Source of the DNA: Gemmatales bacterium
GTDB taxonomy: Bacteria; Planctomycetota; Planctomycetia; Gemmatales; HRBIN36
Reading direction: 5' to 3'
Assembly (NCBI GenBank): GCA_041640595.1
Contig: JBEPZY010000001.1
Location: forward strand, 736,001-800,000
DNA: 64,000 bases
Positions 1 through 64,000 of this stretch are shown here, piece after piece. Every line of letters begins with the position of its first letter. Positions within the stretch are counted from its first letter, which is position 1. A program made the translations under genes and the position numbers. Under the pieces are notes generated by a model. That model saw nothing but the letters and a program-made list of their open reading frames with translations, was not told the DNA's origin and ran no database searches.

Positions 1-11
1 ACCCCATCACC

Positions 12-1232
12 TTGACGCGACCCATGACCGAGGTGCTGGTGGGCACCAGTCGAATTCTTGATAAGCTGTTGAAACTTTTTCGGCCAATCTCCTGGGGATT
101 ATGGGTGCGTCCTCATATAGTGCCGCTGGCGAAATCGTTGTACCCTGACATACCGGTAAACGACCCAGCCTGGCTCAGCGCTGGAGATACCGTCCTGGTC
201 AATGCTCGCTGGATTCCACCAGAACAGTTAAGGTTAGAACCTTTTTATTCTATGGGTGTTTGTGACAACGTCCCGGTCATATTTCGCCTCGATCGCGATA
301 TGCTACGCACTGTTGCATACGATTGGCCTTTGCAACTTGATCACCTAAGCTCGGATATGCGGATGCAACCTGTCAGCGGAACGGTTATACATTTTCCCTG
401 GGAGTTAATCGCGCTCAACGAAAATCTTATAGCAGAAGAGGCGGCACTCTGGTTGCAGAAGGAGAAAAACCATTTTCGCCACGAGGGGATAACCATCCAC
501 GGCGACCCACTTAAGGTTTATGTTGCCCGGGAAGCGGAACTAGAGCCGCCTATTGTTTTCGATACGCGGCACGGTCCAGTCATAGTGGACCTGGGCGCGC
601 AGATTCATAGCTTCAGCCGCCTGGAAGGTCCCTGCTATATTGGCCCAGGGTGTATAATCCTTAGTGCTCGTGTTCGTCGCGGTACTAGTATCGGTCCAGG
701 TTGTCGAGTCGGTGGCGAGGTAGAAGCCACCATCCTTCAGGGCTGGAGTAATAAGTACCATGACGGTTTCATCGGCCATTCCTGGATAGGCGAGTGGGTA
801 AACATTGCTGCCGGCGTACAAATCAGCGATTTGCGACATGATTACAATCCCGTACCTATAACGCATGGCGGCCAGCGGCATAATAGCGGCATGTTAAAAT
901 TGGGCGCGCTCATCGGAGACCACACTAAGATCGGCCTAGGTGTCCTCGTGAACACGGGCAGTAAGTTTGGCATTTTCTGCAGCATCTTGCCCTGGGCGGG
1001 TTATGCTCCCAACTTCGTACCTTCTTTTTGCCGATTCACTCGCGGAGAGATACGTTCCTGCGACGACCTCGAAGAGCATTTAACCGTGGCCTCCAGGGTC
1101 ATGCAAAGGCGTGGCCAGGAACTATCGCATGAGCTGGCTGATCTATACCGCCACGTTTACTTACGTTCTGCTTCCGAGCGGCTAAGCTACACTGCGGGAA
1201 CTAGCAAATGGGCGTTGCGCGCTACTGCGTAA
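12..1232 (+). CDS. GlmU-like sugar nucleotidyltransferase with left-handed beta-helix (hexapeptide) C-terminal domain; probably 5'-truncated by the window edge
   Basis: N-terminal LTRP..E..VG motif; hexapeptide repeats (GPCYIGPGC, IGPGCRVGGEV); NKYHDGFIGHSWIGEWVN motif typical of this family. The frame is open to the window start. Confidence 0.75.
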   Translation: MTRPMTEVLVGTSRILDKLLKLFRPISWGLWVRPHIVPLAKSLYPDIPVNDPAWLSAGDTVLVNARWIPPEQLRLEPFYSMGVCDNVPVIFRLDRDMLRTVAYDWPLQLDHLSSDMRMQPVSGTVIHFPWELIALNENLIAEEAALWLQKEKNHFRHEGITIHGDPLKVYVAREAELEPPIVFDTRHGPVIVDLGAQIHSFSRLEGPCYIGPGCIILSARVRRGTSIGPGCRVGGEVEATILQGWSNKYHDGFIGHSWIGEWVNIAAGVQISDLRHDYNPVPITHGGQRHNSGMLKLGALIGDHTKIGLGVLVNTGSKFGIFCSILPWAGYAPNFVPSFCRFTRGEIRSCDDLEEHLTVASRVMQRRGQELSHELADLYRHVYLRSASERLSYTAGTSKWALRATA

Positions 1233-1485
1233 GAGGTCAGCGTATATGGTGTAGTAATTGCCTCTATAGCGCGATCGAGAATCCGCGAGTGTTCAGACCT
1301 AATCCGCAGTTTAGATGCCAGCGGCGCTCCTCTTGTTAGCGCTCCACGAATCCTGGTTGCTTCTATACATTCGAACGAACGGATGTACGCTGTATTTAGC
1401 GATGCTTGCCATTTGCTTTGTTGGTTCATAATCGTCTTTAGAATCAATCAGGTAGGCTCACGGACAAATTGACAGGGAGACATTC

Positions 1486-2367
1486 ATGAAACTGGCCATT
1501 GATTCGTACTGCTATCATCGCTACTTCGGCGAATTTTACGAAGGCCTGCAAGAAGACATTCGAGAACGACGCACTGTCTGGCAAATCTTGGACCGTGCCA
1601 AACGGCTAGGTTGTGCGGGAATTTCCCTCGAATCATGTTACTTGCCAGCGCAGGAACCGCAATTCCGCGAGGAGCTAAAAGGGGCTTTGCAACGTAAGAA
1701 TTTAGAGGTGGTGTGGGCGTGGGGGCATCCTAATGGTTTGTATTCCGGTACGAACGCCGAGGCGGAAGCTGACCTTGTGCGTCACATAGAATATGCCCGG
1801 GAGATAGGTGCCAAAGTGATGCGAATTGTTGGCGGGAGCTGGCGAACGAAGCCACCACGCTGGAACGAACATCGCCGGCTGATGCTTGCAGCGTTGAAAC
1901 GGATCATTCGACACGCTGAACGAGTTGGCGTCGTTTTGGCTCTCGAAAATCATCTCGACATAACTGCCGACCAGTTACGCGAGTTGATGCAAGCGACCAA
2001 CTCACCTTATTTAGGTGTTTGTTTAGATACGGCGAACAATTTGCGGATGTTCGAGTATCCAGTGGAGGTGGCAGAAAAGCTGGCTCCGTGGGTGCGAGCC
2101 ACGCATATCAAGGACGTAACCGCCTACAGGGGTGATCCACGAACGTTTGGCTTCTGGCCCAGCGTACCACTCGGAGAGGGGGCGGTAGAAATTCCGCGAA
2201 TCCTGGAGATATTGCGAAGTGTCGGCTATGCAGGTCTGCTTGCCATCGAGATTGACTTTCTTCATCCTCGCTATAAATCGGAAGATCGTGCAGTAGCTCG
2301 TAGTGTTCGCTACCTAAGTTCCTTATTAACGAGCATGAACATAAACCATCTTAAAAACATGCTGTGA
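1486..2367 (+). CDS. Sugar phosphate isomerase/epimerase (xylose isomerase-like TIM barrel)
   Basis: LALENH, CLDTAN, THIKD, PLGEG and AIE metal-binding motifs; GGGAGA RBS upstream of the ATG. Confidence 0.8.
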   Translation: MKLAIDSYCYHRYFGEFYEGLQEDIRERRTVWQILDRAKRLGCAGISLESCYLPAQEPQFREELKGALQRKNLEVVWAWGHPNGLYSGTNAEAEADLVRHIEYAREIGAKVMRIVGGSWRTKPPRWNEHRRLMLAALKRIIRHAERVGVVLALENHLDITADQLRELMQATNSPYLGVCLDTANNLRMFEYPVEVAEKLAPWVRATHIKDVTAYRGDPRTFGFWPSVPLGEGAVEIPRILEILRSVGYAGLLAIEIDFLHPRYKSEDRAVARSVRYLSSLLTSMNINHLKNML

Positions 2368-2403
2368 ATAGCTAAACGGCTAGTGCTGCATGCTCAGTGG
2401 TAT

Positions 2404-4803
2404 CTAGGCAGCAAGATTATCACGGTTGGCGTTAAGGCCGTCGGGCTGCGATAACCCGTCGGCCAACTGAGTAGAGCCATGCTCGCGATTCATCGAAACC
2501 ACCGTGTTGGTGTTATCACTCCATCGGCGACGGTACCACCATAGTAAGGCTGCCGGGACTAGTATGGGGCGAACTACAAACGTTTCAAGCAATACGCCAA
2601 TCGCCAGCGCCAGTCCCAGTTGAGTTAATGTAACCAATTTGCTTAAAATCATCGTGCTAAAAGCCCCGGCCATGATTAGTCCACAGATACTGATAGTTGC
2701 CCCTGTGCGAGCCAAAGCGTGAACAATTCCCTGAACGGCTCCCAGACGGCGTTGCTCTTCACGAATGCGACTCATCAGGAAGATGTTATAGTCTTCGCCG
2801 ATAGCCACCAGAATGACGAAGAGAAAGTAGGGGACTTTCCAATCGGTAACACCGAGTTCCGTACCTAGCCAGAAGGTGCCCAGCCAGCTTACCGCACCTA
2901 GCGTGACGAAATAGTTAAGGAGTACGGTGGCCAACAAATAAATGGCCCAGCCGAGGCTTCGTACCACGGCGATAAGAATGGCTAAAATGCCGAGTAAAAC
3001 CAGTGTATTCACCCGCCAGCGGTCTCGCTCATGCACCTGCGCCAGGTCTGCGGTAAAGGAGGTAATCCCGTAAACCGCAAATCGCACGAACGGGCATTGC
3101 CCGTGGGCAAGGTAATCCTGCAACGTTTGGCGAATTTTCGCTAAAGTGGCAACGCTGGCAGGGGAGAATGGGTCGGAACCTAAAACAATTTCCAGTCGCG
3201 TTACCCATCCCGTGGCATGCCGGCTTAGGTAATAAGAAGTAGCTAACTGAGTGCTGAGCCAATCGAGGCTGTGAGACAGTCCAGGAAGACCAGCCGGGCT
3301 GGCACCAGATGAAGAGGAAACTACCGACCGGCGTCCCAAAGGATGTGCCCAACTGCGAACTTCCAGTACATTGTCTATTCCCGCCAGCACTCCGCTGACC
3401 TTTTGTACAGCCTGCCGCAAAGTTGCGGAGGATGTCTCTTCGGGAGCGATCAGAAGAACGGTGAGTGGCCCGATTTCCCCCGCAGGGAAATGCTGGCGGA
3501 TGATTTCCATACCCTGTCGGCTTTCGGCCTGGGGGCTGAGTTCGGCACAAACGTCCATCGTGGCACGGTTGCAGGCACCGGAGCATGCTAAGGGTACCAG
3601 CACAAAAGTCGTGGCGAGCCAGATGGTTCCCGGTCGAGCCGCGAGTCGTTCACTGATCCATCGCCAAAAGTGCCCAATCGTTTCATGGCTGGGAACCCTG
3701 TGACGCCCGGCGACAACCTCTGGGCGACGCCAGGCAGTCAGGCTCAGCAAACAGCCAGGAGCCAACGTCAGAGCAGCAACCAGGCAGATTGCCAGGCTTA
3801 CAGCAACATACGGACCCACCGCGCTGACACGCGCAAATTCCGCAAAGGCCATCATCGCTAAACCAAAGATCACCACGCCGGCACTGGCAAACAAAGCCCC
3901 GCCCACTCGGCGAAGCGTGACTTCCATAGCCTCGACAGGTGACCGGTAAGTCAGCTCCTCGCGGAAACGGCCCAACAAGAAAAGGCAATAATCGGTGCCG
4001 GCTCCGAACAGCACAACCACCACGAATATCCGCGCTATGTTGATCAGCGGTACGCCGAAAATGGCGGAGATTATTTCCAGGCATTTCAACGATACCCAAA
4101 CGGCTGTGCCAACAGTTAACACTGGTACGAGAGCCATGCTAGGGTCGCGGTAAAGCACCAGCAGCAAGCCTACCACCAGCGCCAACGTGGCCCATGTGGT
4201 AACGTCGAGACTGTGATACATGGCTTCATTTAAATCCCGGCCGAATCCAGCCGTGCCGGTTACCGTAAGCTGGACAGGTGGTTCAGCGGGATAAGCAGCA
4301 TTGTGAGCCTGAACGAGCGTGGCAGTAACCGCTTGCACAGATTGGACGGCTTCGCTGGCACGATCGTGAACAAAAGGCCAATTGACATCCACGATGACCA
4401 GTGTGCATTTTCGATCGGCACTAACCAAGCGCCAGCCAAACCAGGGCGAGTTCCAGGAGCGGATTTTTCCAAGACGAAATTCCGGATGTTGCCGCCGCAA
4501 TTGTTCGATGGCCCTTTCTACGTGTTGCACCAACTGTTGTTCCGATTTTCCCAGGGGAGTATCGCGATGCAGAACCAGGACGATGGAACTTTCAGCGACG
4601 TCTTCATCGAAACACTGACGCAGTAATTGGTACCCCTGAACAGTCGGGCTGTGTTCGGGTAGGAAATCACCGCTGTCCGGGGGCATGTAGGGAGCCAGGC
4701 AGTTCGCCAGCACCGTTACAATTAGGGCCAGAAGTCCCCAGACGGCAACGACTATCCACGGACGGCATAGAAGTGGCCGTAAAAATGTACACGACATATC
4801 CAC
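2404..4803 (-). CDS. MMPL/RND family lipid transporter
   Basis: Duplicated architecture with FGAGTDYCLFLLGRFREE and AIGEDYNIFLMSRIREE signatures and about 12 hydrophobic segments. Confidence 0.9.
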   Translation of the reverse strand: MDMSCTFLRPLLCRPWIVVAVWGLLALIVTVLANCLAPYMPPDSGDFLPEHSPTVQGYQLLRQCFDEDVAESSIVLVLHRDTPLGKSEQQLVQHVERAIEQLRRQHPEFRLGKIRSWNSPWFGWRLVSADRKCTLVIVDVNWPFVHDRASEAVQSVQAVTATLVQAHNAAYPAEPPVQLTVTGTAGFGRDLNEAMYHSLDVTTWATLALVVGLLLVLYRDPSMALVPVLTVGTAVWVSLKCLEIISAIFGVPLINIARIFVVVVLFGAGTDYCLFLLGRFREELTYRSPVEAMEVTLRRVGGALFASAGVVIFGLAMMAFAEFARVSAVGPYVAVSLAICLVAALTLAPGCLLSLTAWRRPEVVAGRHRVPSHETIGHFWRWISERLAARPGTIWLATTFVLVPLACSGACNRATMDVCAELSPQAESRQGMEIIRQHFPAGEIGPLTVLLIAPEETSSATLRQAVQKVSGVLAGIDNVLEVRSWAHPLGRRSVVSSSSGASPAGLPGLSHSLDWLSTQLATSYYLSRHATGWVTRLEIVLGSDPFSPASVATLAKIRQTLQDYLAHGQCPFVRFAVYGITSFTADLAQVHERDRWRVNTLVLLGILAILIAVVRSLGWAIYLLATVLLNYFVTLGAVSWLGTFWLGTELGVTDWKVPYFLFVILVAIGEDYNIFLMSRIREEQRRLGAVQGIVHALARTGATISICGLIMAGAFSTMILSKLVTLTQLGLALAIGVLLETFVVRPILVPAALLWWYRRRWSDNTNTVVSMNREHGSTQLADGLSQPDGLNANRDNLAA

Positions 4804-5086
4804 TACCAGGCCAATGGAGGTTGTTCCGTAGCGGCTAAATAAGCATTGCGCAGTAGTGCCGTGCTAGCAGCGGGAGGCATTTTGCGGGCTGGCGCATGCG
4901 TTGGGTTCCCTGCTGGTTCGGGCGAATCCACTAAGGGTTTTCAGATGAACCGTTCTTACCTGGAATCCGCAGGCAGGTAAAGAGCGTTTGCCCAAGGGTT
5001 GTTGACATCCTGCAAGCTGGGGAGCAAAACAGGCCGGGTGCCTGGGCGAAACCGGAGGTGCTGCGTACAAATGAAGAGGAATCGAA

Positions 5087-7009
5087 ATGTTCGGATACCA
5101 CGGCCAGTATCTGCGCATTGACGTCAGCACAGAACAAGCGGAATCTGTGCCACTGCGGGAGAGCGTGTTACGGGATTTCCTGGGTGGTGTTGGGCTGGGG
5201 GCATGGTTGTTGCTCCGCGAGTGGCCGGAAGCGTTAGTTCGTTCAGCAAAGGGGCCTGTTCCGTGCGATGAGAGCAGTTGGTATCAGGCTGTGCAAAATG
5301 CCTTGAGCCCATCCGCTCCGTTTATTTGCGCTTTCAGTCCGTTGATAGGTTCGCCGGTGACCACGTCGGCGAAGTTCGCGCTGGTGGCTTGTTCGCCGCT
5401 CACCGGTCGGTTCAACGATGCGCTGTGTGGTTCCCAGTTTGCCCTGGCTGGTAAGCGGACTGGCTACGACGCTCTGGTAATTCGTGGCCGGGCTGCTGAG
5501 CTATCGGTGCTCCTGATTGACGAGAACCAGGTTCGGTTAGTGCCAGCAAAACACCTCGCAGGGCTCACTGCATCCCAGGCGGAACAATTCCTGCGAACCT
5601 GGTTGGGCGAAGACTGGGCATTTTTAGTCATCGGGCCGGCCGGAGAAAATGGCGTTCGTTACGCCGGCGTGAGCCACGGACATCGGCACGCGGGAAGAGG
5701 GGGTTTAGGAGCGGTATTGGGAGCGAAGCGGATCAAGGCAATTGGCGTGCGTGGTCGGCAAAGCGTGCGGTTTGCCCGGCCGCAAGCCCTGGCTGAGTAT
5801 GCACGGGAATTGTCGCGGCGTTCGCTGGGACCAGCCACGGAAAAATACCGCGAACTCGGCACGGTTGCCAATCTATCGGTATTCCACCGTCTAGGAATCC
5901 TCCCCCAACGCAATTTCCAGCACCAACCAGGCAAACGCGAACCGGAGAGTGAGCCAAATCAGGGCGGAACAAGCTACCTTGTAGCTGAATTGCAGCGATT
6001 GCTGCAGGGCGGTGAGAAAAGGATTCGCCAGGGGTGTGTCGCCTGCACGATCGGTTGCGAACACATTTATGCGGGTCCGGAACCAGTGCGGCTGGAGTAT
6101 GAAACGGCGTTTGCCCTGGGGCCGATGTGCGGCCTGTACGATGCCCGGGAAGTTCTGCAGCTCGCCTGGCTCTGCGATGAATTGGGAATGGACACGATTT
6201 CTGCTGGCGGGACACTGGCCTGGGCGATGGCCTGCGCGGAACGCGGCTGGTTGCCGGAAGTGGACTTGCGTTTCGGGGATGCGACGGGGATGCGACGCTG
6301 GCTGATCAAAATCGCCAGGCGTGAAGGTTTCGGAGATTTGCTGGCCGAGGGTAGCCGGCTCGCGGCTGCTCAGCTGGGCAAGGAAGCTCTGGCTATTGCC
6401 ATGCATTGCAAGGGGCTGGAGCTGCCGGGTTATGATGTTCGGCGGCTGCGTCATCTGGCATTAGGTTTAGCCGTTACCGCGCGGGGTGCCGACCATAATC
6501 GCTCCAGCGCCTACGATGCCGACTTTTCCATCGAGGGACAGCGCGACCAACACCCCGAAAGCTGGGCCGCACGCGTGGTCGAATGTGAAGATCAGGCGGC
6601 ATTGTTAGACTCGCTCATCCTTTGCAAGTTTCTCCGCCATGTCATTGCTGATTGGTTCGAGGAAGGAGCACGGATTTTGCAACTGATCACGGGCTGGGAT
6701 GTTTCAGGCAAGGAGTTGCGGCAGACGGCAAAGCGGATTGTTCAGGCCAAAAAGTTGTTCAACCAATGGGTTGGCTGGACGCAGGCAGAAGATATGCTGC
6801 CCGAAATGCTCTTTGCGACCGCGAGCCAGTTCTCGGAGCAGCACGGAGGAATGTTACGCACATCGGAGAGCCCACCGCACTCGGAACATTGCTTGCGACG
6901 CGATGAGTTTCTGCTGGCACGCCAGGCTTATTATCGGTTACGCGGCTGGGATGATGCGGGCCGGCTTGCTGAATCAGATGTGAACAAACTCCTGCAAAGC
7001 CTAGCCTGA
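5087..7009 (+). CDS. Aldehyde:ferredoxin oxidoreductase (AOR family, tungstopterin/4Fe-4S)
   Basis: N-terminal GYHGQYLRID; SPLTG, GYDA, IGPAGE and AGRGGLGAVLGAK motifs; CVACTIGC plus LCKF Fe-S cysteines; DELGMDTIS; YYRLRGWD at the C-terminus; GAGG RBS. Confidence 0.9.
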   Translation: MFGYHGQYLRIDVSTEQAESVPLRESVLRDFLGGVGLGAWLLLREWPEALVRSAKGPVPCDESSWYQAVQNALSPSAPFICAFSPLIGSPVTTSAKFALVACSPLTGRFNDALCGSQFALAGKRTGYDALVIRGRAAELSVLLIDENQVRLVPAKHLAGLTASQAEQFLRTWLGEDWAFLVIGPAGENGVRYAGVSHGHRHAGRGGLGAVLGAKRIKAIGVRGRQSVRFARPQALAEYARELSRRSLGPATEKYRELGTVANLSVFHRLGILPQRNFQHQPGKREPESEPNQGGTSYLVAELQRLLQGGEKRIRQGCVACTIGCEHIYAGPEPVRLEYETAFALGPMCGLYDAREVLQLAWLCDELGMDTISAGGTLAWAMACAERGWLPEVDLRFGDATGMRRWLIKIARREGFGDLLAEGSRLAAAQLGKEALAIAMHCKGLELPGYDVRRLRHLALGLAVTARGADHNRSSAYDADFSIEGQRDQHPESWAARVVECEDQAALLDSLILCKFLRHVIADWFEEGARILQLITGWDVSGKELRQTAKRIVQAKKLFNQWVGWTQAEDMLPEMLFATASQFSEQHGGMLRTSESPPHSEHCLRRDEFLLARQAYYRLRGWDDAGRLAESDVNKLLQSLA

Positions 7010-7196
7010 GCCAATGACCGCGATCGAGAGGCTGTTTTGGACAACTCGCGTTGGAAGCATTGCTGGGAAACATCCTGCTGGCTGTGGCTGGCACACAACA
7101 CTTTCAGTCGGCTGGCGGAAGATCGGCCCTGACCTATCCGCACTTTTGGGCCTCGGATAAAAGCGCTCCGAGAAGGGCATTAAGTGCCTCGGCTAG

Positions 7197-7224
7197 TTGA
7201 CGGCCAGGCATGGCGGTATAGACT
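7197..7224 (+). promoter_or_regulatory. Candidate sigma70-type promoter for argBDF
   Basis: TTGACG-N16-TAGACT about 40 nt upstream of the argB ATG. Confidence 0.35.
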
Positions 7225-7264
7225 TTACCATTCCTTTGCCGCAGGCAAAAACACGGAAACCAAA

Positions 7265-8149
7265 ATGCACGACGCCATTCGCAAAGCCGAAGTCCTGATC
7301 GAAGCGCTGAGCTACATCCGGCAATTTCGCGACCGGATCACTGTCATCAAACTCGGCGGTAGCGCCATGGAAGAAACCGAGGCGCTGCAGGCGACTTTGC
7401 AGGATGTGGTATTTATGGAAACGGTAGGCATGCGTCCGGTGCTGGTACACGGTGGTGGCAAGGCCATTGATCGTGCCATGGCACGCAGCGGACTGACGCC
7501 AAAAAAAGTCCAGGGACGCCGCATCACAGACGAAGCGACCTTGCAGATCGTCGTGCAGGTTTTGCGGGATGAAATCAACACCGACATCGTGCACCGGATT
7601 CAACAACTGGGCGGGCGGGCCATCGGTTTGCACACCGGCTCGATGCGAGCGCTGTATGGAGAACGGCTGCGCTTGCAGGGCGAAAACGGCGAAACTATCG
7701 ATCTGGGTCGAGTTGGCCGGGTGACTCGTGTGGACACCGACCTGATTCGCAACATCTGCTCAGCCGGGGTGGTGCCGGTGATTCCGTCGCTGGCGGTTGG
7801 CGACGATGGCGCCTGGTTGAACGTGAACGCCGACACCGCAGCCGCTGCCGTCGCTGCCCATTTACGTGCTGAGAAACTGGTGTTTCTCACCGACACGCCG
7901 GGCCTGCTTCTCGACCGGAATGATCCCGGTTCGCTGCTGAGCAGCATTACCGCCTCGCAGTGTCGGCAACTGATCCGCGACCGCGTCATTGAGGAAGGCA
8001 TGATCCCGAAAGTCGAAGGTTGCCTCGAAGCTCTGGCTGCCGGTGTGCGTAAAACCCACATTATTGACGGCCGAATCCGTCATTCTTTGCTGCTGGAGAT
8101 TTATACCGACCGGGGTATAGGAACCGAAATCGTGCTGGATCCATCCTGA
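7265..8149 (+). CDS. argB: Acetylglutamate kinase
   Basis: LIEALSYI, VIKLGGSAM, VHGGG, GRRITD, NVNAD, GMIPK, HIIDGR and GIGT motifs; start taken at the ATG at 7265. Confidence 0.95.
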   Translation: MHDAIRKAEVLIEALSYIRQFRDRITVIKLGGSAMEETEALQATLQDVVFMETVGMRPVLVHGGGKAIDRAMARSGLTPKKVQGRRITDEATLQIVVQVLRDEINTDIVHRIQQLGGRAIGLHTGSMRALYGERLRLQGENGETIDLGRVGRVTRVDTDLIRNICSAGVVPVIPSLAVGDDGAWLNVNADTAAAAVAAHLRAEKLVFLTDTPGLLLDRNDPGSLLSSITASQCRQLIRDRVIEEGMIPKVEGCLEALAAGVRKTHIIDGRIRHSLLLEIYTDRGIGTEIVLDPS

Positions 8150-8195
8150 CGCTGTCAGTGCAATTGGCTATTTGCCACCGAGTGAGGGAACCACC

Positions 8196-9431
8196 ATGGC
8201 TCACAACGGCCATCTGAGTTCGCAACAGGTAATAGAGCTGTTTTCGCGCTATGTCATCGGCAATTATCGGCGTTTTCCGGTGTGCCTGGTGCGTGGCGAG
8301 GGTTCCTACGTCTGGGATGCGGAGGGAAACCGCTACCTGGATTTGTTCCCCGGTTGGGGTTGCAATCTGCTGGGGCACTGTCCGCCACGAGTCGTGCAGG
8401 CAGTGCGGGAGCAGGTAGGCGAATTGATCCATGTCCCCAATACCTGGTACATGGAGGCTCAGGGGTTACTGGCAAAAGCGTTGAGCGAGCGAAGCTTCGG
8501 TGGGCAATGCTTTTTCTGCAACAGCGGTGCAGAAGCCGTGGAAGCGGCGATCAAGCTGGCGCGGTTGCATGGCCGACCCAATCGTTACAAAATCATCGCC
8601 ATGCTCAATAGTTTCCATGGCCGAACCTTCGGAGCGTTGAGCGCCACCGGTCAGCCGAAATATCATCACGGTTTCGAGCCGTTGCTGCCTGGATTTCGGC
8701 ACGTACCGTTTGGGGATGCGGACGCGGTTGCGGAAGCCATTGACGATGAAACTTGCGCCATTCTGGTAGAACCGGTGCAGGGCGAAGGAGGCATTCGCAT
8801 TTCGCCCCCGGACTATTTGCCAGCGTTACGTCAACTGGCCGACCAGCATAATTTGCTCCTCATTTTTGATGAAGTACAAACCGGCTTAGGGCGAACCGGA
8901 AGGTGGTTTGCCTACCAGCACTGGGGCGTGGAGCCGGACGTGATGACGTTGGCGAAAGGACTGGCCGGCGGGCTTGCCGCAGGGGCAGTTATTGCCCGCA
9001 AAGAAGTCGCTGACCGACTGCAACCTGGTATGCACGCAGCCACCTTCGGAGGAAATCCGATTGCCTGTCGGGCCGCTCTGGCTGCTATAGATACGATTGA
9101 AAATGGCGACTTACTGGCTCGAGCCGGGGTGATTGCAGAGCGGTTTCGAGAGCACCTGCTCGACCTGCAACAGCGTTGCCCACTGATACGCGAAGTGCGA
9201 ATCCTGGGGGCGATGATTGGCATCGAGTTGCATGGCGACGGCACCCCGATCGTTCAGGCGTGCCTGGAGAAACGGCTATTGGTCAATTGCACGCAGCAGA
9301 CAGTAATTCGCCTCTTGCCGGCCCTGACCATCACGGACGACGAAATTGACAGGGGATGCGAGATTCTAGCGGATGTTCTAATGAGTGCAGCCCATCAGCC
9401 CGCAGTTGCCACTACTTCCAGTCCAAGGTAG
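8196..9431 (+). CDS. argD: Acetylornithine aminotransferase (class III PLP)
   Basis: NSGAEA, FHGRT, EPVQGEGG, DEVQTGLGRTG, TLAKG and TFGGNP motifs; lies between argB and argF. Confidence 0.93.
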   Translation: MAHNGHLSSQQVIELFSRYVIGNYRRFPVCLVRGEGSYVWDAEGNRYLDLFPGWGCNLLGHCPPRVVQAVREQVGELIHVPNTWYMEAQGLLAKALSERSFGGQCFFCNSGAEAVEAAIKLARLHGRPNRYKIIAMLNSFHGRTFGALSATGQPKYHHGFEPLLPGFRHVPFGDADAVAEAIDDETCAILVEPVQGEGGIRISPPDYLPALRQLADQHNLLLIFDEVQTGLGRTGRWFAYQHWGVEPDVMTLAKGLAGGLAAGAVIARKEVADRLQPGMHAATFGGNPIACRAALAAIDTIENGDLLARAGVIAERFREHLLDLQQRCPLIREVRILGAMIGIELHGDGTPIVQACLEKRLLVNCTQQTVIRLLPALTITDDEIDRGCEILADVLMSAAHQPAVATTSSPR

Positions 9432-9442
9432 GAGAAGTTGCC

Positions 9443-10402
9443 ATGCGTCATCTGCTCAGCCTGCTTGATTTAAGTCCGCAAGAGTTGAGAGAACTTATCG
9501 CCGTTACGGTGCAGCGGAAAAAGCGAAAGCGATCGGAGACACCGCTACGGCAATGCGTTTTGGGGCTGATTTTTGAGAAACCGTCCCTGCGAACGCGCGT
9601 CAGCTTCGAGGCTGGCATGGCCCGACTCGGTGGCAGCAGCATCTTTCTCAGCGGTCAGGAAGTTGGCCTCGGTGTGCGTGAAAGCCTGGCCGATTGTGCC
9701 CGCACGCTGAGTCAGTACGTGCAGGGGATCGTCTTGCGCGTATTTCGGCACGAGACGATCGAGGAATTTGCCAGGTACGCCAGTGTGCCGGTGATAAACG
9801 GCCTGAGCGATCGCGAACATCCGTGCCAGGCGGTCGCCGATTTCGTGACCATGACCGAGTTGCTAGGTGATCTCTCAGGCCGCACAGTGGCGTTTATCGG
9901 GGATAGCAACAACATTGCCCGGTCGCTGGCCATTGGTTGTGCCATGCTGGGTATGCGCTGGCATCACGCTTGCCCGCGGGAGTTTCGGTTTGAGCCGGAC
10001 TTTTACCCCGGTTTGCAGCAGCAATTTCCGCAAGCGGTACTGCGGTATTTTGACGAACCGGCGGAAGCCGTGCGTCAGGCCGATGTCATTTATACCGATG
10101 TCTGGACGAGCATGGGTCAGGAGAACGAACAGGCTCGGCGGCGGCAAGCATTTGCCCAATTCCGGGTGGATGCAGAATTGCTGAAACATGCGCCGGCCCA
10201 TGTGCGGATTATGCATTGCTTGCCGGCACATCGCGGCGAAGAAATTACTGACGAAGTGCTCGACGGGCCGCACAGCGTTGTTTTCCAGCAAGCCGCTAAT
10301 CGAATGTATGCACAAGAAACGCTGCTATTGTGGTTGCTAGGGAAATTACGGAGAATCGCTCCTACTTCGCGCCGGCGTTTGCGCAGTGGGCGAAATACCT
10401 GA
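9443..10402 (+). CDS. argF: Ornithine carbamoyltransferase
   Basis: FEKPSLRTR carbamoyl-phosphate motif, HPCQ, TDVWTSMG, HCLP; GGAGA RBS before the ATG at 9443. Confidence 0.95.
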   Translation: MRHLLSLLDLSPQELRELIAVTVQRKKRKRSETPLRQCVLGLIFEKPSLRTRVSFEAGMARLGGSSIFLSGQEVGLGVRESLADCARTLSQYVQGIVLRVFRHETIEEFARYASVPVINGLSDREHPCQAVADFVTMTELLGDLSGRTVAFIGDSNNIARSLAIGCAMLGMRWHHACPREFRFEPDFYPGLQQQFPQAVLRYFDEPAEAVRQADVIYTDVWTSMGQENEQARRRQAFAQFRVDAELLKHAPAHVRIMHCLPAHRGEEITDEVLDGPHSVVFQQAANRMYAQETLLLWLLGKLRRIAPTSRRRLRSGRNT

Positions 10403-13400
10403 CGTGGCTGTCGCACTAAGGTATAGCGTCAGGGCAGGGTATTCACAAACGAATCCACACGCTTTCAGCCAATGAGCGGCGGGTGTCTGGAGGATCGGCG
10501 TGTTGTTCCAGGTTTCTACTCGCAGTCGGCCACGAAGCCAGGGTTGCCAGATGACCGCCAGTTCGCCTAACGCTGTGACCGCGGTTTGACACTCGTCGGG
10601 CGAAACCCCTTCGCAAGCACTCAGCTTTTTGCCGAAAGATTCTACCAGCAAGACCGGTCGGCCGCGGTGCCAGATCATGGCGTTGCCGAGACGACGGAAG
10701 CTTTTCCCTATTTCGCCGACGAGTTTCGTATCTATTGCCGTACTCAGCCCTGCCAGACAGGCCGGGTCAACAGCCTGGACGGTCATCAGTTCGGTGGCAG
10801 GTGATGTTCCCGATGCCAGCAGGTGTGCAGCTTCGGGCAAGGCGTACTGCTCTCCGCAGAGACCCGCGACAAAGTAACCGCGGTAAATTTCCCCGGCCCA
10901 TTCCAGTTGCTGCAACGCCAGGCGCAACACGGACCAGGGCGGGCCTAAGTTGTCCCATTCCGCCAGTTCACGGCAAACGATACCGTAACGTTCCAGCAGA
11001 ACGTGCACACGCCAGAGCACCACCAATTCAGCTGCGGGTTTCCCGGAAGGAAGCAGAAACCACCGCCCCTCACCGCTGTTGCCGGTGAGATAGCTGCTGC
11101 CTATCCTCGGTCGCCAGGAACCGTCGCGGCATGCGTCCCAGCGTTCGGCGTAACGTAGCACATCGAGCTGATCATTGGAAACCAGTCCCGCCGCAAGCAA
11201 TTCCAGTAAAGCCCGGCGTATGCGCCCGGGAGATTGGCCACTATAGCGAGCTAAATCCACTACGAAACTGGCTCCCCGTTCCTTGAGCAGTTGCTGGACC
11301 TGCAATGCTTCCGCCGAAAGCTCCGGTGTAACCTCTCCGTGCAGGAAAGAAGCATAATCGGCATCCGACCTCGGCAGGAACGCCAGTTCGCATTCGCCCA
11401 AGCGGAAACTGGTTTCGGCTTTATCGGCATGGTTCGGCGAGCGAGTCAACCAGAGCCATTCGCCACTTTGCACCAGATGGTTCAACCAGGCGGGCTGATA
11501 ATCCGGTAACCGCGGACGCAGGAGTAACGGCTCCCACCACTGCCACGCCAGCCACAATCCCTGGAGTCGTCGCAGCACCTGCCGCAAACCTTCCACGCCT
11601 CGGTGCTTTTCCACGCCGGCCAGTCCTTGCCAGTGCAACAAAAAGCGAGCAAACTGCAGCATGCTTACTTCGTGAAACGCAGCGCGGCGTCGCAGGCGTT
11701 GCTGACGCGCCGCCAGTTCTCTCAGCTGACGCCGAACGTACCGGGTGTTGCCGTCAGGTTCCTGCAAAGCGCAGAGCCAGCCTTCGCTCACCCAGGATTG
11801 CAGTGTGTGGTGCAACCACCCGGCTGGAATCGGATAGCGTTGCTGAATCTCCTCCACGCTCGTCGTGGCACGCTGATTCAAAAACCGCCGGAGTATCTCT
11901 CGCCATGCCGATTCCACTTCCGCCTGTCGAGGACGGTCAGCGTCACCGTCCGCCTGGACGAGATCGTTTGCCTCCCCGAAAGCTGTCCGGTAAAGCGACA
12001 AATCTTCCGCAGCGATCCAGCGTTGCGGTTGCCAGAACTGGCACGGAATCTGCCACAAGACCACTCGCTTTTGTTCGATTAAGCGTTGCAGGCGGGGCCG
12101 TTGTTCCGCGGGAATTTCGTCGGGCAGGGTATCGCCGCGACGGCGAAGCCATTCCGCCAGTTCGTGTTCGGAGCGAATGGGGAAATCCAGGGTTTGCTGT
12201 GCGTTAACCAGAGCCGTCTCGTCTAAACTTTCCGGGGTCGCGGGAGCCAGCAGTTGCCGGAGCGGTTCGACATTTACCGCCGGTGAACGCTGGGCGGGTT
12301 CGACCCGGTCGTAGTCGTACATAAACGCGCCGGTAAACTGAAACCGCAACTGAGCGGCAAATGGCGAGGGGAAGTCGTGCACAATACGCCGCACAGCAAT
12401 TTCACCGTTGCGAATCTTTTCAAGCACCTGGCGTAACCGTGGCACATCGAGATGTTCATTCAGGCACTCGCGGTAGGTTTCCATCACCACCGGGAAATCC
12501 GGGCAGCGCTCCACCAGTTGCAGCAGGTTGCGGGCTTTGAGCCGTTGCAACCATAACGGTGTGCGTCGCTGCGGATGAAGCCGCGGTAACAAAAGCGAGC
12601 GCATCGCGTTTTGTCGGAAGCGGATGGCGAAAAATGCGCAACTTCCCAGCGACGCCAGCACATCTTTTTCGACCCGTTCCGGCATTAACTCGTGCAGCAC
12701 ATCAACGGGCGGTTCTCCGGTATCCAGCAGGCGGATCAACACTCCGTCATCGTGGTGCACTGCGGGGGCCGCACAGCCGTAACGTTCCTTCCACCACGAT
12801 TCCAGCGCCAATCGCAGCGTGAAATGCCAGCGCTGGCCAAAGGGCGAAAGCACAGCCAGATACCAGTCGCCCATTTCGTCGGGAAACGCCTCAACCAGGA
12901 TGGTGTCCTCGCAGGGAACCACGCCGGTTTGTTCAAGCTGCCGATGAACATAGTCCCAGAGCTGACGGGCGGCGTGGGGTTCTAAGGCACATTCGCGGCG
13001 AAGCCAATCGAGACAATCGCGATCATGCAGACGGTTTCGGAGTTCGCGTAATAACCGGCCTACCGCCAGTCCCAGTTCCCAGCTTCTCCCCAGCCGTTCA
13101 CCTCGCCAAAAGGGCATGACGGCTGGCTCGTGGGGAGAGGTTCGGCGAACGACCACTTCCTGGGCACCGATGTCCTCGATTCGCCACACGCCGGTGCCCA
13201 AAACGAACACATCGCCCAGCCGCCGTTCGTAAACGAATTCTTCGTCCAGCGTACCCAGCACCACGCCGGTATCTGCGAGTATCACCTTATACTGACCCGT
13301 ATCGGGAATGGTGCCGCCATTGACCAGGGCGAGATGCTGGCTGCCGGGCAGCGGATAGAGCGTGTCGCTGGCCCGATCCCAGGCAAGACGGGGTCGCCAT

Positions 13401-14824
13401 AAAGCCGAATCCAGCCCCGGCCAGCGAGCGCTCAACATCCGTAAGACGTTTTCGAGTGCCGTATCCGGCAGCTGCCGGTAAGGCCAGGCCCGGCGAATCA
13501 CCTGCCGCAATTCAGCCACCGGCCAGGCGTCCATGGCGACCATCGCCACAATTTGCTGGGCGAGCACATCCAGGCAGTTTGGGGGCGTCGTTGTTTCTTC
13601 GAGGATGCCCTGGCGCATGGCCCGTACCAGTGCCGCCAGTTCTACCAGATCGGAAGCGGTCTTGGCGAGGAATCGTCCTTTGCAGACCGCACCAACGCGA
13701 TGACCGGACCGGCCCAGCCGTTGCCACGCTCGCCAGATGCTACCAGGCGATTCGATTTGGCAGACCAGGTCCACCGAACCGATGTCCAATCCCAGTTCCA
13801 GCGACGCCGTGGCTACCACCGCCCGCAACTGACCAGCCTTGAGTTGCTGTTCGGTTTGCCGACGCACTTCCAGCGACAAACTGCCGTGATGCGACCGCAC
13901 GGGGATGGCGTGCGGATCCTCCGCATCGCCCGCCCCGATCTCCCAACTTTCCCGTAACCGTGCCGACATTCGCTCTGCCGCCCGGCGATTATTGGTGAAG
14001 ACCAGGGTCGAGGTATGCTGCTCGATAAGGTGGAGCGTGGCCGATTCGATCGCCGGCCAAACGCTGGTTTCCTGTAGCAAAGCGCTATCGGCAGCAGGCG
14101 CGAGCACGGCAACATCGAGTGGCCGCGATTGCCCGAGATCCACAATGGTCATGCTCCGACCAGTTCCCGCCAGCATGCTGGCAGCCGCTTCGACAGGTCG
14201 TAGCGTGGCCGACAGACCGATACGCTGGAAATCCCGACCTGCCCACCACGCCAGTCGTTCCAGCAACAGCGTCAAGAACACACCGCGTTTATTCGGGCAC
14301 AGGGCGTGCCATTCGTCCACGATGCACCATTCCACCCGCCGCAAAATCTGCCGACCCTGTGAGGTGAGCAGGAGATGGAGCGATTCCGGCGTGGTAATGA
14401 GGATGTGGGGCGGTTGACGCAAAAGACGACCGCGATCGCGGGAAGAGGTGTCGCCGGTTCGCACGGCCAGACGCAAGCGCGGTAAGCTTACGCCCAGCTC
14501 CGCCGCGACCCGGGGAACTTCGCGGAGCGGCAACTCCAGATTCCGCGAGATGTCATAACTCAGCGCCCGTAGCGGCGAAACATACAGGACCCGCACGGTA
14601 TCGGTTTCGCTTGCAGTTCGCCACAACCGGTCGAGCCCCAGCAGAAACGCCGCCAGCGTTTTGCCCGAACCTGTCGGTGCCACCAGCAACGTGTGCTGCC
14701 CGGAGGCGATCACTGGCCAGCCCTGCACCTGCACCGGCGAGGGTTCTCCGAAGGTTTGGCGGAACCATTCCGCGACTACCGGCAAAAACAAATCCAGCAC
14801 CGCAGATGCATTCGGTTCGCTCAT
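10346..14824 (-). CDS. lhr: Lhr-family DEAD/DEAH-box helicase (long form, with C-terminal winged-helix region)
   Basis: APTGSGKT, VRTGDT, ITTPESL, DEWH, GLSAT, HHGSLS, SLELGLDIG, QRLGRSGH, DVLAQQ, GGTIPD, LDEEFVYE, RGYFVAGL.GEQYA. Overlaps the argF 3' end by 57 bp. Confidence 0.92.
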   Translation of the reverse strand: MSEPNASAVLDLFLPVVAEWFRQTFGEPSPVQVQGWPVIASGQHTLLVAPTGSGKTLAAFLLGLDRLWRTASETDTVRVLYVSPLRALSYDISRNLELPLREVPRVAAELGVSLPRLRLAVRTGDTSSRDRGRLLRQPPHILITTPESLHLLLTSQGRQILRRVEWCIVDEWHALCPNKRGVFLTLLLERLAWWAGRDFQRIGLSATLRPVEAAASMLAGTGRSMTIVDLGQSRPLDVAVLAPAADSALLQETSVWPAIESATLHLIEQHTSTLVFTNNRRAAERMSARLRESWEIGAGDAEDPHAIPVRSHHGSLSLEVRRQTEQQLKAGQLRAVVATASLELGLDIGSVDLVCQIESPGSIWRAWQRLGRSGHRVGAVCKGRFLAKTASDLVELAALVRAMRQGILEETTTPPNCLDVLAQQIVAMVAMDAWPVAELRQVIRRAWPYRQLPDTALENVLRMLSARWPGLDSALWRPRLAWDRASDTLYPLPGSQHLALVNGGTIPDTGQYKVILADTGVVLGTLDEEFVYERRLGDVFVLGTGVWRIEDIGAQEVVVRRTSPHEPAVMPFWRGERLGRSWELGLAVGRLLRELRNRLHDRDCLDWLRRECALEPHAARQLWDYVHRQLEQTGVVPCEDTILVEAFPDEMGDWYLAVLSPFGQRWHFTLRLALESWWKERYGCAAPAVHHDDGVLIRLLDTGEPPVDVLHELMPERVEKDVLASLGSCAFFAIRFRQNAMRSLLLPRLHPQRRTPLWLQRLKARNLLQLVERCPDFPVVMETYRECLNEHLDVPRLRQVLEKIRNGEIAVRRIVHDFPSPFAAQLRFQFTGAFMYDYDRVEPAQRSPAVNVEPLRQLLAPATPESLDETALVNAQQTLDFPIRSEHELAEWLRRRGDTLPDEIPAEQRPRLQRLIEQKRVVLWQIPCQFWQPQRWIAAEDLSLYRTAFGEANDLVQADGDADRPRQAEVESAWREILRRFLNQRATTSVEEIQQRYPIPAGWLHHTLQSWVSEGWLCALQEPDGNTRYVRRQLRELAARQQRLRRRAAFHEVSMLQFARFLLHWQGLAGVEKHRGVEGLRQVLRRLQGLWLAWQWWEPLLLRPRLPDYQPAWLNHLVQSGEWLWLTRSPNHADKAETSFRLGECELAFLPRSDADYASFLHGEVTPELSAEALQVQQLLKERGASFVVDLARYSGQSPGRIRRALLELLAAGLVSNDQLDVLRYAERWDACRDGSWRPRIGSSYLTGNSGEGRWFLLPSGKPAAELVVLWRVHVLLERYGIVCRELAEWDNLGPPWSVLRLALQQLEWAGEIYRGYFVAGLCGEQYALPEAAHLLASGTSPATELMTVQAVDPACLAGLSTAIDTKLVGEIGKSFRRLGNAMIWHRGRPVLLVESFGKKLSACEGVSPDECQTAVTALGELAVIWQPWLRGRLRVETWNNTPILQTPAAHWLKACGFVCEYPALTLYLSATATSGISPTAQTPARSRSDSP

Positions 14825-15002
14825 CGCAAGGGCTCGAAGCAGTCCGGAGCAAAAGTTTCTCAGCCAGGGCTAAATACCAGCTGACCAGCATTCCCGGTGC
14901 AAAAAGCGGCTCCATCAGATTGTAGAAGCGCGACGGTTACCGACCACGACGCACTTACCGGTCGGGAAACTGCCAGGCAGGCCGATCTGCTCTCCTTTTC
15001 TG

Positions 15003-15629
15003 TCAGCGCTGCGTCAGCCAGTACCAGGTGAACCACAAAGCCACCGCGAGCGACCCTCGCGCCAGCAATTGGGCTGACCAGTACCACATGGCCCAGTTGA
15101 TCGTTTCTGCGACAGCCTCGAGGGCATTGCGGAGATGCTCCGCTACCATCTGCCGGGGGCGTACACGCCGTAGGGTGAACCATTCCACCACATTCGCCCA
15201 CCGGCTCGAAAGCCAGAATTCCGCCTGGTCGAGCTGCTTATCCAGTTCGGGCGTGCGAATGTCGCCGCGGATGGAAAGTGCGTAGCCGTCCAGCAGCACC
15301 ACCACCGCAGCCAGTGCGCTGAGCAACCCGGCCAGGAAGAAGTGCCCACTCAAATCACGCGGTGTCAGCGTCGCTTGCGGCAGCAACAGGTAGTACACGG
15401 CGGAGTTTACCGCAGTCAGCACCAGAGTGAGAACACTGGGCAGCAGGGTGCGCCAGTTCAGAAACAGCCAGCGGTGTTCCAGTACCAGCTGCGAAAGTTT
15501 CGGCCAGCGTTGCGGTAATGCCAGCACCAGCGAAACCACTTGACCGTACACGCGATACCGCGCTGCTGTGCCCAGCGCGAAAATCACAATCAGGTAAAGG
15601 TTGTACAGCGCCAGCAGGTTGACGTGCAC
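15003..15629 (-). CDS. Hypothetical membrane protein (about 4 TM segments)
   Basis: Hydrophobic helices; lies immediately downstream of and co-oriented with the metalloprotease gene. Confidence 0.65.
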   Translation of the reverse strand: MHVNLLALYNLYLIVIFALGTAARYRVYGQVVSLVLALPQRWPKLSQLVLEHRWLFLNWRTLLPSVLTLVLTAVNSAVYYLLLPQATLTPRDLSGHFFLAGLLSALAAVVVLLDGYALSIRGDIRTPELDKQLDQAEFWLSSRWANVVEWFTLRRVRPRQMVAEHLRNALEAVAETINWAMWYWSAQLLARGSLAVALWFTWYWLTQR

Positions 15630-15643
15630 GGTCGGGACAATGC

Positions 15644-17152
15644 TTACCGACGCTCGTTACGACGTGGTGTGGGCCAGCGGATGGGCTCGGCAGCAACATC
15701 GGCCAGCCGCGATAGCTCATCGGCGGTGAACGTGATCAGTCGCGACACGTGCACAGCCCCCGTCACCTGCTTCGAGATCGGATGGTCGGGGCGAAGGATC
15801 CGCCACGGGGCACCGTTCCCTGAACCGCCGCCGGAATTACCTCCGCCACCGCTGCGGAACGGCGGTTTCGAATACGGATCGGCTGCATTCAGGTTGACGA
15901 CGTAGCCCAGATCGGCCATGGACGCGGCGGTGATTCTGCTCAACGGATTGGGTGGCGGGTCGGCAAAGCCGGTCATCAGTTCGTTCTTGAAAACGCTCTC
16001 GCGCCAGTGACTGTCTCGCGTGCCAGCACCGCCGGTGTTCTCCACCGGCACCGAGGTTTCGTTGGTGTTGAAAATCGCCCGATATTGCTGCGTGGCCTGC
16101 GAGCCGGTGAAGCGTGGGTTCGGCCCGCCCGCTCCGCTCAGTAACCCCTTCAAATCCCAGATCGTGCCGAAGCCGAGTACGTGCCCCATTTCGTGCAAGA
16201 TCACGTCGCGGAGCAATCCGCTTTGTTCCATGTCGGCCAAGTCGGCAGTGTCGAATTCCATCGTGCCGTGGATCGGCAGGAATGAGCCTAACCGCAAAAA
16301 ATCGGGTCCGGCTTGACCGAGAATGCCACCGGTACCGTCAATCGGCACACCGCTGGCATCTATGAGGATGTCGTCGACCGGCTGGCCCTGGTAAACGGCA
16401 TCCGGCACATCGCCGACGATGATTTGCTCCCAGCGTTGGGCGGCCTGCTGGAAAACCTGCCATTGCGAATCGGTGAGACCGCTCCCGCGTCGCAAAGTGA
16501 TATTGAACTGACTGGCGGGCGTCCCACCGCCACCTCCACCCCCGCCGCCACCGCCCCCGCTACCTCCGCCGCCACCACCTCCGCCGCCACCGCCTTCCGG
16601 TGGAACGAGTTTGATGATCAGCGAGTACGGCCCGGTGCTGCCTTCCACATCTCCGGTGCCCTGGATCGGGTCGTAATTCATGTTGGGGTAGCCGGAGATG
16701 CCGATGTAATAGGTGCCGGCGGTGCTGAACTGGTATTTCAGATACGGGCTGAATCCGGGCGGCTGGTTGGGAATGGGGCCATCGTCGTTGAAGGCCAGTT
16801 CGTTTCCCCGACGGTCAAACAACCGCAGGTACGGATCGGTGGCCGGTGCTCGCGCCTGGACGATGAATTCCACGGTTGCGCCAGCCGCCACGCTGAACCG
16901 GTACATATCCACGTCTTCGGGAAAGCCAATCGAGGCACTTCGCCGCACCGATCGCGTGGGCGAGATGCTGCCGACGTTGATGGCCTCGGCCAGCGTGTCG
17001 TCCGCATCGCCAATCGGAGTGCCGAGCCGTGCCGGAACACACCGCGACTCCAGCTCCTCCAACTGCAAACTCGCGCGGGCTGTCTGCCGGGTAGCACTTC
17101 TGCTCCTCGACTCGGTGCATTTCCGCCACCAGCTCGACCCGCCGGATCCCAT
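15644..17152 (-). CDS. Secreted leishmanolysin (M8)-like zinc metalloprotease with pre-peptidase C-terminal (PPC)-like domain and planctomycete export motif
   Basis: LQLEELESRCVPA (LEPR-XLL-like); DVDMYRF/DPYLRLFD/FNDD PPC-like domain; Gly linker; HEMGHVLG and ENTGGAGTRDSHWRE..F.NELMTG; GGAGG RBS before the ATG at 17152. Confidence 0.82.
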   Translation of the reverse strand: MGSGGSSWWRKCTESRSRSATRQTARASLQLEELESRCVPARLGTPIGDADDTLAEAINVGSISPTRSVRRSASIGFPEDVDMYRFSVAAGATVEFIVQARAPATDPYLRLFDRRGNELAFNDDGPIPNQPPGFSPYLKYQFSTAGTYYIGISGYPNMNYDPIQGTGDVEGSTGPYSLIIKLVPPEGGGGGGGGGGGSGGGGGGGGGGGGTPASQFNITLRRGSGLTDSQWQVFQQAAQRWEQIIVGDVPDAVYQGQPVDDILIDASGVPIDGTGGILGQAGPDFLRLGSFLPIHGTMEFDTADLADMEQSGLLRDVILHEMGHVLGFGTIWDLKGLLSGAGGPNPRFTGSQATQQYRAIFNTNETSVPVENTGGAGTRDSHWRESVFKNELMTGFADPPPNPLSRITAASMADLGYVVNLNAADPYSKPPFRSGGGGNSGGGSGNGAPWRILRPDHPISKQVTGAVHVSRLITFTADELSRLADVAAEPIRWPTPRRNERR

Positions 17153-17377
17153 CGCCTTCCTCCCGCTACTAGGACGTGGTTGAGCGCGCACCACCACGCC
17201 AACCGTGTGTGGTGCATCTTCCTTCAACATTACCACATTCTTGCGAGCGCGGCCAGGGCGATGGATGCTCAGTTATGCCCCAGCAAGCCCTGGAGGCGCA
17301 TAAGCAATACCACTCCAACTGCCAGTCGGCAAAATGGGGGGGCAGAGTGCTCGCTTTCTTCGAACGAACCCGCCAGA

Positions 17378-18415
17378 TTATTCAACCTGTGTCCAGTCAA
17401 TGGACTTACCGTCAGCCCTGTTGCAGAGATAGAAGAACACATTGAGCTCTGCGGAGAAACGGATGCGTCGAATCGACCGATCGCCCATCACGGCATTCAC
17501 CGAACCCACGTGCGGGCCACCAAAAGCGGGCTCGGGGTTTCCAGTAATGGGGTTTAGACTAATAGAGTCAGAAGTTGCGTTGATTAGGTCCCCCCGAGGC
17601 ACCCACTGGGCGGGGGGTGAGGGCGGAATTGTTGTCTGGCCGCCACTCCAGCGGATGGTGCTGTAGTTGTAGCCGGGCCAGAAGCCCTGGTCCCAATTTG
17701 CACCTGACTCCATCAGATTACGAATCACCCACTTTTCGCCCAGCAAGAGGGTATTGGACAAGCCGTCTGGAACATCGCTCATCATGTTGATCGGCCGGTA
17801 GGATGCCAGGATTGTTAGTTTCGCATCCTCGGCTAGACTGGGTTTCAACAGGCCGAGCATCTGGGCCTCCCATGTATTCACGGGCCCGGTTGGGGTTAAA
17901 ACCGGCCCACCGTTGCCGGCGTAATCCGTCTGCGCCATCCCGCCATAAAGTTCCGGCTGGCGACGCGACGGGCAATAGTACAGCGGTACTACTGGAATAG
18001 CATTCGCTGGCTGCGAACTTGGCCAGTTGTTGTAGGTGGTGCCTAGCTCGATATACGGCAGAATCTGAAAACCCCAGCCAAGTCGCTGGTACCTGCCTGG
18101 AGCGGGAGGCGGAGGTGGAGCGGGAGGCGGAGGAGGGGGTGGACTTGGTTGATGACCGTTCGACCAAGTCGTAGTGGGCCCGACACTTACCTGCCACGCT
18201 CCCGCTGTGGGAAAGTAATTGTGATCGTTGTGAAAACTATGGAATGCCAGAGCGATCTGGGTCAGGTTGCTGGAACAGCGCATGCGGTTGGCCGCTTCGC
18301 GGGCACGCTGAATGGCCGGCAAGAGCAGCGACATCAGTAAGCCGATGATGGCAATGACGACAAGCAGTTCAATGAGCGTGAAGGCTTTGCGGAAGACAAG
18401 AACTCGGCGTTGCAT
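17378..18415 (-). CDS. DUF1559 (SBP_bac_10) prepilin-type N-methylation domain protein
   Basis: [69 protein letters not shown] before the ATG at 18415. Confidence 0.92.
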
Positions 18416-18547
18416 GATTCGACCTCCTGAGGCTACCTGATGCGAGTCGGTTCGCTGCGACCGTTCCCCACACTTTTCGGGTGCCACACACCCCGCGAGT
18501 CCAACGCTGAATCGAAATAGGTGCACGGCTGCCCGGTCTCTGCTTCT

Positions 18548-18577
18548 ATGATAGCTGAGCCAGCCTGGCAGCGTCAA
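18548..18577 (-). promoter_or_regulatory. Candidate sigma70-type promoter for the DUF1559 gene
   Basis: TTGACG-N18-TATCAT on the minus strand, preceded by an A/T-rich tract (AAAATTTTGCAAAAA). Confidence 0.4.
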
Positions 18578-18882
18578 GCCCCTTTTTGCAAAATTTTCCG
18601 GCAGTATCGCTTCACGGCCCGGGAACCGCCAGGTGCATGGTACACTGCCGGAATCGCCGGTCGGCACAAATGCTGGCGATTCGCAGGGGCAGGCTAGCCC
18701 TGGTCGGTCTGACTCGTATAACGGTTGTGAACGCCAGGAAAGGTGTGTCCGGCCTGGATGACGGTGGGCGAAGCGGGGGTGTGCCCTGGTCGGGCCAAAG
18801 TCGTGCCCGATCCTGGACGATACCACAAACGCACTCCCGCATAGCTCCAGGTCAGGACACCCGGAACGAGCATCCGTGAGCT

Positions 18883-19122
18883 ATGAGCAGCCAACCCACA
18901 TCCGCTGCCAATAACGATCCCCCGGTGCGCTGGGAACTGGTCGCGCGAGTTCGGCGGGCGATCCAGGAAGGAACTTACGAGACGCCGGAAAAATGGGCGA
19001 TTACCTTGCGGCGGTTACTGGCGTTGCTGGGACAGCCAGCGGTTACGGAGCCGGATTCGCAGGCTTTATCGGGGCCGGATAGTAGCATTCCCCGGTCGCC
19101 GCCCATTCCACACCGCGAATGA
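18883..19122 (+). CDS. FlgM-like anti-sigma factor (C-terminal domain only)
   Basis: VRWELVARVRRAIQEGTYETPEK matches the FlgM R.ekV..ik.aI..G.Y core. Overlaps the convergent ThuA gene by 80 bp. Confidence 0.65.
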   Translation: MSSQPTSAANNDPPVRWELVARVRRAIQEGTYETPEKWAITLRRLLALLGQPAVTEPDSQALSGPDSSIPRSPPIPHRE

Positions 19123-19885
19123 ACAGCAGCTGGAACCCGGCACTGCTTTTCATCGCCTCGACATCGTGGCCGAGCACGTTGTGATACACCCGCCCCTTGC
19201 CGTAGCGGGCAATCCAGACCATCGGTTCATGCAGGCCGGTGTTTTTCGGGTCTTTGCTTTTGTCGGAATAAGCGGTAGCCAGGACTTCGGCGTCGGGCGG
19301 AATGACGGAGTTCTGGTATAGCTCATCGCGGCCATGCTTGAATTCCTTGATGCCGCGGGTGATCGGATGGTCTTTGCGGACGGTAACGACGAATTCGTGC
19401 ATTTTGCCGTGGTATCCCTGCCGTCGCCAGCCCCCGGCGATGATTTTTTCAAACTCGCGGTCCCAATCACTGTCGCCGACAAAGGCTGCGGAAGCGTGGT
19501 GATACACGACCAGCCCTTTGCCGTTGCGAACGGCATCGGCAAACGCTTTCTGATTCGCTTCCGACCAGACGCTGTCCGGATTTTCCTTAGCCCCTTTGGG
19601 CGTGTTGCGGTAGTTGAGGACGAAAACGTCGTAGCGAGCGAGATTCTCCGGCGTGAGGTCTTTGCGTGGCGTTTCGGTCACATCCACCTGATGGCCGGCA
19701 CGAGTCAACAGGTCTTTGAGAAACGGCGTGGTTTCCCGCCAGGCGTGGCCGTGATCGCCGGTGATGATCAGGACGCGGATCGGTTTGGGTGGCTGAGCCG
19801 GGGTCTGCGACCAGACGGCGCTGCCGCCGGCCAGGCTGAAGATTGCGACCAGCGCTGTCCAGAATCGGTACACACGTGCACTCAT
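19043..19885 (-). CDS. ThuA-like domain secreted protein
   Basis: Signal peptide; VLIITG.H.H.W, GKGLVVYHHA, HPITRG, DELY, EPMVW, YGKGRVYHNVLGH, RGVEWAA; AGGAGG RBS. Confidence 0.85.
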   Translation of the reverse strand: MSARVYRFWTALVAIFSLAGGSAVWSQTPAQPPKPIRVLIITGDHGHAWRETTPFLKDLLTRAGHQVDVTETPRKDLTPENLARYDVFVLNYRNTPKGAKENPDSVWSEANQKAFADAVRNGKGLVVYHHASAAFVGDSDWDREFEKIIAGGWRRQGYHGKMHEFVVTVRKDHPITRGIKEFKHGRDELYQNSVIPPDAEVLATAYSDKSKDPKNTGLHEPMVWIARYGKGRVYHNVLGHDVEAMKSSAGFQLLFIRGVEWAATGECYYPAPIKPANPAP

Positions 19886-20234
19886 GGTTGGCCTCCTGAT
19901 TCGCTCTTCACGGGTGGCGTGCGAGGCATTTTTATGGGAAACGGGTCGGAAAAACCAGCACCGTGCATGGTACCGCTCAGGAATGAGTTATCGCCGAGCG
20001 CGATCCACCCGGCCTGGATGGCAAGTAAACCGAATCGCAAAGAATTCCGCTACGGCAGCAAACTTGCGATTCTTGCCCAACAATTTACGGACTGCCTGTG
20101 GTTCGATCGGGCTATAACAATGGTGAGGCAGGGAAGCGAGTTGGTGTGGAACGGAAGAGTGGGTCGCTTTGCTGCGGCAATCGGTACCCTGACCGACACG
20201 GCTGGCGTATCGCTAACAATCGGGCGAGGCGAAC

Positions 20235-21107
20235 ATGTGGCGGAAAATACGGGATTTCCTGGAACTGATCCGGTTCAGCCATACGGTGTTCGCTCTGCCG
20301 TTTGCGCTGGCGAGTGCAGTGCTGGCCTGGCGGACTGAGCCATTCCGCTGGCTCGACCTGCTGGGCATACTGGCGTGCATGGTGCTGGCCCGCAGCGCGG
20401 CGATGGGATTCAACCGTCTGGCCGACCGCCATTACGATGCCGCCAACCCGCGGACTGCCGGTCGCCATTTGCCCAGCGGACGGTTGTCGGTTCTGGCGGT
20501 GGGCATTTTTACGGCTGTCTGCAGCGTTGGTTTTCTTGCCGCCACGACGCTGTTCATTTTTTCCAGCGGCAACTGGTGGCCGACATATCTTTCTCTGCCG
20601 GTGCTGCTGTTCATTCTCGGCTACTCGTACACGAAGCGGTTTACGTGGTTGTCGCACTTCTGGCTGGGGGCATCGCTGATGCTGGCCCCCTGGGCGACCT
20701 GGATCGCCATTGCTGGCCGACTCGATTGGCCCGCGGTCTGGCTCGGGGCAGCGGTGCTGTTCTGGGTGGCCGGTTTCGATACCATTTACGCACTTCAGGA
20801 TGTCGAATTTGACCGGCGAGCACGGCTATTGAGTTTCCCCGCCCGCTGGGGAGAAAGGGCAGGGTTGTGGCTGGCGCGAATCTGTCATGCCCTGACGGTG
20901 GTCTGGTTATTGGCGGTGTGGTGGTCGGCCCAGCTGGGCCCGATTTTTCTGGCCGGAATCGCTGCGGTGGCCGGTCTGCTGGTTCTGGAGCACTGGCTGG
21001 TACGTGAGCAAGACCCGGCCCGGATCAATCTCGCCTTTTTCCACGTCAACAGTATCGTAAGTATCGGCGTGCTGGCACTCATCTGTGCCGATGTGCTGCT
21101 GGCGTAG
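20235..21107 (+). CDS. UbiA-family prenyltransferase, MqnP-like (futalosine menaquinone pathway)
   Basis: IRFSHTVFALPFA, ARSAAMGFNRLAD..YDA.NPRT..R..P.G, YSYTKRFT, WVAGFD.IYALQD, AFFHVN. Confidence 0.88.
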   Translation: MWRKIRDFLELIRFSHTVFALPFALASAVLAWRTEPFRWLDLLGILACMVLARSAAMGFNRLADRHYDAANPRTAGRHLPSGRLSVLAVGIFTAVCSVGFLAATTLFIFSSGNWWPTYLSLPVLLFILGYSYTKRFTWLSHFWLGASLMLAPWATWIAIAGRLDWPAVWLGAAVLFWVAGFDTIYALQDVEFDRRARLLSFPARWGERAGLWLARICHALTVVWLLAVWWSAQLGPIFLAGIAAVAGLLVLEHWLVREQDPARINLAFFHVNSIVSIGVLALICADVLLA

Positions 21108-21200
21108 GAGAATCTCGCGGCACTGCGATTGGCAAACTGGCCAATTCTCTTTGCTGCTTCCTAACCGGGCTGGCCAACACGAGCGATCTTACGAGCGAAT

Positions 21201-21914
21201 ATGCTACCCATTTGCGATACCATTCCCTCGCGACGGTTTCCTTTAGCGATGTGGTCGCTAATCGGGTTGAACACGGTGGTCTTTTTCCTGGAGCAGATGT
21301 TACGGCCCGCGGAACTGGAAAAGCTGTTCTGGCTTTACGGGATCAATCCGGCGTACACGACCGCGCTGATCCGCGAGGGAGCCTGGCCGGAATTGCTGCA
21401 GGAACTGTACTGCTTCGTGACCAGCATGTTTCTGCACGGTGGCTGGCTGCATTTCCTGAGCAATATGTGGGTGCTTTACCTGTTTGGGGATAATGTCGAA
21501 GACCGCATGGGGCCGGTGCGGTTTTTGCTGTTTTACCTGGTGTGCGGCCTGGTAGCCGGATGGGTGCATGTTTTGTTCAATCCGACCAGCGAAGTACCAA
21601 CGATCGGCGCCAGTGGGGCAATCTCAGGCGTGATGGCGGCGTACTTGTTGCTGTTTCCGAACGCGACGGTCATTACCCTGATTCCCATCTTCATCTTTCC
21701 GTGGTTTGTACCGTTGCCGGCGGTGCTGTTTATCGCCCTGTGGTACTTCACGCAACTATTCGAAGGTGTGCTCTCGCTGTCCGAAGATGTGGCGTTCAGC
21801 GGTGTAGCATGGTGGGCGCATATTGGCGGATTTCTCGCTGGGTTGTCATTAGCGCCTCTATTTGCCCGCCGTCCGCATCGCAAACGCTACGCGGACGAAT
21901 ACGCACCCTGGTGA
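21201..21914 (+). CDS. Rhomboid family intramembrane serine protease
   Basis: SMFLHGGWLHFLSNM, FGDNVEDRMG, catalytic GASG and AHIGG. Confidence 0.93.
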   Translation: MLPICDTIPSRRFPLAMWSLIGLNTVVFFLEQMLRPAELEKLFWLYGINPAYTTALIREGAWPELLQELYCFVTSMFLHGGWLHFLSNMWVLYLFGDNVEDRMGPVRFLLFYLVCGLVAGWVHVLFNPTSEVPTIGASGAISGVMAAYLLLFPNATVITLIPIFIFPWFVPLPAVLFIALWYFTQLFEGVLSLSEDVAFSGVAWWAHIGGFLAGLSLAPLFARRPHRKRYADEYAPW

Positions 21915-21922
21915 GGCTGAAC

Positions 21923-22753
21923 ATGGGCATCGGAGACATCTTCTGGCTCTTTCTCATGCTGAGCATGATGCAACCGTGGTTACGACAACGGATGCTAGAG
22001 GCAGCCCGCTGGCGGAAAATCGAACAGATCGAGCGTCAGCGGGGCAGCCGAGTTATCGTTCTGATTCACCGGCAGGAGACGCTCAGTTTTCTGGGCATAC
22101 CCATCTTCCGCTACATAGACGTCAACGACGCGGAAGAAGTAATCCGGGCTATCCACCTGACCGACAAAAGCGTGCCCATTGATCTGGTGCTGCACACACC
22201 TGGCGGGCTGGTGCTGGCGAGTCTGCAAATTGCCCGGGCGATCAAGGCCCACCCGGCCAAGGTAACCGTGTTCGTGCCGCACTATGCCATGTCAGGCGGG
22301 ACTTTGATTGCACTGGCTGCGGATGAGATCGTTATGGACAGCCATGCGGTTCTGGGACCGGTGGACCCGCAACTGGGCGAATTTCCTGCCGCTTCCATCG
22401 TCCGAGCGGTGCGGAGCAAGAATGTCAACGATGTCGAAGATCGCACGCTGATCCTGGCCGATGTCGCGGAAAAAGCCCTGGCGCAAATCGAGCGGGAAGT
22501 GCTCGAATTGCTGGAGGGGAAGATGCCGCCAGAACAGGCCCGCCTTCTGGCCAGCAAACTCACCCAGGGTACCTGGACACACGATCATCCAATCAGCTTC
22601 GACGAAGCACGGGAACTCGGTTTACCGGTTTCCAGCAACATGCCTGTGGAGTTCTACGAACTGATGACGCTATTTCCGCAACCGGTTCGCCAGCAGCCGA
22701 CGGTGCAGTATATTCCGCAACCTTACAGGCCAGGTGCCCCCAGCAGCAAATAG
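21923..22753 (+). CDS. SDH_sah-family ClpP-class serine protease
   Basis: IHRQET..FLG.P, LHTPGGLVLA, VPHYAMSGGTLIALAADEI, LGPVDPQ, WTHDHP; ATG 8 nt after the rhomboid stop. Confidence 0.9.
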   Translation: MGIGDIFWLFLMLSMMQPWLRQRMLEAARWRKIEQIERQRGSRVIVLIHRQETLSFLGIPIFRYIDVNDAEEVIRAIHLTDKSVPIDLVLHTPGGLVLASLQIARAIKAHPAKVTVFVPHYAMSGGTLIALAADEIVMDSHAVLGPVDPQLGEFPAASIVRAVRSKNVNDVEDRTLILADVAEKALAQIEREVLELLEGKMPPEQARLLASKLTQGTWTHDHPISFDEARELGLPVSSNMPVEFYELMTLFPQPVRQQPTVQYIPQPYRPGAPSSK

Positions 22754-23174
22754 AGCGATCTCTCCGCCTGACCGATTGTTCAGGCACATTGTGGGTTAGT
22801 CCGCGGCCAGGTTCCCATATCGAGCAGTAGAAGCGGAAAGTGTGGCCGTTAGTCGGTGCCCGTTGACCACGTTATCGCTGCACATACAGGAAAGCCGCTT
22901 CGAATTGGCAACAGGAATCGGTGCAGGCTGGGCGTTACCCAGGCAAAAACCGCTATTGACCGGCACGCACCGGTACATTATTGAGCCGCTCTCTGGCAAG
23001 GGGCCTGTGCGCTCGTCATCTGCGATCGGGGAAAAGACTCGCGCCGTGAAGGCCACCGTTGCCTGGCATCGCAACCCGAAAAGCAACCGCGAAAGCTCAA
23101 AAATCGCTCTGCCGGCAATGCGGGGGACACCGGCAGCGAGCAGGCTTAGGCGGGAAGCACAAGGAGGAAGCACG

Positions 23175-26100
23175 GTGAACAGGGGTCAGTGGCTGGCCTG
23201 GTGGACGAGTGTTGGGCTGGTCATCGGGATTGTGGGCAGCCTGACGGGACAGCAAGCGGATACCGTTACTCGGCCGGCTGGCGCAACCATGCGTCCGGCG
23301 GCGGCGTTGCAGGAAGCCATCAATCTCTACCGCAAAGGCGAGTACGAAGAAGCCGCCAGGTTATTCGAGTTGGCCCAGCAGGGTCGCCAGCAACTCAGTC
23401 CAACCGAGCAGCAACGCCTGGACGAATACCGCAACCGCAATGAGGTGGCTCGTCTCGGTCGCCAGCAGACCCTGCAACAGTTGCAGGCTGCCCAGGAAGC
23501 GGTCAAGAACGGTCAGTGGAACGAGGCCGAGAACCTTCTGAAACAGCTGCGATCTAGCAACTATCTCAAACCGGAAGAACAGGCCCTGGTCAACCAACTG
23601 AGCGATCGCGTAGCTCGCCGGAACAATCGGCGCTGGTCGCTCTTCAACCGTGAAAGCAACGGGACGCGCAGCGACGCCGAGTCGTTGCTGGCGCAGGGGC
23701 GCGAGGCTCTCAAGAATAACGAACTCGACCGAGCCGAGACGCTGGCCCGACAGGCGAAGGAAGCCGGATATTCGGCTATTTTCCCCTGGAGCGATTCCCC
23801 CGACAAACTGCTCCGCGACGTTCAAGCAGCCCGATCGCGTCAGCAACCGGACAACGCCGCTACTGCCGCCACTCCCGATGCGGATCAACTGCTGGCGCAG
23901 GCGCGTGAAGCGTTTCGGCAAGGCGACCTCGACCGCGCCGAACAACTGGCACAGCAGGCCAAACAGGCCGGGCATTCCTCCTGGTTGCCGTGGAGCGATA
24001 CACCCGATAAAGTCCTGCGCGACGTCCAGCAAGCTCGTCGCACCCAAGGGCAGGGGACGCAGCAGCAATTGAAGCTACAGCAAGCTCGCCGACTGCTGAG
24101 CGAGGCCCACCAGGCGGTGCAGCAGGGTGACCTGCCCAAAGCTCGGCAATTGCTTGCCCAGGCCGAACGGTTGCAGGTTACATTGCCTCCTTATGAGCCG
24201 CATACCCCGGAGAAAATCCGCCAGGCCATCGCTCAAGCCGAGCAATCGCAGCGAGCAGCTTCGAACGTTTCGGAGCCGGCTAAGCCTGCCCCATCCACAA
24301 ACCCCAGCGACGCTGAACCTGTGACACGCCAGAATGCGCGTGCGAAACTCAAAGAGGCCCGGCATCTGTTCGAAGCAGGCCAGCTCGACCAGGCGGAGTC
24401 TCTCGCTCGCCGTATCCGGGTGGTTCCTGATTGCCGCTGGGGACTTTTCGAGGACACGCCCGACAAACTGCTCGCGGACATTTACAAAGCTCGTCAAGAA
24501 GCACATCGTCAACAGGCCGACGCTTTACTGGCCCAGGCCCGGCGAAAGCTGGAGCAAGGCCAGTTCGACGAAGCGGAAAAACTCGCTTACCAGGCCCGCG
24601 CTTTACAACCGCGTTATTCCATCTGGCACCGCGGCGAACATCCTGACCGTCTCCTGGCCGAAATCAAAGCGCGTCGCCAGCAGGCCAATCGTCCCCGCAT
24701 CCCGAACGACACTGCTACTGCGAACCAGCAGGCCACTCCGCGACCAGTCGAAGTTTCCCCCGCCAAGCAGCAGGCCCAGATGCTGTTGGTGCAGGCTCGT
24801 GCAGCACTCCAGGCAGGTCAACTTGTGCAGGCTCTGCAACTGGCACGCCAGGCCCGTCAGTATCCGGTTACCTGGGGAGCTGACGAAGATTCACCCGACA
24901 AGATCGAAAAAGCTGTAGAAGCACTGCTGGCCCAGCAACGAGACCGTGATCAACCCGAACAGGCTGCTCGTTTGCGCCAGCAGGCCTTGCTGTTGCTCGC
25001 CGATGCCCGCGAATTGCAACGTCAGGGGCAAGTCCTGCCCGCTATCCGTCGCGCCCGCGAAGCTCAGAAACTTCGTGCTGCCTTTCGCCCCGAAGACGAA
25101 ACTCCCGAACAGGTCTTACTCGATTTGCAAAACCAGGCTCATGGGCACATCGAAACCTTCAGCCGGGCCGCTCACACCTGGAAACAAATGGGCCGCTACT
25201 CTGAAGCGGAACAATGCCTCAAGTATGTCCGCACTTTGCAATCGGAATTACATCTCGACACGTTGCAAACCGATCAGCAATTCGCCGAACTTCAGCGTCT
25301 CCGTCAGGGTGCCCCTGTGGCTCAACTTCCCAACCAGGATGAAGGTCAACGTTTGCTCGAGCAGGCTCGGCGGGAATTGCGCGCCGGGGAACTGGTTCGC
25401 GCCCAGGAACTTGCCCGCCGTGTCTATACCGATCATGCTCACCTCCGCGTCGAAGCCAGCCAGTTGCTCGCGGAGATTGACGATGCCCAATATCGCCAAT
25501 CGGTACGCGAAGCCAATCGTTTCTACGAACTCGGTGTCCGAGCTTATAGCCGTGGCGAATACGCCCAGGCCGCCGCTTATTTCCAGAGCATCAATCCCCG
25601 TTTGCTCGACGAACGCAAACGCACTCACATGCAGGAAATCCTCTCAAGCAAGGAGATGCAGCCACACGCACTGGTACAGGCAGGACAGTTGCCACCAACT
25701 CCAGAAACCGCACCCGGTCAGGCAACCGCCACCGACCGCCCCAAACCTGCCACTACCACTGCCGACAATCTCCTGGACAAGGTGCAGCAACAACGGGAAG
25801 TGGAGTTGCAGCGGCTCCGCCACATCAAACTCGAAGCGGAACGCCAGGCCAATCGCTTCGCACAGAACAACGAACTCGACAAAGCCGTGGAAGTTCTCCA
25901 GCAGGCATTGCACGAAATCAAACATTCGCCCCTGGAGAGCGAAGCTGTCCTGGCTATGCAACGCCAACTCGAGCAGCGCATCCGAACCTTTGAGGCCAGC
26001 CGCCAACAACTGGCCTACGACCGACTCCGCCAGCAGACCTTGCGCGGCTCCAGTCCTCGAGAACGCGAAATTCTCGCCGACATTAACCGCAAGGAGCAGG

Positions 26101-28115
26101 TGGCCCAGCTGATGCAACAATACAGCCAGTATCTCAAAGAGGCCAAGTACAAGGAAGCTGAAGTGGTCGCCATGAAAGCCAAGGAACTTGACCCGGATAA
26201 CCCGGCCACCGAGGCGGCACTTATTCGGGCACGCACGCTACGAGCCCTCAGCGACGAAGAGCGCATTAAGTTCCAGAAAGAGCGCGGATTTGAGCTGGCC
26301 ATGCAGTCGGTCAACGAAGCTTCTGCCGCTCCCGAAAGCGACTGGCAGTACCCCAAAGATTGGGCCGAACGCAACCGCCGCCGCAACAAAGCCATTCAGC
26401 CTATCCGCCCGGAAACTCCGGAAGACAGGGACCTCTACCAGCGGCTCCAGCAGCCGGTCTCCATTGATTTTCGCGATAAGCCGCTCAGCGAAGTGCTCGA
26501 CCATCTTCGTTCCCTGTATGGTATCAACATTGTCCCGGACGAACCCGCTTTGCAGGCCGCTGGTATTTCTTTGAATCAGCCTGTAACCATTCGCCTGGAT
26601 AACCGCCCGCTGCGTACCTGTTTGAACCTCATCTTGCAAAATGCCCGGTTGACCTGGGTGGTGCGCGATGGTGTGTACATCGTTACCACCGAAGAAGGCA
26701 AACGCGGCAAGCTGGTGCAGAAGGTTTACCCGGTGGCTGACCTGATCCTGCCGGTGCAGGATTTCGGTAACGTTGGCAACAATTCCGCCAGCATCCTCAG
26801 CGTGATCCAGCAGAACATGAACAACCAGCAGCCCGCGCTGACAGCGCCGTGGACACTGCCCGGCGGCACTACCGTCAGCCAGGGAAGCATGGCTGGCAGC
26901 ACCTCGCCAGGACAAGCACAGGTCAAAGTCGAACCACCTAAAACCGCCAGCCTCGAGCAAACCCTCATCCGCCTCATCCACGAAACCATTGAACCGAAAA
27001 GTTGGGATGTCGCTGGCGGACCGGGCCACATTGACTACTACCCGCTGGGCATGCAATTGGTGGTCAGCGCAGATCCCGAAATCCAGGAACAGGTCGAACA
27101 ACTGCTTACCCGACTTCGCCAACTGCAGGAGCTACAGGTCACGGTCGAAGTCCGATTCATCACGCTGAGCGAAGCGTTTTACGAACGCATCGGCATTGAC
27201 TTCAATTTCCAGGTGGACGACGACCAGACCCGGTTCGACCGCATGGTGGTGGCCCAATCCTTCGCACCTCCAGGAATGATCAACGAGCCGGACCATCTCG
27301 ACAAAGTAGTAGTTGGCCTGGCGCCCACCGGGGCAGGGTTCAGTCAGGACCTCGATATACCGTTTACCAACAGCAGCTTCAGCAGAGCCATTCCGCCATT
27401 CGGCAACTTCCCCAACGCTGTGGGGAACAACGGCGGCCTTTCCTTCGGTTTTGCATACTTGAGCGACATAGAGGTTTTCCTGTTCATGGAAGCCGCCCAA
27501 GGAGACACCCGCGCTAACGTCATGCAGGCACCCAAAATCACACTTTTCAGCGGACAGACGGCTAACCTGACGGTTCAGGATGTGCAGTTCTTGGTAACTG
27601 GTGCCACTCCGCTGATTGGCCCGTTTGGTCAAGTGACCCTTGTACCGCAGGTACAGCCTTTCCCAACCGGGCTGCAGCTGTTTCTCCAAGCGGTGGTTCA
27701 TTCCGATCGCCGTTACGTTCGCCTCAGTCTCGCCCCGACATTCACCGCCTTGGCTCAGAACATTCCCCTTTTCCCGATCCAGATCAACGTCCCCGTGGTC
27801 AACCCTGACGGCTCCATTTCGCAGGTGCAGCTGACCCAGTTCATTCAGTTGCCAATCGAGTCAATCCTCTCGGTGCAAACAACGGTTATGGTACCGGATG
27901 GCGGAACCGTACTGATGGGCGGTTTCAAAACCCTGTCCGAGGGACGCACCGAATTCGGTCCGCCCATCCTCAGCAAAATTCCGTACCTGAACCGGCTGTT
28001 TACCAACACTGCGTACGGCCGCGAAGCCCGCTCCCTGATGATTATGATCACCCCACGCATCATCATCCCGGAAGAGGAAGAACAATTCCTGGGGCAGCAA
28101 CTGTTGCCGCCCTAA
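23175..28115 (+). CDS. Very large (about 1646 aa) type II/III secretion secretin-family protein with helical-repeat N-terminus
   Basis: AGGAGG RBS plus GTG and a signal peptide; N0/STN-like region; C-terminal QVTVEVRFI, APKITLFSGQ, TTVMVPDGGTVLMGG, PILSKIPYLNRLF, LMIMITPRII secretin motifs. Confidence 0.88.
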   Translation: MNRGQWLAWWTSVGLVIGIVGSLTGQQADTVTRPAGATMRPAAALQEAINLYRKGEYEEAARLFELAQQGRQQLSPTEQQRLDEYRNRNEVARLGRQQTLQQLQAAQEAVKNGQWNEAENLLKQLRSSNYLKPEEQALVNQLSDRVARRNNRRWSLFNRESNGTRSDAESLLAQGREALKNNELDRAETLARQAKEAGYSAIFPWSDSPDKLLRDVQAARSRQQPDNAATAATPDADQLLAQAREAFRQGDLDRAEQLAQQAKQAGHSSWLPWSDTPDKVLRDVQQARRTQGQGTQQQLKLQQARRLLSEAHQAVQQGDLPKARQLLAQAERLQVTLPPYEPHTPEKIRQAIAQAEQSQRAASNVSEPAKPAPSTNPSDAEPVTRQNARAKLKEARHLFEAGQLDQAESLARRIRVVPDCRWGLFEDTPDKLLADIYKARQEAHRQQADALLAQARRKLEQGQFDEAEKLAYQARALQPRYSIWHRGEHPDRLLAEIKARRQQANRPRIPNDTATANQQATPRPVEVSPAKQQAQMLLVQARAALQAGQLVQALQLARQARQYPVTWGADEDSPDKIEKAVEALLAQQRDRDQPEQAARLRQQALLLLADARELQRQGQVLPAIRRAREAQKLRAAFRPEDETPEQVLLDLQNQAHGHIETFSRAAHTWKQMGRYSEAEQCLKYVRTLQSELHLDTLQTDQQFAELQRLRQGAPVAQLPNQDEGQRLLEQARRELRAGELVRAQELARRVYTDHAHLRVEASQLLAEIDDAQYRQSVREANRFYELGVRAYSRGEYAQAAAYFQSINPRLLDERKRTHMQEILSSKEMQPHALVQAGQLPPTPETAPGQATATDRPKPATTTADNLLDKVQQQREVELQRLRHIKLEAERQANRFAQNNELDKAVEVLQQALHEIKHSPLESEAVLAMQRQLEQRIRTFEASRQQLAYDRLRQQTLRGSSPREREILADINRKEQVAQLMQQYSQYLKEAKYKEAEVVAMKAKELDPDNPATEAALIRARTLRALSDEERIKFQKERGFELAMQSVNEASAAPESDWQYPKDWAERNRRRNKAIQPIRPETPEDRDLYQRLQQPVSIDFRDKPLSEVLDHLRSLYGINIVPDEPALQAAGISLNQPVTIRLDNRPLRTCLNLILQNARLTWVVRDGVYIVTTEEGKRGKLVQKVYPVADLILPVQDFGNVGNNSASILSVIQQNMNNQQPALTAPWTLPGGTTVSQGSMAGSTSPGQAQVKVEPPKTASLEQTLIRLIHETIEPKSWDVAGGPGHIDYYPLGMQLVVSADPEIQEQVEQLLTRLRQLQELQVTVEVRFITLSEAFYERIGIDFNFQVDDDQTRFDRMVVAQSFAPPGMINEPDHLDKVVVGLAPTGAGFSQDLDIPFTNSSFSRAIPPFGNFPNAVGNNGGLSFGFAYLSDIEVFLFMEAAQGDTRANVMQAPKITLFSGQTANLTVQDVQFLVTGATPLIGPFGQVTLVPQVQPFPTGLQLFLQAVVHSDRRYVRLSLAPTFTALAQNIPLFPIQINVPVVNPDGSISQVQLTQFIQLPIESILSVQTTVMVPDGGTVLMGGFKTLSEGRTEFGPPILSKIPYLNRLFTNTAYGREARSLMIMITPRIIIPEEEEQFLGQQLLPP

Positions 28116-28202
28116 TCGCACACGGGCATTGCAATCCTGGTGCACGACGTTCGTCGGGCCGAACATAAGCGACGCCGTCAGCGCCAATACACACATTCAC
28201 GA

Positions 28203-29157
28203 GAGCGGCGGGCGTCAGCCCGCCGTGGTTCTGTGAACCGAACGCTGCCCCGCGAGAATCGAACATTGTGCAGCGGCTATCGAACACCCATCCAAGAGCG
28301 GCGGGCGTCAGCCCGCCGTGGTTCGGTAACGCTCTGCAACGGGGTTGATAGTCCACGGCTGGCTTACGCCAGCCGCTCTTGGTGCACGAACGGACGTTTG
28401 ATGCAACATACGCTTGTCGCAATATGGACACGCACATTCGCAAGAGCGGCGGGCGTCAGCCCGCCGTGGTTCGGTAACGAGACGGGCCTGCAATGCACAC
28501 CGAACCATGTTCGCCCATTAACGACTACCGAACGAAGAGCGGCGGGCGTCAGCCCGCCGTGGTTCGGGAATCGCACCGGCAACGGCGAGCGTGTCTTGCC
28601 GAACGTGGATGCTCGCATGCCACGGGGGGCTTACGCCCCCCGCTCTTGTGTTGCCGTGCGAATGTCTGTCGACGAAAAAGCGATTTTTGCGATGGACGAA
28701 CGCATGTTCACAAGAGCGGCGGGCGTCAGCCCGCCGTGGTTCGGTAACGAGACGGGCCTGCAATGCACACCGAACCATGTTCGCCCACTAACGACTACCG
28801 AACGAAGAGCGGCGGGCGTCAGCCCGCCGTGATTCGGTAACGCTCTGCAACGGGGTTGATAGTCCACGGCTGGCTTACGCCAGCCGCTCTTGGTGCACGA
28901 ACGGACGTTTGATGCAACATACGCTTGTCGCAATATGGACACGCACATTCGCAGGAGCGGCGGGCGTTAGCCCGCCGTGGTTCGGAACGAGACGGGCCTG
29001 CAATGCACACCGAACCATGTTCACCCACTAACGACTAACCGAACGAAGAGCGGCGGGCGTCAGCCCGCCGTGGTTCGATGACGCATTTGCACTGGCCAGC
29101 GTTTTTCGCTGAACCAAAACGCGCGCGTCGCACGGCTGGCTCGCGCCAGCCGCTCCT
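28203..29157. repeat. Array of 12 REP-like palindromic elements (BIME/REPIN-like), ordered (forward, forward, inverted) x4
   Basis: GAGCGGCGGGCGTCAGCCCGCCGTGGTTC-type copies start at 28203, 28296, 28444, 28537, 28714, 28807, 28955 and 29048. Inverted variants lie at 28353-28380, 28620-28647, 28864-28891 and 29130-29157. Region 28294-28566 recurs at a 511-bp offset. Confidence 0.92.
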
Positions 29158-29310
29158 GGTCGGGAGCGTGAGCGCTGCGCAAAGTATGCGTATCCCATCT
29201 GCGGGTTCGATACGTTTTCCCGGCTGGCTCACACTTGTTTCGCCCAAAAGAGAACCACGTGCTCCAGGAGCGGAACGATGAAGGGCGGTCCCTGCACTTG
29301 CCGTTGGCCC

Positions 29311-29347
29311 AACAAAAAGGGAGGAGGCTTGAGGATTGCCTCCTCCC
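29311..29347 (-). terminator. Rho-independent terminator of the alpha-2-macroglobulin gene
   Basis: Perfect 10-bp stem GGGAGGAGGC/GCCTCCTCCC followed on the minus strand by TTTTTGTT, about 30 nt after the TAA at 29376. Confidence 0.85.
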
Positions 29348-29375
29348 GTGGTGTGGCGAGCCAGCTTCCGGTCAG

Positions 29376-32300
29376 TTATTCGCGGACGGTAATTTCGACC
29401 GGCTTGGCTTCGGCACGGTTCGCTGGGGTGTAGTATTCGTAAGCTACCGTGCTCGGTGTCTTGGCGCGGATCGGATACTTCGGTTTGAGGGTGTATTCAA
29501 AGACTTTCACGTCGCCCGGCTTGACGTCGCCGAGGTACAGCGTTACCACCCGAGGCGTGATGGAGAAGCGTTCGATCTTCTTCTGCGATACCATTTCGGC
29601 AAATTCACCACCATCCACGGTGAAGCCGGGCGGAATGCCCAGGTCCACGATCACCATGTAGGTCGGGACTTCACCGTGATAACGAAGCGTGGCCTTCGCT
29701 TTGAGCGTGTCGGAGGTACGCAATTCGGTGCGGTCGTATTCCACGGACACGTCTATCACCGGCTTCTTCGGTTCAGGACGTTGCGTCCACGGCCGGTAAT
29801 AGCGAGTAACAATCTGGTACATCATGCCCGTTTCTGCGGACACGTTGATCCGCACCTCGTTCAAGCCGGTGCGGAGCTTGTCTTTCGGCACTTCAAACAG
29901 TTGCAGCACGTCGGAATTGTTTTGGGTCACTTCGCCGCTGAACAGTTTTTCGCCGTTGATGGTGACGGTAAAGGTGGCGTCTTTGGTCTGCGTAATGCCG
30001 CCGTAGCTGGCAACCAGAGCTTTGAGAGCGAGAATGGTGGCCTGGGTGCTGCCCCAGGTAGGTCCCTGTTTCGACTTGACCAGATAAGTCAGGGCCTGGT
30101 TGATGCTGTTGGGGTTGAAACCCGCTTTGATCATCGCCAGGGTTGCCAGAGCAGTGGTTTCGACGGCCAGGCTGTCGCCACGGGCGTACGTCAAGCCAAC
30201 GCCTCGCTCGACCGGGAAGCAGATCGCGTTCCATTCCGGTAGAGCCTTGCGAAGATTGTCGAGCGTCCGCAGCACTTCGAGAGTGGTTTCGTGTTTGGGA
30301 TCGTAGCTGGCCAGCGCATTGGCAACCAGTGCCAGCACGTAAGCATTATCGCCCGCTTCGTTGCGATGCTCGCGAATGTAGGCGATAGCCTTGTCCACTT
30401 CCTTACCGCGATAACCGCTTTCGAGTAGCGCCCAGGTCACGTAGCTGGTGAGCAGGAGTTTCGGATTACCCATTCGTTCGATGGTTTCGCCGTGGGTCGC
30501 TCCAATTTGCGACCAGGTGCCGTCAGACTCCTGCTTGCGGAGCAAGAATTGTTGCGTGCGGGTGATGACACCGGTGTCAATGGGATAGACTTTGGCCATG
30601 TCGGTGAATTCCATCAGGCCGTACGCGCTGAGCCAGACGAGAGATTCACCGTTGCCCCACCAATCAAAACCACCGCCGGGTCGTTCGAAGGTGAGGAGCT
30701 TCTGATAGCCGATGTTCAGGTATTGTTCCGCCTTGGCGAGGATTTGCGGGTTGGCCACACGGGCCTTTTTCACGTAGTCCGCGACCAGAATGTTGGGATA
30801 GGCCACGGACGACGTTTGCTCAAATCACCCAAACGGCATGCGGAGCATGCCTTCGACACCTTCAATGACCTGGCTCATCACGCCCGGATAAATCTTGACC
30901 AGGATTTTCGCGGAATCGGGGACAATACCGTCGGGAATTTCCACCTGATGGGTGGCCTGACCGGTGAGCCTGTCGGTGATGGATTTCTCGATTTTTTCGC
31001 CATCGGGCAGCACCTCAATGGTGCGTTTGATGGCATCGCTCATCTGTGTTCCGCGGGCGGTAACCGTCAGCGGGAGGTCACCGATTTTCTTGGCGCGGAA
31101 GCGGAATTTGACCGAGGTAACCTCGTTCGGCTTGAGGGCCACCTTGCGTTCGTAGCCCTGGCCGTCGGTCAGCTCGAACCAGTCCTCCTGCTTGAGTGTC
31201 AGGACTACCGTTTGCTGCTCCTTGAGATAGTTGTAAATGGCAACCGGGAACGCTATTTCGTCGTTCTGGGTCAAAGTACGCGGCAGGTCGAGGTCCACGA
31301 AGAAGTCCTGGAAGACCCGTAACGGAGCCGTGGTGCCGCCCAACAGTCCACCTTTGGAAGATGCCGAGGCAGTCAGTCGCCAGGTGGTGATCGAGTCGGC
31401 CAGTTGCAACGGCAGATGGGCAACGCCTTTCTCGTCGGTAATGAGCTGCGGCTGCCAGAGCAGCGTCTCCGGGAAGTACTCGCGGACGTAGATGGAAGGT
31501 TGTTCGCCAGCTTCACCGCCACCGGCACCGCCAGCGGCACCTTGCAGACCACCACGGTCTGCTGCTGCTGCCGGAGCGGCCAGAGGTATCGCACGAGGAG
31601 CGGCAGGCCTGGCGGCAAATTTCGCCTCACCCGCTGCTCTCAAGAACTCTCGCCCGTCGAGAGCAAGCTCTCGTATATTTACGTCCAGGAAGCGGTTACG
31701 GAGCCTGAGCCGATCCATCAACTCGTTGCCGCGGTAGCTGGCGAGCAGAGCTTTCCGCTCACCGGGCTCCACCCACCACAGATGAACCAATTCCGCCTCG
31801 GTCGGTGTGACCAGTCGAATATCATCGGCGGTGCCGAACTTACCATCCGGACCGGCGGAAACCAGTGCATAATAGGCGAACTGGTCTGCCTGAGCCTCCG
31901 GTTGTTTTTTATCCACAGCGACGAGACGAATTGGTCGGCCCCAGGCATCCTGAAGCTGGCGTTGCAGTTGCCGTTTCTGATCGGCATTGAGCTGAGGAAC
32001 CTGGCGATTGGGACCCAGGCCAAAATGTTGAACCGTTACCGCCTCCTCGAGGAAACCTTCCGGGAAAGTCCATCGGCCGTTCTGGAAGAGCTGTTGCCTG
32101 CGCTGCTGACTCCAGTGGATGACGGCCCAGTAGTGTTGCGCCATTCTCTGAGCGGTGATTGCAGCTGCCAGGCGGTCCGCTGTTAGTCCGGGGTGCAAAC
32201 TGGAGAGACTTTCTTCCGTTACCGGCTCACCGAAAGGCGTCGTCAGGAGTTTCTGCAGAATCTCCTTGTCCACCTCGCCGAAAAATTGCCGCACTGCCTG

Positions 32301-34964
32301 CCGCAGAATTCCTTTCTTGAACCGGCTGGTTCCAGTCTTCGCGTCGAACTCGATGCAGTCGGGATGGCTGTGAATATAGGCCCACAGCACTTCTCCCAGG
32401 GTGCGAATCTGCTCCTGAATTCGCAATCGCCGCTCGATAACCGGGTTGACTTCCCAGCGTTGCGGCGGTTTGGGCCGAACCGGTGCCAGCAATACCTGAG
32501 CGATTTGCTGCTGCTCCGCCGGCAATACATCCACCGGCTGACGCACAATCTGGTCGAAAGGCAGACCCGGCTGCACGATTTGCACTCTCGGTTTGAGCAA
32601 TTCCTCTTGCAGCGTGAAGAAGATTTTCTCTAGGCCTGGCTGCATCTCCTGCAGGGCATAAACAGCCTCATCCACGATGATCACGCCCAGCGCTGCCGGA
32701 ACCGGCTTGCCAGCTGTGTCGGTTACCTGGAAGCGAATGCTGGTGGCTTCGCCAGGTCGGAATGTGTCCTTTTCCCGCGCCACTTCAATCTTCAGTTCGT
32801 CGCGGGGCTGGACGTAAATGACCCGGCTGTCGCGGATGATTTCCCCATCGGCCAGCATCTGGTATGCGTGTACCTCGAGGCTGCCAAACAGCGCGGGCGG
32901 AATGTCCAGCTTGGCGCTGGCCTTTCCGTCCTTAACGTCCAGCCATTGCGACAGCAACACCTGGCCTGATTTGATGATGTCCAGATAAACCGTGGGCAAA
33001 CCGGCGGAACTGCGAATGTCCACGACCATCGTATCACCGGCACGGTAAACGGCTTTGTCAAGCCGCAACAGGACGTTTTCGCCGAATAATTCGCAATTGA
33101 GCTGGGCCGCAGTGTGCGCTCGATGACCCTGTTTATCCTGGGCTTCGGCAACCAGGTCGCAAACCAGTCGCGGCCCCGGAATGGTAATCGTCTGCCCGCC
33201 GAGCAACTCTATTGTCTGTGGCTCAGGCTGACCACCTAGCATGGGCCGAATGCCAGGTCGGCCCGGCCGAATCGGGCGTATGCCGGGACCTATGTCGTCT
33301 GCGAAACCCGGACCCGCAAACGCTTGCCGGAGGTTCTCCTTACGCGGAGTCAGCACAAACTCTGCCAGCCCGGCCGCGTTAGTTTTCAGCACTGCGATCG
33401 GCTCTCCACGTTTGCCCGAAGCCTGCGGTTTCCCCTGGTCGGAACTTTCCCGCTCACCGAACCAGACACGCACGGTGCAATCGGCCGCAGGGCTGCCGTC
33501 AGGATAAACCGCTGCCACGAAAACGCGGTTCTCCATTTCGGGTACCAGCCGGCCACCCTCGGCAATCAAACCAATACGGATCGGCTGATCGCTGACCGGA
33601 TAAGTCCGCGTAATGGTCTCGCTGTGTTCAGCGGTATCCGTTACCGTGACCTCGAACTTAACCAGCGCATTGCCCCTTTGCAGCGGCTGCCCGACAAAGT
33701 AGTCGGGCAACTTGATTTCAAACTTCACATGCCCATTGCTGTCCGTTTTCCCTTCCCAACGGGCAAATTCTTTGAATTCGACGTCGAAGGTACTGGCCGA
33801 GACTTTCACGGTACCGCCAGCCACCGGCTTGCCGAAGAAGTAGTCGCACTGCAACTCGGCTTTGACCGTTTCTTTGGGCAGGTAGAACTTCTTGTCGGTG
33901 GTCAACTCCACCTTGAACTTGGGCAGCACATACTTTTTCACCGTGACCGTCTTCTTGGCTTCGTGCTGACCGAGAGCAGCACGGATCTGGTAATCACCCA
34001 TGTTGACTTCATCGGCCAGCTGGAAATCCACTGAAGCGATGCCATACTCCGAGGTTTTCACCGACCGCTTGAAGACCTTGTTGCCTTTCGGGTCCTGGAT
34101 CTCGAACAGGATTTCACTGTCGGCCACAGGAGTCAAATCGAACGGACGCAGAGCCAGCGCACGCAGGTGAATGATCTGGCCCGGCTGGTACAAAGGTTTG
34201 TCGCTGACGAGGAGAATTTTCGGCTCGGCCTTCACCTGAACCGTCTGTTCCAGCTTTTCTTCGCCCAGTGGGCTGCGCGTGTGGATTTCGACCTTATACT
34301 GCCCAGGCGGCAAATTCGGAACCGGTACGGTCACCATGGCCGAACCTTTGGCGTCGGTGCGACCCTGCTCCAGAGGGATTTTCTTGCCGTCTTTGTCCAC
34401 CAGGCACACTGCAAATTCCGCTCCGCCGAGCGGAACCGTTTCGGTCAACGACTTCGCGCCCTGCACCTGCAGACGAAGCGCCGCCCGGCTACCCGCATGC
34501 CATTCCTTGCTGGCCAGCACCGCCGTCTCGTGAGCCTTGACCAGCAGCACTTTGCTCAGGGGCACCACAATCTGCTCTTTGCCAAACTCGACCCGCAACT
34601 GCAAATCGCTGGCAGCTTGCTGCGGGCGCGGAAACTCGAAGCGGTAGCTTTCGGCCAGGTCGGTTTGTTTGACGGCCAGTTGCTGCGTCGAGAGTACCTG
34701 GTTTGCGGAATCGAGCAAACTCACCTTGAGCGTGCCGGCCAGGGGTGCCTGAACTTTGCCGGCTTGTGGATTCTCAATGGTTACCGCCACCAGCAATTTT
34801 TCGCTCGTTTGAAAGGCCGCTGCACCGTCCACGGAGAGAACTCCTGCTTGCACCGGAGGCGATTGCAGAAGCCAGAAGGCTCCAGCAATTATCAACGCTC
34901 CCATCGCCACTACCATGCCTGCCCGCGCTGCCAGAACCAGCCTGGTCTTTGTAGCGTCGTGCAT
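29376..34964 (-). CDS. Alpha-2-macroglobulin family thioester protein, 1862 aa if the in-frame TGA at 30825-30827 (thioester Cys position) is recoded
   Basis: MG domains (SDKPLYQPGQ, YVLPKFKVEL, DYFFGKPV, VDEAVYAL); VREYFPETLLW; LADSITTWRLTA; FQDFFVDLDLP; MPFG-TGA-FEQTSS; thioester domain (GGFDWWG, LSAYGL, WGSTQATILALKAL) and C-terminal domain. The two track ORFs (30825..34964 and 29376..30806) are in the same frame. Confidence 0.88.
30772..30815 (-). promoter_or_regulatory. Candidate SECIS-like/recoding stem-loop 3' of the in-frame UGA
   Basis: ACGU-C-GUCCGUGGCC [14-nt loop UAUCCCAACAUUCU] GGUCGCGGAC-U-ACGU: 14 bp including two G-U pairs, starting at the 10th nt after the UGA. The loop lacks the canonical G. 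Confidence 0.45.
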
Positions 34965-35132
34965 AGGTCGTCTCCTCTTATCTCTCGTGGACTTTTCGGT
35001 GATAGAGCCCCTTCGGTGATAGAGCCCCAGTATGTGACGAACGAACCGTCCGATTGGATCGCGTTGGCTTCTGTTTTTTACGAGCCAGCTTCTGCTTATG
35101 TCCGAAACATCCGGGGCAACGAAAATCCACGC

Positions 35133-36200
35133 CTAGGCCGGCACTACTGCCAAGCCTGGTTGCGGCAGAGCCGAGGTTTTTGCTGGTGGTTGTGGCAAAA
35201 ACCAATCTGGTCGGCGTCGAACTAGGCGCACAAAGTCGGCAGTCAATTGAGGGTCAAGTTGTGTTCCGGCAGAGCGTTCCAGTTCGGCACAGGCATCCTG
35301 CCAGTCCAGCGGCATACTGTAGGGGCGAAGGCTGGTGATCGCGTCGAACACATCCAGCACTGCCAGAAGTCGGGCCAGCAGCGGAATGGACTGTCCTGCT
35401 AAACCGTCGGGATAACCGTTACCATCCCACCGTTCGTGATGGTGTCGGATAGCCGCTAATACCAGCGGATGATCCACGACAGGACGAACAATTTGCACGC
35501 TCCAGAGCGGATGCTGTTCAATGGTTCGGCGTTCCGACTCATTCAGAGGGCCAGGTCGGTAAAGCAAGCCCGCGGGGACTCCCATCTTGCCAACATCGTG
35601 GAATCGAGCGGCTAGGTCCAGGGCCAGCTGTTGCGGTGCAGGCAGGCGAAGCAGACGGGCGACCAGGCGAGCAGACCGGCACACCCGCCGGCAATGAGCA
35701 GCCGCTATCGGGTCATGCAGGCTCAACGCGGTTAATAATGATTCGGAAGCACGCAAAATCTTATGCGTCCGTTCCTGAAGGCGTTGCCGCAATTGTTGCT
35801 CCAGCTCGCGGACATGCCGCAACCGTTCCCGTTCTTCGCGTACCAGTTGCACCTGACGCTGCAAGACCGCATGCAGGTCGTCTATGTCCAGCGGTTTGGC
35901 AAAGCAGCGCAGCACGCCCATCCGCATGCAGCGTAACAAAGTCTCACGCTCGGCACTGCCGGTCATCATCAGACACACGGTTTCTGGCCACTCTTGCAAA
36001 ACCTGCTCGACAAACCAGAATCCATCCCGGCCAGGCAGCACAATATCCACCAGGACTATCGGCGTAGGTCGGCGTTGAAAAAGTGCCCAGGCCTCTTCCG
36101 CAGAACGTGCCCCTTGCGCTGGCAAATGCCACAGCTCCAGGAGTTTCCGCAGCAATTCCTGCACACCGGGCTCATCTTCCACCCAAGTGATCCACGCCAT
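35133..36200 (-). CDS. Response regulator with HD-GYP domain (cyclic di-GMP phosphodiesterase, RpfG-like)
   Basis: REC domain (VEDE, LVDIVLPGRDG, MMTG, AKP); HDVGK and HHERWDGNGYP. Confidence 0.9.
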   Translation of the reverse strand: MAWITWVEDEPGVQELLRKLLELWHLPAQGARSAEEAWALFQRRPTPIVLVDIVLPGRDGFWFVEQVLQEWPETVCLMMTGSAERETLLRCMRMGVLRCFAKPLDIDDLHAVLQRQVQLVREERERLRHVRELEQQLRQRLQERTHKILRASESLLTALSLHDPIAAAHCRRVCRSARLVARLLRLPAPQQLALDLAARFHDVGKMGVPAGLLYRPGPLNESERRTIEQHPLWSVQIVRPVVDHPLVLAAIRHHHERWDGNGYPDGLAGQSIPLLARLLAVLDVFDAITSLRPYSMPLDWQDACAELERSAGTQLDPQLTADFVRLVRRRPDWFLPQPPAKTSALPQPGLAVVPA

Positions 36201-36615
36201 CCCGTCTCTCCCGCTGCTTCGAGACACGAAATCCTTACTTCAACAGCGACTTCCATGCCCTGAACAACCGGAAAATTCACCTGCCATTCCGCTTACAAGC
36301 GTACCGACCGTACCGGATATGCCGTACTTGCGAACCTTTGTTCGGCGGGGACCATACCTGCCGCGTCTCGGCGATCCTCACCAACGTTTGCTGCGAACAG
36401 CTAGACCCGGCGAAATGGAAAAACCGCGACCATGACCAACTTGCTTGGCGCTAACAAAGGCAGAACTGAACTGGCAATGCACCCGGCCGGAACCGCCGTC
36501 ATATCTGGCAACTGTGATAACCGCACAAACCGCAGAACGCCTGAACCTGCGACAACGTTGCCAGCGAACGACGAACTTTGCCGATAAGGCATCAAGACGC
36601 TCGGAGGAATTGCGG

Positions 36616-37377
36616 ATGGACCGTAATACGAAAATGGCAGGGACGGCGCTGGTTTTCTTGCTCCTGGCCACGCTGCAGGGATGTCATTGCTGGGGCTGGT
36701 ACCATTACCACAACTGTTACGTTTACCTCGGCACACCGCCCGGCGCCAAAACGTATGGTCATCCGTGGTTTGCTCCGGGCTGGTACAGCGGTTGGCCCTA
36801 TGGTTACACTTCCCCCGCTTTCGGATACCCAATGGGCGTTAGTTACTCGCCAATTTTTGCGGAAGCAGAAGCCGTCGGGCAGCCATCGGTTACGGAAATT
36901 GCCCCCATGCCGCGCGCCTATCCTGAAGGTAGCCAGCCGGACTTGCTATTACCGCCACCGCGACCGGCAGCACCTCCGGCAGAAAAACCCGTTTCCCCCG
37001 AGCCATCCCGAACTGCGCCTGGCTCCGGTTTGCAGTTGCGCTTCACCGGGCCGCAACAAACTACCCTGTCTGAGAACATAACCTGCACGCTGACATTGCA
37101 CAACGCCGGCGACTCCGCACTTGACGACTTGGAACTGGTCCTGCACCTGCCGAAAGTAATCCAGTTGGTCAGTAGCAGCCCAGCAACGCAGGTTCGCGGC
37201 AACGAGGCAGTGTGGAAATTCGCCCGACTTGTGCCCGGCCAGACCGAGACAGTAACGCTCACTTTGCGGCCCGTGCACACCGCCAACCAGGCCATCTGCC
37301 ACGCCAGCGTTCTAGCCCGCGATGGTACCGGCGCTGCAACCGTTCACGCCATCCGTATCCTCCCATCGGATCGTTGA
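36616..37377 (+). CDS. Putative lipoprotein with C-terminal DUF11 (Ig-like) domain
   Basis: GGAGG RBS; signal peptide ending in LQG-C lipobox; Pro-rich linker; C-terminal TLTLHNAG...L..HLP...VSSSP...VWKF..L.PGQ pattern. Confidence 0.65.
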   Translation: MDRNTKMAGTALVFLLLATLQGCHCWGWYHYHNCYVYLGTPPGAKTYGHPWFAPGWYSGWPYGYTSPAFGYPMGVSYSPIFAEAEAVGQPSVTEIAPMPRAYPEGSQPDLLLPPPRPAAPPAEKPVSPEPSRTAPGSGLQLRFTGPQQTTLSENITCTLTLHNAGDSALDDLELVLHLPKVIQLVSSSPATQVRGNEAVWKFARLVPGQTETVTLTLRPVHTANQAICHASVLARDGTGAATVHAIRILPSDR

Positions 37378-37845
37378 TAGCGCGTTTTATCGACAAATCT
37401 ACAATGAGCTCCCCTGAACCGACTTCAAAATTGCAGCCAAAGTTTCGCACTGTAGCTATGGGTTCCCGGCAGACCGCCAATAGGGCACAGTCGCGCAAGA
37501 CCAGAGCGATTTACGTCCCCGCACTCCAGGTTTGACCGCGCTACCGACACGTGAGAAGTCATGTTTCAGAGCAGTTCCGACGCAGAGCAGACGTCGCTGC
37601 CGCACCAATCTGCGGTCCAGCCTTCGTTAGCGAAAACATGTTCGCCGAGACCGCACGCAATGGCGACGTGGCCGGTAAAAACGCAGACTTGCGAAAGCAC
37701 TGGCCCAGTCGAGAATGGAACCTGCGGCCCGTACGCCCGAAACGAGTTTGTAGAACTTGGGTCGCGCCTGCAAGAGTCCGCCAATAGACCAAATTGGCAA
37801 ATAATTCGGCAGCGCCAACAGCGTATGTTGCTTGAAGACGGAAGC

Positions 37846-37879
37846 AAAAGGGCAACCAACGGCCGGCCGCTGGTTGCCC
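37846..37879 (-). terminator. Rho-independent terminator for the prenyltransferase-like gene
   Basis: GGGCAACCA/TGGTTGCCC stem extended by a G-U pair (valid only on the minus strand) and three G-C pairs, followed by TTTT on the minus strand. Confidence 0.7.
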
Positions 37880-37903
37880 CTGGCTTACGTGAGTCTCGGC
37901 GAG

Positions 37904-39676
37904 TTATTCAGCCAGCTCCATACGGCGATACATCGGCAGGTGGCGGTAGTAAACTTCGAGCGTGAGAATGCACAAGCTGGTGGAGTAAATGCGCCCGGCC
38001 CGTGGACCGTAATCGAAATATTCAGCGGCCCAGGAACCGTAGGAGCAAGCAGATGGGTCAGACTTATCCTGCAGTTTGACCAGCAGGTCGCGCATATTGG
38101 GGTTCCACTCGTCGAAATACTTGCCCTCCATGTGATGCATCACCTGCGTGGCGTAGTACCAGCCGTACAGATTCAGGCCTCTGGGATTACTGACTTTGTC
38201 TTTGTCCGGCGGTCGGAAACGTTCCAACAGGTATGTGCAGCCGGCATGCAGATCGGGCACCAGCGGCCCCCAGCCGAGGTACTGCCGACACAGCAACCCG
38301 ACGGACGTCAGCACCGGGGTTCCGCCGCTACCAGGAGTGTAGCCATACAAGGCCTTCGCATACTCTTTGTCGCCAATCTTAGCTTTGGCAGACACCTGAT
38401 CGAGGAATCGGCGAGCACCATCGAGAGCGGAGCTGGGCACGTTCAGGCCGGCCATCTGCCCGCTGCGCAGGGCCATGATGACCCAGCCGCTGACTGAAGT
38501 ATCCCCCGGATCGCGCTCGCCGTAACGCCAGCCACCGGTCACGGGATGCTGGATGTTCACCAGATAATTCAGCGCTCGTTGCGCTGGCCCCTGCAAACGT
38601 GGATCACGTGTCATGCCGTAGGCTTCGCACAGGGCAATCGTGGCGATGGCGGTCTCGTAGGTGGTTCCCTTGCCTATTTTCCCACGTTGATCCTGCTGCT
38701 GGATCAGGAACATCAACCCCCGCAAGACATTGTTGCGATAGGGCGAATTTTTGGCCACATTGTTTGCCCCTTCCGGAGCCATGTGGGCGTGACCAGCTCC
38801 CAAGAAGGCCAGCAGGGCGAATCCCGTCATTGCGACGTCATGGGCACCAACGTTCTGTTCGGACTGATTTCGGCAACGGCAGCCCGGCTTGGCCAGATGG
38901 TATTTGTCGCCCGACCATCGCCCATCTGGCGACTGGTGCCGCGCCAACCATGCCAGACCACGCGCGACGGCGGCTTCCGACTCCTCGGTGGCGCCCATTC
39001 TCTTGATCAGGTTCAAGTCTCTACCGCCTCGCAAACCGATGCCGCCTCCTTGACGCGAACCGCCTCCGCCTCCACCGAGCAGACCCAGACCCAGTCCCGA
39101 TGGCAAAGCACCGCCTTCGCCCACTGCTCCGTAAGCTCGCCGCGCATCATCGGTGTGCAGCAGGAAACCGCCCAATCCTTCTGGACCCGCCATTCCAGGC
39201 CCTTGGACACCACCTTCGTTGCCCGAACCTATGCCGGCTGGAAGGTTCTGCTGCAACTTGGACGGATCAACTTCCAGACCAGCATTTTCGGGAACATCGG
39301 TCGGATTCTCCGATGGCAACGATAACTCCGGCGCTGCGGTGACATCAGGGGCATTATCCATGAGGTCATCGGCAAACGGATTGATGGGCATATTCTCTGG
39401 GTCATCCGGCATAATATCGCTCTTCGTTTCTTCGTTAGTCAACTCAGTGAGCGTTCGTTCACCGGAACTGTTTTGCCCTTGCGTCCAGGCGTTGAACAAC
39501 AGCAGGGCCACCAGGACGGAAACATTGAACACAACGCTGATCAGCATGGCCGGGATGAGTCGCAATAAATCACGCCAGGTCAAACGGGTATCGGCGAGTT
39601 CACTGAGCGGCACAAACCCCCGCAGCACCCGCACCCCTTGCGTTGTTTTGCCGGTCGGCTTCGCCCCTGCAGACAT
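37904..39676 (-). CDS. Membrane-anchored prenyltransferase/squalene-cyclase repeat (alpha6-alpha6 barrel) protein
   Basis: N-terminal TM helix and acidic/Gly linker; GLAWLARHQSPDGRW, GGWRY, DTSVSGW..MALRSG, YGWYYATQ, LTLEVYYR.LP; AAGGAGG RBS. Confidence 0.82.
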   Translation of the reverse strand: MSAGAKPTGKTTQGVRVLRGFVPLSELADTRLTWRDLLRLIPAMLISVVFNVSVLVALLLFNAWTQGQNSSGERTLTELTNEETKSDIMPDDPENMPINPFADDLMDNAPDVTAAPELSLPSENPTDVPENAGLEVDPSKLQQNLPAGIGSGNEGGVQGPGMAGPEGLGGFLLHTDDARRAYGAVGEGGALPSGLGLGLLGGGGGGSRQGGGIGLRGGRDLNLIKRMGATEESEAAVARGLAWLARHQSPDGRWSGDKYHLAKPGCRCRNQSEQNVGAHDVAMTGFALLAFLGAGHAHMAPEGANNVAKNSPYRNNVLRGLMFLIQQQDQRGKIGKGTTYETAIATIALCEAYGMTRDPRLQGPAQRALNYLVNIQHPVTGGWRYGERDPGDTSVSGWVIMALRSGQMAGLNVPSSALDGARRFLDQVSAKAKIGDKEYAKALYGYTPGSGGTPVLTSVGLLCRQYLGWGPLVPDLHAGCTYLLERFRPPDKDKVSNPRGLNLYGWYYATQVMHHMEGKYFDEWNPNMRDLLVKLQDKSDPSACSYGSWAAEYFDYGPRAGRIYSTSLCILTLEVYYRHLPMYRRMELAE

Positions 39677-40122
39677 GTATCGTCCCTCCTTCAACGTGTT
39701 TCTTGACCAGCACCGAGCTTAGCGCTGGCAGCCATCCCTCGATAATTTACACCCGAGCTATTGGTTTTACACTTTTGACGCTGGTTTCCGGCAGAAAGTT
39801 CCCTGATGAAAGTTTAGCTAAAGACCGGCGACGCCGGCAAGTATCACTTCGCTATTTCTCAGAATAATCCCTTGCGGCCGTCCATGCCGCGACAATTGCC
39901 TCGACCCATGCGGCGTTTGCAGCGTAGGCGTTTATGCCGTAACCGGCTAAAATTGGCAGCAAATGCCAGGTAACCGTCATGCTGCCCAGGCATTTTTTTC
40001 GGCCCTTCCCAGGCCAGCCAACCCCGGCCATCCGAATATATCCCGGCGGTAGGAAGGAACCGAAACCCGCTCCCCCGTCAAATCGCCGGGAGCTTCTAAA
40101 CCTGCCTCAGCGGAGGGCGCAG

Positions 40123-43100
40123 ATGAACCGGTCACACGAAAGCAAGGGCGGTGGATGTTCCCGTTGTCTCGGCCAGAAAATCGCCGCATCAATCGGCTTT
40201 GGCGTTCTTGGCGGTGGATGGTTACTGGTGATGGCGTGGATAAGTCTAACTGACACAGCCGGTGGGCAGGCAACCGATAAGGCTCCAGCTGCCGGAGACC
40301 TGCCGGGCATCGTCTTCGTTGCCGCTCCGGTCTTTGATGAGGCGACCGATGTGCAGGAAGGCTACGTAGGCAGTTATCACTGGCGAGACGGTTACCTCTA
40401 CCCGCGAGCGGCCACCTATCATCGCAAAGAACGCACCACCGGCCCGATGCGTCTGGGGAAAAATCTCTATCTGCTGACACCGGCCCGACCGGATGGCCAG
40501 TTACGCCAGCTGACGTTTCTGCAAACTGAAGGGGCAGTTTATAAACCGGAACCTTCCTACGACGGTCGCAAAATCCTGTTCAGCATGCGTAAAGATGGCG
40601 AAGATTGGTTCCATCTATACGAAATGGACGTGGAGAGCGGTAAGGTTCGCCAGCTGACGGATGGGCCGTTTAACGATTTCGCTGGTTGTTACCTCCCTGA
40701 TGGACGAATTGTTTTCGTCTCCGACCGCACCGGGTTTTTGGAGGAGTACCACGAAGAGCGGACGGAATGCTTGTTCGTCATGAATCCCGATGGAACGGGA
40801 ATCCACCAGATCACCTTCAACCCAGGAACCTATTTCGAGCCGTCCGTTCTGCGCGATGGACGGATTATATGTGCCTTCTGGGATGCGTTTCACCTGAACG
40901 TTCCGCCGCTCGATAAACACGAAACGGTGCTGGTTACGCTCAATCCCGATGGCACGGATGAACGGCATTATTTCGGAGCAGGGCAATATCGCTTTTTCGG
41001 ACGGGAACGGCATAGCGGTGTATCGTTTACGACACCCCGGGAAATGCCCGATGGCCGCATCCTGGTGCAATGCGAACTGGGCCCGGCGATTGTGGATATT
41101 CGAGCCGGCCAGCATCCCCGTGATGCGCTGGTGCCGATCTTTCCAGGAGCGACTTCGATCCAAATTGGCGGTACCACGCATCGCGTCCATCTATCGCCGT
41201 TGGGCACGCGGAGCACCGCCTATCCATTGCCCGACGGTCGCATTTTATATTCGGCCACGAAACCCGGCGCCCGCGACAGTGCCATCTACATAACCGACCC
41301 GTTCACGCGCGAGGAAAGGTTGATTTACGACATCCCCAATTATGCCGAGTTCGACCCCGTGCCGGTTCGGATGCCGCGACCGTTGCCGCGACGCTTACCC
41401 CAGCAGATCAAGCATCCCGAAGTGTATGCGTCGGGTCTGGGGCAGCTAGAAGAATTGCCGTCACCGAGTCGCACAGGGCCAACGCAGGAATCAGCGTCTC
41501 CGACACCGACGCCGGGCTGGTCGCGGTTTGTGGTCGTAGCAGGGCGGGAGTCGGATTTTCCCGAACGCACTGCCGCACTGAGCCGTGCTCGTTATCTGCG
41601 TGTGATGGAGGCGGAGTACACGGCAGTTACGACCAGCAGCCATACCAATCTCGAAACGCGGATTCTTGGGGTGGTGCCGATCCACGAAGACGGCTCAGCT
41701 TACTTTGAAGTGCCTGCCGATACCCCGATCTTTCTCGACGTGCTGGACGCAGCCGGCCAACGAGTGCTGCACGCCTGGCCACTTGCTAACACTTCCATCG
41801 AGCGCGGTCGGCCAGTCAGCCTGACGCAGATCGCTTACATGAGCGCTCGCAGCGGGGAAGTTCGCTCCTGCTACGGTTGCCATGCACCGCAGCAGGTGGC
41901 CGCGCCCAACGTTTCTCTCGAAGCTCTGCGACATCCTCCAGTGCGTATCGGTCGCCATGTTGCGAACCTGCAATATCGCCGCAATGAGCCGGACTATTAC
42001 CGTCGGCAAGCGATAGTCGGCAGCGGCCAAGCGGAAATGTACCGCCGCTGGTTGGACAGTCGCGATCCCTGGGTCCGAGCTCGCGGTTGCGAAATGCTGG
42101 CATATCTCGAGGATGAAGCCACCGCGGCCCTGCTGAAAATTGTCGAATTGACCCGCGATCCCGATGTGCACGTGCGACGAAACGCTGCCTGGGCCCTGTG
42201 TGTGCTGGGCAGAACCGAGCACGTACCCCTGTTACGCGAACTGGCCGAGCGCGATCGTGACGAGCTGGTGCGCTTCCATGCCCGTTCGGCATTGCAGGTA
42301 CTCGACCAGCCTGCCGACCCGGAACTCGTCATGGAAAGGCTGGGCCGACTCAGTCAGATTAGCCCCGATGACTTACAGCGAATCCGTGCGACACTGCGGC
42401 AAAGTTTACCGCCACTGTCGGCTCTACGTGCGGCCGGGCGATGCCGCGATCGCGAAGCGGTAGCGTTGCTGGTACCCTGGCTGGATCGGGCGGAAATGGA
42501 GGCTTATGCGAAAGAAGCCGCCCGGGCCTTGGGCCGAATTGGCAGTCCCGAAGCCGTGCAGGCGTTGTGGCACGCGTTGCGTCGTCACGTACCGAACAAA
42601 CGCGTTTTCAACGTGCGGTATTTCCAGCACGGTCCCCGACCGGAGGAATATGCGATTCTGGAGGGACTGGTGCTGGCCGGTGCCCGTCCTGAGCCTGAAG
42701 ACATCCCATTGCTGATCGCGCTTTTGCCCAATGCTTTCATGGAGAAGCCACGCTTTGAAGACCGGTTCCGCAGCGAAACTGCCCGCGTAGTTTGGCCAAG
42801 AGTGTTGCTTGAGCGAGGCGGTTACCGCAAGCCGATCGTGCGGATGCTTTGCCAGACCTTGCAGCACAACTCACCGGCTGAGACTACCGGGCGTCCCGAA
42901 ACCGTGTCTCAACCAAAATTCTCCGAAGCAGAGTCCCAGCAGCTTTACCAGGCGGTCTTGCAGGGGATCAACTTAGAACGGCCGTTCCAGGAGCACGGCC
43001 GACCATTCCCGGTCATTCCTGCCGTCGGGGCAGAAGAAGCATTATGGCTTTTGACCTGCCTGGCCCAACCCGGCGAGGTACCGGAAGAAATTATCGTGCC

Positions 43101-44448
43101 CTATTTGACCTCCGCATATCACCGCGAACGGATAGATGCGGCGGTGCTGTTAGCTTTACAGGGTTTTCGCTCGCCAAATCCAGACCCGAATGGTGCCGAA
43201 GCGGTTTTGCTCCGCGAAGCCAGCAAAGCGTATCCTTTCCCGGAAATCTGGAGCATCGGCAAAGGCATGCCAGACGACAACTTCCGCGATAAAGCCTACA
43301 TGGTGCAGGCTCTGGCAATGCACACGGCGAATCTGGGTGCTCTGGAACGGTTCACCGATCCTGGCTCGGCCTACCGCGACCAGCGTTACGCGCTAGCACG
43401 AGGACTGGCCCGGCGAGGCAAAACCGACGGCATTCCTTTGTTGCTGCGGCTGTGCCAGGACCCCCTGACGGTTGTGCAGCAGCAGGCCCGTTATGCTCTG
43501 GCGGACATTCGCGATCAAGCCCGGTTACGCGGTGAGCCGGTGCCCCATTTTCGAGTCGCCTGGCCAGGTGTGAAAGATACCGAAGCAACGCAGGGGCGAG
43601 CCTCACCGGAAACGCCGCCCATCTGGGTGCCCGTCAACGATACCTCCTGGGTTCAGCGTCAGTATCCCGCCAGAGTTTACTCCTGGCCAAGCACGAAGCC
43701 CGCACCGTTACCGCAACGCCTGTCCTTACCACAACCACTCACGGACTGGCAGAAGCTGCTTTTGCCGCAACACTTCCGCAATCTCAGCATTCCATTTGTA
43801 CGTGGTGCCGACAGGATGATGGTGCAACATGCCCACGAACTGGCCAGCATTGCCGAGGCGTTGCGCCAGCTGCCACCGCAGCAAACACGCGAGATGTGGC
43901 TGCGCTGGCTGGACTCTCCTTACCCGTATGCGCAATACCTGGCGCTGGAATCGCTGTCGCTACAACCCCAGCCCCAGCTGACACCATTGCTGCTGCAAAA
44001 ACTCAACGAATTTGCACAACGGGGGAACGCCGTCGGTTTCTGGTGGTGTTGTGAAGCACTGGCGGCAGTGGCGAAACAGCTGCCCGATGCGAGTAGCAAT
44101 GCTTCGGCATCGCGGGCCCAGGTAGTGCAAGCCCTGGCGAAATACGCTGGCCCGTCGCCGTCATCCTCAGCATTCTTCGGCCCGGAAGGAATGGCTCTGG
44201 GTTATCCGGCAGCCAGGGCGATCGGCCGAATTGCAGCCAGTACCGATCACGAATTGGTGAGGCGACTCTGGCAGAGCGATAATCTCTGGCTTCGCGCCGG
44301 TGTCTTACGCGGATTGGCTGAAACCAGAGCCGCAAATCTCGCCGATTGGCTCCTGGAGGCCCGGCAACCATCGCAGCCCGCATTGGTACGAATGGAAGCG
44401 GAAATCCAGATGCGTCGGCTCGGGCGAGCATCGGTACCAGCGGAGTAA
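40123..44448 (+). CDS. Secreted HzsA-like protein: TolB-like propeller, hydrazine synthase alpha middle-domain-like region, single CxxCH heme motif, HEAT repeats
   Basis: SYDGRKILFSM, QLTDGPFND...YLPDGRIVFVSDR, RILGVVPIHEDGSAYFEVPADTPIF...LD..G, GEVRSCYGCH; VRRNAA.AL and AARALGRIG HEAT-like repeats. The start is uncertain (39979 or 40123). Confidence 0.72.
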   Translation: MNRSHESKGGGCSRCLGQKIAASIGFGVLGGGWLLVMAWISLTDTAGGQATDKAPAAGDLPGIVFVAAPVFDEATDVQEGYVGSYHWRDGYLYPRAATYHRKERTTGPMRLGKNLYLLTPARPDGQLRQLTFLQTEGAVYKPEPSYDGRKILFSMRKDGEDWFHLYEMDVESGKVRQLTDGPFNDFAGCYLPDGRIVFVSDRTGFLEEYHEERTECLFVMNPDGTGIHQITFNPGTYFEPSVLRDGRIICAFWDAFHLNVPPLDKHETVLVTLNPDGTDERHYFGAGQYRFFGRERHSGVSFTTPREMPDGRILVQCELGPAIVDIRAGQHPRDALVPIFPGATSIQIGGTTHRVHLSPLGTRSTAYPLPDGRILYSATKPGARDSAIYITDPFTREERLIYDIPNYAEFDPVPVRMPRPLPRRLPQQIKHPEVYASGLGQLEELPSPSRTGPTQESASPTPTPGWSRFVVVAGRESDFPERTAALSRARYLRVMEAEYTAVTTSSHTNLETRILGVVPIHEDGSAYFEVPADTPIFLDVLDAAGQRVLHAWPLANTSIERGRPVSLTQIAYMSARSGEVRSCYGCHAPQQVAAPNVSLEALRHPPVRIGRHVANLQYRRNEPDYYRRQAIVGSGQAEMYRRWLDSRDPWVRARGCEMLAYLEDEATAALLKIVELTRDPDVHVRRNAAWALCVLGRTEHVPLLRELAERDRDELVRFHARSALQVLDQPADPELVMERLGRLSQISPDDLQRIRATLRQSLPPLSALRAAGRCRDREAVALLVPWLDRAEMEAYAKEAARALGRIGSPEAVQALWHALRRHVPNKRVFNVRYFQHGPRPEEYAILEGLVLAGARPEPEDIPLLIALLPNAFMEKPRFEDRFRSETARVVWPRVLLERGGYRKPIVRMLCQTLQHNSPAETTGRPETVSQPKFSEAESQQLYQAVLQGINLERPFQEHGRPFPVIPAVGAEEALWLLTCLAQPGEVPEEIIVPYLTSAYHRERIDAAVLLALQGFRSPNPDPNGAEAVLLREASKAYPFPEIWSIGKGMPDDNFRDKAYMVQALAMHTANLGALERFTDPGSAYRDQRYALARGLARRGKTDGIPLLLRLCQDPLTVVQQQARYALADIRDQARLRGEPVPHFRVAWPGVKDTEATQGRASPETPPIWVPVNDTSWVQRQYPARVYSWPSTKPAPLPQRLSLPQPLTDWQKLLLPQHFRNLSIPFVRGADRMMVQHAHELASIAEALRQLPPQQTREMWLRWLDSPYPYAQYLALESLSLQPQPQLTPLLLQKLNEFAQRGNAVGFWWCCEALAAVAKQLPDASSNASASRAQVVQALAKYAGPSPSSSAFFGPEGMALGYPAARAIGRIAASTDHELVRRLWQSDNLWLRAGVLRGLAETRAANLADWLLEARQPSQPALVRMEAEIQMRRLGRASVPAE

Positions 44449-44464
44449 CCGACTGGCGTTACTT

Positions 44465-45874
44465 TCAGTGCGGGGGCGGATTCTCGGTAACCTCGCGAAT
44501 GGCCCATTCGAGCGTGCTGCATAGCAAATCGAGTTCTTCCCTGGAAATCACCAGCGGCGGGAAGATGACCAGAACATGACCCAGTGGTCGTAGCAATACA
44601 CCGCGCTCCCGGGCGAGCAGGCATACCTGCGCTCCGATCTGTTGCTCATACGGGTACGCTTCGCGGGTGAGCCGGTCGCGTACCAATTCGATACCGGCAA
44701 GCAAACCTTTTTGCCGTACCTCGCCGACGTGAGGCAACTGACGAAACCGATCGCACCAGCCTGCCAGCTGGGCAATCCGTTCCGGCAATTTCTCGAGCAC
44801 ACGTTCGCGGTCGAATAATTCCAGCGTCGCCAAAGCTGCTGCTGCCGCCAGCGGATTGCCGCCGTAGGTGTGCCCGTGGAAAAACGTTCGCCGTTCCGCT
44901 ACCGTTCCGAGGAATGCCTGGTAAATCCGCTCCGTGGTCAGCGTCGCCGCCAGGGGCAGATATCCGCCGGTCAATCCTTTGGCCAGACAGAGAAAATCCG
45001 GGGCGACCTGTTCCTGTTCGCAGGCAAAGAAAGTTCCGGTTCGGCCAATGCCGACCGCTACTTCGTCGGCAATCAGGAGAACATCGTATCGGCGGGTCGC
45101 ATCGCGCACGCCGCGCAAAAAACCCTCCGGAGCTACGATCATCCCGGCAGCTCCCTGCACCAGTGGTTCGATAACGACGGCGGCGATTTCCTCATGATGC
45201 TCCCCCAGTAGCCGTTCGCAGGCTTGCAGGCAATCTATCTGACAGGTCTCACGTTTCAGCCCCAGCGGACAGCGATAACAGTACGGCTGGGGTGCCCGAT
45301 AGGTTGGGAAGAGCAACGGGCCGAACATCCTGTGGAACAAATCCACGCCGCCCACACTCACATCGCCTAAAGTATCGCCGTGATACGCTCCGCCGAAAGA
45401 GAGAAACTTCGTCTTTTTCGGTTTGGGGCCTCCCTGTTCGGCAGGGCGTTGCTGCCAGTACTGGAAAGCCATTTTGATCGCCACCTCCACTGCGGTGGCG
45501 CCGTTATCCGAAAAGAACACGCGAGTCAATGGCTCGCCCCATTGGCCAAGCGGTGCCGCTCGTTCCACCAGCTTGCGAGCCAGTCGAATGGCCGGAACAT
45601 GACTGATGCCCAGTAAGGTGCTATGGGCGACGCACTCCAGTTGCGCTTGCACTGCCTGGTCCAGTTCCCGGCGACGATGACCGAAAACGTTGCACCAGAT
45701 CGAACCGACGCCGTCCAGATAGCGCCGACCATTGATGTCAATCAACCAGCATCCCTCGGCCCGCTCGATGATGAGTGGCTCGGAGCGGGCGTATTCGGCC
45801 ATTTGTGTAAACGGATGCCAGAGGTGCGCGATATCCCACTGTCGCAGTTGTTCCTTTTGTTGTTGCGAAAGCAT
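44465..45874 (-). CDS. bioA: Adenosylmethionine-8-amino-7-oxononanoate aminotransferase
   Basis: LWHPFTQM, AVEVAIKMAFQYW, YHGDT, EPLVQGAAGM, DEVAVGIGRTG, LAKGLTGGYLP, FFHGHTYGGNP. Confidence 0.93.
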   Translation of the reverse strand: MLSQQQKEQLRQWDIAHLWHPFTQMAEYARSEPLIIERAEGCWLIDINGRRYLDGVGSIWCNVFGHRRRELDQAVQAQLECVAHSTLLGISHVPAIRLARKLVERAAPLGQWGEPLTRVFFSDNGATAVEVAIKMAFQYWQQRPAEQGGPKPKKTKFLSFGGAYHGDTLGDVSVGGVDLFHRMFGPLLFPTYRAPQPYCYRCPLGLKRETCQIDCLQACERLLGEHHEEIAAVVIEPLVQGAAGMIVAPEGFLRGVRDATRRYDVLLIADEVAVGIGRTGTFFACEQEQVAPDFLCLAKGLTGGYLPLAATLTTERIYQAFLGTVAERRTFFHGHTYGGNPLAAAAALATLELFDRERVLEKLPERIAQLAGWCDRFRQLPHVGEVRQKGLLAGIELVRDRLTREAYPYEQQIGAQVCLLARERGVLLRPLGHVLVIFPPLVISREELDLLCSTLEWAIREVTENPPPH

Positions 45875-46131
45875 CACCGGTCGTTCCTCACCACCAGGAA
45901 GATTTTGCAGCTTGCCGCGCAAATTGTAACCGCACTGGCGCCACTCGACCCGAAGGCATTTGGCGTTCTGGTGGCCTGGAACCGCGCGACGTGATAAAGT
46001 ATCGGCACCGGTCGGTGGACCCGTAGCACCGGGAGTTGGTCACGCGGACTGGCATCCGTGGTCGGGGGCGTACACCGGCCCGAAGAACCTGGCCGACGGC
46101 CTGCCCGTTGGCTTTCACCAAGGAGTAACCT

Positions 46132-46482
46132 ATGCGTCCCGCCGTGAGGGCAATCCTCATTCTCGCAGCCACGCTCGCGCTCTGCCTGCCGCTTCTGGCT
46201 CAGAAAAAGCTCTCGGAGCTTATCGTCGGTAAATGGGAGCCGGTCGAGGCGGACAAAGTCAAAGTCGTCATCGAGTTTGCTCGCGACGGCAAATTGCTGA
46301 TCAGCGCCGCCGAGAAAACGATCCGCGGCACATATCGCGTGCTTGACGACAGCAGCGTCGAGGTGACCATTGATGTCGAAGGCAAACCGCAGACCGAAAA
46401 GTTACGAGTGTCTTTTGAGCAGGATGAAATGACCACTGTGGATTCGCGGGGCAGGAAGGATACCTTCCGCCGGATAAAATGA
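46132..46482 (+). CDS. Small secreted protein, TIGR03066-like (Gemmata paralogous family)
   Basis: Signal peptide; IVGKWE, IEF..DGK, GTY and terminal F.R.K pattern; AGGAG RBS. Confidence 0.7.
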   Translation: MRPAVRAILILAATLALCLPLLAQKKLSELIVGKWEPVEADKVKVVIEFARDGKLLISAAEKTIRGTYRVLDDSSVEVTIDVEGKPQTEKLRVSFEQDEMTTVDSRGRKDTFRRIK

Positions 46483-46694
46483 CTCACGAACTCACAGCGC
46501 CGTTTGCCGACCAAACGCGATCCGACTGGCAACCCACGCGGTGAACTAATCGCTCACCCGATAACACAGTTTCAACTCGCGAAGCGGTGAACTAGCATAA
46601 CCAGTGCAATCGCCTTCGCATCGTTCAGCTTTCTCTGATAGCGGACCGCAATTGCCCCACGAGTCAGCGGTGAACTGGAAGGGGATGCCGGTAT

Positions 46695-47711
46695 ATGACC
46701 ATTCACCTGGTAACAGGTGCCACAGGCCTGCTGGGCAGCCATCTGGTGGAGCTGCTCTGTAAACGCGGCCAACGGGTGCGTGCTCTGGTGCGGCCCGGTG
46801 CCGATACGCGCTTCCTCGTCCAGCACGGAGTGGAAATAGTCTGGGGCGACCTGACCCGACCAGAGACGCTGTTACCTGCCTGTCGCGGGGTGAGTGTAGT
46901 TTATCACGCTGCGGGGAAAGTCGGGGATTGGGGCACCTGGCCGGAGTTTTACACCCACACAGTGGCCGGAACGTACAACCTGCTTCAAGCAAGTCTCGCC
47001 TGCGGTGTCGAACGGGTCATTCACATTAGCTCGACCAGTGCCTACGGTCACCCTCGAGCAAACGGTCGCCCCATCACGGAGGATTGGCCGCTCGGTCGTA
47101 CCTGCTGGGTCTGGGACTACTACACCCGCGCCAAGATTCTGGCAGAGAAGGTCGTGTGGCGAACTTATCGTCAACAGCGTTTGCCCATCACCGTGATCCG
47201 TCCCAGCTGGCTTTATGGGCCTTATGACCGCACCAGTATTGGCAGGTTGGCTCGGTCGCTGCGCTGGGGGCTGGTCTTTTTGATTGGCAACGGGTCGAAC
47301 CACATCAATTCCGTATATGCCGGGAATGTGGCTGAGGCTTGCTTACTGGCTGCGGAATCGCCACGGGCCATTGGTGAGGCTTACAACATCACCAACGATG
47401 GTCGGTTGATCACGCAGCGCGAGTATCTGGGAACGTTTGCCCAGGAGCTGGGGTATCCACCACCCTGGCGGCGCGTTCCTTACGGTGTGGCATTCGCTGC
47501 CGGTTACGCTTTGGAAGCGGCGTTTCGCTTCTGGCGGTTGCAACAACCACCGTTTGCCACGCGGTACGGCATCTGGCTGCTGGGACGCGAACTCGTTTAC
47601 AGCACCCGCAAAGCCGAGCAGCAACTGGGCTGGCGACCGAGCATTAGTTTTGAGGAGGGCGTTCGGCGCACTGTGGAATGGTACCGGCAGAAAACCGAGC
47701 AACGTCCGTAA
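46695..47711 (+). CDS. NAD-dependent epimerase/dehydratase (extended SDR, 3-beta-HSD-like)
   Basis: VTGATGLLGSH, YTRAK catalytic motif, IRPSWLYGP. Confidence 0.9.
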   Translation: MTIHLVTGATGLLGSHLVELLCKRGQRVRALVRPGADTRFLVQHGVEIVWGDLTRPETLLPACRGVSVVYHAAGKVGDWGTWPEFYTHTVAGTYNLLQASLACGVERVIHISSTSAYGHPRANGRPITEDWPLGRTCWVWDYYTRAKILAEKVVWRTYRQQRLPITVIRPSWLYGPYDRTSIGRLARSLRWGLVFLIGNGSNHINSVYAGNVAEACLLAAESPRAIGEAYNITNDGRLITQREYLGTFAQELGYPPPWRRVPYGVAFAAGYALEAAFRFWRLQQPPFATRYGIWLLGRELVYSTRKAEQQLGWRPSISFEEGVRRTVEWYRQKTEQRP

Positions 47712-47863
47712 TGCCGCGCAGGACCGTTCGGTTTCAATCCCCGAAGTTACGGAAGGGGTATGACTCGGCGTGTTTGTTCCGCGGAGACTGCCAGCTCACG
47801 ACTCGTTTTGTGTGATGCGCTGCTGGTGAACGCCTGCGGGCTTGTGGCATGTTTCCGGCAAAT

Positions 47864-48517
47864 TCATCGTCGTGGCCTGGGCAAAATGCGCACCCGCCTG
47901 CCTTCCACTCGCAATCGTCCTTCAGCAAAGAGGCGAATCGCTTCCGGATAGGCTTCGCACTCTTCCGCAAACACGCGAGCCGCCAGCGATTCGGGTGTGT
48001 CATCATCGAGCACCGGTACGACACGCTGCAAAATAATCGGCCCGTGATCGTATTCGTTATCGGCAAAGTGCACCGTACATCCGGACACCTTGCAGCCGTA
48101 GGCCAGCACTGCTTCATGCACGCGCAGACCGTAAAAGCCTTTGCCACCAAAAGCGGGGAGCAGTGCCGGATGGATGTTCATGACCCGGTTTTGAAAATCT
48201 TCGGGGATACGCACCAGGTGAAGGAATCCTGCCATGCAGACGAGGTCGGCTTGCACTTGCCGGCAGCGATCGAAAATCTGCTGGCTGAATTCCTCCACCG
48301 AGGACGCATTGCGTCGTTCAATGACTTCGGTAGGCAGGCCGGCCCGGCTTGCTTTTTCCAGACCAGGCACGTTGGCCTTGCTGGAAATCACCAGGCGAAT
48401 CTCCGCCGGCAATTTTCGAGCCGAAATGTGCTCGATCAGGTTCTGCAGCGTTGTCCCGGTGCCGCTGATCAGCACTACCAGCCGCAATGGGATATGGGGT
48501 GTTGTCATTCCTGCCAT
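47864..48517 (-). CDS. purN: Phosphoribosylglycinamide formyltransferase
   Basis: LISGTGTTLQ, AGF, NIHPALLPAFGG, SGCTVHF, YDHGPII.Q; start at 48517 or 48508. Confidence 0.95.
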   Translation of the reverse strand: MAGMTTPHIPLRLVVLISGTGTTLQNLIEHISARKLPAEIRLVISSKANVPGLEKASRAGLPTEVIERRNASSVEEFSQQIFDRCRQVQADLVCMAGFLHLVRIPEDFQNRVMNIHPALLPAFGGKGFYGLRVHEAVLAYGCKVSGCTVHFADNEYDHGPIILQRVVPVLDDDTPESLAARVFAEECEAYPEAIRLFAEGRLRVEGRRVRILPRPRR

Positions 48518-48750
48518 GCGTAACCCTGTATGACGAGAATATTCGGAGCCGTTTCGGCCAGCGTTCACTGCGTCGCCAGCGGTGGGCATCCAGGTCTGTG
48601 CTAAGCAGCGACGACTACCGCGAGCACTGGCATAGCGAGTAAGGCTACGGTATAAAAACCCCTGGAGCCGTCAAACATTCGGCGGCTGACCTTAAGTCGC
48701 CGAAAGTTGCCCAAGGGGATGGAAAACACATCGCAGCGTGGGGATTGACC

Positions 48751-50595
48751 ATGCGGGAAACCATTGCCCTCGCCCTGACCCGGCATGACTGTAGGCGGGT
48801 TGGTTTGACAGCCACGCTTTTTCTGGCTTGCCTGCCGGTTGGCATGTCGGTGGCAGCAGCTTCTCCGCAAAGCGATCCCCGCTGGCTTGCGAAACATGCC
48901 GAGGTTCTGCATCGTCAGGGGCAACACGAAGCGGGTGAATTACTACTGCAACGGCTTGGCCAGCGGTTTTCGGACGACCTATCGGTGCTGGTAACCCGTG
49001 CTCGATTAGCTGCCCGCAGGGGAGAGACTCAGTATGCCCTCGCTCTGTTGCAGGAAGGGATTCGGCTGGACAGCCGTTACGCCGAGGCCTGGATGGCACG
49101 GGCAGAAGTGCTCCGTCAACGGAACCGCATATCCGAAGCCATGCAAGACCTGGAGACGGCCTTGCGACTCAATCCGCCACCGGAACTGGCGGAGCGAATG
49201 CGTGGCTTGTTGCGGCTGATGCAGGGGCAATGGGAAACAGCCATCGTTCACCTGACGCGCTACCTGAACCAGAGCGACGGCGAAGACGCGGATGCCTTTT
49301 GCTGGCGAGGTCTGGCCTGGCTACGCTTCGGAAGACCGGAAAACGCCGAGCCCGACTTTGCCCGTGCTCTGCAATTGCATCCAAATTTGCCGGAAGTCTG
49401 GCAACTCCGTGCCCAGGCCCTGGAAAGCCAGGGTAAGCTCGAGGAAGCAGCAACCGCGTACCAGCGCTGTGTGCAGCTTGCCCCTCACGACCAGGTATCG
49501 CGGCTGGCTTACGCAAAAGTATTGCATCGCCTGCACCGTTACGCTGAGTGTCTCGCCCAGCTGGAGGCAGTAGTGCAACTGCAACCCCGCCATCGGGAAG
49601 CGCTGCAATTGTTGCTGCAAACCGCTGCAACATTACGCCGGCCGCATGTCATGCTCGCGGCCATCGAACGTCTGCTGGAAATAGAAGCCGATCCGAACCT
49701 CTGGTTCCGCAAGGCCCTGACTTTGGAAATGCTTTTCCGCGAACGGGAAGCTCTGGAAGCCTTGGCCGAATGTGAAAGATTATCTGCTGCCCAAAGTGCT
49801 CCCAACGCCCGGGGACAACTGTCGCCACTTTTCTATGCCGTTCGCGCCCGGTTGCTGATGAAGCTCGACCGCTACCAGGACGCACTGGCTGCGGTTCAAG
49901 AAGCTACTAAGCGCAGTCCCCAGTACGCTTATGCGTTCTATCTGCGTGCGGACATCCACTGGCGAATGGGCAGGACCGAAGAAGCCCTGGCCGACCTCAA
50001 TATCGCAGAACAGCTCCAGCCCGATGACGTTTACATATTCATCAAACGAGCGGAGCTTTTGCGGTCCCAGGGTAAATGGGAAGCGGCTCTGAAACAACTG
50101 GATCGAGCCGTGGCGATCAACCCGAAGGCTAACTTCGCCAGGACACAGCGGGGCGGTATGCTTTTGCTTCTGGGCAAATGGGAGGAGGCTCTTCAGCAGT
50201 TTGGCCAGGTACGGGATGATGGCGGCGAACACCTGTCCACGCTGGCTTATGCCCAGGCCATCGTCGCTGCCTTGCAGGGAAACTGGGAACAAGCCGAACG
50301 CATCGCCGAAGAACATCTCGCCGGTTTTCCTACGGATGCGTTGAGCAGTTATAACATGGCCTGTGCCTGGGCCATTTTCGCTCAACTGCGCATCCAGAAA
50401 TTCGGAATACCGCCGCACGATCCACAAACGCAGCTTTACCAGCGCCGGGCACTGGATTTGCTCGAAAAGACGTTCGCGTTGGGCTACAAAGACCGCTGGC
50501 ACACTCGATACGATCCGGATTTGTTCGTGTTGCACCGGGAACCGGCGTTCTGGCGATTGGCCGGTGAAACCGCTCCGCCTCTCACGAAACCTTAA
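48751..50595 (+). CDS. Secreted tetratricopeptide repeat protein
   Basis: Signal peptide, many TPR units, and a C-terminal YNMACA...AL..L......GY.D......DPDL cap. Confidence 0.85.
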   Translation: MRETIALALTRHDCRRVGLTATLFLACLPVGMSVAAASPQSDPRWLAKHAEVLHRQGQHEAGELLLQRLGQRFSDDLSVLVTRARLAARRGETQYALALLQEGIRLDSRYAEAWMARAEVLRQRNRISEAMQDLETALRLNPPPELAERMRGLLRLMQGQWETAIVHLTRYLNQSDGEDADAFCWRGLAWLRFGRPENAEPDFARALQLHPNLPEVWQLRAQALESQGKLEEAATAYQRCVQLAPHDQVSRLAYAKVLHRLHRYAECLAQLEAVVQLQPRHREALQLLLQTAATLRRPHVMLAAIERLLEIEADPNLWFRKALTLEMLFREREALEALAECERLSAAQSAPNARGQLSPLFYAVRARLLMKLDRYQDALAAVQEATKRSPQYAYAFYLRADIHWRMGRTEEALADLNIAEQLQPDDVYIFIKRAELLRSQGKWEAALKQLDRAVAINPKANFARTQRGGMLLLLGKWEEALQQFGQVRDDGGEHLSTLAYAQAIVAALQGNWEQAERIAEEHLAGFPTDALSSYNMACAWAIFAQLRIQKFGIPPHDPQTQLYQRRALDLLEKTFALGYKDRWHTRYDPDLFVLHREPAFWRLAGETAPPLTKP

Positions 50596-50678
50596 TTCAG
50601 CCGTTGGTATCATGACTTGGTGAACCGGCACACTGGGGTGTCGGTTCCATGTGTTGCTGCTATCTGGAGGGATTGACC

Positions 50679-51365
50679 ATGCGCTGGGTTCACATTGCCG
50701 CTACTTTGCTGCTGGGCCTGTGGCTTTGCGAAGCTGTCCATGCTCAGGACAAACCTCGCTTCCCATTCGCCGGGAGGCTCGGTGGAGGTGGCCGACTGTT
50801 CCTGCTCAGTCAGGAGTCCGTGCAGGCCGACCTGAAGCTTACCGACGAGCAAAAAGCCAAAATCCGTTCCTTACAGGAATCGCAGCGACAACTGTTCCAG
50901 GATTTACGTAATCTTGGCCGGGAAGAAGCGGCCAAACGGTTGCGCGAGCAGGCCGAGAAAACCGACAAAGAACTCGCCGCGCTTCTCAAGCCCGAACAGG
51001 CCAAACGCCTGCAGCAGATTCAACTGCAACTGAACCTGCGGCAGGGCAACTATCGAACCATCCTCACTGATCAGGACATAGCTGAGAAGATCGGTCTGAC
51101 TGACCAGCAGAAGGAAAAAATCCGCCAGCTTGATGCAGAGGCGGCCAAATTGCGCGAAAGTTTCCAGGCCGGTAACCGCGAGGAAATTTTCAAACGATTC
51201 AAGGAACTCAACAGCAAATACGAAAGCATTCTCACCGACCAGCAGAAGGCGAAGCTGAAAGAACTGGGTGGTGAACCGTTCACTGGCGAAATCCGTTTCG
51301 GTTTCGGTGGCGGTGGTCAGCCCGGCAAACCGCAATTCCGCCCCCGCAAACCGGCCAAACCGTAG
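50679..51365 (+). CDS. Spy/CpxP-like (LTxxQ motif) periplasmic protein
   Basis: Signal peptide; LKLTDEQK, LLKPEQ, LTDQQK (twice); GGAGG RBS. Confidence 0.75.
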   Translation: MRWVHIAATLLLGLWLCEAVHAQDKPRFPFAGRLGGGGRLFLLSQESVQADLKLTDEQKAKIRSLQESQRQLFQDLRNLGREEAAKRLREQAEKTDKELAALLKPEQAKRLQQIQLQLNLRQGNYRTILTDQDIAEKIGLTDQQKEKIRQLDAEAAKLRESFQAGNREEIFKRFKELNSKYESILTDQQKAKLKELGGEPFTGEIRFGFGGGGQPGKPQFRPRKPAKP

Positions 51366-51422
51366 AATACTATTGGGAAAGTCGCGGCAGACAGGTCAGT
51401 TTGCCGCATGCGCCGCACGCTG

Positions 51423-51459
51423 GGGAGAGACAGCGACAACTGCTGTCTCTCTCTTTTTT
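51423..51459 (+). terminator. Rho-independent terminator
   Basis: GAGAGACAGC/GCTGTCTCTC stem followed by TCTTTTTT. Confidence 0.85.
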
Positions 51460-51834
51460 GCGAAGCCACTATTTCTGCGTTATCCGCAATTGCCTCGGAT
51501 TGAAGGATAGGGCTATCAGATGCAGTTGAGATGTAGCTGGCTTCGCAACGCTAGCCTCGCATGGTTTGTGGATTGTTATTGTCTCAAACTGAAGTTGGAA
51601 AAGGCTCTGTGCTGTGTCGGAAACACACTGTTTGCGAATTGCTTTCAGTTGCAGATGAAGGCTACTTTACTTTCGCGGCTACTCGTCGGTTCCACTCCTG
51701 CGATGAGAGCGCTACAAAGGGTTGACGCTTCTATTCGTCTGGCAGGGCCGAGCGGTTCGTTGTAGAATGGGCGACATCGGTAACGTAGCCATATTCCCCG
51801 CGCTGGAGCCGGTTTCCATACGGAGCGCCCTGCC

Positions 51835-53523
51835 ATGCACGGAAACGATCCCCATTCGCTCGCCGAAGCCTCTTCTGCACTGGACAAAGCCACGCCCGCA
51901 CCGGCTGGCGGATGGTGGGGCCGATTACGCCGAGTTGTCGAATCCCATCCCCGCGGACTGTTTTTGCTGTTCTTCGTCGAGATGTGGGAGCGGTTCAGCT
52001 ATTACGGCATGCGGGCTATCCTGGTACCGTACCTGATCCGCGATCGCATGGATGCGATAAATCCGGGCCGGGGTTGGCCAGAAGGGCAGGCCAATTTACT
52101 GTACGGCTGGTACACAGGATTAGCCTATTTGCTGCCGCTCATAGGTGGTTTTGTGGCCGATCGTCTGCTGGGCACGCATCGCTCGGTTCTGGTCGGGGGA
52201 ATTGTAATCGCACTGGGGCATATTGTGCTGGCTATTTCCGGCTTGGACGGTCTGGCATTCTCGGAACTGGGCATGAGCATGTTTATCGCCGGGCTGGCCT
52301 TGATTGTCATCGGCACGGGCTATTTCAAACCCTGCGTTTCGGTCATGGTCAGCCAGCTCTACGAACCCGGGGACCCACGCCGTGATAGTGCTTTCACCAT
52401 TTTTTACATGGGTATCAATCTGGGGGCCTTGCTTTGCAACTACGTGGCCGGCACTCTGGGAGAGAAAGTCAACTGGCACATGGGATTCGGAGCCGCTGCA
52501 GTGGGAATGCTGGCGGGGCTGAGCCTGTACGTTTGGGGCAGGCCCCGGTATTTGCGTGGTATTGGCCTGCCTCCGGAAAAGTATCACGAGTGGCATTACG
52601 CCGCCGTTCAGGTTCCGTTGGCGGTTTTGCTCGCAGCTTTGGTGGGGGTGTTTTATCATATTGGCGGCTTCGGCTGGCTGGCCGACACTATCCGTGCGAT
52701 CTGGGAACATCCCTACGGCCATTACCTTTTGGCTTACGGCTCGGTTTTGTTAGCCCTGGCAGGTGCGGCCTGGCTCGTCGCTATTCAGCAACCGGGCGAG
52801 CGAGGGCTGACAGCCAGCATCCTGATCTTCATGCTCTTCAACGCCGTCTTCTGGATTGGTTTTGAGCAAGCTGGGTCCACGCTCAACGTCTTTGCCGAAA
52901 AGTTTACCGACCGTCGCGTACCCTTAGGGCCATTCGGACGTGTTTTCGGTACGCCCGAATGGGAAATGCCCTTTACCTGGTTTCAGTCGCTGAATCCGTT
53001 TCTGATCCTGGCGTTAGCTCCAGCGTTTGCTTGGATGTGGTCGGCCCTGGAAAAACGCGGCTGGAATCCCACGCAGCCGATGAAAATCTTCTGGGGACTG
53101 GTGTTGCTGGGCGTGGGGTACGTTTTCATCGTCATCGGAGCCTATTTGAACCATAAGCACGGCCAGCCTGTGTCTATGTTCTGGCTGACGGCCATGTATT
53201 TGTTCCACACACTGGGCGAGCTTTGCCTGTCACCGACCGGTCTGGCGTATGTGACCCGGGCGGCGCCCGCGCGTTATGTGTCGCTGCTGATGGGCATCTG
53301 GTTTATCTCCAGTTTCCTGGCTAATCTCGGAGGCGGCATCATCGCCAGTTACGTGGAAGAGGTGGAACGCGGCGAAATCAAGTTACCGTGGCAGCTTTAC
53401 GGCTACGAGCTGGGCGGGCGAGCGGATTACTTCGCCATGTTTGCTGTGGGAGCTTTTGCCGCCGCAGTGGTCATCCTGATTTTGACACCGATCTTCAAGC
53501 GCTACCTTGGCGTGAAGGAATAA
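51835..53523 (+). CDS. Proton-dependent oligopeptide transporter (POT/PTR family)
   Basis: EMWERFSYYGMR (ExxERFxYY), FYMGINLG, FEQAGS, FQSLNP, GELCLSP. Confidence 0.93.
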   Translation: MHGNDPHSLAEASSALDKATPAPAGGWWGRLRRVVESHPRGLFLLFFVEMWERFSYYGMRAILVPYLIRDRMDAINPGRGWPEGQANLLYGWYTGLAYLLPLIGGFVADRLLGTHRSVLVGGIVIALGHIVLAISGLDGLAFSELGMSMFIAGLALIVIGTGYFKPCVSVMVSQLYEPGDPRRDSAFTIFYMGINLGALLCNYVAGTLGEKVNWHMGFGAAAVGMLAGLSLYVWGRPRYLRGIGLPPEKYHEWHYAAVQVPLAVLLAALVGVFYHIGGFGWLADTIRAIWEHPYGHYLLAYGSVLLALAGAAWLVAIQQPGERGLTASILIFMLFNAVFWIGFEQAGSTLNVFAEKFTDRRVPLGPFGRVFGTPEWEMPFTWFQSLNPFLILALAPAFAWMWSALEKRGWNPTQPMKIFWGLVLLGVGYVFIVIGAYLNHKHGQPVSMFWLTAMYLFHTLGELCLSPTGLAYVTRAAPARYVSLLMGIWFISSFLANLGGGIIASYVEEVERGEIKLPWQLYGYELGGRADYFAMFAVGAFAAAVVILILTPIFKRYLGVKE

Positions 53524-53597
53524 GTCGGACGGATTCGATTCGTGAGCCGATCGGTGCTTCTTGCGGCCGGTCGGTCGTCCCTGGGGAGGTCCAAGCT

Positions 53598-54965
53598 ATG
53601 CAGCAGGAAAGCGCGGTGTCAGGCTTATCCGCCAGAACGACGCCGGAGGATTTGAATGTTTATCGCATGTCCGTGCAACAGCTCGAGCGTGCTCTGCGGT
53701 ATTTGCCTACCATCAAGAAAGGCTTGATTGATTTCCTGAAACGACCAGCGCGGTCCATCATCGTGGAATTTCCCATCGAGATGGAAGATGGTTCGGTGCA
53801 AACATTCACGGGATATCGGGTTTTGCACAGCCGTGTGCGCGGGCCAGGGAAGGGCGGCATTCGGTATCACCCGGACGTCAATCTCGACGAAGTGCGGGCC
53901 CTGGCTGCCTGGATGACCTGGAAATGCGCCGTCGTAGATATCCCTTATGGCGGTGCCAAAGGGGGCGTGGCCTGCGATCCGAAAAAGCTGAGCGAAACAG
54001 TGCTCCGCCGCATCACCCGCCGGTACATCTCAGAGCTGGGCGACAATATCGGTCCGTTCGAGGACATTCCCGCTCCCGATATGTACACCGACGCCAAGAC
54101 CATGGCCTGGGTCTACGACACCTACCAGATGATGCATCCTGGGCGAAATAACCTCCCCGTCGTCACCGGTAAGCCCGTAGATCTCGGCGGCTCATTAGGC
54201 CGACGCGAGGCCACAGCCCGCGGCTGTTTGTTTGCTGTCCAGCGCGCCCTGGCACGTGGAATACTGTCCGGGCTTACCTCAGTCCAGGGGGCTGGCGTGG
54301 TGATCCAGGGATTCGGTAATGTCGGGGGTATCGCCGCACAACTCTTTCACCAGGCCGGTGCACGTATCCTCGCTGTGAGCGATTCCACCGGGGGCATTGT
54401 CAGCGAACGGGGCCTCGACCCGGATGCCGTCTGGCGACACAAGGAGAAAAACCGCACTGTCCAGGGCTTTCCTTCAGCACGCAACATTACCAACGCTGAG
54501 TTGCTCGCTTTGCCGTGTGATATTCTCATTCCGGCGGCGATGGAATGCCAGATTCGTGCCGACAACGCCGACAAAGTCCGCGCCCGAATGATTGCGGAAG
54601 CCGCGAATGGCCCGACCACGCCTGCCGCAGATGACATTTTGTTCGCCCGGGGCATCCCGGTACTGCCGGACATTCTCGCCAATGCCGGTGGCGTTACCGT
54701 CAGCTATTTCGAGTGGGTGCAGAACATCGAAAACGAGCGCTGGGAGGAGGAAGAAGTCAACGAAAAACTTCGCGTCAAAATGGAACGCGCTACCGATGCA
54801 GTGCTGGAGAAACAGCAGCAACTCAACCAGCGCGTAGCCCGTGGCGAACTCGTTGGCCAGGACGGACAGACGATTCGTCAGCCCGCCGACTTGCGGATTG
54901 CCGCTCTGGTGCTGGCGGTCGAGCGGGTGGCAAATGTCGCTCTGGAACGCGGCATCTGGCCTTGA
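53598..54965 (+). CDS. gdhA: Glutamate dehydrogenase (Glu/Leu/Phe/Val dehydrogenase family)
   Basis: GPGKGGIRYHP, MTWKCA, GGAKGG, DIPAPD, VTGKP, QGFGNVG, EAANGP, NAGGVTVSYFEW; GGGAGG RBS. Confidence 0.92.
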   Translation: MQQESAVSGLSARTTPEDLNVYRMSVQQLERALRYLPTIKKGLIDFLKRPARSIIVEFPIEMEDGSVQTFTGYRVLHSRVRGPGKGGIRYHPDVNLDEVRALAAWMTWKCAVVDIPYGGAKGGVACDPKKLSETVLRRITRRYISELGDNIGPFEDIPAPDMYTDAKTMAWVYDTYQMMHPGRNNLPVVTGKPVDLGGSLGRREATARGCLFAVQRALARGILSGLTSVQGAGVVIQGFGNVGGIAAQLFHQAGARILAVSDSTGGIVSERGLDPDAVWRHKEKNRTVQGFPSARNITNAELLALPCDILIPAAMECQIRADNADKVRARMIAEAANGPTTPAADDILFARGIPVLPDILANAGGVTVSYFEWVQNIENERWEEEEVNEKLRVKMERATDAVLEKQQQLNQRVARGELVGQDGQTIRQPADLRIAALVLAVERVANVALERGIWP

Positions 54966-54970
54966 TTGGC

Positions 54971-55765
54971 TCAGCGTCTTCGTCGCCTCTGCATCTTCTG
55001 GTAATTCGCCAGCATCAGCTCGCATACTTCCTCAGGCGAATCGCAAACTCGGAACAAGCGCAGTTCCTCGGCCGAAATATTGCCGGCAGAAGCTACTGTG
55101 TTTTTCAGCCATTCGACCAGACCGCCCCAGTATTGCGAGCCGAACAGCACGACGGGAAACTCGCGCAGCTTGCCCGTCTGAATCAGGGTCAGGGCTTCGA
55201 ACATCTCGTCCAGTGTGCCATATCCTCCGGGAAACAGCACGAATCCTTCAGCATACTTGGCAAACATGGTCTTGCGGACGAAAAAGTAATGGAACTCGAC
55301 AGCAATGCGGACGTAAGGATTGAGCCGTTGCTCGAACGGAAGCTGAATGTTGCAACCGACCGAGACGCCCCCAGCCTCGACCGCACCCCGATTGGCTGCT
55401 TCCATAATGCCCGGCCCGCCACCGGTGATGATCGCGAATCCCGCCTTGGCCAATAGTCGAGCCGTTTCCCGGGCCGCTTCGTACATGGGATGTTCTGGTG
55501 GCGTGCGTGCCGAACCGAAAATAGACACGGCTGCGGCAATATCCGCAAGTCGGTTGATCCCGTGGACAAACTCGCCGGCAATCCGCCACACTCGCCACGG
55601 ATCCTCGCGCGTGAATCGCCCACGCCGTCTGTCCAACGGTCGCGGTCGCACCCCACGCACGCGTTGCAGCAATAACTCATCTTCAGTCGGCCCGTGGACG
55701 TTAGTTTCAGGGACGCCACCCTGTTCATTCGCTTCGTCCGACCTCGAATCACTCGTCCTCGCCAT
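54971..55765 (-). CDS. LOG family nucleotide monophosphate nucleosidase (TIGR00730)
   Basis: FGSAR, TGGGPGIMEAANRGA, YFFVRKTMF, PGGYGTLDE. Confidence 0.9.
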   Translation of the reverse strand: MARTSDSRSDEANEQGGVPETNVHGPTEDELLLQRVRGVRPRPLDRRRGRFTREDPWRVWRIAGEFVHGINRLADIAAAVSIFGSARTPPEHPMYEAARETARLLAKAGFAIITGGGPGIMEAANRGAVEAGGVSVGCNIQLPFEQRLNPYVRIAVEFHYFFVRKTMFAKYAEGFVLFPGGYGTLDEMFEALTLIQTGKLREFPVVLFGSQYWGGLVEWLKNTVASAGNISAEELRLFRVCDSPEEVCELMLANYQKMQRRRRR

Positions 55766-55977
55766 CGCCTTGCTCTCCCGGTTTGTCTGAATCGTTGTCA
55801 TCGGGAAACGCTGCACTGATTGAGCGGAATAGACACGGATACTGTAGCGAGATGGTTACGCAAACGGGTTGCTTGTTCGCGCCTGGCCATATTTTCGGCA
55901 GAAAAAAGGGGGCCACTCTGGGTCAGGTTTTCGTTACAATAGGCCAGAAAACTGCGTCAACACAAGGGAGCAAGGCT

Positions 55978-57249
55978 ATGCGTATCCTGGAACGGCTAAT
56001 CGCGCCGGCAGTGTTTAGCTGGTGTATCTGGTCTCTCGCATGGATTTCCGCCCAGGAAACCAGTAGCAAACCGGCGCAGCCTTCCATCCGCTGGCAAAAA
56101 ATGGTACTCGACCGCAAATTCTGGTCCGAAGGTGTGGCGGTTGCCGACGTCAACCGCGATGGTCAACCCGACGTCATTGCGGGTGATGTCTGGTACGAAG
56201 CTCCGCAATGGAAACGACACTTTCTACGACCGGTACAGCGCCGCGATAAGGGTAACCCGGACGATGGTCACGATCCGCTCAATTACAGCAACAGTTTCGG
56301 CTGTTTCGCGGATGACTTCAACGGAGACGGCTGGCCCGACGTAATCATCCTGCCATTTCCTGGCGAACCGTGTTACTGGTACGAAAACCCGAAAGGGCAG
56401 GGGGGTTATTGGAAGCCGCATCTGGTCTGGCGTAGCGCTTGCAACGAGACGCCGCAATTCGTTGACCTCTTCGGGGATGGGCAGCGTCGGTTGATTATGG
56501 CCATCCAGCCCGAAGGGCAGATGTGCTGGTTTGAGATTCCGAAAGACCCTACTCAGCCGTGGATTCCTCACGCTATCAGCGAAAACAAAGCTCCTGGCAC
56601 GGAACGATTCTCGCACGGGCTGGGAGTAGGCGACGTCAACGGCGATGGCCGACTGGATGTGATTGTGACCGCCGGTTGGTGGGAACAGCCACCCGAAGGA
56701 AAACACCATACCAAACCGTGGAAGTTTCATGCTGCCAATCTGGGTGGCCCTTGTGCGGACATGATCGTTTACGATGTGGATGGCGATGGGCTGCGTGATG
56801 TGATTAGCAGTTCGGCTCACGGTCGCGGCATCTGGTGGCATCGGCAGTTACCGGATTCGCAAGGAAGCCGCTTTCAACAGCACGATATTTACACCGGCTT
56901 CACGCAAACTCACGCCATCGTTTTCGCCGACATCAACGGCGATGGCCGACCGGACATCGTCACCGGCAAACGCTGGTGGGCACATGGCCCCAAAGGTGAC
57001 AAAGACCCGCTTGATCCAGAAGAACCGAATCGCCCAGCCGTGCTATACTGGTTTGAGATAGTGCCGCCCGCTCCAGGCGCCAAAAACGACAAGCCTGGGC
57101 GACCGCGTTTCATACCGCACCAGGTGGATGACGATTCGGGGATTGGTACACAATTCGTGGTCGCCGACATCAACAACGACCGCCTGCCGGACATTGCGGT
57201 CGCCAATAAGAAAGGCGTGTTCATCTTTCTGCAAAAGCGGGAACCCTGA
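55978..57249 (+). CDS. Secreted FG-GAP/VCBS repeat beta-propeller protein
   Basis: Repeated D[VIF]NxDGxxD calcium-binding loops; signal peptide. Confidence 0.88.
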   Translation: MRILERLIAPAVFSWCIWSLAWISAQETSSKPAQPSIRWQKMVLDRKFWSEGVAVADVNRDGQPDVIAGDVWYEAPQWKRHFLRPVQRRDKGNPDDGHDPLNYSNSFGCFADDFNGDGWPDVIILPFPGEPCYWYENPKGQGGYWKPHLVWRSACNETPQFVDLFGDGQRRLIMAIQPEGQMCWFEIPKDPTQPWIPHAISENKAPGTERFSHGLGVGDVNGDGRLDVIVTAGWWEQPPEGKHHTKPWKFHAANLGGPCADMIVYDVDGDGLRDVISSSAHGRGIWWHRQLPDSQGSRFQQHDIYTGFTQTHAIVFADINGDGRPDIVTGKRWWAHGPKGDKDPLDPEEPNRPAVLYWFEIVPPAPGAKNDKPGRPRFIPHQVDDDSGIGTQFVVADINNDRLPDIAVANKKGVFIFLQKREP

Positions 57250-57277
57250 TCACGCAAGGGCCGTCCAAGGAATAGCC

Positions 57278-57508
57278 ATGCTCAATCCGGAATTGCTCAA
57301 AATCCTCGTCTGTCCGCTGGGCAAGGCTGAGTTACGCCTGGAAGGTAATTTTCTCGTCTGCACGCGCTGCGGACCACGCTTCGGCATCAGCCGCGAAGGG
57401 TATCCGAATATGCTCATCGAAGAAGCGGAATTGCCACCTGGCATAACGCGGATCGAAGATTTGCCCTGTTACCGTGAAGCCCTGAGTCGGCACCAGACGC
57501 ACGGATAA
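57278..57508 (+). CDS. Trm112-like (UPF0434) small protein
   Basis: ELLKILVCP..K..L......LVC..C...F.I..GYPNML.EEA pattern. Confidence 0.8.
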   Translation: MLNPELLKILVCPLGKAELRLEGNFLVCTRCGPRFGISREGYPNMLIEEAELPPGITRIEDLPCYREALSRHQTHG

Positions 57509-57536
57509 ACCTTCCAGCATGGTCAGGAGCGGAGAT

Positions 57537-58427
57537 ATGAGGAATGGGAGAATTTTGCCTAGCCTGATCGGGCTAACCACACTGGCCCTCGTTGTAAGCC
57601 AGGCAGCGCAGGAGCAAAAAGAGAAACCAGCCCCGCTCAAAATTGTCAACATGGAACGGCTCAACAGCGAAGCGGATGAATGCTATCCCAGCATGGGGCA
57701 GGAAGGCCTGACTTTCTTTTTCTGCCGACGGTACAGCCAGGGAGATTGGGACATTTACCAGGCGACACGCCCGGCCTTGCGGGGTCCATTCGAGAAACCT
57801 GAGCCAGTTGTCGAGGTCAACAGCAAAGCGGATGACATCAGCCCCATAGCTGTGCGAGATGGCGCGGGGCAATTTCTCTTTTTCGCCTCCAAACGGGGTG
57901 GGGGCAGCTTCGACATCTACTTCACGCGGCGATTGCGATTGAACGAGCCATTTCAGAGAGCTGCCGTAGCTGCTTTGCCGCCCAACATTGACACCCCCGA
58001 GGATGAAGCTGACCCGTGGATCACTGTCAGCCAGCGGGAGATGTATTTCAGTCGCCGGGGCGAAAATGGCTGGCAGGTTTTCCTGGCAACAGGGAGTCAG
58101 CAGCGCAATTTCACGAAAGTGCAAAAATTGCCGTTCGACGGCGGTTTTGCACGACCGACGCTGACGCCGGATGGCCGGCTGATGTTTTTGCAAGGCAAAC
58201 TGCCCGATGGCCGCTGGGGTTTGTTTTACGCTCGCCGGAATGCGACCGGTCAATGGGGTCAGCCCGTTCCCATCGAGGAATTGAACGATCATCCCGGCAA
58301 AGAAGGAACGCTTGCCCCGGCGCTAAGCTGGGACGGAGTTTATCTGTTTTTCGCTTCGGATCGGCCCGGCGGCAAGGGCGGCCTGGATTTGTACTGGGTC
58401 GAGGTCAAACATCTCAATCTGAAGTAA
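57537..58427 (+). CDS. Secreted PD40 (TolB-like) beta-propeller protein
   Basis: LNSEADE.YP, LFFASKR, PALSWDG.YLFFASDRPGGKGGLDLY repeats. Confidence 0.8.
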   Translation: MRNGRILPSLIGLTTLALVVSQAAQEQKEKPAPLKIVNMERLNSEADECYPSMGQEGLTFFFCRRYSQGDWDIYQATRPALRGPFEKPEPVVEVNSKADDISPIAVRDGAGQFLFFASKRGGGSFDIYFTRRLRLNEPFQRAAVAALPPNIDTPEDEADPWITVSQREMYFSRRGENGWQVFLATGSQQRNFTKVQKLPFDGGFARPTLTPDGRLMFLQGKLPDGRWGLFYARRNATGQWGQPVPIEELNDHPGKEGTLAPALSWDGVYLFFASDRPGGKGGLDLYWVEVKHLNLK

Positions 58428-58546
58428 ACCGGCCTGCTTTCGTCAGGGTGACCCGACGCTGTTGCCAGGATTTCGCGGCGCTGAGCACCGGTATTAATTT
58501 AGCGGGAAAGGGCAGAGCAGCTCGCAGGGCCATGACGCCGGGCAGG

Positions 58547-60037
58547 TCAACTCTGCGGCGGGTAGCGGTGAGCCAATTCCACCAGGGTACGCACACCGAA
58601 GCCGGTGCCGCCTGGGTCACGGGTCGGGCCATCATCGCTGGCCCAGGCAGGCCCGGCAATATCCAGGTGTGCCCAGGGTTTGTCCGCGACGAAATGTTCG
58701 AGAAACTTGGCCGCCGTGATCGCCCCCGCATAGCGGCCACCGACGTTTTTGACGTCGGCGACGTGGCTGCGCAATAGCTCTGCATATTCTTTGAACATAG
58801 GCAACGGCCAGACCTGCTCACCGGCTGTAGTAGCGGACTCTCTTACGCGCTGGGCCCAGGTTTCGTTATTGCTCATCAAGCCAGCCACTTCAGTTCCCAG
58901 AGCCACCATGCAGGCACCGGTCAAGGTGGCCAGGTCGAGCAAATGCTCGGCGTTCTGCTCCACCGCGTAGCACAGGATGTCGGCGAGAATCAAGCGGCCC
59001 TCGGCATCGGTGTTGAGGATTTCTACGGTTTTGCCGTTGCGTGCTTTTAAGACATCGCCCAGTTTCAAAGCCTGGCCGCTGGGCATGTTTTCCACCAGCG
59101 CGAGCAATCCCAGGACGTTCACCGGTAAGCGAAGTTCAGCGATCGCCTGCACCGCTGCCAGCACCGCTGCTGCCCCGGCCATGTCTCCTTTCATATCCTG
59201 CATCTGCTCGTTGGTTTTCAATGAAAGACCGCCGCTGTCGAAGGTGACGCCTTTGCCCAATAAGGCCAGCGTCGGTTTATCGCCACCGTTGCGATAACGC
59301 AGAATCACGACCCGCGGTGGTCGTGCAGAACCCTGAGCCACGCCGAGCAGGCAACCCATTCGCTCAGCCAGCAACTGTTTTTCGTCCCAGATGGTACATT
59401 CGATGCCCGCGGATTGGCAAACCAGTTCGGCGCGGCGGGCAAAAGTTTCCGGATACAGATCACACGGAGGCTCGTTGACCAGGTCGCGGGCTAGCTGAAT
59501 AGCGCGGCCTTCAGTTTCCACTCGCCGTAATGTCGCCGTTGCAACTTCGCCAGGGGCCTGGGAAGGAACAATCAGCCAGGTTTCCTCCGGCGGATGACGA
59601 TCCGGTTGAGTTTGGCGGATACCTGGCCCTCGGTACGCGGCATAAAGTCCCGTCCCCAGACCCAGGATCATGTCGGCCCAGGTGAGTTGTCCAACTGGTT
59701 CGGGAATGGCCAGGGCAATCCGATGGTGCTTCCGAGAAGAGACGTATTTCCCCGCAGCAAAGCCGGCACGGTAAAGCGACCGCCGATCCAGCTCTTCGGC
59801 TTTACCCAGTCCCAAGAGCAAAACGCGTTTGGCCGAGCCATAAGGTCCCGCAAAGAGCGGCACCGTTTCCGCCAGTTTTCCCCGCGCATCCCCGCTTTCA
59901 CGCAGCCGCGTCAATAGCCCATTCGCCAGCTCATTGAACTCCTGCGCAGCACTACCGGTCGCATCTTCCAGCACCGGCACAATCAGCCAGTCTGCTTCAA
60001 TTGGCCGCAGCGAACCGCTTACGCAAGTCCAGCGCAT
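58547..60037 (-). CDS. pepA: Leucyl aminopeptidase (M17)
   Basis: GKGVTFDSGGLSLK, MKGDMAGAA, NTDAEGRL, DLATLTGA, WAHLDIAG. Confidence 0.95.
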   Translation of the reverse strand: MRWTCVSGSLRPIEADWLIVPVLEDATGSAAQEFNELANGLLTRLRESGDARGKLAETVPLFAGPYGSAKRVLLLGLGKAEELDRRSLYRAGFAAGKYVSSRKHHRIALAIPEPVGQLTWADMILGLGTGLYAAYRGPGIRQTQPDRHPPEETWLIVPSQAPGEVATATLRRVETEGRAIQLARDLVNEPPCDLYPETFARRAELVCQSAGIECTIWDEKQLLAERMGCLLGVAQGSARPPRVVILRYRNGGDKPTLALLGKGVTFDSGGLSLKTNEQMQDMKGDMAGAAAVLAAVQAIAELRLPVNVLGLLALVENMPSGQALKLGDVLKARNGKTVEILNTDAEGRLILADILCYAVEQNAEHLLDLATLTGACMVALGTEVAGLMSNNETWAQRVRESATTAGEQVWPLPMFKEYAELLRSHVADVKNVGGRYAGAITAAKFLEHFVADKPWAHLDIAGPAWASDDGPTRDPGGTGFGVRTLVELAHRYPPQS

Positions 60038-60212
60038 AGTTGGATTCCTCATTTCCTGAAGTTGAGGCTTAGCAGATCGGCGAACTGACGCAATTGCGCG
60101 AGCAAAGCAGCAGTTGCTAGCTGTTATACAAGCTAACCCATCACGACACCAAGGGCGAATAGTCGAGGGCAGGGCAGCGATTACGCCATTTCCAGCGGCA
60201 GAATTTTTCGGC

Positions 60213-61412
60213 TCAGCGACCACCCGGCTTGCTCAACTGTTCGTCGAATTTGAGCAACTCCTCAACATCACGGACACGGTTGGGTTCCTGCTTCCGGCGC
60301 TCCGCCAGGAATGCCTGAGCCAGTTCAGCAGGTTTTCCCTGAGCTTGTTGGGCGCAGGTGAGAGCGTAACGCAGAATAGCACGCTGGCAGATAGGCACAT
60401 TGTGCGAGGGCTGAGTGTACAGAGCCAAAATTTGCTCAGCAAACTCCCAGCGGTGCCATTTGCGGAGATCCTCGATGACCAGGTCGGCTATGTCTGCTTG
60501 CTTCAACAGCTTCGCCGCACTTGCCAGTAACGCTTCCTGTTTCATGCCGGGAGCGGGATTGTCCCAGAAGTAGCGCACCGCCCGGAGTGCGGCATAGCGG
60601 CGTGTGAATTCTTCCTTTTCGTTGCTGAGAATCTGGTCTATCGCTTTCAGGCCCTCTTCGGGTCGCAGCAAGGTCAGCCCCGTCAGCACGCCGTCCAGTC
60701 CAGAAACAATGTCGCGTTCACGGTTGTGGACTAATTCCAGCAGCACCGCAGCATCCTCCGCCTGGCCACACAGTCCCAGCAAGAATGCGTAAAAGCCATA
60801 ACGGAGCGCCGGTGTCTCCTTGTTGCGCAGCCAGGCGATAAGCTTGCGGCGCAGGTAATCGCGATCGCTGCTACGCACCCATGCCAGCACATCGGCCAGG
60901 CTGGTGTTGCCAAACTCCTTGTAGGCATCCACGCTGATTTCCGGATCGGGATGATCCAGATATTCGAAAAACACTTTGAGGCGTTCGGGCTGCTTGGCGT
61001 CTTTCACCTCAAGCACTTTTTGCATGTAGGTCACCAGTGCCTTGTCCTTCACGGGGATGCCGCGGAACGGGTCGAGCTTACCCATAAACATGTCGAAAAA
61101 AACGATAAAGCGAATATCCTGCTGGTTTCCGGTAGGCACGTATCGAGGCAGGGTGATGATTTTCTTGCCCTGCAAATACTCGTGGGGTTTGATGACGGTT
61201 TCGATGACCAGATCGGTCGTGCCGGTACCTTCCTGAGCGTCGAGCAGGCGGGCATTGGTCAGTCTGCCGTGAACAACGAAGCTCGCCTGCTCGAGCTCCT
61301 TAGCCAGCGTTACGCCCTGAGCACTGCAAAACGGACAGCCGCGGACTGTTCCCTGCAGCCCGACCGTCAGACTCAGGGCTAGCGACAAGCTCATGAGCAT
61401 CGTTCGTGGCAT
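60213..61412 (-). CDS. Secreted protein with N-terminal CPFC motif and helical (HEAT-like) C-terminus
   Basis: AGGAG RBS; signal peptide followed directly by CPFC; last gene of the metal-permease operon. Confidence 0.7.
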   Translation of the reverse strand: MPRTMLMSLSLALSLTVGLQGTVRGCPFCSAQGVTLAKELEQASFVVHGRLTNARLLDAQEGTGTTDLVIETVIKPHEYLQGKKIITLPRYVPTGNQQDIRFIVFFDMFMGKLDPFRGIPVKDKALVTYMQKVLEVKDAKQPERLKVFFEYLDHPDPEISVDAYKEFGNTSLADVLAWVRSSDRDYLRRKLIAWLRNKETPALRYGFYAFLLGLCGQAEDAAVLLELVHNRERDIVSGLDGVLTGLTLLRPEEGLKAIDQILSNEKEEFTRRYAALRAVRYFWDNPAPGMKQEALLASAAKLLKQADIADLVIEDLRKWHRWEFAEQILALYTQPSHNVPICQRAILRYALTCAQQAQGKPAELAQAFLAERRKQEPNRVRDVEELLKFDEQLSKPGGR

Positions 61413-61441
61413 ATCTGGTCTCCTTTTGCGACATTGGCTGG

Positions 61442-62527
61442 TCACTGAACATAAAATTGGGCCGGTGGAGGCAGGGGAGCCTTCTCGACCCGATAGGCAT
61501 GGATCACGGCCTTCCAGGAGCCATCCGGCAAATTGACGAAATCCAGCCGCCCCTGAACGCGAATCCAATCCCCAGGTTGAATGCCACTGACCGGTCGCCG
61601 GGAAACTGCAAAGACCGAAAGCGGCCGGGAATCGTTGACGCAGCAGGCCATGCGCAGGCGTACCACTGCGAACTGGTTTGGCCGTTTGGGCACCGGCTGG
61701 TAAAGCCCCTCGACTTCAACGCGACGGAATTGTTTCCAGTGTTCCCGTTGGGCTGGCACGTAGGCAACCTGCTCCAACTGGACAACGTCAGTTCGACGAA
61801 TCGCTGATTCCGGCACTTCGGTGCTTTCTTCCAGATAATCGAGTGCTTTTTCCAGGCTGGCTGGCTGATCGGCCGCACGGTACTGGCACATCGCAGCCGC
61901 CACGCTCCGCGCTAACGGGTCGTGGCTCAGACTCCACAAGCCGAATGCCAGTAAACTATCTCCAGGAGTGGCCAGCCCACCGCTGATGGCTTCCGTAGCG
62001 ACCCGGCTTTTGCTCCGCTCGAAAGCCCGAAGCATTTCACCCCAATCCAGCGGCAGAAGCACAAGCAACACTGGCGCCAGAAGCACAAAGAACCGCCACG
62101 GCGACCAATCCTGTTCGTGTTCGTGACCGTGGGCATGGCTGGATACCGGCGGCGATTCGGTTTCCCCTTCCCGCAAAGCTGCCAGTTCCGAAACAGGCAC
62201 ACAGCAGCATTCTTCGTGCTCGTCGTGGTCGTGGTGATGATGTTCGCCCACACCCACCAGATGCAGGCCACCGTGCTGGCGTAACTGCCGTGTGGACCAG
62301 ATCACCCAGCTGGCGCGAAGCACAACTAACCCGGCCAGCGCGATCCCGGCGTACAAAATCATCTGCTGAATCCAGGGCACCACGGTGCTGATAGGTGTAC
62401 GTTCCCCGCTGGCCGCTCGCCAGTAATCAAACACCATTGTCCCCGCATAAATCAAGCCGACGCCCAGCATCCAAAGCTGTTCCACCAGATAGCGTTTGTT
62501 CTGCATACCCATGTCCTCACGCGGCAT
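61442..62527 (-). CDS. YcgQ/TIGR03943 (DUF1980)-like membrane protein with His/Cys-rich loop
   Basis: HHHHDHDEHEECCC and HAHGHEHE tracts; C-terminal VRLRMACCVND and GDWIRVQG. Confidence 0.72.
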   Translation of the reverse strand: MPREDMGMQNKRYLVEQLWMLGVGLIYAGTMVFDYWRAASGERTPISTVVPWIQQMILYAGIALAGLVVLRASWVIWSTRQLRQHGGLHLVGVGEHHHHDHDEHEECCCVPVSELAALREGETESPPVSSHAHGHEHEQDWSPWRFFVLLAPVLLVLLPLDWGEMLRAFERSKSRVATEAISGGLATPGDSLLAFGLWSLSHDPLARSVAAAMCQYRAADQPASLEKALDYLEESTEVPESAIRRTDVVQLEQVAYVPAQREHWKQFRRVEVEGLYQPVPKRPNQFAVVRLRMACCVNDSRPLSVFAVSRRPVSGIQPGDWIRVQGRLDFVNLPDGSWKAVIHAYRVEKAPLPPPAQFYVQ

Positions 62528-62649
62528 GTAAATTATGAGCTCCTCGCCATTCTAATCGCACGGACGAAAGCTCGCAAACCGCGAGGTAAATTCGTCTCCA
62601 CCCACGTGCTGATTCGTTTATGTTGGCGCCCCGACTGCCAGAATGTACG

Positions 62650-63786
62650 CTACGTTCCCCCAGCGCTTCCCGCACTGGTAAAAGATGACACCAGATTTCG
62701 CACCATCGGGTCCAGATAATGCGTAGCCAGGGTCAGCAAACCGACGGTAAGCACGACGCTCCCGATGATCGTCCAGATTAGCCGCGGTCGAAAGACGCGA
62801 GTGTACATCAGGTACAGCTTCAAATCCAGCATAGGGCCCAGCACCAGGAAAGCGAGTTTTCCACCCAAAGGAATGGCGATCAGGTTGGCAGCAACAAATG
62901 CGTCCGCCTCGCTGCACAGGCAAAGAAGCACGGCCAGAAGCATCATCGCCGGCACAGCCAGGGCAGGGGAGTTCTTCAGCATCGGCGCGTAACTGAGTAA
63001 ATCGGCGCTCTGCACAATGGCCGCCAGCGTTGCACCCAGAATCAGGAAGCAGGTGATCTCCAGGAAATCGTGGATGGCGATCTCGGCGATGTTGACCAGT
63101 CGGAACCAGATGCGCCAGGTCAGTGTAGTCCGCGGCATGGTGCCATGTTCATGAGGATGGGAGTGGCTATGGTGCTCGCCAAGCTCTTTTGCCGCAGTGT
63201 GAGCGCTCGGGGATTCGATAACTTCCAGACCGATGGTACCGGGTGGATCGTGTGCTGGATTGTTGCCATATTCCCGACTGTTTCGGTTCATGTTGACGCC
63301 GCGGATTGGTAATAGCAGGGCATCCAGCCCATAACGGCGGTCAGCCCAGTGAACCACGTGCGCTACAGTGAAGGCAGTTAGAAAAGCCAAACCCACGCGC
63401 AGGCTCACCATTTGCAGCGAGGTCAAGCCGTCCAGACCGCTGCGATCACCGGAAAAGGCCGCCCAGGTGCTGGCCATCACTACCGGATTGATTACCGGAG
63501 CAGCCAGCATGTAAGCAATCGCACAGCTGAGCGGGAGTCCCTTACGCAACAGCCGACGCATGACCGGCACGATCCCGCATTCGCACATCGGGAAAATCAG
63601 ACCAAGCAAAGCGCTCACCGCCACCGCCACAGTTCGACGCCGGGGCAGCAACCTTGTAATGGTCCCCTGCGGCAAAAGTTCCTCCAAAGCACCGGAAATT
63701 ACCGCTCCCAATGCGATAAAAGGCAATGCTTCGAAAAAAATGCTGATGAAAATGACAAGAAATCGCTCCACCGCGTTTTCGGTCAT
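62650..63786 (-). CDS. DUF318/ArsP_1 (YcgR-like) permease
   Basis: EALPF, FPMCECG.VP, AAPVINP, LCSEADAF, GPMLDLK; His-rich central loop. Confidence 0.88.
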   Translation of the reverse strand: MTENAVERFLVIFISIFFEALPFIALGAVISGALEELLPQGTITRLLPRRRTVAVAVSALLGLIFPMCECGIVPVMRRLLRKGLPLSCAIAYMLAAPVINPVVMASTWAAFSGDRSGLDGLTSLQMVSLRVGLAFLTAFTVAHVVHWADRRYGLDALLLPIRGVNMNRNSREYGNNPAHDPPGTIGLEVIESPSAHTAAKELGEHHSHSHPHEHGTMPRTTLTWRIWFRLVNIAEIAIHDFLEITCFLILGATLAAIVQSADLLSYAPMLKNSPALAVPAMMLLAVLLCLCSEADAFVAANLIAIPLGGKLAFLVLGPMLDLKLYLMYTRVFRPRLIWTIIGSVVLTVGLLTLATHYLDPMVRNLVSSFTSAGSAGGT

Positions 63787-64000
63787 TGCAAGTCAAGCTC
63801 CCGGCTTGTCGGATAGGTCGTTTGCGATGGTTGGTCGCATCGCAATTCGACAGCCCTGCGCCTCTGGATAGTCTCCACCTGCACCAGGCCGCGGAGAGAC
63901 GCCCCTTTCAAAAAGCGATAGCAAGCAGCGGCTAGTGAGTCAGTGGCACAACCGGACGCGGTCCCCGGAGCCATTTTCCTATCAGCATGGACGTAAAAAA

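Follow-up and report, generated by a model that had tools for sequence, protein, structure and literature searches.

The A2M-family (alpha-2-macroglobulin) gene at 29376..34964 on the minus strand of the window, the whole stretch of 64,000 nucleotides that was analysed, very likely encodes a genuine full-length protein in which a UGA codon is decoded as selenocysteine (Sec). The gene comprises 1862 codons, read through one UGA, and ends with a TAA stop at 29376-29378. From 30839 downwards the minus strand reads ATG CCG TTT GGG TGA TTT GAG CAA ACG TCG TCC GTG GCC TAT CCC AAC, and the TGA, codon 1380 (30825..30827, minus strand), is the proposed selenocysteine codon at the Cys position of the thioester motif. 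When 29376-34964 is translated with TGA as U, it gives 1862 residues with U1380 as the sole recoded position, in agreement with the original prediction of an in-frame TGA at the thioester cysteine as the only stop in the frame. The part 5′ of the TGA is an open reading frame of 1379 amino acids that ends at this codon (30825..34964, minus strand). The part 3′ of it is a frame of 476 amino acids with a GTG start (29376..30806, minus strand); the GTG is codon 1387 and falls after the E-Q codons, as had also been predicted. Reading and alignment place a thioester-type motif, G-U-F-E-Q, at 30816..30830 (minus strand), with U replacing Cys. In human A2M and A2ML1, the residue aligned without gaps to U1380 is the Cys of GCGEQ (MPFG-U-FEQ versus MPYG-C-GEQ). 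The G, E and Q of G-C-x-E-Q are thus kept and the Cys codon is UGA, not TGY, for which reason the protein is filed as a variant and not as a standard thioester protein.

The domain content is that of a complete A2M. Pfam matches above the cut-offs are MG2 (PF01835), MG3 (PF17791), A2M_BRD (PF07703), A2M (PF00207), TED_complement (PF07678) and A2M_recep (PF07677). The bait-region domain A2M_BRD covers residues 633-771 (32652..33068, minus strand). It is followed by an insert of about 395 amino acids before the A2M domain (31467..32651, minus strand) that has no family assignment, the best Pfam match in it (E = 0.078) being below the cut-off. The thioester domain (TED), residues 1362-1651 (30012..30881, minus strand), spans the UGA and matches PF07678 with E = 1.7e-43 over profile positions 11-310 of 312. 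The C-terminal receptor-binding-type domain A2M_recep, residues 1769-1853 (29406..29660, minus strand), is encoded 3′ of the UGA. A hydrophobic segment at residues of about 9-35 (34860..34940, minus strand) is a predicted signal peptide or signal anchor; its maximum 19-residue hydropathy is 2.23, the protein has no other such segment, and a comparable one occurs in 31 of 37 full-length homologues. The first 45 residues contain no lipobox pattern. NCBIfam returns no family for the protein, which hence has no curated name there.

The domain order MG2, MG3, bait-region, A2M, TED and receptor-binding is shared with the metazoan thioester A2Ms (human A2M, A2ML1 and CD109, insect TEP1 and complement C3/C4), and the best sequence matches in the PDB are A2M (7von/6tav, E about 4e-66), A2ML1 (7q1y), CD109 (8s3o) and TEP1 (2pn5). 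In contrast to these, the window protein is bacterial, has an N-terminal hydrophobic signal or anchor, carries the insert after the bait-region domain and uses UGA as the thioester codon. Type-1 bacterial A2Ms are periplasmic protease traps whose genes lie adjacent to that of penicillin-binding protein 1C. Those of E. coli (ECAM/YfhM) and Salmonella (SaA2M; structures 5a42, 4ziq and 4u48) are likewise bacterial and exported, with a C-x-E-Q type motif. However, the similarity to ECAM (E = 2.6e-14) and SaA2M (E = 1.5e-12) is limited to the vicinity of the motif, as against 4e-66 for human A2M, and the window protein has no lipobox, no penicillin-binding-protein gene among the six neighbouring ORFs scanned at this locus, and a Sec codon where ECAM has Cys.

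The Sec reading is supported by every computational check that the original prediction proposed: the codon in homologues, the selenocysteine genes of the source genome, the reads, and the dN/dS on both sides of the TGA. Independent lineages keep the TGA, and other lineages have Cys instead. In each of the 34 homologues flagged as having one TGA, it is at the thioester codon, and 43 other loci have TGC or TGT there; at L072, L088 and L091, which the motif pattern had missed, the codon was settled by tblastn. In a DNA pattern scan of genome contigs, 117 of the 119 matches listed are A2M TED frames that stay open both before and after the TGA. Among the matches listed, these belong to Planctomycetota (53), Chloroflexota (50), Myxococcota (4) and Eiseniibacteriota, Abditibacteriota, Vulcanimicrobiota and Acidobacteriota (one each), with six unlabelled, so that TGA forms occur in at least seven phyla. 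The 62 metagenome loci comprise 39 with TGA, eight with TGC or TGT and 15 in which the motif was not found. Overall there are at least 160 distinct TGA contexts, and a TGA at the same codon position in so many homologous sequences is not due to chance.

A Sec clade of 32 rows on the tree (30 Sec and two Cys) has an SH-aLRT of 95 and includes paralogue duplications; judged from these sequences, the clade is old and diversified. Sec and Cys have been swapped at the thioester site at least five times on the tree. A metagenome relative that is 96% identical to the window gene (L218) has TGT at the codon with the hairpin that follows it intact, and the older Cys relatives L229, L230 and L247 no longer have the hairpin. 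That Sec is dispensable is shown by the reversions to Cys (L218, L091 and L094).

In the proposed mechanism, the product would be one exported A2M of 1862 residues, with UGA 1380 decoded by the SelA, SelB and tRNA-Sec of the organism and Sec substituting for the thioester-forming Cys of G-C-x-E-Q. Actual incorporation of selenium at codon 1380 can be expected with high confidence from the sequence evidence. In the folded TED the selenolate would then attack the side-chain amide of Gln1383, after the mechanism of the family, to form an internal gamma-glutamyl selenoester. Given Sec, and by analogy with the Cys proteins, formation of this bond is somewhat favoured. Cleavage of the bait region by a protease would expose the selenoester, which would acylate the protease and trap it covalently. 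Selenium is a better nucleophile and a better leaving group than sulfur, and a selenoester bond is more labile than a thioester, the latter point counting against the proposed mechanism.

Alternatively, Sec could be inserted and no internal selenoester formed, the residue serving as a free selenol, as a selenenylsulfide or as a selenium-dependent translational gate on the full-length trap. This is a real possibility, although the lesser one. The selenoester is itself inferred, and Sec in catalogued selenoproteins is almost always redox-active, in oxidoreductases; the surveys searched treat it classically as a redox residue, and their main texts never mention thioester. In addition, several genomes (G051, G164, G176 and G236) combine a Cys paralogue with one or two Sec paralogues, as would suit functional divergence or conditional expression. 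On the other side, the remaining thioester motif and the pocket are unchanged, and E-Q is kept in all sequences recovered, by searches that demanded E-Q. Only three columns track the Sec or Cys state; they are weak and explained by phylogeny, offering no clue to the mechanism, and almost nothing else beyond the thioester residue separates the two forms. The repeated swaps, one of them at 96% identity, argue for the same job for both residues.

Sec decoding at codon 1380 would be directed by RNA structure within the coding sequence just 3′ of the UGA, namely a first hairpin and possibly a second. Hairpin 1 (30772..30815, minus strand), the main SECIS candidate and an atypical one, starts 9 nt 3′ of the UGA. 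Its lower stem is 4 bp long and its upper stem 10 bp (30810-30801 with 30786-30777); the loop comprises 14 nt (30800-30787), and the hairpin folds with -29.3 kcal/mol (z = -3.7). In 16 sequences, chosen by eye for one common register, pairing is 88.8% and seven of the 14 pairs show double changes, with none of 500 shuffles as high. Hairpin 1 is absent from the Cys forms. For the 66 nt after the codon, the mean folding energy is -22.8 kcal/mol among 34 Sec forms, as against -11.5 among 43 Cys forms and -13.7 among 22 closer Cys forms matched for GC, a difference whose significance, like that of all Sec-versus-Cys statistics here, is overstated since the sequences are related. The bSECIS model calls for an upper stem of 4-16 bp, a spacing of 16-37 nt from UGA to loop, an MFE of -7.5 kcal/mol or lower, and an apical loop of 3-9 nt with a G at either its first or its second position (PMC13188914). 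Hairpin 1 is within these limits for the upper stem (10 bp), the spacing (24 nt) and the 66-nt MFE (-22.9 kcal/mol), and outside them for the loop, which has 14 nt (UAUCCCAACAUUCU) and no G. A subset of bSECIS elements lies outside the model according to the same review, and the atypical form of hairpin 1 may explain why SECIS-based predictors would miss the Sec forms of A2M.

Hairpin 2 (30753..30765, minus strand) is GGCC-CGUGU-GGCC, 63 nt 3′ of the UGA, and has G at the second loop position. It is 96.9% paired, with double changes in three of four pairs, and a small hairpin that has G among the first two nucleotides of its loop occurs in 32 of 34 Sec forms versus nine of 43 Cys forms. Its loop CGUGU fits the bSECIS loop rule as given in the review, and its distance from the UGA exceeds the 16-37 nt range. 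It may be an auxiliary element or a SelB-binding minihelix; in a composite signal, hairpin 1 would act as a spacer that brings the hairpin 2 minihelix to about 19 nt from the UGA in Planctomycetota. In Chloroflexota a near-invariant hairpin of their own, GUACGUC-GGY-GACGUAC, lies 10 nt past the UGA, and its loop GGY satisfies the same loop rule. RNAalifold on 49 Chloroflexota sequences recovers this short hairpin alone, with low energy, and the mean 66-nt MFE of the Chloroflexota TGA forms is -14.4, overlapping the Cys forms. The window gene shares with bacterial selenoprotein genes that have an intragenic SECIS (those treated in PMC13188914 and the selD of the source genome itself) an in-frame UGA aligned to Cys, a stem-loop directly 3′ of it and a complete Sec machinery. 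It differs from them in that hairpin 1 breaks two consensus constraints, the second, G-bearing loop is 63 nt away, and Sec is at an acyl-transfer (thioester) site rather than an oxidoreductase site.

The source genome has the four genes selA, selB, selC and selD that the original prediction named. Its tRNA-Sec scores 75.7 bits and is called tRNA-SeC(tca) by ARAGORN. SelA scores 568 bits and is adjoined by SelB (387 bits). SelD (390 bits) likewise has an in-frame TGA, which occupies the canonical position and has hairpins 3′ of it. SelA was found in 23 of 24 other Planctomycetota genomes with a TGA form versus 26 of 39 Cys-only genomes; the single miss is a TGA-bearing genome (G253) that is 59% complete. 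All ten TGA-bearing genomes from other phyla have SelA, bringing the total to 33 of the 34 tested. Readthrough of the UGA by other means, with Cys or Trp inserted by a near-cognate tRNA or Cys inserted through the Sec pathway at low selenium, would give an ordinary thioester A2M, and Cys is functional at the site (43 Cys loci; L218). Readthrough to Cys was among the alternatives of the original prediction. Non-Sec readthrough is still formally conceivable, but it is improbable, leaving the Sec-specific hairpins and the link to SelA unexplained: with a leaky stop there would be no selection for a covarying hairpin peculiar to TGA forms, nor would these forms be confined to SelA-positive genomes. 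Within the window, moreover, eight other long ORFs have TGA as their ordinary stop, and the A2M frame encodes each of its 24 Trp residues with TGG. The same two observations rule out a genome-wide reassignment of UGA.

Gene callers treat the locus as a gene that ends at the TGA, and every one of the 120 best full-length relatives in the database is a Cys form, under the name 'hypothetical', 'MG2 domain-containing' or 'YfaS'. Both fit a pseudogene or split gene, in which a nonsense mutation would end the A2M after residue 1379 and the 476-amino-acid piece would be untranslated or made separately from the GTG. This is most improbable, however, given the same TGA, in a frame open on both sides, across at least 160 sequences and seven phyla and the age and diversity of the Sec clade. 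Purifying selection also persists downstream, where dN/dS is 0.077-0.213, as low as the 0.094-0.316 found 5′ of the TGA, and termination at the UGA would cut the TED 18 residues past its start. An error in sequencing or assembly, with TGA standing for TGC or TGT, has negligible probability and no support was found for it: at 30825-30827 neither the two independent DNA runs nor the two RNA-library runs reveal any base difference, although strain variants differ at eight other places in the 901 bases, and the TGA recurs in orthologues from other assemblies. Nonsense mutation and sequencing error, both held out as alternatives by the original prediction, are excluded by the conserved TGA, the dN/dS and the reads. 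Contigs from both RNA libraries also bridge the codon; such libraries may contain DNA, and hence these contigs are no proof of transcription or translation.

With Sec decoding as the preferred reading, selenium would here replace the sulfur of the cysteine that holds the activated acyl bond in the A2M/complement superfamily. The evidence points to a widespread, uncatalogued selenoprotein with what would be a selenium-ester warhead. Since gene callers stop at TGA, the Sec forms of A2M are not stored as full-length proteins and, with the best 120 relatives all Cys forms, the family carries wrong annotations in many genomes and is absent from selenoproteome counts. If the selenoester forms, ordinary translation would be producing a new protein chemistry, and nature would have supplied an experiment on selenium versus sulfur, with the Cys paralogues and the near-identical Cys revertants as comparators. 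A broader proposal, with about even chances of being right, is that the proteins constitute a large family of bacterial A2M traps, old and still diversifying, in Planctomycetota, Chloroflexota, Myxococcota and other phyla, with an encoded, self-forming gamma-glutamyl selenoester warhead and, in Planctomycetota, perhaps a two-hairpin composite signal. The reactivity of the warhead would be tuned through coexisting Sec and Cys paralogues and through codon flips over short evolutionary times. If true, this would be the first protein selenoester of natural origin, and selenocysteine would have a non-redox role in acyl transfer. The selenoesters used in chemical ligation (PMC10947028, PMC11600164) likewise have an acyl-selenium bond, an activated acyl donor and fast kinetics, but they are man-made, whereas that of the window A2M would be genetically encoded and self-forming. 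The literature searched, whose scope ended before the supplements of PMC12013277 (including Table S2), PMC9312934 and, for described selenoproteins of the family, PMC13188914, yielded neither a Sec A2M nor a natural protein with an encoded self-forming selenoester, in agreement with the original prediction that no selenoprotein had been described in this family.

The scan found no terminator-like site between the TGA and the TAA. Beyond the end of the gene there is more than one such site on the minus strand (29134-29119 and 29070-29051), where a single terminator had been predicted. The six adjacent ORFs scanned encode, among others, a secretin-domain protein, an HD-domain response regulator, a protease of ClpP-like type and a HEAT/HZS_alpha protein.

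The A2M gene comprises two minus-strand ORFs that share a frame, one of 1379 aa (30825..34964) and one of 476 aa with a GTG start (29376..30806). Read downwards from 30839, the minus strand is ATG CCG TTT GGG TGA TTT GAG CAA ACG TCG TCC GTG, with the TGA at 30827-30825. Translation with TGA as U gives 1862 residues ending at a TAA. The sole recoded position, U1380, lies opposite the Cys of G-C-G-E-Q in human A2M and A2ML1 in an ungapped alignment, as expected from the original prediction of a TGA at the thioester cysteine as the only break in the frame. Pfam assigns to the joined protein MG2, MG3, a bait-region domain, A2M, a thioester domain (TED) and a receptor-binding-type domain, a complete alpha-2-macroglobulin architecture, and the TGA falls inside the TED (residues 1362-1651). 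Human A2M is the closest solved structure by sequence (E ~4e-66), followed by A2ML1, CD109 and TEP1 and then C3/C4, whereas E. coli ECAM/YfhM (E 2.6e-14) and Salmonella SaA2M (E 1.5e-12) are far weaker matches; the closest solved relatives, judged by sequence, are metazoan-type A2Ms and not ECAM. Reassignment of TGA in the organism can be dismissed, as eight other long ORFs in the window end in TGA and the gene uses TGG for every one of its 24 Trp residues.

The TGA is shared by many homologues. In a set of 60 related genomes, one TGA each is present in the six orthologues closest to the gene (65-100% identity, two taxonomic families) and none in the more distant homologues. Phylum-wide, 35 of 400 sampled genomes contain strong matches, many of which, over many families, carry exactly one TGA, in some genomes as two paralogues. 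When the codon was pulled from every locus of both sets, all 34 loci flagged for one TGA had it at the thioester codon (G-U-[F/M]-E-Q; Sec forms), and 43 loci had TGC or TGT there (Cys forms). A degenerate DNA pattern, P-x-G-TGA-[F/M..]-E-Q-x5-[Y/F]-P-N, scanned over all prokaryotic genomes in the collection, retrieved at least 119 loci. Of the loci listed, 117 prove to be A2M TED homologues that share 32-93% identity with the window's protein and whose frame, both before and after the TGA, stays open as far as the examined DNA reaches. By record title, those listed come from Planctomycetota (53), Chloroflexota (50), Myxococcota (4) and one each from Eiseniibacteriota, Abditibacteriota, Vulcanimicrobiota and Acidobacteriota, with six unlabelled; the closest named relatives among the matches listed are Gemmatales bacterium. 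The codon tabulation proposed earlier thus favours Sec, with at least 117 open TGA frames over several phyla. An archaeal MAG match (L132) is a chance match and not an A2M. A Myxococcota MAG locus (L134) has the TGA motif in a frame broken on both sides (open for 31/236 codons upstream and 135/244 downstream); excluded from the 117, it may reflect decay of the copy or faulty assembly. Searching metagenomes with the window's TED segment yielded 62 loci, of which 39 have TGA at this codon and 8 have TGC/TGT, the motif search being empty in 15. A looser motif search gave 40 TGA and 7 Cys, and with these metagenome counts the three sets pooled hold at least 160 distinct TGA contexts and 50 distinct Cys contexts. 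Sec and Cys forms occur together in single genomes (G051, loci L024/L096; G164, L086/L066; G176, L090/L075; G236, L055/L094), and nine genomes retain two Sec paralogues.

The stretch occurs in 20 rows drawn from 19 studies, possibly including the source itself. The reading of the TGA, which the original prediction wanted checked, stands: contigs of two DNA runs (X2, X4) and two RNA libraries (X15, X16), labelled hot springs or microbial mat, show no base difference at 30825-30827, while X4, X15 and X16 each have about 8 differences elsewhere in the 901 bases. The TGA is bridged by one contig in each RNA library; such libraries can contain DNA and the contigs are silent on expression level.

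The source genome (4.45 Mb, 95% complete) encodes the Sec machinery sought in the original prediction. Its tRNA-Sec scores 75.7 bits against a cut-off of 47 and is called tRNA-SeC with anticodon tca by ARAGORN; SelA (568 bits) adjoins SelB (387 bits). SelD (390 bits; L017, G000:C1:725715-726641, ~9.4 kb before the window's first base) has a single in-frame TGA at the canonical ...TCAG-U-AGKLP... position with strong hairpins directly after it, and is itself a predicted selenoprotein. A search for SelA succeeded in 23 of 24 other Planctomycetota genomes that carry the TGA, the single miss being a 59% complete genome, and in all 10 TGA-bearing genomes of Chloroflexota, Myxococcota, Eiseniibacteriota, Abditibacteriota, Vulcanimicrobiota and Acidobacteriota. 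Among genomes with Cys forms only it is found in 26 of 39.

The codons after the TGA remain under selection. Nei-Gojobori comparisons of the gene with four orthologues, with dS near saturation in the two distant pairs, give dN/dS of 0.094, 0.121, 0.218 and 0.316 for the codons before the TGA and 0.077, 0.085, 0.205 and 0.213 for those after it. The downstream values are no higher, and the C-terminal 482 codons are therefore under protein-level constraint at least equal to the rest. In a maximum-likelihood tree of 76 sequences (the short row L025 left out), a clade of 32 rows (SH-aLRT 95) contains 30 Sec and 2 Cys forms with paralogue duplications inside; three Sec lineages lie outside it, and at least five state changes are required. 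Two metagenome loci close to the window's gene, L216 (99% identical) and L217 (97%), have TGA. A third, L218 (96%), probably the locus of database protein P0002, combines TGT with the complete hairpin (-24.2 kcal/mol), a structure that has been lost in Cys forms at ~65% identity (L229 and L230, -14.0; L247, -10.8 kcal/mol). L218 may be read as a recent Sec-to-Cys change that left a fossil SECIS behind, and as evidence that Sec and Cys serve the same function at this site. Besides the Sec/Cys column itself, only three weak columns separate Sec from nearby Cys forms, so the replacement sits in an otherwise unchanged pocket.

The main SECIS candidate, hairpin 1 (30772..30815, minus strand), begins 9 nt downstream of the UGA; stems of 4 + 10 bp close a 14-nt loop. 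Folded within 71 nt of sequence, it reaches -29.3 kcal/mol (z = -3.7). Over the first 66 nt 3′ of the codon, the mean folding energy is -22.8 kcal/mol in the 34 Sec forms vs -11.5 in the 43 Cys forms, and -13.7 in the 22 Cys forms that are closer and GC-matched. Stem registers vary among Sec forms, at least three being in use. In 16 sequences in the window's register, 88.8% of cells are paired, a fraction inflated by picking the set by eye, vs 29-46% with the partner slid; 7 of 14 pairs have changes on both sides, and the covariation score was reached by none of 500 shuffles. Several compensatory changes swap both encoded amino acids, which would be hard to explain without selection at the RNA level. 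Compared with the bacterial SECIS (bSECIS) model in the Fig. 2 legend of PMC13188914, hairpin 1 agrees in stem, spacing (24 nt) and energy and departs in loop size (14 nt, not 3-9) and in the G expected in the first two loop positions, and is for that reason an atypical SECIS candidate. Passages of PMC13188914 and of the deep-Sep paper state that some SECIS elements are atypical and escape predictors based on SECIS.

A second, covarying stem-loop, hairpin 2 (GGCC-CGUGU-GGCC, 30765-30753, minus strand), is 96.9% paired with double changes in 3 of 4 pairs. Equivalents occupy the same position in L021-L025 and L050-L090, about 55-65 nt downstream of the UGA, with loops such as GGC, GUC, GGA and GUA. 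A script written post hoc places a comparable small hairpin, with a G at loop position 1 or 2, 53-68 nt after the codon in 32/34 Sec vs 9/43 Cys forms; 26 of the 43 Cys forms have no small hairpin of any kind. Hairpin 2 is too far from the UGA along the sequence, but the path is only ~19 nt once hairpin 1 is closed, which suggests that the two hairpins form a composite SECIS. In Chloroflexota forms (L097-L215; 49 distinct sequences), a near-invariant hairpin, GUACGUC-GGY-GACGUAC, stands 10 nt downstream of the UGA; its synonymous sites are frozen, and one sequence (L214) has a compensatory variant. By our reading this hairpin fits the canonical bSECIS model, and it is a putative SECIS specific to this lineage that serves the same Sec site.

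Computation establishes that the Sec-type UGA is conserved, that the machinery and an RNA signal accompany it and that the codons downstream are constrained; insertion of Sec at UGA 1380 is very probable. In the A2M family, a buried thioester arises when the thiolate of Cys attacks the Gln amide within C-x-E-Q, and after bait cleavage this thioester acylates the protease. By this family mechanism, Sec1380 and Gln1383 would be linked by a gamma-glutamyl selenoester, an outcome moderately favoured once Sec is granted. Selenolates surpass thiolates both as nucleophiles and as leaving groups, in agreement with abstracts on selenoester ligation, so that formation and transfer of the bond should be quicker and its lability greater. 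The original prediction knew of no selenoprotein in this family, and none has come to light: full-text literature, with subscription journals outside the search, yielded no link of selenocysteine to the A2M thioester site. The words macroglobulin, thioester and A2M are absent from the main text of the selenoproteome papers PMC13188914, PMC12013277, PMC9312934 and PMC5029168, macroglobulin and thioester from that of PMC1794560, and macroglobulin, thioester and MG2 from the supplements of PMC5029168. No NCBIfam model matches the window's protein, and the best 120 full-length relatives in the database, all generically named, are without exception Cys forms. The selenoprotein family is genuine, widespread and apparently uncatalogued; it joins two established kinds, bacterial selenoproteins and thioester-type macroglobulins, with a predicted selenoester chemistry.

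An insert of ~395 aa (residues 772-1166; 31467-32651, minus strand) between the bait-region and A2M domains has no Pfam assignment. One stretch of it, SAGPDGKFGTADDI, we take to resemble the C-terminal motif of type II secretion pseudopilins, which Pfam did not confirm. The protein is probably exported, since it has one N-terminal hydrophobic segment, of a kind present in 31/37 full-length homologues, and no lipobox was found in it. The neighbouring genes offer no functional hint. The six ORFs scanned include those for a secretin-domain giant (1757-aa ORF, 22842-28115, plus strand, convergent with the A2M gene; STN domain and C-terminal secretin domain), a response regulator with an HD domain, a ClpP-like protease and a HEAT/HZS_alpha protein (1489-aa ORF, 39979-44448, plus strand; HEAT repeats, PD40 and a hydrazine-synthase-alpha-like middle domain); none is a penicillin-binding protein. 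The window scan found no terminator-like site between the TGA and the TAA and several 3′ of the gene end, where a single terminator had been noted before. A 20-nt GC-rich stem-loop with an identical 10-nt tail (CGGCGGGCTGACGCCCGCCG CTCTTCGTTC) occurs twice downstream of the gene, 241 nt apart (29051-29070 and 28810-28829, minus strand), and may be a terminator-like repeat element or a piece of a longer direct repeat.
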